NCBI GenBank assembly: GCA_017654855.1
Contig: CM030333.1
Location: 4,712,001-4,776,000, forward strand
DNA length: 64,000 bases
Origin: Podospora anserina
Lineage: Eukaryota
Direction of reading: 5' to 3'
Part shown: positions 1 to 64,000 of the stretch, one piece after another
How the letters are laid out: each line of letters begins with the position of its first letter
Numbering within the stretch: position 1 is the first letter of the stretch
The notes under the pieces: generated by a model
What the model was told of the DNA's origin: nothing
What the model saw: the letters and a program-made list of their open reading frames with translations, nothing else
The model's database searches: none
Translations under genes and position numbers: made by a program

Positions 1-542
1 CATTAAGAAGGGTGCGTGCACAGCAATTGCCTCCAATCGACTCGCTTTTGCGCAGACCGATGCTAATCTGTTTTTTTCCTCTAGGCGCGAAAGTAAAGTC
101 CATCCATCGCGGTGTTAAGGAGTGCGAGAAAGCTATCAAGAAGACACCTGCGAAGACCCCCGCGACTGCCCCTAGCGACGCCCCCGGCCTTGTCATCATT
201 GCCGGCGACATCTCTCCTATGGATGTCATCATGCACTTCCCCCTCCTCTGCGAGGAGCACAACGTTCCCTACTTGTTCATCAAGTCCCGCGCCGACCTCG
301 GTGTTGCCGCTTGCACCAAGCGCGCCACCAGTGTTGTCATGTTGAAGCCTTCAGGCAAGAAGGCTGGCAAAGACACCGAGATGACCGACGCTGATAAGAA
401 GTCGTCGGCTGAGGAGTACCTCGAGTCCTACAAGGAGGTCCTGAGGATTGCTCAAAAGGAGTGGGATGCCCAGGTTCAGCCGTGGGTCAAGGGCACCCAC
501 TCTAAGCAAATCGCCTACCGCCAGGCCAACAAGCAGCAGTAA
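1..542 (+). CDS. NHP2: H/ACA snoRNP subunit Nhp2 (L7Ae family), 3' part; gene starts upstream of the window
   Basis: Intron GTGCGT(12)..CTAAT..TAG(84). Last exon encodes RGVKECEKAIKK, GLVIIAGDISPMDVIMHFPLLCEEHNVPYLFIKSRADLGVAACTKRATSVV, typical of L7Ae/Nhp2. Confidence 0.9.
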   Translation, partial: LRRVRAQQLPPIDSLLRRPMLICFFPLGAKVKSIHRGVKECEKAIKKTPAKTPATAPSDAPGLVIIAGDISPMDVIMHFPLLCEEHNVPYLFIKSRADLGVAACTKRATSVVMLKPSGKKAGKDTEMTDADKKSSAEEYLESYKEVLRIAQKEWDAQVQPWVKGTHSKQIAYRQANKQQ

Positions 543-2243
543 ATCGGCGCTGCCTGAGCTCCCTGTTGCTGTTTGACTTCAAGGCAGCACGTTTTCTTGC
601 TACATTCTCAGCAACCAGCATGATATACCCATACGGATACCCAGCTCCCCTTACTTGTCACGCGACTCTACCTCGGCATCGTTTGTTGGGCATGTCAGAA
701 GCAGGGTTATCCTCCTCTCGATCTCTCCGTCTCTTCAGTCTTCCCTTTGCATCAAGTTTCTTCGACAACATGAGCAAACTGCGTATTCACACTATTAATA
801 TTGCAAGAGCTTATCGTTCAGTCTTTGGAACAGCATCAATGGGGAATACCATGAGGGGCTTCAATGAGAGAATATCAGAACCAGAGGATATTTTCTTTCT
901 TTCTCTGAACATCAATTTGAAGCATCTTGTCATTTTCTCGATGGCATGGTAGTCGTTGATTTGGCTTCCATTGGGTGTCAAACAAAAAAGGCCGGCGTTC
1001 AGGGGACATACTGGGGGGTTTTGTTCATTGTTTTCTTTTTTCGGCATTTGTTGAAGTACAAAACAAAAGGGAATGGGGGTTAGCGGTTAGCTTTCAGCCT
1101 TTTTGTAGGGTGTATAAAATATCACAAACACCGGATGGTGTTTTATATTCAATTTTGTTCATTTTGCTTTTGTGTGCTCCGACGAGAATGATAGACACCG
1201 TCGACAGAAGTACCCATCAACATTTGTCCACCTAGAATCCAACGCAGACTCCCGTCGTCCTATTCCGAAGCAACCTGCAACACGGCAGACCATCGCCAAT
1301 CTATCAGCACAAGAGATATACCACCCATCCCAAACTTACAGACCACAACACCAGCAAGCCTGGCATCAGGTACTCACTCCCATCAACTTCATGAGCATTC
1401 AACTAACAACTCATGAACAGAAAAACAAAACAACGTCCCACACATCCCAATGTCACACCTTCACCTTAACCACCTAACCACCTAACTCTCTATCAACTCC
1501 TCGTTACAGACAAACACAGCAACCCAACACCGCTCGGGAAAATTGCCCTCACTAAATCAACCCCATGCAGAGATGAACCCATGAGCCCCCTCATCAACAA
1601 CACTTGACACAACAACACTTGACACAGACAGACTCAAGATTCAACCCGTCTGTTTCAATGACGATACCCCCTTGACAGCCCAGCTTGGCAGGTTGAAAAA
1701 CACACCAACAACTACCGAGAACACCGTGACACGAGGATTTATCACAGCAGCCCGTGCTGGGCCTCCTGTGCCAATAGAACCGCGAATATCCCCTGTCTTG
1801 TTCGCGTTTGCTCGGATAGGTGATAACGAGTACTGTCGATTCCACTTTCTAGAAACGAGGGTGCTCTCTCATGTGTGTTTGGTGGTTTACTGAGATTCCA
1901 GCCATGTTTCAAGTTCGTCGGCTGAGAAAAGCCTTACGTGTTTAGCATGGGGATGTTGTTGGGAGCCAGAGAATTAGTAATTTTCATGATCACCACGGCA
2001 CCGAATAGTTCACATCCTCTTCGCATATTCAGCAACGCGCACAACAGCAGTGAGTCTACCTCAAATCCCATTCCATGGATGCTAATATCATAAAAGTACA
2101 CAAAAACAAAAGAAAAAAGCATCACACACTAAAGCGCCTTAATCTTTTGAATTTCCTCCTCTCCCTCCTCCAAGATCACTCTATCCCGAGTCGAGGTTCA
2201 TTAATCATCTATCTTTCCTCCTCCCATTGCCCATCATCTCCAT

Positions 2244-2965
2244 TTACTCCGCCCGGAAAGAGTTACGGCTCAATGGGGTGCCACCGGAGCCGAAGGGGAT
2301 AGTGCGGGTGCCCCACCAAGAAAGGAAGACGGAAAGACCGACAGTCTCGAAGAGCTTAGCGAGCACATTGAGGCCAACCTGGTCAAAGGCGCGGTGCTCG
2401 ACGACAAGCTGGGAGATAAAGCCGGGGGCGCTGGTGGCGGCGAAGATGAGAGCACCGAGGTAGGCGGCGCCCTTGTAGGAGAGAGTGCCTGTGGCGTTGA
2501 TCAGGGCACCGACACCGTAGGACTGGAGGGCAGAGCCGACGAGGGCGGAACCCCAGGCAGCGGCGGCAGAAGAGGCTTCCCGAGACTTGAGGAACTCCTC
2601 CTTGGTGTTGGCAGACTTGGCCTTTTGCCAGGTCTTGCCGAAGAGGGGGGAGAGGACGCCGAGCTCGAAGGTGTGGTTGAAGACGGTGCCGAGGGCGATG
2701 GCGGAAGGCTTAACAGCGGGGAGGTCTGTGATGGCATTGTTAGTTTTGGGGTTTCATTATTGACTATTTGTGTCCTGATCCCTCGGTGCAACCATTGAAA
2801 ATCCTCTTCGCCAGACTGACAGATACTCAATGGTTTTTTCCATTCCCAGCGTCTGGTCGAGAACCGGCCGAGTCGACGAGGAAGAAGTCGCATTGATGAC
2901 ACCGGGTCGGATACATGGACGACTAACAATGCGGGGAAATGGCGTCACTTACACTGAAGAGACAT
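2244..2965 (-). CDS. Conserved small fungal membrane protein (DUF1761-like), 2 exons
   Basis: Exon 1 is ATGTCTCTTCAGT (2965-2953), followed by a GTAAGT..CTAAC..CAG intron (2952-2726) and exon 2 (2725-2244). Spliced product MSLQYLPAVKPSAIALGTVFNHTFELGVLSPLFGKTWQKAK...GALINATGTLSYKGAAYLGALIF...VFLSWWGTR. Strong C-ending codon bias and several hydrophobic helices. Not represented in the ORF track. Family name from recollection. Confidence 0.8.
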
Positions 2966-3336
2966 GTTTGCGGTTGTGAAGTGTGAGAGAGTTGTGTTAA
3001 CTGTTTGGATAGTGTTGAGGAAGTGGTTAGTGTATCGTGAGAGGACTATTCGTCAAAGCTGGATGGATTGTTTGTTTGGTTTGATGAGGAAAGAAAGCAA
3101 AAAGTCAGGTCAGCAGACGGCGGGAAAGACGGTTTATTATAACACAAAACTCTGAAGAGTGGGCAGGAACCTGGATCGCCTTTGTGCGTCACGATTTCCC
3201 AGCCTGCAAGTGACCCAGTCCCCCAGTCCAGTCCCGTACCCGGGCCAGGTTAATTGGAAACGGACGGGGCCCTCCACCTCCCCAGTGACTGGCCGGGGTA
3301 CCAAGCTGTAAGGCGTACGTACCCCCTTTTGCTACC

Positions 3337-3984
3337 TCATACATCATCGCAGCGTAGCTCCCCGCCTTGAGAAGCGCTTCCCAAAGTCAGCAGTGGGAGA
3401 GCAGGCCTTTGATGCTGCTGTGCTATGACGTCACCACCTTTTGCGCCTGTCAAATTCCGATGCGACCCTTGGCTTGGGCCCCACTTTCCGCAACCTCCCA
3501 GACCACATTCTCCGCTTTTGGACTCTTGATTCGGATAGCCCCATGGCCTTGAAAGGCCATCTTCCATCAGCTCATTCTTCCTCTCAAACAGCAATTGGTG
3601 TTTGCCTCGGTGTCCACTTGTGATGCTAATATCAAGATTCAGCTGCTGGAGACTTCTACGCTTTACGAAACGTGTTGTCTGAACCAAGGCGGAAGAGCCG
3701 TTAGAGACATGGGCTATGTTAATAAGTGAGCACGCCAGTTCCTGTGTGACGTATGCAGCTCCCCCTCTGGGATCTTCGATTCTTTGATTCAATGCCGAAG
3801 AAAACAACGCATGTTCGATCTGCTTCCGTTCCTGAAACCCGAGACATCCTGGCTGCTCGCCATATAGCCAAAGCTGGGTGGGCTTGACGGCCTCGGCGAG
3901 GTGTGATACCCCTGAGTTCGATAACATCTGGTCCAGACACTTTGGAATGACAGGACCCTGTGGTCGATCCAAGCTTACTATCAT
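3337..3984 (-). CDS. Orphan ORF / hypothetical protein (~215 aa from ATG 3984)
   Basis: Stop-free reading frame of 234 codons in intergenic DNA. No recognisable motif and weak codon bias. Confidence 0.3.
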   Translation of the reverse strand: MIVSLDRPQGPVIPKCLDQMLSNSGVSHLAEAVKPTQLWLYGEQPGCLGFQERKQIEHALFSSALNQRIEDPRGGAAYVTQELACSLINIAHVSNGSSALVQTTRFVKRRSLQQLNLDISITSGHRGKHQLLFERKNELMEDGLSRPWGYPNQESKSGECGLGGCGKWGPSQGSHRNLTGAKGGDVIAQQHQRPALPLLTLGSASQGGELRCDDV

Positions 3985-4485
3985 GGCTATAGCCTCTTCT
4001 CTGTCTACACTGGGTCTCAAGTAAACAAAACATATCTTCAAGAGGACTCATCATGAAGTTGAAAGTATGTTAATAAACCATGTATAAACAAGAGTTAAAT
4101 GTAGTATGTGTAATGCAATACAATGCAGCTGATGCCTTCATTTTGTCCTCTTATCCTCTTCCCCCTTCACCCAAGCCAGATTCGTTGAGCACTGCTTTTT
4201 TTTCTCCCCTCCCATCATGCAAAACATTACCTTTCGCTCCCCTCTTTAATTTTATAAGAAGCCCCCTTCAACCCTCTCAAAAAGAAAAAATGGGTACAAG
4301 ATGAAACGAACCAAAAAAAAACAACAGAAAAAAACTTCAAATAATTATCAAAACAATATTTCCCAGCCCCTAAGACCGCCCCCTTCCCCGCCAACCCGAC
4401 CTGACACCTCCCTTCATTTCATTCACGTCCTAAAAAAACACACGTCCAATGCATACTACACATAAAAGTTCCACAGACAGAAGCA

Positions 4486-6134
4486 TCAAGCCATATGCTG
4501 CCCATCCTCTCCCCCTCTCAGCGCCAGCAACGCCCTCACGTCGCTCACGTATTGCATCCCCTCCAGAAATGGTATCAAATACATCAGGTCGGAATCCGTC
4601 GGGTCGCTGATCCAGCCTTGTATCGGGATTGCGTTGTCTAGTTTTGTCATGTCAGCACATCTCCTGATATCAAGTATTTAAAAGGGATATACTCACCCTG
4701 ATGAAACATATAACTCAAGGGGCTGTTGTCCAAAATCATCACCCGGCTCAAATCCGGCTCAACACTGCTCAGATCCTTGATAAACGCCCCATGCCTAAAC
4801 GTGCAGTGCTGCCGGTAGTACCTCGCGCTGAAATACTTCCTGTCCGCCTCCAGCCAGTCAATCACTGGGTCGGCATATTCTTGAACCGAAGCGGTAAACA
4901 CAACCAGGTTATACCACTTGCTCACTCTCCTCAAGAACTCGTCACAGTGAGGGCGCTTGTGGACATAATACAGAATCGGGTGCTGGGGACCAATCGAGTT
5001 TTGGCCGCCGACTCCGACATACGTAGTGTTGAGCCGGACTTCGACCATGTGACCAGACGACATGCGCCCGCCTTTGGACATGGAATGAATCAGAGTTTCG
5101 TCGAGGTCGAGAATGAGGGTCTTTTGGTGTTCGGTGCCGCCGGGGATGACGTCGCCGGTGTTGATATAGGATGGTTGCCGGCGGGGGATCAGGGGACGGG
5201 GAGGGCCGGGGGTCTTCGGGTACTTGGTGAGGGCAGCCACAGGCGAGGTGGGGGACTTGAGGTGCGCCGAGATATCTCCAGATCCGTCACCGCCTCCGGG
5301 CGCTGAACCTGCGCGTGCGACGCTGCTGGCGGATTGTCCTTTGCGGTGCTTGCGCTGTCGGAGGGACTCCTCGGCGTGGAGCTTGATTCGGATAGACCGT
5401 CGGGCCGGGGCGATCTCTTCGGTGTCCTGCAGTGATTTCGAGCGCAGGTGGTGTTTTCCACTCACACTGTCCCGCCGACTGCCGCCCTGCCTTTTACGCT
5501 CTGGGTCCGACTCGGACTCGGAAGATAAACCTGAAGATGACGAACTACTCGACCGCGGTATACGCCCTGCCCTGCTTCCACCTCGACTTGACCTACTGCC
5601 GCTGCTCTTTTCAATATTCTCGTGATAATCCATCGCTAGCGCCTTTGCATCTCCACCGTAAATCCCAAAGAGTTTCTTTAGTTGTTGTAAAGGCGCAAAG
5701 TCACCGCTTTCGCTATAAAGACAGGCGATCAGGTACACGCCAGGTGCGGTGAGGGTGTGAAGTATCCATCGTAGCGAGTTCACAAAGGCGTTTGCAATGC
5801 GCTTTGGATAGAGGACCCAGGGCGAGCCTCTCGGGCTTATCACCTTGGGGGTTTCGTGTTTGGGTGGTATAAGGGGCGTCTTTTCGTCGATCGCATAGAG
5901 GTCTTCGCGCTTTTCGAGAGATCCTGGGTTTTCTACTGGGAATTCTTCGGGCTCGGCCGTCAAGTTCTGCTTCTCGCCGAGATCGGCCAGCGCGTTCTCG
6001 GTCTGGCTGTCCCTTAATTTCGAGGCTTCGTCCGAGCTCAACGCCAGACCTATCGTGCTCAGGGAGTTGGATCTCGTCGGACCAGGACTCGGTGGTGGAG
6101 AGACTCGTGACGAGATGATGTTGAGAGAGTTCAT
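4486..6134 (-). CDS. NEM1: Nem1/Dullard-type FCP1/NIF (HAD) protein phosphatase, nuclear envelope morphology protein
   Basis: KTLILDLDETLIHS catalytic motif, YVHKRPHCDEFL, VFTASVQEYADPVID, KDLSSVEPDLSRVMILDNSP. Intron 4696-4638; last exon DNAIPIQGWISDPTDSDLMYLIPFLEG. N-terminal hydrophobic segment. Confidence 0.9.
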
Positions 6135-7546
6135 CTTGCCGCCGACATGGAGAAGGCCATGAAGAAAGGAAGGGATGCGGAACCGCGCCAAGCTGGTGAG
6201 GCTTTGCGATTAAGGTTTTTGGGGATAGGGGTGTGGTGTAGGTAATACGTAGTGTTCGCTCCAGAGGTCCAGCCGAAGGGAGGACAAATTCTAGATGCGC
6301 ACGCGTGAAAGCGAGGCCGGTGACCGAATAGGTAACTCCAGTCAATGCGCTCAGCACAAGCCTTTGCGATTGTGGTCGGCCGTTGCTGGAGTCTTCGAGA
6401 CCGATGTCTGGTGAGGGAGGAAACGAGTCGGGGAAGATGATGATATGCCGAGAAAAGGCTTGAACGACGGGACCTAGGGCGCGGGTTGTCGGGGTTGACG
6501 GACGGCAAAGACCGGGGCTGCTATGAATCGAAGGTCAAAAAGAACGGATGGTGCAGTCACCTAAGTTGGCCGCTGTCGACAGCCTCGGCACCGTGTCAGG
6601 ACTTGTTGGAGCCCGATCGAGATGCTCTGGCAGCCTTCTTCTCCCCAAAGCAACGCTGGAACCGGGAATTCAGAAAGAAAAAAGAGTACCGAGTTGACAA
6701 GAGGTGCCGTGTCTTTTCGCATCACTTTGATAGCCAACGGGACAAGAGATCTCAGAGGTCGGCAATGTCATTCGGCGCTGCAGTGCACTGCTGCCACTAG
6801 CACATGGCGCTAGCGCGACCTTCAACTGCCTTTCAGCAAACGGGCCCAGGCGCGGGCTCAACAAAAGCCTCCCTGTCATAAACGCAGACGCCTTCACGTG
6901 CCACTGCCACTGCCAGGTCAAGTCAAACCATGCATCATCGTATATGTACATAATATTGGCAGGGAAGCTGTAGTAGTTTCCCCAAAGTAGTGTCAGATGG
7001 CCAAGATGCATCGAGGTCCAAGTTTCTGGCTCAAGCAAGCTCTTGATAGACAGCAAACTGTTTTGGGGAATGTGTAAGGACAAGCTTGTCATCTCCACTG
7101 GTTCGCAGCCGAAGTGGGAACTCGAGTGCAACGTTTCTTACCGAGAACCTATGAGGGCACTGTTGTTTCTCAGCATTTTCTGGACATTGCTGGCTTATGG
7201 TATTTGTTGAGGGCAGCATATTGAAGTGTGGTTGAATTCCACGTGGCTGGCCACTGTCTACATGTTGCCAGGCTTGTTCGTGGAGATGTTGACGGAAAGG
7301 AAGTAACAGCCACTTGTCAGCCATGTAGCTGAAAGAACCCGGGCCTCGAAGCTCTCAATGCAGTGATGTAAAACTGACAGTGCACTGAATTCCTTGGTAC
7401 AGAACGCAAAGGACTGTCATCTCGAAACCAAAAGTGAGTTCTACCCTCGACTCCAATTCATGACCACCGGGTTAGTTGATATACAGGTTCCTCTATTCTA
7501 TCACACGTTCTCCCCTGGCCCACTTCTTCATCCCATCTAATCTGAT

Positions 7547-8246
7547 TTACTCCTCCTCAGAGGCGAACTCAGCACGGCCAGCCTTCGAGTTGAGGTACTC
7601 ATTCCTGCACATCCATTAGTCATTGTCGGCTCGAGTTGAAGCTGTCCATGAAAGCCATACCGCTCGATAGCCCAGTTCATGATGTAGTATCCGGCAATCA
7701 TAGGAGGGGCCCAGTAGACGACCTGGGTGCTGAACCGTCTCCAGGTGTTGAAGATGGCGTCGTGGAAAGCACCGGCGAGGGGCTTTTGGCGGTTAGGGGC
7801 GATACCGTAAGAGACAATGCCCTTCTGCTTCATGCCACCTGTTGAAAATTCCGAGTCAGACCAGGTCCAAGCTGTTTTCCAAAGTGTTCCGTTCACAGAG
7901 TGCCCCCCAGTAATCGTTTGTCGTTTATTGCCGGCCATTCCATTTCCATATCATTATTTTCCGGCATCCCGAACATCCCAATCCAGATTCTTCCAAGTTC
8001 CTCCGGGAATCGTATCGTCGCGGTTTCACTCACCAAAGTTACCCCAGTTACCGAGGAAGCTATAAACATGTCAGCAGCCGCTCCCAGAGGTGTTTGGCTG
8101 GCGCATCGAGGGTGGGCTCGGCGAGGGGTCGAGGGGGGAAAAGGCGCATCATGGCCTGGATTGCACCGGTTTGGGCGCACTCACTTGTTGTGGCGGCCGA
8201 TGGGGGCATTGCTGCCACCGCCGAGACGGACCTGTGTAGGCTGCAT
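7547..8246 (-). CDS. QCR8: Cytochrome b-c1 complex subunit 8, 4 exons
   Basis: Spliced product MQPTQVRLGGGSNAPIGRHNNFLGNWGNFGGMKQKGIVSYGIAPNRQKPLAGAFHDAIFNTWRRFSTQVVYWAPPMIAGYYIMNWAIERNEYLNSKAGRAEF; canonical GT-AG introns. Confidence 0.93.
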
Positions 8247-8610
8247 TTTGAATTGAGGGTGTATCGAGACGGGCGCGTGGGCGAGAGTCAATCGAAATCG
8301 TAGTCGACGCAAGCGAAGTTCGGAATAGCACGCGGCAGCTCGAAGTTGAAATCAGTCGACAGAAGCCGAGAAGCAAATCCCCAAAGCGGCTTAGCGCCCA
8401 GTTGCGGTACGTAACCTGAAAAAAGCTCGCCCGTGCCGACCCCCCCGGATGCGCCCGGGCCACCTCTCAACGACGAACATTTGGAAAGTGGGCTGCCCGC
8501 AGAGCTTCATGTCCCCACTTCAGTAGAAGCTCCATCCATTCCCATCGCCATCACCATCGCAAAGGAATCCCACCGACACAGTCGAGGTCAACAGCGCCTC
8601 TCTACACACA

Positions 8611-9505
8611 ATGGCCGCCAGAGGTCTCGGTTTCATTTATGCGGCTGCGCTCCCCGCAGTGGTCGGCGCAAGCTTTCTCCAGTCGGCCCTCTACGATGTC
8701 AAGGGCGGTACCAGAGCTGTTATTTTCGACAGGATGTCCGGTGTAAAGGAGCAGGTCGTTAGCGAAGGCACACATTTCCTCATTCCCTGGCTGCAAAAGG
8801 CCATCATCTTCGATGTACGGACAAAGCCTCGCATCATCGGCACCACCACCGGCTCCAAGGATTTGCAAATGGTCAGCTTGACGCTCAGAGTACTCCACAG
8901 GCCCGATGTTCAGGCTCTCCCCAAGATCTACCAGGTTCGTCTTTGCACATATATATCAGAGTACTTGTTGGGCTAGACGCTGACGTTTTTTCATGTAGCA
9001 ACTCGGCCAAGATTATGATGAGCGTGTGCTCCCCTCCATCGGTAACGAAGTCCTCAAGTCTATCGTTGCCCAGTTCGATGCCGCCGAGCTCATCACCCAG
9101 CGTGAGGCTGTCTCCAACCGGATCCGGACCGACCTTATGAAGCGTGCCCGCGAGTTCAACATTGCTCTCGAGGATGTGTCCATCACTCACATGACGTTCG
9201 GCAAGGAGTTCACCAAGGCCGTCGAGCAGAAGCAGATTGCGCAGCAGGATGCCGAGAGGGCGCGCTTCATCGTTGAGCGGGCCGAGCAGGAGCGCCAGGC
9301 CAATGTTATTCGTGCCGAGGGTGAAGCCGAGAGTGCTGAGGCTATCAGCAAGGCGATTGCCAAGGCCGGCGATGGTCTTATCCAAGTGCGCAAAATCGAG
9401 GCCAGCAGAGAGATTGCGCAGACACTGGCTTCCAACCCCAATGTGGCCTATCTTCCAGGCGGTGGCAAGGGCACGAACCTGTTGATGAACGTTGGGCGGG
9501 CGTAG
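8611..9505 (+). CDS. PHB1: Prohibitin 1 (SPFH domain), 2 exons
   Basis: [81 protein letters not shown]. Intron ~8935-8998. Confidence 0.95.
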
Positions 9506-10496
9506 GGAAAGATTTAAAAGGGGGTGATCATGAAAAGGCCGAGGATAATACAACAAAGGCTGTGTATACTATGTGGACTGTGTGGATTGTATGGATATAT
9601 CCCCCTCTCGGAATGTCATGAGAATGAGCACTTGATTCAACCAAACTTGGTTACCTTGTGCATTCTCAACATGTCTAGACTTCAGTGCCCACTATCGCGC
9701 TGCTTGATGGGTTATAAGAGAGTCAGTCCTGTTTAAAAATCAACCTCTCAAATCTAGGTAGGTAAACATTGGATGTCTTGGTTACACAGCATGAACGATG
9801 ATAGTGGTGGACTGGCAGTGGGTCTGCAGGGGGTTTTTACACTAGCACGCCAGCGCGTGCTTCAGTTGGATCCAGCCTTACCATGTCTTGGCGCGCCCCA
9901 TTCCAGGTTCACGACTGCCGAAACTTGGGACCTGCGACCTGGACTTGCCTGGGCTGTTCCGTGAACAAAGACATGATCAAAATTTGACCTTCTAATAATT
10001 TCTAGTTTGATTTTTCACTTTCATTTTGGTAATCAGTCTGTACTCTTGCTCTGCGATTTGCAGGATTGCGCATTCAGTTGAGAATCCTACTTTTTTGGAC
10101 ACGGGTCACAACATCATACCAGTGGAAGCCATATCTTACCTGCCATTGAGTCTCATCTTGGAGATTCCTCATCACTTCGATCGCATCAATAGTCAAAGGC
10201 AATCTCGCATTCCCATGACAGCAAGGCCTTTCGTGAGCCCGTCATTCCGCTCCTGCCTGGGCGCAATCGGTTGCTCCTCTGGTGTTGCTCGTCCGCCGTT
10301 TCGGAAACCGGTCTCACTTGCGCCCGTCTATTCGATACGCCATCGGCGAGGAGCAGCCACAGGACCACAACATTGACTCGAAGCTCCGATTGTGGGTACA
10401 CCCACTCTTATTATGACCACTTTTGCTGACGGTGAATAGATCTCTAGAGGTCGTCACCCATCTACTTACGTGCGCGAGACAGAGCCACCTGGAGCT

Positions 10497-12560
10497 ATGG
10501 AGGCCATGGAGGCAGTCCTTCGCAACTTCAAGCAGATTCCCTGCCCCGACGGCGACCAGTGTACCACGCCTTCGTGTCAGTGGCAGCACAGTTGGGATAG
10601 GAATCCTCCAGCGGCCTCTTCATCGACATCACCTGCGCCCGTCACGAAGCAAGACGAGACTTTAGCTCAGGACCCGGATGGCCCGCGGAAACGACGTAGG
10701 ACCTCGTCCGAAGCTGGGTCCGCGACTGCTATTACCACTGCTACAGGAGCTGTCTCTCCTCCCCCGCTCAAGCGCAAAGCACCTGAGCACTCGACTTTGC
10801 CCGCTCCGGCCAGCAAGGTACAAAGGCCGGTTGCCACTGCTCCCGCATCCTTGACAACTCCCTCCAGAGCAACTGCTTCGATCAGCGCTAGCCCCAGCAC
10901 TGTATCGAAGCAAAGCGCCGCCAAACAGATCACAGCCCCAAAGCAACAAGCCACACCACGCAAACCAGAGACGCTCAACCCGCGCCATCTCACCTCGGCT
11001 GCCCCAGCCTCCCATGAGTTCCGGTTCAAGGCCCTCAAGATGCTTCATGAGCAGTTCAAGCGACTCAACGATGAAGTAAAAAAGGACGTCAAAGAAGACG
11101 AACAGAAACTTGTCCTCACAGAACAAGAACTCATCTGGTTGGCCCTGGATGTCGAGCAGAAGATGGCCACAGAGAAGCCCGTCATCTATACCAACGTCAT
11201 CAAGAACGAGATCATGGCGTACAGGAAGAAGACCCCCGGTCGGTGGAGAGACGAGCGACTTGCCGAGTGGCAGAAGAGGAACGAGCCCAAGACCCCGGTC
11301 AAGAAGTTGAGACTTGGCCCGCCCAAGGAGGTCAAGACAGGTCTGACTCCCCAGGAAGAGGTCAGTTTCCTCGTCCACCTTCTCACCCCCATCACCGAGC
11401 TTGCCGAACATGGTTATGTCGTCAGACCACCTACCTACGAGGAAATCAGAAGAGCCCGTGAGGGCGAAAAGGCGTCCTTGGGATGGGAGGTATGTGACCG
11501 CTGTACCACAAGATTCCAAGTGTTTCCTGGAAGACGAGAGGAAGATGGTGCCCTCACCTCAGGTGGGACCTGCACCCATCACAGCGGTCGAGCGTACTTC
11601 CCCGAGCGAGTCCCGGGCACCGTCGACCGACCGCCGAAGCGATACCGCTGTTGCCAGGAAACAGTGGGTGAATCCACTGGCTGCACCGTCGGAAGTACCC
11701 ATGTCTTCAAAGCCTCTGCTCCGTCTCGACTGGCTGCGTTGATGCCCTTCATGGAGACACCGCCCAATCCGTCGGTACCCAAGGATCGCGCTGTTTGCTT
11801 TGACTGCGAGATGGGCTACACTGCCCGCGGACTGGAGCTGATCCGGCTGACAGCCACCAGTTGGCCAGATGGCAAGGAGCTGCTCGACGTGATTGTCCGC
11901 CCCATTGGTGAGGTTCTCGACCTCAACTCGCGCTACTCTGGTGTTTGGCCCCAGGACATTGCCAACGCCGAGGAGTGGTCGCCAGGCAAGCCTCTTACTA
12001 CTGTTGTCGAGTCTTCGGATACCGGTCGTACCAAGAAGAAGCACATGACAATTGTTCCTTCCCCCATGGTGGCACGTGACTTGCTCTTTTCGTTGATCTG
12101 CCCCGAGACTCCGCTTATTGGGCACGCTCTGGAGAACGACTTGAACGCGGTTCGCATTGTTCACCCTACCATCATCGACACGGCGCTCCTTTTTCCTCAC
12201 AGGCGCGGCTTACCCATGCGATATAGTTTGAAGATGCTTATGGAGACAGAGCTCAACAAGGCCATCCAGGTGGACACCAAGGAGAACCGGGGTCACGACA
12301 GCGGCGAGGATGCCAGGGCCGCTGGAGAGCTCGTCAGGCTGAAAGTCATGGAGAAGTGGGACCAGATGAAGGGAGAGGGTTGGATGGTGGTTGATGGGGC
12401 TTTTGTGCCACCTGGGTGGGGCAAGACAAATATCAAGGGAGGAGCTTTGAGTGAAAGATTCCTGGAGAAGAAGGAGGAAGGGGAGTTGGGGGAGGAAGAC
12501 GAGGTAGAGCCGGTGGTGTTGGATGGCAGTGGCACAGGAGGCAAGCTTTACTCTCTTTAG
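10497..12560 (+). CDS. REX3: RNA exonuclease 3 (DEDDh exonuclease with N-terminal CCCH and Cys/His cluster)
   Basis: AVCFDCEMGYT (ExoI), LIGHALENDL (ExoII), GHDSGEDARAA (ExoIII); CDRCTTRF..CTHH..YRCC cluster typical of Rex3/REXO1. Confidence 0.85.
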   Translation: MEAMEAVLRNFKQIPCPDGDQCTTPSCQWQHSWDRNPPAASSSTSPAPVTKQDETLAQDPDGPRKRRRTSSEAGSATAITTATGAVSPPPLKRKAPEHSTLPAPASKVQRPVATAPASLTTPSRATASISASPSTVSKQSAAKQITAPKQQATPRKPETLNPRHLTSAAPASHEFRFKALKMLHEQFKRLNDEVKKDVKEDEQKLVLTEQELIWLALDVEQKMATEKPVIYTNVIKNEIMAYRKKTPGRWRDERLAEWQKRNEPKTPVKKLRLGPPKEVKTGLTPQEEVSFLVHLLTPITELAEHGYVVRPPTYEEIRRAREGEKASLGWEVCDRCTTRFQVFPGRREEDGALTSGGTCTHHSGRAYFPERVPGTVDRPPKRYRCCQETVGESTGCTVGSTHVFKASAPSRLAALMPFMETPPNPSVPKDRAVCFDCEMGYTARGLELIRLTATSWPDGKELLDVIVRPIGEVLDLNSRYSGVWPQDIANAEEWSPGKPLTTVVESSDTGRTKKKHMTIVPSPMVARDLLFSLICPETPLIGHALENDLNAVRIVHPTIIDTALLFPHRRGLPMRYSLKMLMETELNKAIQVDTKENRGHDSGEDARAAGELVRLKVMEKWDQMKGEGWMVVDGAFVPPGWGKTNIKGGALSERFLEKKEEGELGEEDEVEPVVLDGSGTGGKLYSL

Positions 12561-13515
12561 GATTGGGGAAGGCCGTTGGTCTTGATCACAGTGGTCTTGA
12601 TCACTATCACAGGTCGCACGGGAGTGACATTTGTTCGGAGAGGTCGCAGCTTGGTTCAGAGCATTGCTGGCTTTATCAGGAGGCACTGGTGATAACAAGG
12701 ACATGCTTTTTTCAGAGCGCTAGATGAGCAAGCGATTAATTCACATTGCTGTTTCTCGGCCTAGCATTGGTGTATTGACTGTTTGTAGGATTCATCATTC
12801 ATTGCCGTGTTCATCACCCGTTCTCCAAAAGCATGCTTGTTATTTTTAGGGTCCAGGGGTCCATTTTCTCCACGGTTTGATTCTCGAGATCGGACTTGGG
12901 TGACGTCAGGATCCATTCTCTCGGCACCTCAATGACGGAACAAAGGCGTGAAGTAACGAGTCGGGTGGTCTCGCGGGACGAAGGACGGCCCCGGATTCAT
13001 CGTGAGCTTTGATATCGAGGAGGGGAGATTGCGATAGGGATTAGGTAAAATGTCGTCGGCTTGGGGTTCGGGGAAAGATGGAGTTGGGACAAGGTTGGGT
13101 TATCTTGGCGATCGGGGAAAGGAAGTGGATTCAGCTGGAGGGCGTCATGATATAAGTAGATGCGGCGATTCTAAGGTGGTGGGATGTCCGCTCATATCGA
13201 TTTGAATCGAGGGTTTGTCTGTTATTTACGCTCTTGGTTTGCAAAGAAGCTATTCAGTGTTTGTATCCTCGGCCCCGAAGCGGTAAAAGGAGGCGAATAT
13301 AAACTTTGAAGGCCGGCATACCTACTACCCAGAGAAGAGTCAAACAGGGAAGATCCAGATATTTGGGGTAACGGTCAGTGAGATTTGAGATGAGGATCTG
13401 GGCTCATGAACTGTATGCTTACCCTGTCTTTGTAGACTTGCTTCAAGGTGAAGCACCTTCTCAGTCACCGCAGTCCGAAGTCGTCAAACAAACATCAACA
13501 CAAATCACCCTCACA

Positions 13516-14502
13516 ATGTCAGACGGAACAAAAGTCGTCGACTCAGACAGAGGTATTTTCCTTCCCAGGTATCCCTGAGTATCACTCACTCAGTCGCTAA
13601 CGATGCCCTCAGTCTACACAACCCTCATAACCTCCCTCTCCTACCTCCCCGGCCTCCTCACCCTCCACCACTCCCTCGTCCACCGCTCCAAATCAAAATA
13701 CCCCCTCATAGCCCTCTACACCTCTTCCTTCCCCCAGTCGGGCCTCGCCATCCTCCGCCGCCGCAACATCCCCTGTCAGCTCATAACCCCCTTATTCCCC
13801 TCTTCTTCTTCTTCCTCAAACACCCCCTCCTACTCCCACGACCCCCGATTTAAGGAATGCTTCACCAAGCTCATCCCCTTCTCCCTCGTGCAGTACAAAA
13901 AGATCATCCAGCTCGACTCGGACATGCTGGTCCTGCGAAACATCGACTCGCTATTCGACATTGAACTCGACAGCGACAAGAGGGTGTTTGCCGCGAGCCA
14001 CGCGTGCTTGTGCAACCCTTGTCAGTTTGAGCACTACCCGGATTATTTCCGCCCCGAAAACTGCTATTACACCGACCCGACCAGCATGGGGAAGGACTAC
14101 CTTAATGGAGGGCTGCAGGTTGTGAGGCCTGATTTGGGGGTGTATGAGGAGATTGTGGGGTATATGAACACGCCGGGGATTGATCTCAGTTTTGCTGACC
14201 AGAGCGTTCTTGCTGGATGTTTTAGAGACAGATGGGTGGGTTTGGGGTGGGAGTTTAACGCGCTCAAGACGATGAGGTGGAGGGGGGTGCACGATGATGT
14301 TTGGGGGGATGGGGAGGTGAGGAATGTGCATTACATCTTGACGCCGAAGCCGTGGGAGGAGGAGAGGGATGAGAAGGGTAGGGTGGTCATGGGGGAGGGG
14401 AAAAGGGGGGCGGGGGACAAGGTTACGAGTCAATGGTGGGTTGATGTTGATGATGAGAGGAGGGAGCGGGAGGAGGAGAGAGGGATAAGGGATGGGTGGT
14501 GA
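13516..14502 (+). CDS. Glycosyltransferase family 8 (glycogenin/galactinol-synthase-like), 2 exons
   Basis: Exon 1 MSDGTKVVDSDR, intron GTATTT..CTAAC..CAG, then YTTLIT...YLPGLLTLHHSL, FTKL, QLDSDML (DxD), LNGGL, FADQ, NALKTMR, VHYILTPKPW. Confidence 0.88.
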
Positions 14503-15345
14503 GGGGATAGATATCTGCTTTTGGGAGGCTTGTATTGTTTTGTGTTTGGGGGGTTGATAGGTGCTGGTAACGGGCTCGGTTGCCGTTTCGTAAGGCGCAT
14601 GGAGCCTCATCAATGCTTTCTTCAACACTTAATAACTATCAAGCATGGCAACTAGGAGTCAAACTGATGGTGATAGTTCTCTTACTGCAGCCTTCATCAT
14701 TTACCACCAGGGAATCTGCTGTCCAGACTGTCGTATCACGACGTAGCGGTAAAGATACCAATAGACCCCTGACTAACACGACAGCTCAGGTCCCACAGTG
14801 GCTTGACTAGAGGCTTTTGCCCCTGCAACATTACAATGAAGATCGAAATAGTCTCGTGCCACCGCTTCTCGGCCTCGAGCTAGACATGTCATATAAGCCA
14901 CACGATCCTCTTTGTTGTTCTTCTAGTTTGTAGCAACTTTGAAAAATAACTCGGCACATAATTTTTTCTATACTTTTGAAACCCCGCTATGACACAGACT
15001 GAGCTTCATATTCTTGATATATGGATATCTGTGAGGGAACACTCCATTTGAAGAGCATCGTGTCAAAGTGGGTTTTTCCATCCGAGTGTCAACTCCCAGA
15101 GCTGCAGCGTGGAAAGAGCAACTCAAAGCTTTCTACCCACCTGCCTTGAAATATTCAGAAGCTCGTCAAGTCTCACAAGGAAGGCGCCACGAAACCCACT
15201 TGTCTCGTGAGGCAAGAATCACGTCCAAACTGGAAAGAGCCACTCCAGGAGGAAAGAGCCACTCCAGGACAGGAGGAAGGAGCGACCCCAAACACATCAC
15301 CATCTTTATCACCCCAAGCCCCTATCCCGTTCAGCAGTCCCAAAC

Positions 15346-15757
15346 ATGCAGTCCATCTCTACGCTCCTCCTCATCTTGCTACCAGCAACCGCACTTGCCT
15401 CCTCAATGGGTTATCCACCCGAAATTGGCATCAACAATTGTCAATACGACTGCTTCTGTCACGCTGATCAGTCGCCGTTATGTTGTGCTGGTGTTGTCGG
15501 GGGTGTGACTGATGTGAGTGGTGTAAGCTCTTTCCTTTCCCCCGTTTATTCTCAGGCGTACCCAAAACAACTACTGACGAACAGGATGGTGGGTACAAAA
15601 GCACTGCACTGAAATGTCACTCGGCGATGCTCAGAGCTTTGTTCAGTGCTGTGACACCACTTATTCGTGTCGGCAGAGGATGGGATGTCCTGAGTTTGGC
15701 GAGGTTGATGGTGGCTGGGGGAAAGGGGGGATGAATGGCGAGGTTGACTTGAGGTGA
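15346..15757 (+). CDS. Small secreted cysteine-rich protein (~110 aa, 10 Cys); intron boundaries uncertain
   Basis: Signal peptide MQSISTLLLILLPATALA, then CQYDCFC..CC. Probable intron 15523-15601 (GTAAGC..CTGAC..AAG) joins to HCTEMSLGDAQSFVQCCDTTYSCRQRMGC, with stop at 15755-15757. Confidence 0.6.
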
Positions 15758-15780
15758 GGAGGGAGATGGAGAGGGGGTGG

Positions 15781-15874
15781 TAAAGGTGTAAAGTGGTAAT
15801 GTGTTAATATGGCAATGTGTTAAAGGGGTACAGTGGTAATGTGTTGAAGAGGTAAAGTGGGAATGTGTTAAAGG
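15781..15874. repeat. Imperfect ~24-bp tandem repeat (AAAGTGGTAATGTGTT core)
   Basis: 3-4 degenerate copies of AAAG(G)GGTA(A/C)AGTGG(T/G)AATGTGTT. Confidence 0.7.
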
Positions 15875-15927
15875 ACACGAGCCTCAACATCAAGCAAACG
15901 TATCCACATATACCTACCTTCCCATTT

Positions 15928-15986
15928 GTGATTACCATGCTTAAAGTGATTACCAAGCTTAAAGTGATTACCATGCTTAAAGTGAT
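15928..15986. repeat. 18-bp tandem repeat, ~3.3 copies
   Basis: GTGATTACCATGCTTAAA / GTGATTACCAAGCTTAAA / GTGATTACCATGCTTAAA / GTGAT. Confidence 0.9.
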
Positions 15987-18900
15987 ATATGCGTTTTTTC
16001 CAACCATGGTCACATTGTCAAAAGAAAGAGATAGCTTGGAACACCGCACATTACGTACCTTGGTGGACGGAGGAGAGGCAAACTACAAAGCTATTCGGAC
16101 ACAGAGGGCAGACCTTCTAAAGATCATCTACCTAAGTAAGGATTCATCCCTCTGCCCCCTTTCAACATCTCCCCTTTGCCCCCCATGACGTCTATGCTGG
16201 CATGGAAGATAGGCTACCCGAGACTCACATGACATCCCATACGGGTCTCAACAAGTCTCACAATTGCGAGAGTATGGTGTCATTTCCCCTGATACCCCTC
16301 TCTTCCTCGAGGCAGTCTCGGGTTCATTGTTCAGGTTGCCACATTCCATCTACCGGAGCATGTCCGCAAACTCATTCTTGTGATGGGCCCAGCCTCACTC
16401 GAAGAGGGGGTTTCATGATGAGACTTTTACATGTTGATTTTGCCCTCAGACTATTGTTCCTGTTGGCAACTTATGCTGTGGGTGAGGTATGTAGACGTGT
16501 AGTAGCGTCAAACAGATTGGAAAAGGGGGTAAAGTCAACAAAGCGGTTGTCTACGCTGTAAACTCTTCTTCTATATTTCTGTTCCTGTAGCAGATTGAAA
16601 CAACCTTGCCCATTTTTTTGAGGCTGTGCCTTTGGTTCAACGTAAAAGTTTTCTTTTGGTTGGTGCGAGCAATGCACTTCTCTTACTCCCTTGCTTCAAC
16701 TGTAGCTCCCAGCTCGGCGTAACGCCCAGCAGGGTCCAAACATGTGCATGAAGACCTTTTTCTCTGGGTTTGCCTGCTCCCTTACTTTGAGGTCCATGTT
16801 AGTGTACCTACCTAGTGGATGTGCTTCACTGCTCATGTCACAATCATAACAATTTCGGCATATAATCGGCCTTTATGCATGTGATGTGACAACTTGAGTG
16901 CATGCGGGTGTAGTGCCTCTGTGGGCAATAGCTATGCCGTGAGACAATACCTGCATATGTCACCTTTCCATCATGTATGAGAAGGGGGGTGGTGTGTATT
17001 CACTTAGTGATCGCATTGAGTTGTGCCTCTGATGTGCCGTTAGGCATAAGAGCATGAGTTCATTCAATCTTACGTGATCATCAACACGGGTTTGTTGTTG
17101 TTGTGGTGGTGTCGTTGAAGGAGGCTGAGCGATGTTGCAGCGAGTTGAAGAAAGATTGATAAAGGATACCTGGCAGGAGAACCCAATGATCGTCCCTACC
17201 ACAGCACTAGCGTGAGATGCCAGGACCGGGTTGGATCCAATGGACAATGGGGAGATGCAACCGTGACCCTGAATGCACTTACAACGGAACGGAGTTTGGG
17301 GGGGGGGATCGGACCATTCAAACCACTCGGACGAATTGACAGATTTCGGTCGGGTCGACCGGAATTGAGAGACAATTGTCAGAGCTCCTTTCCGGCCGGG
17401 GAATACAAAGAGCTTTTTACCAAAGCAGAGCTGCAGCGAGCTTGCCGCGGGATAGGCAAGACAGACAGACAGACAGCGACATGGCTGCTTTTTCCACATG
17501 TGGATTTGTGGGGGAAGGAGAGCCAATGATCGACGGGATATTAAACCATTCTTTCTTTTTGTTTTCGTTATTCATCACGAAGAGTTTTTATTTTCTTTTT
17601 TTATTTCTTTACATTACTCTGTACAAGATCCCTATCGTATTGGTAAGGAGCCAAGAATAAAAAGAAAACAAAGCCCGACCGTGAAGAAAAAGCGTTGCGG
17701 TTTTGGTGGGCAGGGGTTCAAGGGTTCGTTATTGAGCCTTTTGACAAGAACTAGTCGGATTTTTTCAGTTGATCAAAAGAAGGAGAAAATGGCTCGTGCT
17801 GGCGCCGATGGAGTGCTGCGGTGAGAACTTGAAAAAGGCTTGACCGGTGGACTGGCAAGGGGCAGAAGCGACGGTGACGCGTGTTGAGGAGGGGAACCCT
17901 GAAGATCTCCCAATAAAAGTTGGCTTGTGCGCTTCAGACCAACCCCGAGGAAAAGAAAGACACACGGGAACGGGGCATAAACTGGTAATTTTTTTTTCTT
18001 TTTCGGATTACACGGTCATGTGCCGGTAATTCTGCTTCTTTGTCCTCAACAAGAGATGAGATGGGAGTGCGGACACGGAGATTGGCGGCGGTTTGTTTTG
18101 TTTTGGGTTTATTTGAGCCACAAGAGAGAGGTAAACAAAACAAAGAACATTCTGTGCAATCAACAATATACCCAACCCTGGGCCATGGCATAGTGTCATG
18201 TTCCTGAATTATGTCAATCATGACAGTTTCGGCTTTTGGCAAAGGTGGCGAGAGTGGTGGCAGTGGCGGAGGCCGATCTGTCAGTTGGTGTATTGCAAAA
18301 GTCAATATTGACATCAGGGGTGTGTGTTGAGGCATGTAATGGCCCTCCCAAGGTGGCCAGAAGAGTGAGAACCCTATCTTTTTTTGGGCTCTTTGGAGGC
18401 ACAACAGAGGCTTTTGTCCTACCCAGTGGCTATCTTTGGCATGTGATGGCGGCAGACACAGAAGCTGCATTCTCTTTCAGCCAACTCTTTTCTTGCTGAG
18501 AGGGTGAAAGGCAAACTCCCCTTGCTCTCCCCTTGCAGGTTGCATGGTGGTATCAAAACGGTCGGCTGTCCAAAGCGGTGTGAGTCTATCTGGCATAGCT
18601 ATCTCCACACCATCTGTCATGGCCCCTGTCTGCTCAAGGGTAGATTTACAGACCATCGGACTCCTTCCGTTTCCAGGCACCTCTTTAAACAGGCCGTGTG
18701 TTTTTCTGTCCCTGCTTGCAGGTTATAAGCTATGTATGACCTTAGTCAGGCGCGACTCGGGGGTAGCGCTGGCGTGAGGCGGTTCGGGGTGGTGCAAGTT
18801 TGAAGTGACGTCTTTTGACGAACGGGAAGAACCACGCCACCGTCTGGGCCGCCCGAGTGGGCCACAAAGGACGCTAAGGCCAGGCACGACCAGGGCCCCT

Positions 18901-19996
18901 GCCCAACGCGGCTGGCTTTCCAGACGCGAGAAAACACGTTCCCAGAGTCACTCCAAGTAAACAAAGTCCTATCTTTTATCGCCCCGTGATCAGCCTGCAG
19001 AGAAGCAGAAGGGGCAGAGAGGAAGAAGATCTCCTGTCTATAGTTGACGCAAAAGATTGGCCTCCGTGCCTCCCCAGATTCAAGCATATTGCGTCAAACC
19101 CCACCAAGCCAACACCCAACGCGTCCCGTCGCAAACCACCACCACCCACCACCACCCACCACCACCCACCATCGCATCCTGGCTTGCCGCAACTTCTTCC
19201 CCGCCCACCGCGCTCCCGCTTACTTTGCGCAAAGCTGATCAACCTTTCCCGTCCATGTGCCTGGAGTGATTTTGAAGCTTGAACCCAGAAAGAAAGAGCC
19301 ATTCCCAAGAATCAAGAGGAAGAAGAGAAAGAAGAAGGAGGAATTGGAGCCAAAGATGCCTAAGGCTGGCGCCTGACCTATCTGACGTGTCTGGTGTCCA
19401 CGCGCGCTTCGTTTTCCCATTTACTCACAGGTCCCACCACTCGCCTTTTGCTCCTAGAGAGCGAATACCCTCAACACAACACACACGCACATAACACGCA
19501 CACACGCACAATAGTAGCCAATCCGAATTTATTATTCTATCGTCGACCGGTTCCGCTTTCAACTCTCGATCCCCTCACCTCTGTCCGTCTCGCCGACGTC
19601 GTCGCCGATTGCCCACACCTCACACCTGGCACCTCTCATCGTACATTTCGCCTAGTTAAATTTGAGTTTGCGCTTGCTGCGCCATCGCCCGGAAAGCTGC
19701 GCTGTTCTGAATCAGCAACCCTCTGCTCATCGGTGGTTCGCATCTCAGCTGTATCCCGACCATCTCGACGTCTTTGATTTTTGCCAAAGCCTCCCGTCTT
19801 CACCACCCACTCCGTCCCTGTCCCGTCGCCGCAGCGTCTGGTCTCTTGCCCAACTTCTACAGTACGTTGGAGGAAAATAAAATAGTATCAAATTTGTTTG
19901 TGGGGGTTTTTAAAAACAAAGCTGTGTTGGAATTGCGGACCTAGCTCTTGGGGGTAGCTACAAAAAAGGCAGCGAGGCACACACCAAGGGCCGGTG

Positions 19997-22900
19997 ATGT
20001 CGTTCACCAACGATTGCGGGGGGGCACTCACTCTGCCCTCTCCCACACATGTCCACCACGACGTCAGCTCCGCAGTTCGATCACTCCGCAGGTCGCTTTC
20101 CAGATCACCATCAAAATTCCGACTCTCTGGCGCTGTCTCTCCTTCTCCCACTCCCACACCAGCAGCTCCATCCAGGTCGGCGCATCTCGAGCATCCAGCT
20201 TCCACCCCAATCCCTGCGACACCAGCCGCTCTGGCGGGGCCTTCCTCACCCACTTCTTTTTCCGCACCCCAGCACGGTATTGCGGGTAACCCTTTTGTCA
20301 ACAAACCAAACATCAAGCTCTCGGTGCGCTCCACGAGGTCGAAGCCGGTGACTCGGCCCCTCTCCAGATCTCGAGGCTCACCAAAGAGCCCTCTCAAGCG
20401 CGTTTTTGCCCCCTCTGGCGACTCCCTCAACCTGCTTCCCACCTCTTTCTCGGCGCCAGACACCCGCGGCCAAGAAAACAAGAGCTTCAGGGAGTTTGCG
20501 CTTGCGCTGAGCCCCACGTCGCGTCGCAATCTCGAGAAACCCACGCGTCACTCGGTGCACCTCGACATCTCGGGATCCGACAAAGTCTCTTTTCCTGCCA
20601 TCTCAGTAAGCCCGCTCAAACGGAGCGACGCGACCATGAGTCTGGGCCAGACGGCATTTGGGAGTCCAGTCGCAAAGCGCCGCAGTCTACACGGCATCTC
20701 GAGCATGAACAACGAGCCCACCATCTTCGACCAAACCCCGACCGCGCGCGAGTCGCAACAACAGCCGGGCTTCGACATTCACGAGGACGCCAATCTCGAG
20801 TACGAATTGACCGGCTCGAACGTGTCGCCTGCCCCAGATCCATTGGCCTCGCCCACCCCGTCATCGCTGCAGAATCGGTCGAATTCGCTCCGAAGAAGTA
20901 CCCTGCAACAGCGCCACGGAGATACTCGATCATCCTGGGGCCGGCGCGCCGGAGAAAAGGCACAGATGACGCTCGACGCCGGGTCGTCGATGGCGGCTCG
21001 TAGCAGACCTAGGCTATCTCTGGACCAGTATGTGCCTATTGTGACCGAGAGCCCCTTCACTCACCAAGGTCCTCTCCCACCTGCCTCGGCGCATTTCTTG
21101 GCGCACAAGGCTCGGGAGCAGTTCCAACCTCATCCTCTCTCGCGCTCGTTGACCCAGTCTTCTTCGAACTCGAGTCTGCCAGACGAATCTCCGACCCATG
21201 CTCCTGTCCAGTTTGGCGAGAAGGCTCGCGTTCCTCTCAACTTCTCAAAATCGCTTCCACCTGGTGCGCGACCACCCACAAAGGATTCAGGAGATGTTGC
21301 GACCCCCAACTACAAGCATGCCAAGCCGTTCCAAGCCGCCTTCATGTCGACAGGTTTGGTGTCCAAGATGAATCGCAACCCCGAACTTGGCCCACCAAAG
21401 CACCTCGGAGCGAAGGTCAACATAATGCCAGATACTCCCTGCAAGAAGCAGTACAGCTCCGCTACGTATCCACCCAACCTCAGCGCTGGTCGACGGCAAT
21501 CGCGAAAGTCGGTTGGCAGCCCTACGACGCCGTTTGGCGCTTCCACCAACGCTCCCCCTACCAGTGGCAATTTGTTCTTCCAGCAGGTCCGTGCGGGGCA
21601 TATGAGGAAGTCGAGCTTGTTGAGCCTGGATGGGGATGACCTCGCTGGATCCCAAGACGATTTCCCCCCGCCCACCCCGACGAAGAATATCTTCAAGAAT
21701 GTCACATCCTCCGGGGCGAGCGTCCGGACGCCTTTGGGGACCCCCGGCTTTGCGAGCTTCGCGACGCCTGCAGTTCCCTTCAGTTTGAGCTCAGCAAGAA
21801 CACCAGCGCAGTCCACCACCCCATCCTTCACCCCACCCGGAGCGCCTGAGAGCACCACTCCCTCCTTCACTCCCCCTGGTGCGCCATCGTTCATCCCTTC
21901 GGGTGCTTCTGAGAGCACCACTCCCCTGTGTGCTCGTCAGGATCAGGACAATGGTCACCAGGTCACTGAGCCCATCTTTCGACCTTCCACCCCTTACTCG
22001 AGTGCCTCGCCGTTTGTATCCGTCAGCAACAGTGCTCCGGTTATCAACGAAAGCCATACCCCTGCCAGTTTATTCGCGACGCCCGCTCCGAGAAACAAGA
22101 CGACGCCCGTATTCTTCGCAACAGGCAGCAAGTCATCGTCCAACGAGTATCTCGTCCCCAACCAGGATGCCTCAGGGAGCCCTCTCGGGTCGAAAAAAGC
22201 TTCACCTCGCACCCCCGGCGACTCGTTGAAAAATTCCATGCCGCCTCCCGGAGGGAAATCAACCGGGCCTCCTGCCACCCCCTCTACTCACGAGCGGTCT
22301 TCACTCTTCGGCGGGGCTCCTGACCGTCGCATGAGCATCACCCCTCGCAACGGGCGTGGTCCGGGTGACGTTGACGAGTCTCTGGTCAGCCGGTTTGTCA
22401 AATCCGAGGTCATCGGTAGTGGCGAGTTCTCGACGGTGTATCGGGTTACCAAGCTTGCCTCTCCCGCGTCGTCGTTCATGACAATGGGCATCTCTACAAC
22501 CCCACAGACACCTTCGAGCCCCGAGTCTGGCAAAGTCTTTGCCGTCAAGAAGCTCCGTGTTCCCATCAGTGGTGGCAGGGAGAGGGAGAGGAAGTATCAA
22601 GAGGTGCATATCTTGAGATCTCTGAACCACTCGACCAAGGTTGTTCAGTACATTGACAGTTGGGAGTGGAACAACTATTTGTATATTCAAACCGAGTACT
22701 GTACCGAGGGCAGTTTGGATATCTTCCTCAAGGACATTGGTCAGACTGGCCGATTGGATGATTTCCGCATCTGGAAGATCTTGCTGGAGATAGCTCAGGT
22801 AAGAGAACTGCATCCTTTTTATGCTAGTCGTCTGTAGGTCACTAACTTTGGTGTAGGGTTTGGCCGCTATTCATGAGGCCGGGTTCATTCACCTCGACAT

Positions 22901-23585
22901 CAAGCCTGCCAACATCCTGGTCACGTTTGACGGCTATCTCAAGATTGCCGACTTTGGCATGGCCACAACGAGCCCTGCCCCGCCGGGAATCGAAGGCGAG
23001 GGCGATCGCGAGTACATCGGCCCAGAAATTCTTCGTGGTCGATATGAGCAGCCTGCCGACATCTTTGCGCTCGGTCTCATCATTCTGGAGATCGCATGCA
23101 ATGTATTCCTTCCCGACAACGGCCCAACATGGCAGGCTCTTCGCATTGCCGACCTGTCTGCTGTTCCCAGTCTTACATCCCCTGAAGCTGGCTCTGTCAT
23201 TCGGGACGCAAACGGCGTGCCGATTGAGCATCTGTCACCTGTTCAGGAGGATCAACGAGACCCCAACTTCGCCTTTGAAGGCATGACCCACGACCCCAAG
23301 AACCTTTTCAGTCCAACAAAGCGGACTGAGTTGTCGGAGCCTCCCTCGTTCATGATGGACAGCGAAGACCCTCATTCTCTTGACAAGATTGTCGCTTGGA
23401 TGATCCAGCCAGAACCCAACAGTCGCCCTACTGCCCAGCAGATCCTTGCTTCGGAGCCCGTCTCCTGGGTAGAGAGCCGCCGCAGCGGGGGCGCCACTGT
23501 TTATGAAGGCAACTGGGGCCCCCAAGTCGGACCCTCCATCGAGGAGCTGATCGATGACGACGACACAGAGATGACCGACGTGTGA
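19997..23585 (+). CDS. SWE1: Wee1/Swe1/Mik1 CDK-inhibitory kinase, 2 exons
   Basis: Long S/T/P-rich N-terminus with AAFMSTGLVSKMNR and MPDTPCKK boxes. Kinase motifs IGSGEFSTVY, AVKK, HLDIKPANI, KIADFG, EGDREYIGPE. Intron 22799-22856. Confidence 0.93.
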
Positions 23586-25686
23586 AAGTACTTGAAATTC
23601 TCACCGATCTTGGAGCCATCAATTTAAGCTCTCTGTCTCTATATCGCTCACCAGCTGGATACGGCGCCACCTTGACGTGGCATGGCCAGGAGCATATGTG
23701 TGTGTAAACAATAACAGAATTGGTCAGCTAGGCAGAGCTGGATATCCGATCGATGATGGATGGGATATCGGAACCATTTGGACTCCGCTACTACGGAGCA
23801 TGTACGCGTATTGTTGGGGATATCAGTTGCTTCGCTCAAGCGTTCGGCAATCGGGCGACATTCTTATCGCCACTTTTTTTATTTAACAACTACGCCTTGC
23901 GCGGCCACTCGTTTAACGACAAACGTCAATTTTCCTTGTACACTCAAACAACAAGAAATCACAAAATCATCCAAAACAAAAAAAGATCGACAAGACTCAT
24001 TCATCGGAGTTTTCTGGCTTTACCGGGAAAAAAGCATCACGGTAGCTGCGGATAGTTCAGCACCGATTAGGGGAGCGGCGTAGCACCATCATTTGGGTTC
24101 CTTTCGCATGGAAGGGTGTCATCTATACCTACTTGACTTTGGGGGCGTACCGGAGCGAGGAATAGGCGTTTGATTTGCTCACATGTGCATTATCTGGCGG
24201 AACCTCATTGCTGGGAACACATTACATTTCTGGAGTTCTTGGTTTTGAAAGACAAGTTTCTTACGGGAAGACGGTCGAAGTCGTGGATGCGCTAGGAGTC
24301 ACTTCTTTTTTTTTTGGCTGCAAAAGCATCGGCTCTGAGGGACCTGGCTTCATGACCGCTTCTTTTTCTTTTCCGAGGGACATGACGATTTATGTACGAT
24401 GGGCGGACTCGGCACAACGGGTTCAACACACCACAACACATTACATGTTTAGAGATTATGTACTGCAAGGGTTCTTGGTGCATTGCTGGCCGGGTTGGTT
24501 TTTTCACCAAAATATGGTCTGGTTTTTTTTTCTCTTTCTCTTTCTTGGGTGGTCGGCGCGGTATTTTATACGCATTCATCGGGCTCTTCATGGAGAAGAG
24601 GGGCGCTAAGAGTGGGAAATCACGATGCTACGATATGGAAGAAGAAGAAGAAGAGAAGGGGAACGGAAACGATGAAACAGGCAACCAGCTCTGGGAATTT
24701 AAGAAGAGGAGGAGGAGGGGGAGGAGGGAGAAGAGGGGGGCGACACCATACCTTTGTAGTTCTCTTGTTTGGACGACCTACTTAATAACATGTGTTTTTT
24801 CCTTTGTTGATAACATGTTTTTACATAGTCTAGGAGAAAGGGAGGAAGAGGCGGGATGTAAAACTTGGTGGTCTTGTAGCATATAGGCATCTTGGCATCT
24901 CGAGATTAAGAGAGGGGAGGGTGTATACTAGACATCGGGTGAATGGGATATTTCTGTACAACCTTTTTGAGTCTTGTGTGTGTGTCGAAGTTGATGTTTT
25001 GTGATATTATCCACTATTCTCCTATGAATTCACCTAAGTATATCAGACCAATGGGTAGACTATGAAACTGATTGTGAGTGAGCAGGGGCGGCCGTCGGCG
25101 ACACAGTAGGTTTTGGATATATGAAGCCAGTGGCACAGAAGACCTACATTTCTCGCCCTGCCCCCAAATCAGAGCAGTGCAACCCACGAAGATATTCCAA
25201 GAAAGTACCAACATGTAGTCAATGTCTTCAGAACTATAGGGGTTCTACCTCACCGAAAATTACCAATCATAATGGTGTGGCTGACTGAACGCAGCCCGTT
25301 GATGTGAGGCAATATCAAAACACAAGAATAGTTGTTGCTTGCTGACTAGGTACGTAGATTGGCCCGCCTTTCCCCTGGCAACCATAGACGCAACCGTTCC
25401 AGGGCTGATTATGACGATGCCAAACATGGACGGCGGGGCGTAAGCCTATGTGGAAACAGGTGGTCGAAACAGAGAAGAATATGGCATGCAAACAGAAAGC
25501 ATGCCTCGAGTTTGTCATTGTCAACTAACTCTGTAGTCCAACACAATTGACAAAAGCAACGTACCTTTCAGACTCCCGAACAATTGACAACGGCATTTGT
25601 CAAAACCTGCCTTGTGAGGATAGTATAAGAGATGGCGCATCACAAAGGAGCCAGGAGAATACTGGGACAATTTCTATGCCACCTTT

Positions 25687-26126
25687 ATGGCGCTTTATTG
25701 GCAGGAAGTGAAGGGAATGCTGTCGTACATTATCAACGATACCAACGGGGGCGTGGAATGGGAAACCACTGGCATAACTCACGAAGAGTGTGCTGGGGAG
25801 CTGAATGAATGTTTTGAAGCAATCCGCCAGGAGCTGTCCAGGGGTGTCATCGACATAAAAGAAGCAGTGGATACCAATCAAAAAAATTGACGTGCCCAAG
25901 GAGGAAGATGTCAAAAAGTTGGAGAAGGAAGGATGATGCCGAAGATTCAGAGGAGGAGGATATCAAAGATTTGGAAGAAGGCGATGTCGATAACACAGAG
26001 GACGAGCTATGGAAACGCGTTATTCCAAAGTACCCAGACGCCTTTACTAAGGGCGCCTTAGGCTTGGCGGAGGCGGCAACTGTGCACGAAGAAAGTGCCC
26101 AAAATCTGACGAGGAACAACATTTGA
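25687..26126 (+). pseudogene. Probable degenerate gene: acidic protein-like segments in three successive frames
   Basis: MALYWQEVKG..ELNECFEAIRQELSRGVIDIKEAVDTNQK, then a frame change at an A-run to IDVPKEEDVKKLEKE, then another to DDAEDSEEEDIKDLEEGDVDNTEDELWKRVIPKYP. Confidence 0.35.
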
Positions 26127-26900
26127 TCGTCCAATGTGAGAAGCCCGAGGGAACAGTGGGAAATATCTCTCGCTGGGCAGTTCGAGGAAGCCCCCCTCCA
26201 GACAACCTATGAAAAGGCTAGAACGACCACAGTTTCCGAAACTCCCAAGTCTTCATCATCCCCTAGATGCTCTGGGCATCTCGACAGTTCTCAACCTCGC
26301 AGCAAATTCAGAGCCACCGAAGCTTTCTCAATTCCCAAAGGCGCTCAAATCTTTCGAACACTGTAGAACGACTTTTTCAGCTCCTAAAGGGGCAAATCAC
26401 TCAAGAGGTGACTGCAAGACTTCTTAGTTTTCGAAAACTAGCCAATATTGGAAGACTTTGACTTCTCACCCCCTCCTTTTTTCCCCGTCGTTACATTCTC
26501 TTTCTTTTTATGGGTTGTTTGATTGCTGAATAGAAGGTGACGGCGTTTTGGTGCTGCCGTTTGAACAGTTGCTGTTGATTTTTATTTGCTGCGATGTAGA
26601 CACTAGATAATCAATTGGAAACACAGCTACTATTTCGATACGACCTTGCTTTTATCACAATTCTGAATTCTGAAAGCCGATTCTCACATATATATACCCC
26701 TTGCAGCAAAACACAAACGCCATGGACCTTCTCCCTTTTTGACCCAAGTATGTCCCACCCATCATGACCCTATTAACCCCCCTACACAAAACCATATCCA
26801 GTACAAATATCCCAGACATATCCGTATCTCAACCCTATCCCTATCAAACGCCTGATAACCCCTTCAAAATGTCAAAAAACACTGCAGTCTGCAAAAAGAA

Positions 26901-29900
26901 TTACTCAAACCTCCCGCCCCCAAACATCCCTCCCAAAGCCTTCTTCCTCTCCCCCACCATGGCCCCCTTGAACTTCTTGTCCTCCCTCCTCTTCTCCTTC
27001 TCCGCCAGTGCCGACAACCTCTCGTTGCCTCTGGCGAGGTAACCAACACCCGACTTCTTGGAGGCAGTCTGCTTGATCTTGATACCGCCGTCTTCAGCCC
27101 TGACTTGCTGCAGGTTGGATGTGGTGACACCGGTAGAAGACATGCCCGCTGACGAGGCAGATAGAGTAGACGAATTGGTAGTGGCACGGCGGAGAAGGGG
27201 TGGGATCTTGAACGAGGACGACCGATCAGATGAACCAGCGAACGCGAGCCGGGTGGAGGAAGAGGTATTGGATGATGTGCGCTTGAGGGAGATGCGGTCC
27301 ACGATTTGAGGCTTGCTGTTCTCTTTGTTGGAGGAGGCCGATGAGGGATGGGGGCCTTCACCCTCCGAGTCAGAGTCGAGAATCGTGGCGGGGATGACGG
27401 AGGAAGATTTGTAGCCAGGCCCGTCCTCGAGAAGGTTGGAGAGAGACTCCCTAATCTCGCCGATGTTGGAGGGCTTCTTCTTGTTGGTGAGGCCTGGCTT
27501 TGTGCGTCTTGGGTTGGTAGATTGCTGCTGCTGCTGCTGCTCTTGGGGTTGACTGTCGGGGATGGTGACTGCTTCATTAGAGGAGTCGCCAGTTGCAGAG
27601 TTCTGAGAGTCAAGACCTGGAGCAGGAGGAGGAGGCGCCCAGATGAAGTCCATTTCGTCGTCTGAACCACGGTCCTCGATGGTTTTGAGGAAGGCTTGGT
27701 TACGTGGGTTCTCGGCGACCTTGCTGATACGTTCATCGGCAAAGAGTGCACGCTGCATCTTGGCGAATTGGCGGCGCTTCATACGACGGAGGGCCTCCCC
27801 GCCGTCATCTTCATCATCGAGCTCATCCCAGTTGCCAGCGCGCTTGCGGCGCAGGAGACCAGTAGTGATGTCGTGGAAAAGCTTATTGACTTGCTTCTCG
27901 TCCGCAGCACGTTCACGGTCACTGAATACAAGTTAGTACCAAATTGACCCAAAGCCATGAGAAGAAACATACGCATAGAAAGAAGCCAACTTGCGCTCAT
28001 CCTCCGCCTTGTCAGCCGTCTCATCATCAATCATCTCTTGCACAGACTTTGCGTCCTCGTCGTCAGTGTCTTCGCCATCCGCACCACCCAAACCAGCATA
28101 CTCATCCTCGGACTCCTCGGCTTGCTCCTCCACCATCTCACGGGCCTTGCTCTTCTTCTTGTCAAATGCTTCCTTCCTCTTGCGCTCCTTTTCTTTACGG
28201 GCAGCCTCCTTCATGGCAAAAAATGCATTGTTGGCAGAAGAAGCAGCGTCGGTCTCGATGTCGTCCTTCATAATCTCATCTTGATCCTCGTTTTCAGAAG
28301 CAGCAACTTCAGCTCTCCGGCGAAGCTTACCAGTGCGCCGTACCAAGGGAGAGTCGGCTTGACTGTTTTGGTTCGCGGGAAGGGTCTCCACCGTAGAGGC
28401 AGGCTCCTCAATAAAGCTCCGCTGAAGAGGAGTAAAATTCTTGAAGCCAGAGTCTTGAGTTGGTTCGATCAGCTCTGATACCTGGGTAGCTTCAAACGTC
28501 TCATCCCGCAAGAACGAGTCAAAGCCGTGGACCTGAGACTGCGAGAACTGGATTTGGATGCCCTGTGTCTCTGCGTCTTGCTCACCAGGGGCTGGCTGGC
28601 TGTTCAAGACGACACCGTCCGCTGGTTCCTGAACAGATTGTGAGAACTGCGAATCGGGGAAGGCGCCCATATCAAACGTAGGCCTGGGTTGGGAGGGAGA
28701 ATCAGGAGGAGCCGAGCCTATCTGACTGTCGTCCATGGTGCCCTGGAAGATCTGGGTCAAACCCAGACCGGCAGGGCCAGCAACGGGAAGACCAGGAATG
28801 AACGTCTTGGTGGCTGAGCGCAAAACTGAGGTCGGGACGCTGGGGGAGGTATGTTGGCGGACAGAGGGTGACTTGGCTAGAATCTTCTTAGGATTAGGCG
28901 TAGCCTTGACAACACCCTCATCGGCCTCGTCCTCGTCATCAGACAGAACAGCAGTCTGTTTCCACGCCCTGCGACGGGCCTGCTTGGAGCTGGCTGTAGG
29001 AAGACCATCCTCGTCATCTGAGTTGGGCGCGTCAACCTCCTCCGTCTCCTCATCGGTAGATTCCTCAGCAGCATCGTCGATTAAAACACCACCATCCTCC
29101 ATCTCCTCCTCCTCGTCCTCATTTTCCTCCTCACTACCAGAGAGCTCAATCTCCGCCTCCTCCTCACCCTCACCAATCCAGCTCTCTCCATCATAATCAC
29201 TGTCATCCCAATCAAGTGGATCCTCCCCATTCTCCAACCGCTTCTTTCTCCTCTCCTCCTTGGCATCCGCCCTTTCCTTGGCCATGATCTCCTCAGCCTC
29301 TCTCCTCGCCTTGGCGACAATGTCCTCAACTTCTTGCTCTTCCTTTTCTCTCTCCTCAGCAGTCATGACAACGATACCCTTGGCCCGGAGAGACTCAAGG
29401 TGCCTTTCCCGCTCAAGCTTGGCCTGCGCTTTGGCCCGCTGCATCAGAGTCATCTGCAGCTCGCCCACCGTCATGGCAGGTTTCTGATGCTGCTGAAACT
29501 TTTGCTTGGTTGGTACCGGTCCCGCCTTCTTGTCCGGGTCATCCAGTTGAGCCAGACGGCGGAGGTTGAGAAGAGCTTTGGGCTCCTTGTTTTGGTTGGG
29601 GTTGACGCGAGAGAGAATCTGATCAATCTTGGAGGGCATTTGGACTTGGAGGTCGTCGTCCTCATCGTCGAGAGAAGCAGTTACTGTGTTGGCTCGGACA
29701 GAGAACTGCGGAAACTTGACGCGGAGATTACGCTTTACGCGGGGCATCTGGTGCTGCTCTTTGGCCTTGTCTTCGGCCTCAAACTCGGCGGCAGTGACTT
29801 TGCCTTTGCCCTTGTCGAGTTTCTTGGGGGCAGCAGCTGCTGAGGCGGCCATCTCTCCGACCGTGGGGAGCTCAACGTCACTGTTGTCCTGGAGTATCGT

Positions 29901-30911
29901 CTGTGGTGCTGGAGTCGCCTTCTCCTTCTCGCCCTCGGGAGGTGAGCTAGGAGGTGTGTTGTCCTCCTTGCGTTCAGCATCACTCTGCTGAACTGAAGCT
30001 GGGGTACCCGCCCGGCTAGAGCTGACTGGCGCAGCCTTCTCCTTTGGTGGTTCTGTTGAAGCAGCAGCGCCGGCAGGCTTGAAGTTGAACCTCTCGAACA
30101 GGGTGGATTTGGTAATCCTCTTCTTAATCTTGGCCTCGTGCGCAAGTTGCAAGGCTCTGGTCATCCGCTGCGTTTCTCTGTTCATCTCCTCCAATGCCTT
30201 CTTGCTAGCCTTGCGAGCGGAGGGCCGTGATTTGGCACCCTCTTGTGTGAGCTTGTGGCCACCCTCGTCGTCCGTAAAGTCCTCGGGATCCTCATCATCC
30301 ATAATGGCATTCCTTTCGGCCTTCTTGCGAGCCTCCTCTGCTTCCCGAGCAAGTCTTTCCGCCCTCTTCTTGGCAACCAGTGCCTCGAATTTCGCATTCT
30401 TGGCCAGACGAGAGGGGCTAGGGAGGTCCTCATCATAACTGCCAGCTTCTCCAGAGGGTTTCGAAGGCGATACAAAAAGTTCTTGTGGCGCTGGACTATG
30501 GTTCTGTTCTGGTGACGGGGATCGTGGCGCTGTTGCTGTTGGCTCTTGTTCTGGTGTTGCGCTCCGTTGGCGACGTGCCTTCAACTTTCTAGGCCGCGGG
30601 GCGATGATCTCGTATTCATCTTCGTCGTCATCCTCGGCTTCTTTTGTCGCAGCAGTCTTCTTGGGTGAAGAGGGTTTTGGGCTGTCCTTCTCAGATTCTG
30701 AATCGGCTGTGGGTTCTGTGTTTCCGCCCAGCATTCTCGCGGCCAGTTTGCCCCTTGGTCGTAAAATTTCCGCGTCGTCTTCTCCTTCACTGGTACTGCT
30801 GTCGCCTCCATAGTTGAGGAATCTGTTATGGGTGCGAATACGCGTGGTGGTAGGGCTGGCGAGGGGTGTCGCGCTGCCACTTCGCCTTGAGAGGGCGGGA
30901 GAGGAAGACAT
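26901..30911 (-). CDS. MRC1: Mrc1/claspin replication checkpoint mediator, 2 exons
   Basis: Acidic, low-complexity protein with SQ/TQ clusters, GLGLTQIFQGTM, and the MRC1 domain EQAEESEDEYAGLGG...DEKQVNKLFHDITTGLLRRKR. Intron 27972-27922. Confidence 0.88.
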
Positions 30912-31111
30912 GGCGAAGTATATTGCCAAATAAAGGACGAATTCGGCCTAAGAATTATAAGTGAAATGCTGAACTCCAAAGCATAACCCGATAACTGCTC
31001 GACAAGAAGTTCAAAATGGGTCAATGGGTGGAGAGGTGGTGTGGTGTTGTCGAGGAAGAGCACAGGGTATGGCGGCATAATACCTACCTATGTTTAAGTG
31101 CCCCACCACGG

Positions 31112-31146
31112 CGCGTCGCGATTGCTGGGAAGCGCGTCAGAACGCG
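31112..31146. promoter_or_regulatory. Cluster of MCB-like (ACGCG) elements upstream of MRC1
   Basis: CGCGT at 31112 and 31133 and ACGCG at 31142, ~200 bp upstream of the MRC1 ATG. MRC1 orthologues are MBF targets in yeasts. Confidence 0.55.
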
Positions 31147-31545
31147 ACCACTGTGAGCTGCAAACGGGAGTTCCGTTTCCACTTTTTGATGTGTGGCACC
31201 AGCCACCACCACCCCCATCAGGGGCTTAAAACCCACGTTAATTTTTCTAGAATTTTATAATTTAACTCTTTTTCCACTAGAAAAGGTATCCAAATATAGC
31301 TTTTTACTTTTGATTCAACTGTAAAACTCCTTTCTTTATAGTTATTATAGCTAAAGCTTAGTACCTGTTATTATTTTTATACGTACTTTTTTAAACCATA
31401 TTTTTATAATTGCTGTAATACTTTCTAAATTTATTTATATTATTTAAAAATATTTAACTTATTAATCAATAAATTAGGCTTTTAAACGAAATATAAAATT
31501 TATTTTATAAATTTTTATTAAATATATATTTTTATAATAATTAGA

Positions 31546-31983
31546 TGTCACAACCCTAGGGTATGGACGAGAGTAACGATTGGTTGTGGAACCACGGGAG
31601 CAGGGGCCAATCGGGAAAACATCTAGGAGAGCCAATTACAGGGAGGGACAGTAATTAGTACGATTAGAGCACTAATCTAACTGAGTAGGCTAAGCCGGTG
31701 TAATTAGTGTAATTAGGACACTGATTAGGCTAAGCGTAAGTAATTAGTATACTCGGGACACTAATCAAAGGAATTACGGCTAGGAAAAGAAGTCTATATA
31801 TACGGAGGAACTAGCTAGTATAGATAAACAGTTCCGCAGTATACAATTTACAGTTATATTTACGGTATCTTATATTTATATCGAGACATTTTATTATGCA
31901 CTATTTAGCTGCACTGAACTAATTATTAGAAATTACCTTTAACCAGTATCCCTTTTAAAGGTTTTGTATAGAGGTTCGTTATA
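31546..31983 (+). mobile_element. LTR family 1 (crapaud-like gypsy), copy A, 438 bp
   Basis: TGTCAC...GGTTCGTTATA. Shares the 3' half starting GTCTATATATACGGAGGAAC with the other copies; 5' half is unique; no matching TSD. Confidence 0.85.
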
Positions 31984-32253
31984 AAAAGGGTAATACCGAA
32001 AGTAAACTTTAAGTTAGATTAAGAATCTTCCTAGCTTTTCTTTTATACCTTTATAGCGATTAGGTACCTCGAGTTTAGTACGCTTTTTTTCCCTACGTAA
32101 GGTACTAATTTCTTAGTAAAGTATAGTGTTTTCTTACGTAAGAGTTTCGTAGGAAAAACGTGACTTATCTTTAAGCTTTTAAATATAAGCGAGAAGCTAG
32201 TCGATAGTAAATTAAGTAGATATCTTTACTTAAGTATTAACGTTTCCGGCTAT
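31984..32253 (-). pseudogene. RIP-inactivated gypsy gag N-terminus
   Basis: Frameshift-free reading whose stops are RIP-type TAA/TAG. De-RIPed it reads ..KLEVPDRYEGTKEKLGGFLIQLKVYFRYYP. Lies directly downstream of LTR B on the minus strand. Confidence 0.75.
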
Positions 32254-32393
32254 AGTATTAATTTAATACCTTTAACTTATTTATAATAGAGTTAAAGTAA
32301 GTATATAACGTGTAACGAACCCCTATATAGAACCTCTAAAAGGGATACTAATTAAAGGTAACTTTTAATAATTAATTTAGTGCGGCTAAATAG

Positions 32394-33178
32394 TAAAATA
32401 GTAAGAAAACATATAAATTAACCACAACACCACAAATATACTCTCAACAGGTCCCTAAATAGACACGCCTGCATAACAGTGACTCGCTCGCAGGCCGCAC
32501 TTCACTCAGGACAGATAAAAGACACTATAGGCTCGCAGGCCACATAATAAGCACCGGGTTGGCTTGATTAGAGGGCCAGGATTGCCTGCACGCGTGCAGA
32601 GCACAAAATATAAAGAAATAAAAGTCGATGTCTTGTCTAAAATAGAATGTCCGAAGCAGACCGCTTATATATATAACCCCTGAACCCCTGAGTCCTCTGA
32701 GAGCCCCGCTTCCTTACTCATACTCTTAGGCCTGTGGCCGCATGTCACAGTTAAGCCAAACAGGCAGGACGGACCGTGTGCGGGGCACAAGACGCACAGC
32801 CAATCGCTAACAGGACCAATCAGGATAAGGATACGCGATTATAGACAGCAGACTGGGAAGACACAGTGATCGCGGCAACACAACCAATAGGGAGCCACGG
32901 AGGATCATAGCGATCATTGTGATCATTGGGAACGAGCGGAATGATCACTATGATCAGGGCTTGGCACGAGGTCTATATATACGGAGGAACTGGCTGGTGT
33001 AGATAGACAGTTCCGCAGTATGCAATTCACAGCTTGTATTCACGGTATCTTGTGTTTACATTGAGACATCTTGTTGTGCGCTGTTTAGCCGCACCGAACC
33101 AATTGTCAGAAGTAGCCTTCAACCAGTATCCCTTTCAGAGGTTCTGTACAGGGGTTCGTCACACCGCACCCCAAACCA
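32394..33178 (-). mobile_element. LTR family 2 solo LTR, copy 1 (359 bp net), interrupted by family-1 LTR C
   Basis: Reverse complement of 34192-34550. Termini TGGTTTGGGG...TTTA (RIPed CA). Flanked by ATAG/ATAG. Confidence 0.8.
32743..33163 (+). mobile_element. LTR family 1 solo LTR, copy C, 421 bp, little RIP, 5-bp TSD
   Basis: TGTCAC...GTTCGTCACA flanked by CCGCA (32738-32742) and CCGCA (33164-33168). Confidence 0.92.
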
Positions 33179-33551
33179 ATAGCTGTCACGGACCTAATAT
33201 AAGTAGGGAGCGCGGGGCGCGACCGTCTAACCACTGGAACGGAAAAGTGGGGAAGTCGGATTATCACTAGTGCCAAGGGTAATAATCACGATTATCACTA
33301 GCCTTCGATAAACGACGAGTGATAATCGATATTATCACTGGTGATAATGGTGATAAACCGGTCTATATATACGGAGGAACTGGCTAGTGTAGATAGACAG
33401 TTCCGCAGTATGCAATTCAGTTTGTATTCACGGTATCTAGTGTTTACATTAAGACATCTTGTTGTGCACTGTTTAGCTACACCGAACCAATTGTCAGAAG
33501 TTACCTTTAACCAATATCCCTTTTAGAGGTTCTGTACAGGGGTTCGTCACA

Positions 33552-33830
33552 CTATTTAATACAATACGTTTAAAATTATATATTTTTTATATTTTACTTT
33601 TAAAACCCGTATTACCGGTAAGTAAGGCTAATACGTAAATAATAGCGGAGGACGAAGAAAAGGAGTACGATATAAAAGAAATATTAGATTTACAGTTTAA
33701 TAAAAGCTAATTAAAATATTTAATTAATTAATTAAGGTATCCGGTTATAAATAATTTATAGAAATTAAAAATATATTTTAATTATTTAAATAAATAAAAA
33801 GAATTTTATTAATAATATTTAAATTAATTA
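33552..33830 (+). pseudogene. RIP-inactivated integrase C-terminus and chromodomain
   Basis: De-RIPed reading FHISLLEP...EEEYDVEEILDSQ..QLKYLINWLGYP..NSWEP..EFHQQY in one frame. Confidence 0.8.
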
Positions 33831-34191
33831 AAGCTTAAATAAATAAAAATTAGTATTTAAGTTTACGGGTAATACTTATAAATCTAAATACCAAAGAACT
33901 TTAATAAAAATCGAATTTACATTTTCGATATAATAATCGATATACTACGTACTATATTATAAGGTTAGTAAATACGGAAGAATTTAGGCTTAACTAATAC
34001 CGTACGTTTTTACCGTAATAAAAAAAAATTAAAGATATACTATTAGTAAGAGAGTTAAAAAGAATTATACTTAAGCTATAGAGAAATATTTATAAACTTA
34101 AATATAAAAGAACTTTAACGGAAGTCGAACCTATACCTTTAACGTAATAGCCGACGTACTATATACTATATTATAAAGTTAAAAAGTATAA

Positions 34192-34550
34192 TAGTTTAAG
34201 GTGCGGCTACAAGCCTAAAAGTATAAGTAAAGAAGCGGGGCTCTTAAAAGACTTAGGGGTTTAAGAGTTATATATATAAGCGGTCTGCTTCGGACATTCT
34301 ATTTTAGACAAAACATCGACTTTTATTTCTTTATATTTTGTGCTCTACACGCGTGCAGGCAATCCTAGCCCTTTAATTAGGCTAACCCGGTACTTATTAT
34401 ATAGCCTGCGAGCCTATAATGTCTTTTATTTGTCCTGAGTAAAGTGCGGCCTGCGAGCGAGTCACTGTCACGCAAACGTATCTATTTAGGGACCTATTAA
34501 AAGTATATTTATAGTGTTGTGGTTAGTTTATATATTTTCTTATTATTTTA
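34192..34550 (+). mobile_element. LTR family 2 solo LTR, copy 2, 359 bp
   Basis: Colinear with copy 1, internal TATATATAAG box, flanked by ATAA (34188-34191) and ATAA (34551-34554). Confidence 0.8.
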
Positions 34551-34594
34551 ATAAAGAGATTTAAATATAAATAATACTATACGTTTTAATTATT

Positions 34595-35274
34595 TTAAAA
34601 AGTAAAAAGTATATTATTAATAATACTTTACGGAATTAAAAAGGAAAGACCGGCTATATTAAGGTTTAAAGGAAAGTTAAAAAGTTAGTTGAAGCCTAAA
34701 GAAGGATTTAGGGAGGAAAAGTCGGAAGGACCTAAAGGAATAAAATTAAAAGAAGAAGCGTCGTTAAACGATAGGATAATCGGCGCGGTTTACGTAACTT
34801 CCTTTTATTCGATACGTTCGGTAGCTTTTAACTTATCAAGAGAAAAGAGACCGCGAGCGACTATAACGGCTCCTTTATTTATAAGAAACTCGCGTTAACG
34901 ACGGACCTGCGATAAACGAATTAAAGTTTTAAAAGCTTTATATTAGTATTTAATTAAAAGAATTTCGGTATATTTCTCTTTCTTTTAAAAATAATATTAC
35001 TTTTATATAATCTTATTTATTAAAAAAAGATTAATAAAAAAAAAAAAGAGGTAACGGGAAACTTACGTAATAAAATAGGGACATTAGTACCGTTATATAA
35101 ATAATTATAACGTATATAAGCCCTATAACGCTTTACTTTATTTATTATACGGTAAAATAATTTTTATAAATTATATTACGAGTAAAGTATAACGAGGAAA
35201 CCGTTTTTAATAATATTTTAAATGAATTTAATATAGTATTATATAAATAATAATAAAAGTTTTATTATAAATAT
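34595..35274 (-). pseudogene. RIP-inactivated antisense gene in the retrotransposon 3' region: Zn(II)2Cys6-like cluster, coiled coil, acidic tail, one intron
   Basis: Six TAY codons (RIP products of TGY) at C-x2-C-x6-C-x8-C-x2-C-x6-C spacing (35184-35095). GTAAGT donor at 35066. Exon 2 reads RLSQVRR*REFLINKGAVIVARGLFSLDKLKATER with no frameshifts. Ends approximate. Confidence 0.7.
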
Positions 35275-36915
35275 AGTATTAAAATAATTTGTTAAAATAA
35301 GGTCGTTAAGAGCTCTGTACTATAGAGGTTTTAGGAAGGGGAAGTAATTACTTAAGGTCTTAGCGAGTTTCGGACTATACTGCTAAATATAACGATATGG
35401 TTATCGAAGGAAGAAAGTATAATAGGAATTTCCTATAAATATAGAGAAAAGTATATTAAAATATTATAGTTTTATATAAAGTATTGTAAATAATTAATTT
35501 ATTTAATTAATTTAACTTATTATTTTTCTTTTTAAAAAGAAAAAAGTAAGAAAATTATTACGATTAAAAAAAGGCTCTTTATAAATACCTAAATTTCTTT
35601 ATTATCCTTATTGTTCCCTATCGCTCGGTAACCCTAGTGGCTTAGATCTCTAGTTCGGTAAGGTTATAAAGTAATAAGCTTGCTAATAAGACGCTCGTAT
35701 TACTTATAAAGCTTTTCGTGGCTTAACCTCGTAGCCGATAAGATACTCGTATTGCTTATGAGGCTTCTTATACCACGGTCTTATTACTCGGAGGTCCGGT
35801 GAGGAATCCTAGGAGTTTAAAAGCGCTCGAGCCTCTATAAGCGAGCCGTTAAGAGCTTAAGGGCGAGCCGCTGTGGGCGAGCCGTTGGGAACGCGAGTGG
35901 GGGAGCTGTTGGGAGCAATATGGGCGCAGAATTCCATAAACAAGTGCTGTAAAATCCATGAATAAATGCTGCATTTTAACATATAGTATTAACTAGGCTA
36001 TTAAAAGATAAGAAGGAAGATTTATAAAGAAAAGAGGGGAAACGAAAAAAATATATATAATCGATAAAACTAAGCTAACGGGACGTTAACCTAAAGGAGG
36101 GGTATTATATTACGGACCTAATATAAGTAGGGAGCGCGGGGCGCAACTATTTAACTATTGGAACGGAAAAATAAAGAAGTCGGATTATTATTAATATTAA
36201 AAGTAATAATTAAAATTATTATTAGCCTTCGATAAACGATAAGTAATAATTAATATTATTATTAATAATAATAGTAATAAACCGGTCTATATATACGGAG
36301 GAATTAATTAATATAAATAAATAGTTCCGTAATATATAATTTATAATTATATTTACGGTATTTTATATTTATATTAAAATATTTTATTATATATTATTTA
36401 GCTATACTAAACTAATTATTAGAAGTTACCTTTAACCCGTATCCCTTTTAGAGGTTCTATATAGGGGTTCGTTACAATAGTGTATAATAAAATATTTTAA
36501 TATAAATATAAAATACCGTAAATATAAACTATAAATTATATATTGCGGAACTATTTATTTATATTAGTTAGTTCTTCTGTATATATAGACCGGTTTATTA
36601 CTATTATTACTAGTAATAATATCGATTATCACTTATAGTTTACCGAAAGCTAGTAATAATCGTGATTATTACCCTTAGCACTAGTAATAATCCGACTTCC
36701 CCACGTTTCCGTTCCAGTAGTTGGACGGTCGCGCCCCGCGCTCCCTACTTATGTCAGATCCGTGACACAGAAGCTGTATTTTAATATCTTTTTTACTATT
36801 ATAATTAATAGTAATTTAACGATATTAATCTATTATAGTTATATAAATACACAGATTTTTTATATTAATTAAAATTTAATAATTTTTAATAATCAAATAC
36901 TTTTCCGGAGCTAAT

Positions 36916-37280
36916 TATTACAATCGTGGATGAAGAGCTAACGTACGGGGCGCGGGACGCTCCTAGCTAATCATTACTGACTTATCGAAAGTGGAGCGAC
37001 GGGATCACGATGAGCGTAGTAAACCACAGGAAGGAAAGGTAATCCAGATCACCTTTAGGGGGAACGTGATCCAAGTGATCTACGGGTCTATATATACGGA
37101 GGAACTAGATAGCTGGTAGATAGTTCCGCAGTATGCAATACAAGTCACATTCGTTGGTATCAGACTATTGTGATTGAGACAAGCCATTGTTGTGCACTGT
37201 TTAGCTGCACCGAACCATTTGTCTAGAAGCACCTTGAACTGAGTATCCCTCTCAGAGGTTCTGGATCGGGGTTCGTCACA
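36916..37280 (+). mobile_element. LTR family 1, diverged copy G, 365 bp
   Basis: TATTACAATC (RIPed TGTCAC)...GGGGTTCGTCACA. Conserved GTCTATATATACGGAGGAAC and TTCCGCAGTATGCAAT; distinct 5' half. Confidence 0.85.
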
Positions 37281-37838
37281 TGAAGTCCATATCCTCTCGG
37301 GCTGTTTTTAATTGGGTATCGGTCATAAAATACAGGCAGCCCTAGAAGGTGAGGACCACAGCCAGTAACAGAATATTCTTTCGCTCTCTCTCTCACTCTC
37401 TCACACACACACTCTTTTAGTCTCCCATGAATGCTTGCCTTCCTCTCAACCCACAACTACGCTTTTCAACCTTGTTCAAACAACTTACCATCCATCAATC
37501 CTCAAGCCCCCATGTTCTACAATATCAAACAGGATATACAAGAAAATGCAGTGAAGGGAAAAAAAGGCTTTAAATGCAACCCCCTGACTCCAGGTATAAG
37601 CGCAAAGCAAAGATAACCGCTCGCATCTTACCCCATGTACGCCAATTCGCCAAATGACATCGCCTATGTCGCTCTCGCCAGAAAGCAAACGCCAGCCAGG
37701 AGTGCCATCCACAACATAGATATAATACCCACCATCCTACCCCAAATAAACCAAAAATAAATGACCACAGGGGAATCTGAAAGCACAGGAAACAAATGAG
37801 AAAATACAAGAGCAATGACAAGCAAGTCTTGCAAAGTC

Positions 37839-39464
37839 TTACCCCACAGCCAACGTCGAATCCAATACCGAATTCAAGAAATCGCCATCTGCCGGGTCGG
37901 CTCCCTCCCACCAAAGATCGTTGTCGATATCCATGGCATCTGGCCCGTGACCATGCCCTCCTATTCCATTTGTAAGTGGTGGGTCTGTGGTTGCCGTGGC
38001 CAGGGCTTTGCTGCCACCAGCTGCTGTTGGTAATGGTATTAACGACGGCATTCCGTTCACCATTGTCGTCGTGCCGCCCATCTCGACATCCTCATCGTCG
38101 ATTTCGCCTAATATCCTTCCACCTTCCTTCTTGATATACGTGTAAGATTCCCAATCTTCCAACTCTCCTTCTCGGTAGTCGTTGACAATCGTTTTCACTA
38201 TTGTCGGGAAGTTTGCCATTCCACAGTCGCCCACATCCAACGCCAACCTCAAATCTGTCATTCCAAGAGGTCCTCTTTCGCTCGCAGCTTTGGCTTCGAT
38301 CGGCAACAGCCCGCTCTTGTCCCTGGTCAGCTCTCCCCTTTGGAAGGCTTCTTCTTCCTTTGCCAGTTGCTTCTTGTATTTGTGCGTCTGAACCCATGCA
38401 CCCCCTGGCCCAAAGCCAGCATTTCCAGAGTCGCCGGGTCCGTTGCTGCGAGTACGACTGAATACCTGCGTAAGAACTTCTTTTATAAACGTGTCGGTGG
38501 CGATAGACATGAACTGGGCGGCTTCTGGCGCGTGGCCGGAGACGAGACCAGATTCATAGCAAAAGGGCAACATGCGGGCTTCGATACTAGATACGTCAGG
38601 GAATTCGCCAGACTCGACGGCAAGAGGTTGGGCAAAGCGTTTTCGGATCTCGAGGTCAAAGTCTACACGCTGTTAGTGAAGAGTCAAATAAGGGGTAAGG
38701 AAGGGGTACATACTCATGCGACTGAGACCCCCTGCTGCGCTTGCTGGTACCTCGGTGGTCTTGGCAGGTTTGATGCGGCTCTGGTCTGTAAATACATCTG
38801 CCAAGGAGTTGAATGGGTCGAACTAGATAAATGGTCAGTAACTCCAGCGTGGATAGCCGTGGTCGTAAGAAGGCTTACATCGTTTTGTACAATGTCCTTG
38901 ATCCTCCGCCTGTCTCGTGCCGGCAACTGCATGACCTCCCCCTTTAACCTCCTTTCGGCAGCATCACCAGACACGGGCTTGTTGCCTGCCGTGGTGGACG
39001 GCTTGTCATTGGCACTGACCCAGGGCGCAAGGCCCTGGTCGGGCATCTCCCTCGTGACATTTCCATAGATGGCAGCAATGAGCTGGTTATGTAGATGTTC
39101 TCTTTGTCCGTCAGGGGAAGCTAATATTGGGTCTATGCGCTCGCTGAACTCGGCTTGATTGAGGCGGCCTGTATGTAAACATGGTCAGCAAGTTTGGCCC
39201 GGCATGTATGATGCAGAGCCGCTGGCGCATACCGATCAGGAAGTTTGTGATTGTTTCTTTGTAAATAACCCATTGTTCGGGGCCAATGGTGGACTTTAAC
39301 TGCGTGTATATCGGCTCGAGGTCTATGCGGGCGGGTATAAGCTGGCTCGTTTTGGGAGTCTTGTGCAGCGATGGGGCCGAGACATTGATGGATTTGTTGG
39401 CGAGAATGGGGGTAGAGACGCTGATGGAAGGCCGGCTCAGGGCGGCGGGGTCGATGTCGACCAT
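37839..39464 (-). CDS. HFI1: SAGA subunit Ada1/Hfi1 (Tad1 family), multi-exon
   Basis: [24 protein letters not shown], intron 39232-39169, [66 protein letters not shown]. Confidence 0.85.
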
Positions 39465-40019
39465 GGTGGTGTGGCCAGCCTTGGAGTTGTAGATGTACAG
39501 ATATGGCTGGAGCAATCCTGATCCGGAGGCGCGAAAGAGAGAAAGGAGCAGGGTTCAGTTTCGTCGCGCGCGAAATGCACAGTGGTCGCGACGTGAAGCG
39601 GCAGTCATTTGCGCATCAAAATGAAGGCCAGACTCATGCGATCGCGGATCCGCAGTCAGAGTGATGGACTTGGCATGGTGTCGCCTTGGAATGGATGGTG
39701 TTGTCGTCGGTCAGCCAAACTTGATGGTGGTCAGGTCCTCGGTTGCTCAGTGTCTGTAGTTGAATTTTGCGGGGCCTCTCAGTAACAGAGTTGCGGCGGG
39801 TGTAGTTGTAGGCCCTGGCCCCAGTCCCAGGGCAGCTTTGTACCGTTCTTGGCAGCCCTTTTACACTGGACGACGACCCCTCGTCATGTCCTGTCTTGTA
39901 TACTAGGTCGCGTCCAATCCACCAATACTCAAGTCAATAATGCAGCACTAAACATCACCACCGCCTACAAAAGAGCTTGATTGCGAACGGCACTGGGTTG
40001 ACATTGACACAATGCAACC

Positions 40020-43000
40020 ATGTCTCACGCCCCGCGCAATCGAATCTCGAATGCAATCGACAGTCTGATCACCCACCTGGTGCCTAGCAACCCCCACGAC
40101 GACGAGCAGACAGCTCAAGAGAGGCATGATGCTTGCTTTGAGCTTGTCCGGGCCATTTTTGAGCGGTGAGCATTTTTCATCTGATACTCTTTTGGCCTAG
40201 ACAAAGCTAATTAGAAAGCAACAGGCCTAATTCTCCCTCGATATCGGCCGACGTAAACCATGCTTCGGACCTCATCAAGCGGAAGCTCATACACAGCAAC
40301 CCTAGCCAGGCCCTACGCTTCTCCAACCTCTATACCCGACTTTTGTCACTGCCAGTCCTGAACCAAAAATGGGCCATTTTATATCTCCTATATCAGCTCT
40401 CTGACTCGCCTGATCCCAATGAGCCTCCACCACCACCAAGGCAGCCAGCAGCACCACATGGGTTGACATCGCGGGAGCCAAGCTTCCGGGACCGAGAACT
40501 TCAAGCGCAGATCCTTCGGGAGCAGGAAGAGAACCAGGTAGAGGCAGAGAACTACCAAGGGCCAGTACCGGCAGAGCCAAGTTTCCGAGAGCCAGCTTCT
40601 CGTGAGCCAAACTTCCGTGAATCAGTAGCACAGCGGGCGGCGGGACGAGCAACAGGCCGGTCGACGGCAACAGCAGAGTCAAAAACGTCGACACCCGCAC
40701 CACCACTGGTATCAGAAGAAGAGGCTGTAAACAATGTGTTTGCCCCAGGTGGTTTGAAAAAGCTCCCAACCGAAAGGCCACGGCGAAACACCAATGCCGA
40801 AGAAGCTCGCTCGCAGCCTGGTGCGGTAGACGGATCTACCAAGAAGAGCACAAGGGACGTTTCAATCAAGTCAAACTTGCTCGCAGACAACTCATTGGAG
40901 TTTGAGCCTTCTGAGATGGGTCTGTTGAGAGACCTTCCTTTCACTCTTCAGGGATTATCATCAACAACTCTTCCCTTCACCAGGGATACTGTTTTGAAAC
41001 TGCCGCCAACTTTGCCGCTACCAATAGTGTCACTGTTGCACACTTTGGCCGAGCCTTCATTATTATATCGAGGGCTTGCAAATTTTGTCAAGTCACCAGC
41101 AAAGGGGTTACTCGGCCAGAGCTTGCGGGCAGCCATCAACAATGAGCTTCGGTCATATCTCACTCTTGTGGCAACGCTGGAGGCGCAGATTCGACGGGCA
41201 TTGTCATCCCTTGATGAGGCAGCACCACGAGGCGGCATCGGGAAAGCCGGTGTCACGTTGAAGAGATGCGTTGTTTGGACGAGAGAGGCGACCATGGGCT
41301 TGCGGCTGATGTCTTTGATATCAGAGGAGAGTTATAGTAAACAAGGCGGACAACTGATCAGTCTGATTCACGGCTTTTCTACCTCTCATGGTGACCCCGT
41401 GGTGGCTGCTTTTGCTGAACGCTTGCTGGCCGACGTCACCCGGCCGTTTTACGACATTCTTCGGCGTTGGATATACGACGGTGAGCTATCGGATCCCCAT
41501 CTGGAGTTCTTCGTCCGCGAACAAAACCCCAACAATGAGAAACAAAACGAGTCCAAGGCCAAAGGCCAAGCTAGTGTGTGGAACTCCAAGTACGAAGTCG
41601 TCGACGCCATGGTACCCAGTATCATGACCCCCGACTTTGCCCAAAAGGTCTTTTTGATTGGAAAGTCCCTCAACTTCATCCGCCACAGCTGCGGCGACAG
41701 CCAGTGGGTCGACGCCTATAGCAAAACCTCGTCAAAGGAGCTCAAGTACGGCGACACGGCCACGCTCGAGAAGTGGATCGACGACGCCTACAAGACCACC
41801 ATGCAGCGCCTCATGACGCTCATGAACACCCGCTTCCGTCTGTTTGACCACCTCCAAGCCCTGAAGAACTATATCCTTCTCGGCCAGGGCGACTTTATCG
41901 CCTTGCTGATGGAATCCCTCGCCGCGAACCTCGACCGCCCAGCTGGCGCACAATACCGCCACACCCTCACTGCCCAGCTCGAACACGCCATCCGCGGCTC
42001 CAACGCCCAGTATGATTCCGACGAGGTCCTCCGCCGCCTAGACGCCCGTATGCTTCAACTGAGCCACGGCGATATTGGCTGGGATTGTTTCACGCTCGAA
42101 TACAAAATCGATGCCCCTGTCGATGTGGTAGTCACCGAATGGGGAAACCGTCAGTACCTCAAAGTCTTCAACTTTCTCTGGCGGATCAAACGCGTCGAGT
42201 TTGCTCTGGCATCCACCTGGAGAAAATGCATGACGGGCGCGAGGGGAGTGCTGCAATCCAACGACGAGACAGTCCTCCAGACGTGGAAATCCACCAGGGG
42301 AACTCTCGCGGAGATGATCCATTTTGTTGGTCAACTGCAATACTACATTTTATTTGAAGTCATCGAGTCCAGCTGGGGGGAGCTGCAGGAGAACATCCGA
42401 AAAGAAGACTGCACACTGGATGACTTGATCACGGCTCACACCAAGTACCTCACCTCCATCACCCACAAAGGACTTCTCGGTGCCCGCCGGAGACAGCACC
42501 ACGACGCGCAAAAGGAAGCCGCCTCGTTGGGCCGTGACGCATCAGAAGTTGAAGACCGCAACTCGTACATGGTGCAGCTGTCGCTCCTGCTGCGAAACAT
42601 GCTCGACTACAGAGACAGCGTGGACGGGTTATACTCGTGGTCGGTGTCTGACTTTACCCGCAGACAAGAAGTCGACACGGTCTCGCTGCTGCGAAAACAC
42701 CGGCCCAATTCGGGAGACATGGAGAGTTCTGTCGGGCCGGACGATCCCTTTTTTGGTTCTGCCGGGGGAGTGGGAGGGAACAACAATATTAAGAGCGAGT
42801 TCCCCGCGCTGCAGGAACGGCTGAAGCAGTTAGGGGTGAGTTTCAGGCAGAGGCTGCAGATCTTGCTGGGGGATCTGGCGTATCAGCCTGATGTGGACAT
42901 GCGCTTCCTGGGGGTGTCGATGAACTTTAATGATGTGTATCAGCCGGTTAGGAGGAAGAGTGGGAAGGCTGGGGCTGGGGGGAGTGGTGTTTCGGCTGGT

Positions 43001-43087
43001 GGTGGGGAGAAACAACAACAGCAGCAGCAGCAGCAGGGAGGGAATGTGGGGAGTGTGAATGTTTCGTTTTCTGCTTCAAGGGCTTAG
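40020..43087 (+). CDS. SPC98: Gamma-tubulin complex component GCP3 (Spc98/Alp6), 2 exons
   Basis: LLRDLPFTLQG, HGFSTSHGDP, WIYDGELSDPHLEFF, KVFLIGKSLNFIR, LKNYILLGQGDFI, GWDCFTLEYKIDAP, YLKVFNFLWRIKRVE, FEVIESSW. Intron ~40166-40224; C-terminal polyQ. Confidence 0.92.
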
Positions 43088-43890
43088 GAGGCTGGAAAGG
43101 AGGAGAGTGAAGGTTTGAGACCACCGGGGCAGGATAGGAGGAAAGGAGAGGAAGAGGAGGAGAAAGTAGTAGACGTGAAAGCGGATCGGCGGGCTGATGA
43201 GAAAGGGGAGGGGGGAAGCTTGAGGAAGACGCCTTCTTCGGGTGGTGTCAAACAGGGCAAAACACCTGTGACGACTGTGAGATGGGTCGAGAGACAACCA
43301 TGTGGCAAGACTGTAAGTCCGAGCAAGAAAACTCCCAGCCCGGGGAAAGGCGGAGGAGGGTCATGGCTCCAGACTAGGCCGGCGTGGAAGAGGCCTTGAA
43401 AAGGGTTGTATTGTATACTGCGGGCGGCGCGACTAGAGTATCTTGTCATGATTTGGCGAGGGGGGAGGGAAAGGGGTGTTCATCTTTGGGAGTTTTGACG
43501 GTTAGAGTTATCGGTGTTTTGGTGTGTGTTGAAATGATATATGTTTATGACCATAATCTGTTCTAATCGTGATACAAAAGTTTGAGCAAAGTGGATTGCC
43601 TTCGACTATAGATTAACGTGTACATTGACCGGCTCTAACCATGTCTAACTTGAAAGTAGATAATACCCATGTGTGTTGAAAGCTTCTTGAGGTAACTCAT
43701 CGACTAACAAAAATGACATCTGCAAGAGAATCCACGTTCATAGATATATTCCATGTCAGTCGCCACTCCTCCGATAATCGCCCCCCATCCCACGCCGTGT
43801 ATGCAATATCTGACTCCTCCCCTCCCAAGACGAATATAATCAACTCTCAGAACCAAAATGCTATGCTTTCTCAAATATAAAAATAACCCT

Positions 43891-46800
43891 TTAATCCTCA
43901 ATCGCCTCCTCATCAATAACACCCTGCTCCTTGATCTTCCTCTCCTCCGGCTCAGGCAACCCCACATTCTTCCTTGCCATGACCTGACTCTCCACAAAAC
44001 TGTCCCAATGCTGGGGATCGGCCTCCCTCAGTCTCTTGAGTATATCTTGCCTCCTCTCCTGGAACACCTGGACCACGCCTCTCTCTTCTGCTTCCTTCTT
44101 CAAGTCGGCGTCACCCATCTCATCCAGCAACTCGTGTAGTAACCTAGCATGGTTGGGATCCGCCCCGACTTCTTCGACTCCCGAACTCAAAAGCGCGGCA
44201 TTGTAGTGCTCAGGACGGAGAGCCACGATTCCAGCACGGAATTTGTGACCCGCCCGGAGAACGCGCGCCTCTTCATCTGCGAGCGCCTTGGAAGACAAAG
44301 AAATGATAGAGTTGGAGCGAGAGAGGGCCTTGCGGGACTCGCGTGATTGAGCAACGGCGTCGTCTTCGGCGTCGGAAATAATGGCAGCTGTATAACTGGC
44401 TGAGAGGTCCGAGTCAGTTGGGAGAGGGGGAGTAGGACCAGACGCCAGGCTGGATGATTTGCCATTAGCGTTGTCAAGGGAAGACAAGGAAGCGGCATCG
44501 CCCTTGTCGTTTCCGGCAGTGGTGCTGGCGGTGTCCACGCCCGAGTCGTCGGCTGCTGACAGGCGGGTGTCGGGGAACTCGTCTTCAAAGCGCTTGATGA
44601 TACCATGTAGGGTATTATCCAAGAACATGAGACGGTCTGCGACTACTGTTAGCATCAGAGTATTCCTATAGGACTGTAAAGAGAGGCACGTACGATGAGT
44701 GTGGCTATCATTCGCCGCCATCTTGGCTTTGACGATAGCAGGCTGGAGCCTCAACCGGATCTTGCGAGCGCTGAGCAGCAGGTGCTTGCTCGTATCCTTG
44801 GCCTTGGCCACCGCAGTGGTAGGTTCCTTCTCACCGTCTCCCAAGGAAACCTGATCCACCTCACCAGCCAACAGTTCAGGGACAGAATGCGAAGAAATAT
44901 CATCGCCCCTGTTCTTGAGGCAGCAAGCAAGAGCCTTGACGACTCCAGTGCCGCCGATGACATAGTCGTTATCCGGAGCGGCATCAACATCTGCATCAGC
45001 ATCCAAAGAGAGCATGACATCGTGTCCAACCAGTCGTTGCAGGACATCGGGATATTCGGGCTCGGCCTTGAAGCTACCCGACAGCAAGCCCTCCTCAGCT
45101 GTTGGTGCAGGTGTTGTTGCTGATGTAGCTGTCTGCACAGCAGTAGCAAGCTCCATGTTTCTCAACCCATACGCGACGACTTGCTTGGCCATGGCCTTGA
45201 CCAAATCACTCGATTGCTCGCTGGGTACCTCGATATCAACCGCCACCAGGCTGGTTGAAACCCTGGCGGCAGCGAGGAGCGATGCAAACAGGGCACATGC
45301 CTCTTCTTGTTTCTCTTCAGAATTCGCACTTGTCGTGAGCTCGACAAGGTCCTTGTTTTGCAGGAAGCTGATATGTGCCAAGCCAGTAACCTCCGGCAGG
45401 ATTTCTGCCAGAGCAATGGCTTGCTCAGCACTAAGTGTGCAGTCCGCCAGATGGATGCGCTTGAGGCAAGCAAACTTGGGAAGATATCTTCTCAGAACAG
45501 CCACCGCGCTCGGGTCTGAGCTGAAGAGCTCATGGTTATGGCTCAAGTCGATAAACCTTAAGTGATCCAGCTTCACCAGTGTAGGGAACAGCTTGCACAA
45601 ACTCGACGGCTCCAGATTGCAGTCAGCCAGGCTGAGCGCCCAAAGAGGGCATGTTTCCACCTCGAGTGAATCGGCCAGTATTCCCAGCTTGTCCCGAAGG
45701 TCATTCCCACCCAAATCAAGGCCCTCACACTGGTTGCTCTTCAGGAATCTCGCCACGTGGGCCAGGCCCTCCGAGTCAATATCATTGTGCGCCAGATTCA
45801 ACCTCTTAATTCCACATTTGATAGCACCGTCGATGACGGCTGCCAGCTGAGGTGTAGACAGTCCTGTTTGCGCCATACTTAGCAGAGTAAGTGTTGACCC
45901 CCCCAGTCTTTCCCCTAATGACTTCGCAAAGAGCGAGCACAGAGCTTGAGGAGGTGGTTGTTGCCCATCCGGCAGGGGAGCGCAGACATGTCGTGGGAAC
46001 TGAATCCCGCTCAAGTCCAGGACCTTGAGGGTCCTGCACAGATAGATAAACAAGCATATGTGCCTCCAGCCCTCCGGGCCGATTCTGTTGTTGCTAAGCA
46101 CCAGCCGCTCAACGACACCGCCTTGCTCTATGAGCCCATCGACGGTGCCAGTTGATGATTTCTGCTGCTGTAGTTGCAACTGTCTCCTTCGTTTTAGTGG
46201 TGACAGAACCTTGGTTTTTCTCGCTGCTAGCAAGCCAGCCAGGATAACTCTGAGCCCTTCATCTGCCAAGGAGCAGTCCACCAGAATCAGCTCTCTGACG
46301 GGGACAACAGCGAGGTAATCACCCAACGTCACCAGATCGGGCAGCGCCATGTAGTAGCCCGTCAAATCCAGCTTCTCAACCATACCCGTCTCAGCAGAAA
46401 AGTTGGCCGGGTCCATCAGCTGTTCGGTTATCTTCTTAAGAATATGTGTCTCCCGCAGCTGACAGCACCGGCGGTATATCCTAACTGGGTTGGTAGTGGG
46501 CATCGTTTGAGGTGGATTTGCAAGTCCGGCAGGTGTTTCAGGTCGATAACTCCCGCCGTTGGCGGACGTGGAGGAGTCAGAATCAGAGTTGTAATAGAGC
46601 TCCATAGGAACAGTTCCGTTGGCCTCCGCCTGCCGCCGTTTCCGTTCCTTGCGAGCCTTGCGGTCTTCCTCGCTCTTCTTCTTCTTTTCTTTCTTCCTTG
46701 CGTCGGATGCTGAAGCAGCAGAAGATATTGGTATTGGCGAAGCTGCAGCTGGCGATGTGCCTAGGCGTGGAGTTGAGGATGTGCCCTCTGTGGCGGGTTC

Positions 46801-47779
46801 CTTCGGTACTTCTTCCCCCGTGGCTTTGATGGAACCATCAACTTCCTTTTGGCATGCCAACGCTTTGGGGTTATTGAGAGCTTCCGCCTCGACCTTCTCC
46901 TTGAGTTTCTTTTTCATTTCCTTGGCCGCTTTGTCCTTTGCTTTTCGCTCGTCCATTTCGTCAATGTATTTGGGCATTGGAGCAATCTCCACGTCGACGC
47001 AAAACGCCACCCTCCTCAGCTTGGCCTGGTTCAACCCTGAGATGGCGCAGCGCTCCCGATTCCGGTCCACATTCAGCACCTGCCTTTCCACCAGTCCATG
47101 ATTGTGAGCTTTGAACGTCGGATTCAAACTTCCGCTAGAAGTTGACGATGATAATCTTCGAAATACGTGTAGGAGCCCATTTGTCTGAGAGCCTCGCGGC
47201 GGAGCAGGGGTATAGGGACCCTCGCCCTCTGGTTTCGCCGCATGTTGTAGAACGGCCTGCTTGGCTGGGTTGGCTTTTGGAACAGAGAACTCGGCGGGCT
47301 TGGGAGAAGCAGTATTCGCCACAGGGGGGCTTTGTGTCGCACCGTTGCTCGAGCTGAATTTCTGCGAGATATTGGAGAACCAGGAGCCCCTTCGCTGAGG
47401 GGGATGGGGAACGGCAGGTTGTGGTATTCGCTTTTCGTCTGAACTCGTTCTTGTCCCAAGCGCTGGTCGGTTTGGACTTGGTGCCACGTTTGGCGTGCTT
47501 TGTGCCGCCTGAGTGCTGTCGTTCCTACCATGGCCGTTGGTAGTCGCTGCGGGGGTGGGCGAGTCCAAGGGCGCTGGGTTCGAGAGTGATCTTTGACGGC
47601 CGAGTAGTGGTCTCACGGGTCTGTCTGGAGAGAGGTCAAAGGAACTTGCTGTTAGCTGGACAATTCCCATTCACGATATGCATGGCGCATGTTCAGGCCG
47701 CCAGGGGTCCAATTGTGCACAAACCTTTAGGATTCCCGTGGGTCATCCAGCTCACGTCGAGGCTGTGTATGTGCTCCAT
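43891..47779 (-). CDS. Mhp1/Gip3-like RNI-type leucine-rich-repeat protein (putative PP1 regulator), 3 exons
   Basis: Exon 1 MEHIHSLDVSWMTH; KLRRVAF (RVxF PP1-docking motif), IYRRCCQLRE, LRR units (LDLSG, LNLAHNDI, LDLGGNDL, LSLADCNL, IDLSHN), C-terminal WDSFVESQ. Confidence 0.8.
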
Positions 47780-49971
47780 GTTGTCTCGAGGGGGCGGGTT
47801 GTTGTTTCTTTTATTGCTATTGCATTCCCCTATCCTCGTCGCTTGTTCCGGGTTGTATCAGGTGTAAGTGGTGATTTTCTTCTCGGTGTAAAAGGTGTGA
47901 TAGCCGGGAGGAAGGCGAGTAGGACGATAAGTAGGGTAGAGGTGGGATGTGATCGTTTCAACGTTGGGCCCGGTGCTATCGCGGTCTAAAGCCTCTCTGT
48001 TGGAACGACGTCGTGCTTTTTTTCCTTTGTCGCGGGGTTCCGTCCGTCACGAGGTCCAGTTGCCAGTCATGACATGAATGGCTGCCATAGTCCGGTTGGT
48101 ATGTGTCCCAGTATATGTTCAAACGTAAAGCTGGCCGTCGCCGTCGATAGCTTGAGGCGCGCAACCACGGTAGGGCAGACTGAGGTCGGTGTGGTCCGGT
48201 GGGATTGTGAGGTGAGGATGAGGTAAAGTGGTGGTGTTGGTGTCGGTGGTGGCGGCCCGGCCGTCTTTCACTGCTGACCCAAAAAAGGGCGCCGCCGAGC
48301 TGAACGGATTGGAAATGCCCGATTTGTAGTGGTTCGCGCGCGTGCCGGATCAAATCACTCCCGCTACAGTTGTCTCCCGTATGTGTGACCGTTTCTCTGC
48401 TGGAGAAGTGGCTGAGCTCACCGTTGCGGTGAAGCGGAAGGTATCACTGGTGGAAGGGGGTTGACGCAGTACTGGGATGCAGTGCTGCACCGATCCAGAT
48501 GACGGGAGAGGTGGGAGATGCTTGGATGCAACGGGGGGTTATGGCGGGAGACGGGAGGGGGGCGACTCGCTCAGTAAGGGCCCTGTATGTATGTCTCACG
48601 ATGCCAATGTATGCCACACCCTGGTTACAGCTCGGTGATTGCCCCGTAAAGTAGAGTACACGATCGAGTGACGATAAAAGAAAGAGGCGATTGCCAAAAA
48701 GATGGGAGGAGCTATTCAGGTCAAGTCAAGAGCAAGAGAGACAAGACCGGACCGGCCGAACGACATAGCGGGCACCTGGGCACGGAGGCATGGTGGGACT
48801 CTCCCACTAATTATCATCTTGGGTCCATCCAGGAAAACGTGAGAGAATTCGCAGATCGGACGCCGGAAATTGGGCCCTTTCTGGACGTGCACATACGTCG
48901 GCCGAAGCCCACGAGCGAGCGAACGGAAACGAAACGAACTGGTGGCGGTTTCTGCACCTCAACCCCCGCAACTCTAGAGAGAGAAGCAGCATCATAACCA
49001 TGGCAAACTTTGGGCCAGTCTGGTAACGGCAGGTGATCGGTATTCAGCGGTTCCCCAGATTTGCGGTAGCCACCCATCCCGTGCCCTTGCCCCTCATGTT
49101 GACTCGTATGTGGTACCACTGACGAGTGTATGTGTGTGCGTCTGTTCACCACACAACGAGAAGCTTCTCTTCTCATCATCATTTTCCTATAATCCATCCA
49201 TCCACATCCCAATTCAACAAACAGCGCGATTTCAGGGGTCCCGAAACTCTATCCGGGGCACCCACGCCAAGGCCGGACGGTGCTAACCCCATGTTCCCTG
49301 GAACGGCAATTCCACTCTGGCGTCTGCAAGTTGACCACATCGTGCACCGCTCACCCAGACAACCCACTGCATCCAGTTTCCCATCACGCATGCTTGAGGG
49401 GAACACAATTCCTCATCTGAGCTTTCTACCACCAACCAGTGAAAGGAACACACCACCAGCTCGGTATCACTTGCAGCTCATAGTCCCTTGCTCAGACGAT
49501 CATGCTGTGAGAGTACCCCGCATGACCTCATAACCCTCACCCACGCCTCCAGGTGCTCGGTCTGGAACTGCTTTTGGGTTGGCGACACCACATCTTGTCC
49601 CTCAACTTGTCAATTAGAAACATTCCATTGAGGCCGAGGTGCCCCTCGAAACTAAGAAAGCCGAATGGCTGAGTACTACTCTGTAGTACCTGATTACATA
49701 CACATTCCATATCAACGGCTTGAGGCGGCTTGCAAAGGCTCTACCAACAGCTTCAACAAGGAAGTACATCACATGATCACATAATGGCGCCAACGTTCGG
49801 TTGGTCCGCCAGTCAGTCAAAGATGCATGAGAAAAGTGATTGGCTTTTGGTGAACCCTGGTCATTGCCCCATGTGCCCGTCCATCTTTTGTGGATGCACT
49901 TAAACTCCTAAAGAATATGCTGCCATCTTGAGCCCAGACGATACAACCAGTCCCTAGCAAAAACCACCAAT

Positions 49972-51126
49972 TTACTCCTGAAGAAGGGCGGCAATGCGCT
50001 CCTGGACACCAGCCTTGCGCTGCTCGTGGGTGAGCTTGGACTGGCGGTACTTCTTGGACTCGGCCTTCCACTCCTCCTTGGTCTTCTTGGGCGCGTCGGA
50101 CTCGTACTTCTTGAAGGGGTCCTCGCGGATGGCCTTGTGGGCCTCGGCATAGAGGTCCTCGAGGGAGTCGGCCTCAAGGTCGTCCTCGATGTACTTGACG
50201 AACTGGCCCTTGTAGCGCTCCTCATCGTCGTCGGCGAGGGTCTCCATGTACTCAGCGACGTGACCGCCGAAGATGTACTTCTTGAGGGTCTCGGCATCGA
50301 GCTCCTCGGACTCCATGTCGAAACCGGGGAAGCGGTTCTCGGAGTGGGGGACGAGGATACCACCGTCGGAGGCACCCTTCATGACACCGAAGACACGGGC
50401 ACCGGTGGAGGTGCGGGAGAGACCGACATCAAGGAAGGCCTTGAAGGGGCGGCGCTCACCATCGTCGGTCTCGGTGGCCTCGGTGAGAGTGTACTCACCA
50501 TCGGCCTCCTCAACACCGGCGAACTGCTCATCGAGGCCGAGCTTCTTCAAGACGCGGCGGGCGAGGAGGAGACCAGTGGCGTAGGCAGCGGCCCAGTTGG
50601 TAAGACCGTGCTCGATGCCATAGGCGCGGAGCTCGTGGGAGTAGGCGGCAGCGAAGATCTTGTCACCGGTGATCTCGGAGGTGACGATCTGGGTGATGAT
50701 GTCGCGGTTGGAGAAGCGGACAACGAGTCTGTACTTGGGGGCGTTGTACTTGTTCTTGGCCTGGGTGATCAGGCGCTTGCGAGCATAGTAGTCGGTCTTT
50801 CCCTCTCTTCTGCGCTTGTACTTGGTCTGGAAGCGGCTGTGTTTCGAGACAAGGTCAGCAAAAATCACCAGAAAGTCGCGAGAATGGCCAGGACGTGAGA
50901 AAGTTACCTGTAGTACGCGCTGTTCTTCACAAGCTTGTGGAAGGCCTGAATTCAGAAATCCCCGAGTCAGCAATTATCGCTTCAGATATTTTTTTTATCC
51001 TCCTCCGAAGCATCTTGCGTTGACTCTATCCAATTCCCCAGATCTCTCGACTCGTTCGGGTGCAGGTGAAAACGACAGCGATGCCAATGGCAACGGCAGT
51101 GACAAATGGCTGTATCAACTTACCAT
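49972..51126 (-). CDS. RPL5: 60S ribosomal protein L5 (uL18), 3 exons
   Basis: ATG|intron|[13 protein letters not shown]|intron|[41 protein letters not shown]...[14 protein letters not shown]; very strong codon bias. Confidence 0.97.
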
Positions 51127-51582
51127 TTTGACTGTTGTTTCGCTGGGCGATGCGATACTCACAGGGCTCGGGGTTTGTCGACAAGTGGGAGGGGAGGTTG
51201 GATTATTCCACGACGGCAAGCATTTGTGGGCGCAAAATTTGGCCCCACAGCTTTCCAGAGTAGGGCGTGTGCGAAACTGCGTTGGGTGACGAAGGTGGGG
51301 CAGGCCATAAGGGGCTTGGGACCCTAACCCTGGGCGCAGTTCAGCCCTTCCATCCAAGTCCGCTTATGTCATCTGTTCTCCAACCCAACCCCAGACCGAA
51401 GCCGAGGTTCACTTCGTCGGCTCCGGCTTTCAGCTTCCATGCCGGTGTTGTCAAAGGGTAGGTGTGGTCGGTGATGCTTGTCCATACATAATCAGTCGGC
51501 GGTTTGTCTCGTAAACTCCTGATAGTTGCAAATGGAACCAGAAGAGTTTCCCGTCGAATACATCCTTGACGAAATCGACGCC

Positions 51583-52510
51583 ATGGCACCCGTATCTTCG
51601 ACTCCCAAGCCAAAGGTTCTCTTATTTGATATTGGGGGTGTTTGTGTATGCTTGTCTCTCCACTCTCCATGTGCCGTCTAGATGTAGATGATCCTAACAA
51701 TCACAGGTCATCTCACCCTTCCAATCCATCCTCGATTACGAGCTGTCACTTGGCATCCCCCCAGGATGGGTCAACTACTCCCTCTCCAAGACTGCTCCTA
51801 CCGGATTCTGGCACCGCCTAGAAAGAGGTGACATCCCAATGGACGCCTCCTTCTTCGACGGGTTCAACCAAGATCTTCACGACCCGGCCCGGTGGAAGGC
51901 ATTCTACCAAGCCCAGCAAGCCAAGAACCCTGCTTTGCCAAAAGAGATTCCTCCCCTTCCCAAGCTTGATGGGCAATGGTTGTTCAACGACATGATGAAA
52001 TCTGCTAGGGCACCGGACCCGTGGATGTTCCCAGCCCTGAAGGCTCTTAAAGCCAGCGGCAAGTTCATCATTGCTGCTCTCAGCAACACTGTCATCTTCC
52101 CACCAGGCCACGACTTGTATCAGGAGAACTTCATGGACGACCCCCTCCGCAGTCAGTTCGATGTTTTTGTGTCGTCAGCTCATGTTGGACTTCGCAAGCC
52201 CGACCCGAAGATTTATCAGTATGCGTTGGAAAAGGTGAATGAGTTTGCGAAGGCGAACGCGGGCACGGCAAGAGGTCAGGCGGGAGGGTGGTCGTCAGGA
52301 GTAAAGACAAATGAAATCACGTTTCTGGATGACATTGGAGAGAACTTGAAAGCTGCAAAGCAGGCTGGATTTCAGACCATCAAGGTGCCATTAGGCAGAG
52401 CATATGAGGCAGTTGAGGAGTTGGAGAAGGTGACTGGGCTGTCGTTGGATGGTGGCCACCCCAAAATTCCCATCAAGCCAAACTTCAAGGGCAGCAAGGC
52501 GAGGCTCTAG
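51583..52510 (+). CDS. HAD-superfamily hydrolase (soluble epoxide hydrolase N-terminal/ACAD10-like), 2 exons
   Basis: VLLFDIGGVC|VISPFQ (motif I), ALSNT (II), GLRKPDPKIY (III), FLDDIGENLKAA (IV). C-terminal ARL. Confidence 0.85.
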
Positions 52511-52665
52511 AACATTCAAATCATGATCAACAATGTTTCCCTTAATCATCACGTCTCTTAATCAATATGATAAAGAAAGTAGGCTGTATAAAGGCAAGGA
52601 AAAAGGTCGAAAAGTCGCAAAAAGCTCACGACCTAACCCCAACCACGCTGGAGTAGAGCGCTACG

Positions 52666-52783
52666 AAAACCACGTTTTACTCAGGATCGAACCCGTGACC
52701 ACCAGGAGATAATGACCACGCCATGACCTTCCCTTGTTTGTCCAGGTTACTTCCACAAGCTAACCACTTGACCACGCCAAGGT
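52666..52783 (-). pseudogene. Degenerate tRNA-like / Pol III element
   Basis: Minus strand: A-box-like TGGTCAAGTGG, variable-loop/T-arm-like TGGTCACGGGTTCGATCC, then TTTT. Acceptor and anticodon stems do not pair. Confidence 0.4.
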
Positions 52784-53497
52784 AGTTGCTTGCTTCGGTG
52801 ATAATTATTTGCTGGACCTTCTATATCAAGGGTGGTACGGTCGTATCTCGTGTGTGCCTGATAAGTGGCCATCCTGATGCCCGGCATACGACTCCCAGTC
52901 CATTCCCTCGACGTAGCTGCCTGCCATTGTTGCTCTCATTCCCATGACCCAGCTTCATGACCATTCTGCCACTGAGGTCGTTGTTGTTGACCATCATCAC
53001 CACTGCTGCTCTTGCCTGCAACCCTGCTGTCACCAACCACGTCGTCGTCGGCCAACGACTTTCTACCTGTAGTTCTGTCCAAACTTGCTACCATCACCAC
53101 TGCGTTCGACTTTCTCGGCGCCAAAGCTGCAACTTTCCAGTATTTCAAGCCAATCATCACCACCTGCTGCTCAACGACTACTAGTCGACACAACGACAGC
53201 ATTACTACTATTATAACAACATCACAACCATAAGAGTATCACAACAATAACAACATCAGGCCTCACCACTGCAGCAACACAGCACAATATTCACCCCATA
53301 CCTCATTCCACTACCATCATCCAACAAAGTCACAAAGCACAACAACCCATCGACAAAAGGCGGAAAACAAAACAAGGATATATAATGTAAATAATAAACT
53401 AAACCCTCTTCCCAACCCGGCCTATCCCATATCCCACAATATCCGCTATACATAAAACTCATCATGAACCAATCAAACCTCATCCTCCCATACTATT

Positions 53498-56308
53498 TCA
53501 AGCCCTCACAGCCGCCCTCCCCCTCCTCCCCTGCGACTGCGTCCCGTTCGTAGCCCCCGGCCGAGCAAGCGTATACTTTGCAAAAGCCCTCGCCAGCGCC
53601 TTCTTGCAGCTGACCTTCTGACTCCCCACAAAACTCTCCACCGTGACGGCAATCGCCCGGTCAATATCCTGCGCAGAGCAGTACTCGCTCAACCTCATCT
53701 TGCAGAAAGCTTCCGCGATACGGATGATAGCCTCCAGATGACGGACCTATATCACCTAATGTTAGCAAACTGCATGACCAAGGTTGATAAAAGGGGGAGA
53801 AAGGGGACATACAGTAATAGGATAAGCCCCCGTCGCCAAACTCTCCCTCCTCATGTCAGCAAACAACCTCGCCACCTTGTCCTCATCAATGTGATACAGC
53901 TTGGGCGAGCACTTCTCCCTCGCGTACAAGATGTACTTCCTCAGCAGCTCCTGCGGGATCTGGTCCTCCTTCTTGATCCCATTCTGCTGCGTCTCTTGCT
54001 GGGCAGAATCATGCTCCACCTCCATCGACTGCCCGCCATTCTGGGTGTTAGCCGCCTGCGACTGGGACAGCGGATGACTTCTCGAGTGTGACCCAACAAT
54101 AAACTTGGCCAGCCTTTCGTCCTCCTCCGGCTCGACCGTGTCCCTCACCACGCACAAAATGTCAAAACGGGACAGAATCGGCTCGGTGAGTTCGACGTTG
54201 GCGCTGAAGGGGATGGAAGAGTTGTATCGCCCGCCAATGGGGTTGGCGGCGGCAATGATGCCGCACCTAGCCTGCAGGGTAGTCACGATACCAGCCTTGG
54301 AGATGGAAATGGTCTGTTGCTCCATGGCTTCGTGGATGGATGTTCTGTCCTGGTCGTTCATCTTGTCGAACTCGTCGATCAGGCAGGTTCCCTTGTCTGC
54401 CAGGACAAGGGCGCCGCCTTCCAACGTCCACTCGCTGGTGAGAGGGTCGCGGCGGACCGAGGCTGTCAGACCGACTGCGGAGGCACCCTGACCGGTGGCA
54501 AAGACGGCACGGTGGGCGGTCTTTTCGACATACTTGAGAACTTGGGACTTGGCGGTACCTGGGTCGCCGAGCAGCAACACATTGATGTCTCCTCTGACGC
54601 GGTGCCCGCCCGTGGTAACCTTGGCTACACCTCCAAAGAGAGACAGTGCGACAGCGGTTTTGATGTCGGTGTGCCCGTAAATGCTTGGGGCAATAGAGTT
54701 GATAATCTTGTCCACAATGTGGGGATCCTTGGACAGGCGACGGATCTCATGTTCGTCTTCATCTGTCATGCGGAAACCAGCGAGCTGATCATGAGATTTG
54801 ATGATGTTGTTGGCCTCGAGGATAGTGGCAAAGACCGGGAAGCCGTTGCGGTTGTTGAGCTGGGCATCGTAGCTATTGCGGTAGATACCGGTCACCTCGA
54901 TCTCCTCACCAGGCTTGGCCTTGTCGATGAGATCCCAAAGGAGAATCACCTCACGGTGACGGGGAAGACGACCGGCAGGGACTGTGCCGGGCGATTCTTG
55001 GAGGGTGAGCTTTTGGTAGTTTCTGTAGACGGTCTTCTCCGAGTTGAGGGTGAAGGGGCCGCGAGACTGGCAGCTCTGGCAGTATGACACCTTGACTTCG
55101 ACATTGGACTCTTGCTGGAAGGGACCGAGTGTGACACCGCACTTGGTGCAGTCAAACTTGACGTACTTGAGCTGAGGGAAGACGCCGGATCTTCTCGTCA
55201 CCACACCGCTCACACGCACAAGGCAGTTGAGGTGAGACTGGCGAAGCTGGCGAAGGGTGTAGTGAACGGGAAGGTCAAAGATGCGGACGTGAATCTCGGC
55301 GTGGATACGCTCGTAATCGGGGTAATGCAGCAGAACGACATCCATAGCAACCTCGTCGAACAGCTTGAGCATCTCGGCAGGAGCGTTGGCCAAGAAGTAG
55401 GCCAAGATGGCCTTAGAAGTGGAGAGGTGCTCATAAGAGACCTCGAGAGTCTCAGCGTTCACCTCACCAAGAGTTCTGATGCGGTTGCCGTAAACTGACG
55501 AGCCGCTATCATCGATGTACTCTGTGAGGAAGGCCTTGAACTCTCTCTTGATTGTGCGCTGGACGGCTTGTTGGGACACCCAGTCTGTCAGACTGGAAGC
55601 TTTGACATCATGGAGGGCCTCGAGTGAGAGCTCCTCATCCATGATATCACCATCCATATCCTCATCAGGGTCCTCATCGTAGCGATGTCTGCGACGGCGA
55701 GGCTGGGCTGAGAGATCGATATCGCCGTCTTCTTCACCAGGAAGGAAAGCGGCAGGGAGACGTTGCCGCCTGGCAACCTCTCGATCTCTGCGGTTAAGTT
55801 GGGCCTCGAGACGTCGCCTGTCACCAAGATTCATGGCGTCGTAGTCGCCCTCGTCGTCAAGATCAATGCCCTCATATCGATCGTCCTCCCTGCTGCGGTA
55901 ATCTTGCTCAAAGCCATCCCTGAACAGGTCCACATCATCCTCGGCGGCTTCATCCAAATCGTCGAGATCATCCGGGATCTCAACATCTTCCTCAACCTCA
56001 TCGTCGTCGTCGGCGCCATGGGCGATGGTGTGGAAGGCCGGGGGGGAGGAGGGCAGGGCGGGGCTGGAGGCGCCCGCAATGGAAGAAGGCGCATCTTCAC
56101 CATTAGTGCGTGAGCGCTTTCTATTTCCCCGGGCTGGTGCGCCACGGTTGGCGGAGGACGGGTTATCACGAAGTGGGGAGCTATGGAGGTGTCGAAGTTA
56201 GCTTCAAGTCACTTTTGTCAAGATATTTTCAGGGGCGTATTTTTGCTGTATTTTTCTTCCCCTGATCTCTCGATTGGGCACCAAGCGGTAAAACAAAACA
56301 TACCTCAT
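53498..56308 (-). CDS. MCM2: DNA replication licensing helicase subunit Mcm2, 3 exons
   Basis: MSSPLRD acidic N-terminus, C-x2-C..C-x2-C zinc finger, LLLGDPGTAKSQ (Walker A), CLIDEFDKM (Walker B), ILSRFD arginine finger, last exon VRHLEAIIR. Confidence 0.97.
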
Positions 56309-56479
56309 GTTTGCGGTTGTTATGTGACTGTAATAGCAGTAAGGAAGGGTATCGTTATCGTTCCGACAAAAACGAGCGAAGTGGTGGATGAGCCTGTCCT
56401 GAAAGAGAGACGATGTGGGCAACAATGGTCGATTCGGCAACACATAGTGGAGGGGATTGGAAAATGGGAACATGGGCCT

Positions 56480-56548
56480 CGCGTCACAGATTGCTTTCCC
56501 CCCCCTGGAATCTCGCGTTGATTTCGTGTCGAAGTGCCCAGGGCGCGT
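56480..56548. promoter_or_regulatory. Three MCB-like (ACGCG) elements in the divergent MCM2/UBR7 promoter
   Basis: CGCGT at 56480, 56514 and 56544 within a 405-bp intergenic region. Confidence 0.55.
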
Positions 56549-56713
56549 TAAGTGGTCTTGGCACCTACCCTGCACTTTAGCGATAAGATAAGCTCCGACA
56601 GTGATGCGGCGACTCGGAAGAGAACCATCATCGGAATCGATCTATCATCTCCCCTTCCACCTTTTTTGTTTTTGGTTCTGGTTGACTTTGTCGTTGATAC
56701 CTGACAATTCATC

Positions 56714-58521
56714 ATGGATCCTGCCTCGGCGCCCAAGCCGCCCTCCGTTGCCGACGTTCCTGAGGATGGAGGGGATGCTTCAATCGCGCGCAACAAGCCT
56801 CGCAGCGACAGCATAGGGTCGCACAAGTCGAGCGATTCGCAGACTGCCGCCGAGTATGTTCATGATGATGCTGGTGGAAGATGTGGTGATTACTACTAAC
56901 ACCACTTTCTAGTTTCTTGCGCGACCAGATGCAGCTAGAGGCCGATGCGCGCGAGGCTCTTCCTTATGTACGACTCTTGACCCATTGAACACAATGCGCT
57001 GATCTAACCATGGTGTCTTAATAGAGCATCGAGAACTGTACCAATGCCCTCGGCCCTCTCCGACAGGCAGTATTTGCTTGCCTCACTTGCAATCCCCCGC
57101 CCGCGAACTCGTCCGATCCCTACAATGCCGCCGGCGTCTGCTATGCCTGTTCGGTGCAATGCCATGGCGAGCACACCCTCGTCGAGATCTTCAACAAGCG
57201 CAACTTTACCTGCGACTGTGGTACCACGAGACTACCTTCGACAAGCCCTTGCAACCTTCGTCTAAATCCCGAAACCAACTCCAAGGGAGGTGTTCACTCC
57301 CAGGAGCCCGATGTGAACAACAAATACAACCAAAACTTTCGCAATCGGTTTTGTGGTTGCGAATGTGACTACGATCCTTTTGAGCAAAAGGGAACCATGT
57401 TTCAGTGTTTGGGTCTAGGTACACATGACACAGGAGGCTGTGGCGAGGACTGGTGGCACCCGGGTTGTGTTGTTGGAATGGGTCCAAAGTGGTTCGAGAA
57501 GATGGCCAAAGAGAAGAAGCCGAAGACAGAGCAGAACAAGGAGGATGGCACCAGTGCCCCATTGCCGACCATCTCGGAAGATTCTGAAGCGCTCCCGACC
57601 CAGAACGGTGCCGAGGAAGAAGAGGAGGAGGAGGATGATCCCCCACTTCCCCCTGGATTCCCTGAAGAAGACAACTTTGAAGCCTTCTTGTGCTACAAGT
57701 GTGTGGGGGCTCACCCTTGGGTCAAGCGATATGCCGGCACCGAAGGATTTCTACCTGCGGTCCACTTCAAGCCTGATGGAGCGGCCGAAGAGACCCTTCC
57801 AGATGCTCCTGCCACTACGGACTTCAAGACAGAGGAGCCCACGCTCAAAGTTGAGGAGGCTGCCTCTACCAAAACCGAGGTGCCTGCTGCCACCACCACA
57901 CCAGCCGCTGCCAACCTCGATGTTCCCAAGAAGCGCAAAGCCTTGGACGATGATGAGGATGAGGCAGGTTCTCAGACATCCAAGCGTGTGAAGAATGAAG
58001 ATGAATCCAAAGAGAGTCCTAGAGAGCGCTCTGCTACACCTTCTGCTCCCCCGCCTTGCAAGCTTCTATCCTTACCCCCAGTGCCCCCCGCAGGCAAATT
58101 CTCTCTTTTCTGCAAGCCCGACTTCCGAGAGAAGCTGTGTCGCTGCTCTTCCTGCTTCCCTCTGCTCGTCCCTCATCCCCAGCTTCTTGAGGAAGAAGAG
58201 ACCTATGAGCCACCTGTGTCACCAGAGGCGTCGGAGAACGGGTCCACATTGGGCAGCAACTCCCTCTATGAGCGGGGAGAATCTGCACTGAAGAATGTTG
58301 ATAGGGTGAGAGCTATCGAAGGTGTGATGGCGTACAACCATCTCAAGGACAAGTTGAAGCCGTTCTTTCAGCAGTTTGCCGAGAGCGGACAGGCAATCAG
58401 TGCCGAGGATATCAAGGGCTACTTTGCGAAACTGAGAGGCGATGAGGAGGTCGCCACTGCGGATACGTCTGCCCAGGGGAAGGAAGGCGGTGACAATCGG
58501 AGGGAGGAGAGTGGATACTGA
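56714..58521 (+). CDS. UBR7: UBR-box/PHD protein UBR7 (S. pombe mlo2-like), 3 exons
   Basis: QLEADAREALPY, GPLRQAVFACLTC..AGVCYACSVQCHGEHTLVEIFNKRNFTCDCG, NKYNQNFRNRFCGC, MFQCLG..EDWWHPGC, DRVRAIEGVMAYNHLKDKLKPFF. Confidence 0.88.
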
Positions 58522-59968
58522 TTGATTTCTTTGTCGGGAACGGGCATGTTGTGTTTGGTTAGGGTGTTTGGTTGCTTGGTAATTCAACTGGGACTGCAAG
58601 GAAATAGGCACATGGTTTATGGTATGGAATGGATTGGGACAGTGATCTTTTTGTTCGGAATCACTGAAGGCTTTCTGTGTAGGTTAATTTGTATCTGGAG
58701 TTATTTTGTCTTGCGGCAGAGGATGGATTCACGCAATATGAAGAGACATTCAACGTGCTCCTAGAGACACCCACTCCACACTGCTCCTAAACAACCTGTT
58801 AGGAGATCCTTACATGACGGAATTGGTCACATCGGGCTCTCGGAGACGCAAGTTTCCTCTCGTATATGTTTCTAGCCGAACTCGCCCTCGCCATCTTCCG
58901 AGTAAACGCAAGTCTGAAAAACCAAAGCCAGCTCTAACAACTCTCAAAAGCCCAACTTGCCTGCTTACTTCTCGTGTTAAAAGCAGCATCCGTCCCTTCG
59001 TTGTCATAATTCCCTTTCATCACCCAAACGCATCCTCATTCCCTCCAATATCTCTTTCCTCCCAACTTTTATATTCTTACCAGTTTCTCTATTTCTTTAC
59101 TATATATATTGAAACTTTACAGCCATGAACGCCCTACGTTCCACCACCACCTGTTGAGATGTCCCTCGACAAAAACTCCAACCAATAACCTATCCGCCAA
59201 CCGCCTTGGCCTCACCTACCACCTCTTGTCTACCTGTGCCTGTCACGACCGGCAGCCTCCTCCAAAGTCGTTTCCCAGCTCGACAACCCTGCTGATGACC
59301 TGCTTGCCCACCACAACCTGGGTAATAGCCCATCGATCCCGCAGCCCCGACAGCCGAAGCCCATATATTCCCCAAGACACTGGCTTCCATGTCAAGGGCG
59401 AGGGGCTACTGGTGAAGCAGGGCTCACGGGATCCATCCCGGTACACGGTTTTCCTTTTCTTTTTCCTCCAGTAGTATATAATGTATCTTGCCAGTCCATC
59501 CGTAGTTGGGTTCCAACCATCAGTGGGGACCAAATATTGCTTTCAGTGCGCGGTGAAGACCGGGCGGTGGCTGCACTGCCAAACTTTACCTGTCAGGCTG
59601 CCAATGTCAAGCAGAATAGGGATTGAGAGTTGATGTATCTCAAGATGTCGATGATAATAGCTGAAATGGGGATGGGCTGTGGATGTTTGGCTTTCTCACT
59701 GTCTTATGATACCCAAGCGGAGTTAGAAAACAGAGAACAATTTCTATGTTGTTGGATACCTACTTGACCTGTAATCACAATCACACCAACACAATGCCCG
59801 CTGAGCTTCCACTCCAGTTCACAGAACGCTCAGCAAGTGTCCATCATCAATCATATATCTCATTTTGTACACCCCGTCACTCATCTATCATTTTGGTATA
59901 TTGCCCTTTTTTACCCCCTTTTCCCATCCCAACACCCCTTTTTGACATTCCTTTTCTGTTTCCCAAAA

Positions 59969-61144
59969 TCAAAGCCACTCCACACTCCAAATCTTCTCGC
60001 CAGCACGATATGGCACAATCTCAGCCTGCTCGCTCTTCAAGCTCTCCTCAACAGTGGCACCATCCTTCTTCAGCAAGATCTTCTTGTCAGAAGGAGGCAA
60101 GCCGTAGAACTTGCGGCCATAGGAGGAGAAGAAACCGGCCAAAGCTTCGTCAGTGACGTCCGAGTCGGAAATGTCACCGCGGGCGATGCCCTCCTCAAGA
60201 GCCTTGAGGACGTAGCCGAGGGCGTAAGGCTGGGTGAAGACACCGGCGGCGGTGTTGCCCTTGCCCTTCTTGGAGGAGATATCGTGGGCTGGTTGTATGT
60301 TAGTGCCTGCTAACAGTGCAAAGGAACGGAATGAAACATACGAGCACTGTCAGTACCAAGGAAGAACTTCCCCTTGGAGGACACAACAGCCTGAAGAAGA
60401 GCCCGACGGTCCTCGGGGGACTTGGCAGAGGGCTTGCAGTAGTGGTGCACATTGGCGGACCAGTCATCCACCAGCAAGCTCAAGTGATGAGCAGTCTATC
60501 ATTCTCAGTCAGCACTTCACCCTTCCCCAACCCGTCACAGTTTCACTCACAATAGTCCCCACAACATCCTCCCCAAACTCCCTCACAGCCTCCACCGCCT
60601 CCCCAGTAGTGCAATGCTCCAACACAATCTTCAACTTGGGGTACTTGCCCACCAAGCTCCTCAGCGTAGGCAAGAACCTGCTCTCCGCATTCATCACCGT
60701 AACCCCCTCCTTGCTATCACTCGGCACCTCCCCGTGCAAGTTCAGCACAATCCCTTCCTTCTCCATAGCCTTGAGCACCTCGTCAAAAGGCTCAAAGCTC
60801 ACGACACCCCATTGGCTGTTGGTAGTCGCTCCCTTGGGATAAGCCTTCACACCGGAAATGCCAGCCTTCTTGGCGTTGGCAATCTCCTCGGGGGTGATGG
60901 AGGAGTGAAGGTACAAAGACATGAGGTAATTGACGCTTGGGTCGATGGCTTCCAAGGCGGACTTGTACTCGAGAGCAGCGTCGACAGAGGTGACGGGGAC
61001 AGGGGCGAGGTTGGGCATGACGAAGACGGTGTCGATGCCGGCTGGGCGGATGGTGGGCGTGACGAGGGAGGCGATGGGGCCTGGGGCGTTGCGGAGGTGG
61101 ACGTGCATGTCCGCTGCTGAGGGGAGGGTGTAGGTGTCTTTCAT
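59969..61144 (-). CDS. URA4: Dihydroorotase (homodimeric type), 3 exons
   Basis: DMHVHLR, VMPNL, KAYPKGATTNS, LNLHGE, VLEHCTT, TAHHL, YCKPSAK, FFLGTDSAPH, AAGVFTQP. Confidence 0.93.
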
Positions 61145-61668
61145 TTTGGCGGTGATGTCGGGGTTATGAGTTGGGGTGTGTGGCTTGAAGAAAAGTGCTA
61201 TTCCAGTGAAAAATAGTGAGTTGTGTAAGTGGAAAAGTGAAACGGAAAAGTGAGGTTGAAGATGGGGAGGGTGTGGAGTGAGAGGTGAGTCGTGAGATAG
61301 CTTGGCGGAAGGCATAAAATTGTGCACGGGTTAGGGTTTAAGGTGCTGGCTTAGCACCCCTTTCATCTGAACCATAATTTTCCAACATCATTGCAAAGAA
61401 TGCTACTGAACAGCCATGTACTCATTATGTCGAGAGCATTCTTCAGGCCCAAAGTAAACTGAAAGATGGACACGGATAACCATTCTCGTGGCCCTTGGGC
61501 CATTACCCAGACAAGGGTGCGACTTACAAATCAATATAACATCAATGACGTCCCGCCTTTTCACTTCATCTTGAACCCTTTCTAATCTCAACAAATCAAT
61601 TGGAATATGAAAATTTATCTGCTCATAAATCAATAGTAACCCCTCATCATCTCTTCTTCAATTCCAAA

Positions 61669-63513
61669 ATGACAGTCGGTCTCACCGAGGACCGTCTTGG
61701 GCCCGGTGCTGACGACGGGTCCGGCAGCTCCACCACCTCAGCAACCATCGCCGCTACCGAGCAAACACCCCTTCTCGCGTCCGACACATCCTCAGTCACC
61801 ATCGCCCGTCACATCTCCCTTGAACGAGAGTCAACAGTCCATAATGAGCCCTCAGAGGAAGATGAACACCCTCCCCTGGGCTGGAAAAGAGGCACAGCCA
61901 TCATCTTATCCATGTGGGCTCTTATCTTCCTCCAAGCAGCCAACATGTCTGGCATCAGCACCACTCAATCTTCCATTGCTGAGGACCTGGATGCCTACCA
62001 AAACGCCATGTGGTTTACGTCTTCGTACATGATTAGCGTGTCCTCCACCGCTCCTCTTGTTGGTCGTCTGTCCATGATATTCTCGCCTGGGGTGATGGTG
62101 CTCATATGCTCGACGTGGTTTGCCATTGGGGCGGTTATTGTTTCGGTTGCGCCTACATTCGGGGTGTTTATCCTAGGCAGAGTGTTGTGTGGTGTTGGGA
62201 GCGGTGGGATCATGACACTGTGTATGATACTGGTTATCCAGCTCACCTCCAAGAAGAAAAGGGGGCTGTGGATCGGACTAGTAAACGCGGGCTTCACCAT
62301 AGGAGTCTCAACAGGCGCAGTGGTATTCGGTGCACTCCTCCCAGTCATAGGATGGGTAAGCTCCCCCTCCCCTATTCAACCATCCCTTCCAGAACTAACC
62401 TTTCCCCTCCCCCAGCGCCTCCTCTTCGGATCTCAAGCCCCCCTCTCCTTCCTCGCCGGCCTGGGCGTATTCCTCAGCATCCCCCACCGCCCCTCCACTC
62501 ACCACTCCCGCGACAAATCCCTCCTCACCAAACTCTCCAGCATCGACTACCTCGGCGCCCTCACCCTCACCGCCACCATCACCTCCCTGTTATACGCCCT
62601 CTCAACCTACACCCGTGCCCCCCTAGCTCTATCCCTCCTCTCCCTCTCCCTCTTCCTACTAATCGAATCCCGCCACCCCGACCCCATCATCCCTCTCCCC
62701 ATCCTCTCCTCCCGCGGCGTCTTACTATCTTGCCTGTCCCAACTAGGCTTCATGGCCTCGCGGTGGACAGTCCTCTTCTACGCCCCCATCTTCATCCTGG
62801 CCGTCCGCGGCCTCTCCCCCGCCCTCGCCGGCTCCGTCCTCATCCCCACCAACCTCGGCTTCGGCATCGGGGGTCTGCTCGTAGGCTGGCTGCACATCAA
62901 GCGCTCCGGCTCCTTCTGGCTGCCCTGCCTCTTATCCCTCTTCATCTTTGGCTGCTCCCTCTTTGAACTCTCGTTCGTGAGCAACCACGAGACGAGATAC
63001 GGGGTTTATATCGCCGTGGTCTTCATCAACGGGTTGTGTACCGGCGCAGCGGTGAACTACACGCTCGCTCACCTGTTGCATCTCGCACCGGCAAAAGACC
63101 ATTTTATCGTTACAAGTTTGCTGGCTACGTTTAGGGGTTTCGCGGGGAGTTTTGGGACGGGGATTGGGGGCGGGGTTTTCAACCGGGTTCTGAGAGGTAG
63201 TTTAACACGGGGCTTTCTGGAGCTGGGGCATGGGGAGTTCACGGACCGGAGGGAGAAGTTGATTACCGTTTTGGTGGGCAGTCCGGCCGCTGTCTGGCAA
63301 GAAGGGGTACTCAGCAAGATGGAACGGGGGGTTGCTGTGGGCGGGTATGAGATGGCGCTGAGAAAGTTGTACATGGGTGCCGCTGGGGTGACGGTGGTGG
63401 TGTTGATTTTGCAGTGGGCCACAGGCTGGAAGGGGGTGGAAGACGAGACAAAGACAGATGAGGAGGGGATTAGAGAGGCCATGGTGGAGGCTGATCCCGC
63501 CATGGAGGCTTAA
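61669..63513 (+). CDS. MFS transporter (DHA2/Vba-like), 2 exons
   Basis: N-terminal EQTPLL sorting motif, WFTSSY, GRVLCGVGSGG, KKRGLWIG, IDYLGA, DPIIPL and many transmembrane segments. In-frame intron 62356-62415. Confidence 0.9.
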   Translation: MTVGLTEDRLGPGADDGSGSSTTSATIAATEQTPLLASDTSSVTIARHISLERESTVHNEPSEEDEHPPLGWKRGTAIILSMWALIFLQAANMSGISTTQSSIAEDLDAYQNAMWFTSSYMISVSSTAPLVGRLSMIFSPGVMVLICSTWFAIGAVIVSVAPTFGVFILGRVLCGVGSGGIMTLCMILVIQLTSKKKRGLWIGLVNAGFTIGVSTGAVVFGALLPVIGWVSSPSPIQPSLPELTFPLPQRLLFGSQAPLSFLAGLGVFLSIPHRPSTHHSRDKSLLTKLSSIDYLGALTLTATITSLLYALSTYTRAPLALSLLSLSLFLLIESRHPDPIIPLPILSSRGVLLSCLSQLGFMASRWTVLFYAPIFILAVRGLSPALAGSVLIPTNLGFGIGGLLVGWLHIKRSGSFWLPCLLSLFIFGCSLFELSFVSNHETRYGVYIAVVFINGLCTGAAVNYTLAHLLHLAPAKDHFIVTSLLATFRGFAGSFGTGIGGGVFNRVLRGSLTRGFLELGHGEFTDRREKLITVLVGSPAAVWQEGVLSKMERGVAVGGYEMALRKLYMGAAGVTVVVLILQWATGWKGVEDETKTDEEGIREAMVEADPAMEA

Positions 63514-64000
63514 ATCTAGAGTTGGTATATTTCCGTCAATTTAAGAAAAACGATGCAAGGAGTTCACGATACAGTCTAGTCGGTTATAAGAATGACCATG
63601 TAGACCTGAACAATGGCCGAAGTCCTGTAAACGTACGTGCTTTTAATTCTTCACCAATATCACTATCACCCCTCTCTCATCTACATCTACTACCCCCCCC
63701 ATCATTTTACACCCAAAGATACCCACCGCTCAACATCCGATACCATCCCACCTTTCCTTATTCGGTTTTCCCTCTCATATGCATCACATACATTCCGTCC
63801 CCTCGTTCCTACCACCCCAGGAAATTATCTAGAGAACTAGGAAGAGTCATCCATTCGTATCATTCGTCCATTTTCCCCTCCCCAAGTCCCAAACAAAACC
63901 CCATTATCCTTTTTTTGTTTTGTACTCCACCCACCCTCCCGTTCTAAAATTTTGCGTTTATGCCGAATATCAGGGCATGGTTGTTTCTGGTCCAGCTATA

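What the first reader, a model, noticed from the sequence alone, without database searches (positions are those of the whole stretch)
34595..35274. Retrotransposon-borne antisense gene with Zn(II)2Cys6 (GAL4-type) architecture, hidden by RIP
Seen: between the chromodomain relic and the PPT/3' LTR of the D-E element, the minus strand reads GGT TTC CTC GTT ATA CTT TAC TCG TAA TAT AAT TTA TAA AAA TTA TTT TAC CGT ATA ATA AAT AAA GTA AAG CGT TAT AGG GCT TAT ATA CGT TAT AAT TAT TTA TAT AAC GGT. Reverting TpA to TpG puts six Cys at C-x2-C-x6-C-x8-C-x2-C-x6-C. A GTAAGT donor (35066) and a ~47-nt intron with a degraded acceptor follow. Exon 2 has no frameshifts, only TAA stops, a coiled-coil-like segment (RLSQVRRQREFL.NKGAVMVARGLSSLDEL after de-RIP) and a D/F/S/P-rich tail. 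Established: this spacing fits the fungal Zn2Cys6 consensus; RIP turns TGY into TAY; an antisense intron is not spliced from the sense genomic RNA, so it can survive retrotransposition. Inference: this gypsy family carries its own small transcription-factor-like gene, possibly regulating its LTRs or host genes. I do not know of a description for this family, and ORF finders miss it here.
Basis: partly seen in the sequence, partly recalled or inferred. Interest (0 to 1): 0.85.

Follow-up and report, generated by a model that had tools for sequence, protein, structure and literature searches.

The report
Retrotransposon's own antisense zinc-cluster gene, RIP-killed
A mutated relic in this fungal genome is a copy of a small gene that a whole group of gypsy-type retrotransposons carries backwards between its polymerase gene and its last repeat; the protein looks like a miniature GAL4-type transcription factor, which suggests these elements bring their own regulator.

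Summary
On the minus strand, 35274-34595 is a RIP-destroyed two-exon gene. Un-mutated relatives exist: 5 phmmer hits, then a 90-protein family that is annotated only as hypothetical proteins in Sordariomycetes. Twelve of 13 inspected loci have the same phase-1 intron. A long helix follows the cluster.

In 24 metagenomic loci the gene lies tail-to-tail with the SH3-chromodomain end of a Ty3/gypsy pol. This holds for 21 of 24, and the other three lack downstream flank. The start codon sits about 125-145 bp inside the 3' LTR. pN is below pS in 119 of 119 pairs.

The fold model's 13 best PDB matches are all Zn2Cys6 DNA-binding domains, but with weak scores. Pfam Zn_clus is only sub-threshold, and the basic residues between Cys2 and Cys3 are missing. 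So the fold is probably GAL4-like, while DNA binding and any regulatory role are inferred.

The closest precedent is the antisense gene brtn of Botrytis Boty elements. I could not test homology to it. The window's copy is dead.

The parts
35067..35274 (-). Exon 1 of the RIP-inactivated accessory gene. It has 69 codons plus the first base of a split Leu codon. The start codon relic is ATA (from ATG) at 35274-35272. There are four in-frame TAA codons.
   Evidence: Gapless codon alignment to L003/L007 exon 1. hhalign against the family profile A3 aligns columns 17-67 to 17-67, 37% identity, P 0.0076. blastn against L003 gives E 4.6e-4, with 24 C/G>T/A changes against 1 reverse transition.
35095..35184 (-). 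Relic of the six-Cys cluster. The Cys codons now read TAC 35184-82, TAT 35175-73, TAC 35154-52, TAT 35127-25, TAT 35118-16 and TAT 35097-95.
   Evidence: Each stands opposite TGC/TGT in L003 and L007. The six Cys are invariant in 58 of 58 relatives.
35020..35066 (-). Phase-1 intron of 47 nt: GTAAGT donor, TTAAT (from CTRAC) branch-like site, acceptor degraded from AG to AA.
   Evidence: Read. The same position and phase, with GT..CTRAY..YAG, appear in 12 of 13 loci printed. L006 has no intron.
34595..35019 (-). Exon 2: long-helix (coiled-coil-like) region, LDELE motif, the DW motif (now FN*) and a tail. There are nine in-frame TAA codons before the TAA at 34597-34595, which is taken as the stop. 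The true stop is uncertain; it could be 34630-34628.
   Evidence: phmmer finds 5 hits, best 1.2e-18. Sequences. Stop positions.
33546..33809 (+). Relic of the C-terminal SH3/chromodomain part of the gypsy pol. It is truncated at its 5' side by LTR D.
   Evidence: tblastn of L001 pol residues 652-739 gives E 2.6e-9, and L008 pol gives 1.8e-8. Pfam itself finds no Chromo in the RIPed reading.
34188..34550 (.). Nested high-copy repeat (U) inserted between the pol end and the gene end. A second copy lies inverted at 32391-32742.
   Evidence: Self-blastn gives 88.9% over 352 nt. Other genomic copies join 34187 directly to 34551: 4 contigs in X1, 2 in X4, 5 in X6, 0 in X17. Summed depth here is about 10 times that of the gene region.
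35271..35980 (.). A 710-nt segment between the start codon and the PPT region. Some other copies lack it. It is bounded by a repeated ATATAGTATTAA.
   Evidence: Joint 35270>35981 is seen in 2 contigs of X1 and 1 each of X4, X6 and X17, with up to 12 letters fitting both sides. Sequence.
36093..36102 (+). Polypurine tract AAAGGAGGGG, 5 nt upstream of the 3' LTR.
   Evidence: Read.
36108..36477 (+). 3' LTR (E), 370 nt, with RIPed TATTAC (from TGTCAC) at the start and GTTACA at the end.
   Evidence: Direct repeat with 33184-33552. Sequence.
33184..33552 (+). LTR D, 369 nt, TGTCAC...GTCACA. It abuts the truncated pol relic, so it is not the intact 5' LTR of a full element.

Best explanation
Window 34595-35274 (minus strand) is a dead, RIP-mutated copy of a conserved accessory gene of a clade of Ty3/gypsy chromoviruses of Sordariomycete fungi.

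In intact elements the gene lies on the strand opposite to gag-pol. Its start codon is about 125-145 bp inside the 3' LTR boundary. It has one short phase-1 intron. Its last 30-60 codons overlap the tail of pol (shown).

The product is 190-215 aa. It consists of a basic N-terminal helix, an invariant six-Cys module with Zn2Cys6 spacing and a predicted GAL4-like fold, one helix of about 85 residues, and a disordered acidic tail with a conserved D-W motif (shown by alignment and model).

Inferred steps: the gene is transcribed inward from the 3' LTR side; the intron survives retrotransposition because it is antisense to the genomic RNA; and the protein acts as a zinc-cluster nucleic-acid-binding regulator of the element's own LTR or of host promoters. 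This would resemble the way HTLV-1 HBZ works (a comparison recalled from memory, not tested).

In this window the element is 5'-truncated, carries nested insertions, and is inactivated by RIP. The gene does nothing here.
For: Relatives:
- 5 hits.
- 1 longer hit, P0006, which carries the Cys module.
- 12 hits.
- 90 hits at E<=1e-3. All named ones are Sordariomycete 'hypothetical proteins', and 5 have the UniRef name 'Zn(2)-C6 fungal-type domain'.

Cys module: invariant in 58 of 58 and in 47 of 47.

Position in the element:
- The ORFs next to the gene are pol ending in SH3_Tf2-1 + Chromo in L001, L008, L012, L014 and L024. Gag lies beyond the LTR in L008, L012, L014 and L024.
- 21 of 24 loci have the pol C-terminus antisense at the gene's 3' end.
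- The two ORFs overlap by 89-194 nt in 7 of 7 loci measured.
- LTR-to-start distance is 125 nt in L005 and 143 nt in L017. The window has 833 nt, or 123 nt without the 710-nt extra segment.

Selection: pN<pS in 91 of 91 exon-1 pairs and 28 of 28 exon-2 pairs. dN/dS is 0.15-0.60 in the 15 listed lowest-dS pairs of each exon.

Intron: 12 of 13 loci.

Fold:
- The exon-1 model has pLDDT 85.3, with short helices starting at each C-x2-C.
- Foldseek ranks 1-13 of 16 are Pho7, HAP1, GAL4 (rmsd 2.6 A, 36 columns, 30% identity), PPR1, PUT3 and AlcR.
- LAC9 aligns over 33 of 33 residues at rmsd 1.8 A.
- The full-length model has helix 67-150 at pLDDT 91-99.

Copy number: identical proteins are annotated at several loci of one genome, Thermothelomyces thermophilus (seen on 7 contigs) and Verticillium dahliae (4 contigs).

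Window copy. Other RIP-diverged copies exist in the same organism.
Against: - Pfam Zn_clus does not reach its threshold. Only 5 of 16 members match at E<=10, the best at 0.0028, and P0006 does not match at all.
- A family profile finds no Zn2Cys6 chain in the PDB at E<=10.
- Foldseek E-values are 1.1-8.7, and all VIA Z-scores are 2.5 or less. The fold match is therefore qualitative.
- The loop between Cys2 and Cys3 reads x-S-x-G-L-x and lacks the basic residues that contact DNA in GAL4-type proteins (that feature is recalled from memory). The usual Pro before Cys4 is also absent.
- No expression, zinc-binding, DNA-binding or dimer data exist.
- In the window the pol relic and the gene end are about 785 nt apart, not overlapping. 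Only part of that gap is explained by the 363-nt insert and a tandem duplication of about 215 nt.
- L006 lacks the intron.
Confidence: 0.8

Rival explanations
1. The six TAY codons are a chance pattern in AT-rich RIPed DNA, and there is no gene.
For: TAY codons are frequent here: 136-159 Tyr codons per roughly 2100-codon frame. In 300 shuffles, 12.7% gave at least one such pattern. Three further TAT codons in exon 1 come from Arg codons, not Cys.
Against: The exon aligns without gaps to un-mutated homologues with Cys at all six places. Exon 2 finds relatives at 1.2e-18. The intron is shared.
Confidence: 0.01
2. It is a relic of a host Zn2Cys6 gene, or a one-off captured fragment, that happens to lie inside this element copy.
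For: This copy is rearranged. It has a nested 363-nt repeat and a 710-nt extra segment, and it is 5'-truncated. Family members are annotated as ordinary hypothetical host proteins.
Against: 21 of 24 independent loci have the same tail-to-tail arrangement with pol, at 34-75% protein identity; the other 3 have no usable flank. The ORFs overlap pol. Several other copies in the same organism contain the segment. Identical proteins occur at several loci per genome.
Confidence: 0.03
3. The gene is a true element gene, but the Cys module is not a sequence-specific DNA-binding domain. It would be a zinc-binding protein-interaction or RNA-binding module with a long helix, serving retrotransposition itself (for example particle assembly, nuclear entry or integration targeting) or countering host silencing.
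For: The basic Cys2-Cys3 loop and the Pro before Cys4 are missing. Pfam is sub-threshold. The published antisense ORFs of plant elements and of Boty have no known function (PMC7264820, passage read).
Against: The best structural matches are all DNA-binding Zn2Cys6 domains. The near-invariant R before Cys4, the V-R-R-G-R-S between Cys5 and Cys6, and a basic N-terminal helix supply positive charge. A cluster followed by a long helix and an acidic tail is the layout of small GAL4-type activators (recalled from memory).
Confidence: 0.3
4. The gene is simply the Sordariomycete homologue of brtn, the antisense gene already described in Boty-like elements of Botrytis and Sclerotinia. The kind of gene would then be already in print.
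For: The position and strand are the same, between pol and the 3' LTR (PMC7264820). A Monilinia transcript with a chromodomain matched both truncated Pol and BRTN (PMC5987419). That fits a tail-to-tail overlap like the one seen here.
Against: None of the 90 family hits carries the name BRTN or comes from a named Leotiomycete. That search scored only the 8000 candidates sharing the most words. No passage read mentions a zinc cluster in brtn. The original paper is not held.
Confidence: 0.3

Closest known systems
[quoted passage not shown] 2011, Virology 417:248; known here only through citing passages in PMC7264820, PMC8365987, PMC4227169 and PMC5987419)
   Same: A fungal chromodomain-bearing gypsy element with an extra gene on the opposite strand between pol and the 3' LTR. 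It is reported in many copies, and its function is unknown.
   Different: Sequence relationship is untested. No cited passage mentions a zinc cluster, an intron or an overlap with pol. The hosts are Leotiomycetes, whereas all named members here are Sordariomycetes.
Antisense additional ORFs between pol and the 3' LTR of plant LTR retrotransposons (Grande, RIRE2, Retand, PvRetro13; review PMC7264820, passages read)
   Same: The position and orientation match. They are conserved within families to a degree similar to other element proteins, and their function is unknown.
   Different: These are plant elements, largely of non-chromovirus lineages. No relation to fungal Zn2Cys6 domains is reported in the passages read.
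GAL4-type Zn(II)2Cys6 binuclear-cluster transcription factors (Pfam PF00172; structures of GAL4 1d66, PPR1 1pyi, PUT3 1zme, HAP1 1hwt, LAC9 1cld, Pho7 6e33)
   Same: The spacing is C-x2-C-x6-C-x8-C-x2-C-x6-C. The predicted fold has two short helices, each starting at a C-x2-C. A long helix follows the cluster. The Cys5-x-R-x-G-x-x-Cys6 pattern is present. The domain type is restricted to fungi.
   Different: The protein is only about 200 aa and has no fungal 'middle homology' region. The basic Cys2-Cys3 loop and the Pro before Cys4 are absent. It falls below the Pfam threshold. It is encoded by a retrotransposon rather than by a host gene.
HBZ of HTLV-1, an antisense-encoded bZIP factor transcribed from the 3' LTR
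   Same: A dimerising, transcription-factor-like protein encoded on the minus strand of a retroelement, starting near the 3' LTR, with a spliced mRNA.
   Different: It has an unrelated fold (bZIP), comes from an animal retrovirus, and has a demonstrated function. Here the function is only inferred.

Membership tests
Zn(II)2Cys6 binuclear cluster (GAL4-type, Pfam PF00172) | Six Cys spaced C-x2-C-x6-C-x5-12-C-x2-C-x6-8-C | tested here: met
   C31, C34, C41, C50, C53 and C60 are invariant in 58 of 58 sequences and in 47 of 47. In the window the six TAY codons stand opposite TGC/TGT of L003 and L007.
Zn(II)2Cys6 binuclear cluster (GAL4-type, Pfam PF00172) | Match to the Pfam Zn_clus model above its curated cut-off | tested here: not met
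   Zn_clus is the family matched by the most members, but only 5 of 16 at E<=10, the best at 0.0028. P0006 has no Zn_clus row. The precomputed Pfam column is '-' for all 90 hits. The window read through with X gives none.
Zn(II)2Cys6 binuclear cluster (GAL4-type, Pfam PF00172) | Fold: two short helices, each beginning at a C-x2-C, packed around the cluster | tested here: inconclusive
   The AF2 model has pLDDT 85.3, with H32-37 and H51-56. Foldseek ranks 1-13 of 16 are all Zn2Cys6 DNA-binding domains, but at E 1.1-8.7. VIA places LAC9 1cld at Z 2.3 and rmsd 1.8 A over 33 of 33 residues, among unrelated rows of equal Z. The profile search of PDB sequences finds no Zn2Cys6 chain at E<=10.
Zn(II)2Cys6 binuclear cluster (GAL4-type, Pfam PF00172) | Basic residues between Cys2 and Cys3 that contact DNA (feature recalled from memory) | tested here: not met
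   The family consensus is C-x-x-x-G-L-x-C, or C-x-S-x-G-L-x-C in close members. Conserved basic residues lie instead before Cys4 (R49) and between Cys5 and Cys6 (R55, R56, R58).
Zn(II)2Cys6 binuclear cluster (GAL4-type, Pfam PF00172) | Coiled-coil dimerisation element after the cluster | tested here: inconclusive
   A single helix 67-150 is predicted at pLDDT 91-99. Whether it dimerises was not established.
Zn(II)2Cys6 binuclear cluster (GAL4-type, Pfam PF00172) | Binds two zinc ions and specific DNA | not testable with these tools
   This needs metal analysis and DNA-binding assays.
Antisense additional ORF between pol and 3' LTR of LTR retrotransposons (as in Boty brtn and plant aORFs) | Lies between the end of pol and the 3' LTR on the opposite strand | tested here: met
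   Window: pol relic at 33546-33809 (+), gene at 35274-34595 (-), PPT at 36093, LTR at 36108. Loci: 21 of 24. Pol domains. LTRs.
Antisense additional ORF between pol and 3' LTR of LTR retrotransposons (as in Boty brtn and plant aORFs) | Present across copies and lineages and conserved as a protein | tested here: met
   There are 24 loci at 34-75% identity. pN<pS in 91 of 91 and 28 of 28 pairs. Other copies exist in the window's organism.
Antisense additional ORF between pol and 3' LTR of LTR retrotransposons (as in Boty brtn and plant aORFs) | Sequence homology to BRTN itself | not tested
   No BRTN sequence was available. The paper is not held. No hit is named BRTN.
Ty3/gypsy chromovirus | gag, protease, RT, RNase H, integrase and a C-terminal chromodomain between LTRs | tested here: met
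   Loci: RVT_1, RT_RNaseH, Integrase_H2C2, rve, SH3_Tf2-1 and Chromo, plus Retrotrans_gag and zf-CCHC. Window: only the SH3/chromodomain relic, LTRs and PPT remain.
RIP (repeat-induced point mutation) relic | C>T/G>A bias, raised TpA/ApT and depleted CpA+TpG | tested here: met
   Indices are 1.44 and 0.09, against 0.62 and 1.27 in the flanks. There are 24 C/G>T/A changes against 1 reverse transition in exon 1. Codon derivability is 43 of 69 against 13 of 69 in the reverse direction.

The most novel reading that the evidence does not exclude
A clade of fungal chromoviruses encodes its own minimal GAL4-type transcription factor. It would be made from a spliced antisense transcript that starts at the 3' LTR. 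It would bind as a dimer to sites in the element's LTR, or in host promoters, to set when the element is transcribed. This would be a fungal counterpart of HTLV-1 HBZ, and a route by which Zn2Cys6 domains move between host and mobile DNA.
Probability: 0.3. Interest if true: 0.85.

Novelty: new variant of a known kind. Interest (0 to 1): 0.72.

Why it matters
Extra antisense genes in LTR retrotransposons are known in plants and in one fungal case, but none has an assigned biochemical role. Here the extra gene has a recognisable architecture: a six-Cys cluster with a predicted GAL4-like fold, a long helix and an acidic tail. It is under purifying selection, overlaps pol, and sits in the same position in every locus that could be checked. 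That makes the question 'what do these antisense genes do?' directly testable with a DNA-binding assay.

It also re-labels dozens of 'hypothetical proteins' in Sordariomycete genomes as transposon genes, some of them named Zn(2)-C6 domain proteins. This matters for counts of transcription factors and for repeat masking.

Finally, it shows that a gene erased by RIP can be recovered by reading TpA back to TpG/CpA, and that the result can be verified against relatives.

Tried and rejected
- No whole genome is held for the window, so copies could not be aligned directly.
- Pfam on X-read translations of the AT-rich block and of 33551-36111 gave no Zn_clus, RVT, rve or Chromo hit. One minus frame of the full 31000-37300 block was scanned, and all three minus frames of 33551-36111.
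- The look-up of sequencing runs listed no RNA holder, so expression could not be examined.
- Read laying showed only 40 of 815 differing positions, and its cap is one call. The letters that other copies carry at the six Cys codons therefore remain unseen. The one shown position in the cluster, 35102 (TAT>TGT in 5 contigs of X1), looked at first like a seventh Cys. It is an Arg codon caught half-way (CGT>TGT>TAT).
- Complex prediction, as a homodimer with zinc, gave no verdict: 0.29 against a mark of 0.32.
- The PDB sequence-profile search found no Zn2Cys6 chain at E<=10.
- The VIA-align wide search gave only Z<=2.5.
- The ESM Atlas gave only unnamed Ascomycota clusters with no Pfam family.
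- The first related-loci run failed because A1 had no conserved stretch. It was repeated with A2.
- Literature: searches found no paper linking a Zn2Cys6 or zinc-cluster protein to an LTR retrotransposon, and no paper naming four locus tags of the family. The survey 'LTR Retrotransposons in Fungi' (PMC3248453, term search only) has no occurrence of antisense, zinc or additional ORF. The brtn paper is not held. Supplementary figures of PMC8365987, which draw brtn and the domains of BcGypsy1, are closed and may bear on the brtn question.
- I considered and dropped a search for CGG-type binding sites in LTRs as too speculative without binding data.
Full report
**Setting.** The window is fungal DNA. 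Genes of about 53% G+C lie on either side: an MRC1-like ORF at 27933-30947 (-), SAGA-Tad1 at 37839-38672 (-), and a gamma-tubulin complex protein at 40211-43087 (+). Between them is an AT-rich block at about 31.0-37.3 kb, with 27-41% G+C per kb. RIP indices in the block and in the finding are extreme.

The block is a pile of copies of one LTR of 369-370 nt:
- full copies D (33184-33552) and E (36108-36477);
- partial copies at 31789-31984, 32968-33164 and 37075-37280;
- inverted pieces at 32310-32394 and 36476-36767.

A polypurine tract, AAAGGAGGGG, lies 5 nt before LTR E.

**The observation.** The quoted minus-strand sequence is there and starts at 35202. The six TAY codons have the stated spacing, and GTAAGT is at 35066. 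By itself this was suggestive only. It is the single such pattern in six frames of the 6.3-kb block, but 12.7% of 300 dinucleotide shuffles gave at least one. Pfam found nothing in the stop-masked translations.

**Un-mutated relatives.** Five proteins had E<=0.001. The best was P0001 at 1.2e-18 and 52% identity.

A search for longer relatives of P0001 gave one protein, P0006 (247 aa). Its upstream part...NGFVVMPCTWCSSQGLTCRMLEKVKRCEACVRRGRSCDGSGVPISS, aligns column by column with the window's exon 1.

Further searches gave 12 proteins and then 90 (profile search). All named ones are 'hypothetical proteins' of Sordariomycetes: Chaetomium, Corynascus, Staphylotrichum, Canariomyces, Thermothelomyces, Parathielavia, Apiospora, Neoarthrinium, Pseudomassariella, Verticillium, Cordyceps, Metarhizium, Fusarium, Thyridium, Annulohypoxylon and a member of the Xylariaceae. 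Five carry the UniRef name 'Zn(2)-C6 fungal-type domain-containing protein'.

In an alignment of 58 sequences the invariant columns are P30, C31, C34, C41, C50, C53, C60 and D61. In 47 full-length proteins G57, L112, R114 and R116 are invariant as well.

**The window's copy, codon by codon.** Exon 1 of the window (35274-35068) and exon 1 of loci L003 and L007 all have 69 codons and align without gaps.
- The six TAY codons stand opposite TGC/TGT.
- The other TAT codons, at positions 14, 56 and 58, stand opposite Arg codons CGC/CGT.
- The four TAA codons stand opposite Arg, Gln, Trp and Gln codons.
- 43 of 69 window codons derive from the L003 codon by C>T/G>A alone, against 13 of 69 in the reverse direction.

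In other genomic copies position 35102 reads so as to give TGT at codon 58 (5 contigs in run X1). That codon is an Arg caught half-way (CGT>TGT>TAT), not a seventh Cys.

At the DNA level, exon 1 matches L003 (E 4.6e-4; 24 C/G>T/A changes against 1 reverse transition) and exon 2 matches L007 (E 2.3e-7). hhalign of the RIPed exon 1 against the family profile aligns residues 17-67 to 17-67 at 37% identity and P 0.0076, although every Cys is now Tyr.

**Gene model.**
- Start codon relic ATA at 35274-35272.
- Exon 1 runs to 35067.
- Intron at 35066-35020 (47 nt).
- Exon 2 runs from 35019 to a TAA at 34597-34595. Nine TAA codons precede it, so the true stop is uncertain.

**Intron.** In 12 of 13 loci whose junction I printed, exon 1 ends one base into a Leu or Val codon. 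It is followed by GT..., a CTRAY branch-like site, and YAG. The window has GTAAGT...TTAAT...AA at the same place, the RIPed form. L006 has no intron.

**Is it part of the retrotransposon?** A scan of JGI metagenome contigs with the family patterns gave 24 loci (283 pattern matches, 24 confirmed).

The large ORFs beside the gene are Ty3/gypsy pol, with RVT_1, RT_RNaseH, Integrase_H2C2, rve, SH3_Tf2-1 and Chromo. They lie on the opposite strand in L001, L008, L012, L014 and L024. Gag ORFs lie beyond the LTR in L008, L012, L014 and L024, and L019 has a gag-RT-RNase H ORF (10 ORFs scanned).

Testing all 24 loci with the last 170 residues of five pol proteins gave a clear result. In 21 loci the SH3/chromodomain end of pol lies on the opposite strand, overlapping the gene's 3' end or within about 300 bp of it. 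The remaining three (L011, L018, L019) have only 167, 2 and 26 bp of downstream sequence.

In the 7 intact loci measured, the two ORFs overlap tail-to-tail by 89-194 nt, and by exactly 128 nt in three of them.

Where both LTRs are on the contig, the start codon lies 125 nt (L005) or 143 nt (L017) inside the 3' LTR boundary.

In the window, a tblastn of intact pol proteins finds the SH3/chromodomain relic at 33546-33809 on the plus strand (E 2.6e-9).

Two details differ from the intact elements:
- The start codon is 833 nt from LTR E. Other copies in the same organism skip 35271-35980, which would leave 123 nt.
- A 363-nt high-copy repeat (34188-34550) sits between the pol end and the gene end. 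Other copies join 34187 to 34551 directly.

LTR D abuts pol inside its SH3 domain. This copy has therefore lost gag and most of pol, and D is not an intact 5' LTR.

**Other copies in the organism.** Contigs of four DNA runs from four studies were laid at 80% likeness. They show several diverged pieces over 34551-35206 in each genome, for example 87-104 differing letters in 521-551 bases. Transitions dominate overwhelmingly. Only 40 of 815 differing positions were printed, so the letters at the six Cys codons in those copies were not seen.

**Selection.** I used Nei-Gojobori counts on in-frame exon segments of loci without stops, 14 for exon 1 and 8 for exon 2. pN was below pS in 91 of 91 and 28 of 28 pairs. 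dN/dS was 0.15-0.60 in the 15 listed lowest-dS pairs of each exon. Part of exon 2 overlaps pol, which constrains its synonymous sites. Exon 1 does not overlap pol.

**Is it a GAL4-type domain?**

Evidence for:
- The Cys spacing matches.
- The near-invariant C-V-R-R-G-R-S-C resembles the usual C-x-K/R-x-G-x-x-C of the second half of the cluster. That resemblance is recalled from memory.
- Zn_clus is the Pfam family matched by the most members.
- Five members have UniRef names pointing to it.
- An AlphaFold model of exon 1 (pLDDT 85.3) places short helices at each C-x2-C.
- Of 16 Foldseek matches in the PDB, ranks 1-13 are all Zn2Cys6 DNA-binding domains: Pho7, HAP1, GAL4, PPR1, PUT3 and AlcR.
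- LAC9 aligns over its whole 33 residues at 1.8 A.

Evidence against, or weak:
- The Zn_clus matches are sub-threshold (5 of 16 members, best E 0.0028).
- A family profile finds no Zn2Cys6 chain in PDB sequences.
- The Foldseek E-values are above 1, and all VIA Z-scores are 2.5 or less.
- The Cys2-Cys3 loop lacks basic residues, and no Pro precedes Cys4.

The full-length model has a basic N-terminal helix (9-24), the cluster, one helix 67-150 at pLDDT 91-99, and a disordered tail with the conserved D-W. I conclude that a Zn2Cys6-like fold is likely. The family is a divergent, unclassified branch, and DNA binding is unproven.

**How it probably works.**

Shown:
- a conserved, selected, intron-bearing gene on the antisense strand;
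- its start close to the 3' LTR;
- its end overlapping pol.

Inferred:
- It is transcribed inward from the 3' LTR region.
- The intron is invisible to splicing of the sense genomic RNA, so it is copied at each retrotransposition.
- The protein dimerises through its long helix and binds nucleic acid through the cluster and its basic flanks, regulating the element or host genes.

HBZ of HTLV-1 is the obvious analogue, recalled from memory. In this window the gene is dead.

**What is known.** Antisense extra ORFs between pol and the 3' LTR are reviewed for plants. One fungal case is cited there: brtn of Boty elements in Botrytis and Sclerotinia (PMC7264820, passages; also PMC8365987, PMC4227169 and PMC5987419, passages). 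The original paper is not held, and I had no BRTN sequence, so homology is open.

Six literature searches found no paper linking a zinc-cluster protein to an LTR retrotransposon, and no paper naming four locus tags of the family. The 2011 survey of fungal LTR elements has no occurrence of 'antisense', 'zinc' or 'additional ORF'.

Identical proteins of the family are annotated at several loci of Thermothelomyces thermophilus and Verticillium dahliae, as expected for a transposon gene that annotators took for a host gene.

**Verdict.** The novelty lies in the nature of the antisense gene and its conservation across a chromovirus clade, not in the existence of antisense genes as such.

Noticed in passing
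window 34188-34550 and 32391-32742 (inverted): A repeat of about 360 nt, 88.9% alike between its two window copies. Summed contig depth over it is about ten times that of the gene region, so there are perhaps 100 or more copies per genome. One copy is nested in the element. The other abuts the last 85 nt of an inverted LTR. Its nature (solo LTR of another family, or a MITE) was not determined.
   Followed up: partly
window 35271-35980: A 710-nt, less RIPed segment between the gene's start codon and the PPT region. Some other copies lack it. It is bounded by a repeated ATATAGTATTAA. The minus strand has a long stretch with few stops (about 35960-35600). It could be an insertion with a target duplication, or a deletion between repeats in the other copies.
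   Followed up: partly
window 33845-33974 and 34059-34188: A tandem duplication of about 215 nt period, 70-72% alike, between the pol relic and the nested repeat. Other genomic copies skip 33911-34128.
   Followed up: partly
window 33250-33360 (LTR D; also the other LTR copies): The LTR carries six or seven GATAA/TTATC-type motifs (GATTATCAC, GTGATAAT) upstream of a TATATATAC box. After the box comes an inverted repeat, CGGAGGAACTG...CAGTTCCG. These could be GATA-factor sites and a hairpin or palindromic binding site.
   Followed up: no
window 36108-36767: LTR E is followed tail-to-tail by an inverted, truncated LTR (36476-36767). The whole 31.0-37.3 kb block holds at least seven LTR pieces in both orientations, which points to repeated insertion into one spot followed by RIP.
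   Followed up: partly
L008 1-99 and 7437-7535; L012 1-287 and 6453-6739: The contig ends repeat (100% and 96.9% identity). These contigs are therefore circular permutations of one element with a single LTR. That could be assembly collapse of the two LTRs, a tandem array, or a one-LTR circle.
   Followed up: no
L006 857-1441: This locus has the accessory gene without the intron (..CDGTGVPLQSLHRIQ.. is contiguous). It also has a variant C-T-R-A-A-C-A-C in place of C-V-R-R-G-R-S-C.
   Followed up: no
P0009: One family member carries the JGI name 'Tfp pilus assembly protein PilO'. This is evidently a mis-annotation of a fungal transposon gene on a metagenome contig.
   Followed up: no
L005, L009, L010, L017, L021, L022: Several metagenomic copies are themselves RIP-like: 41-46% G+C, with in-frame stops and Cys>Tyr changes in the same gene. 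The same decay seen in the window therefore recurs in other fungi.
   Followed up: no
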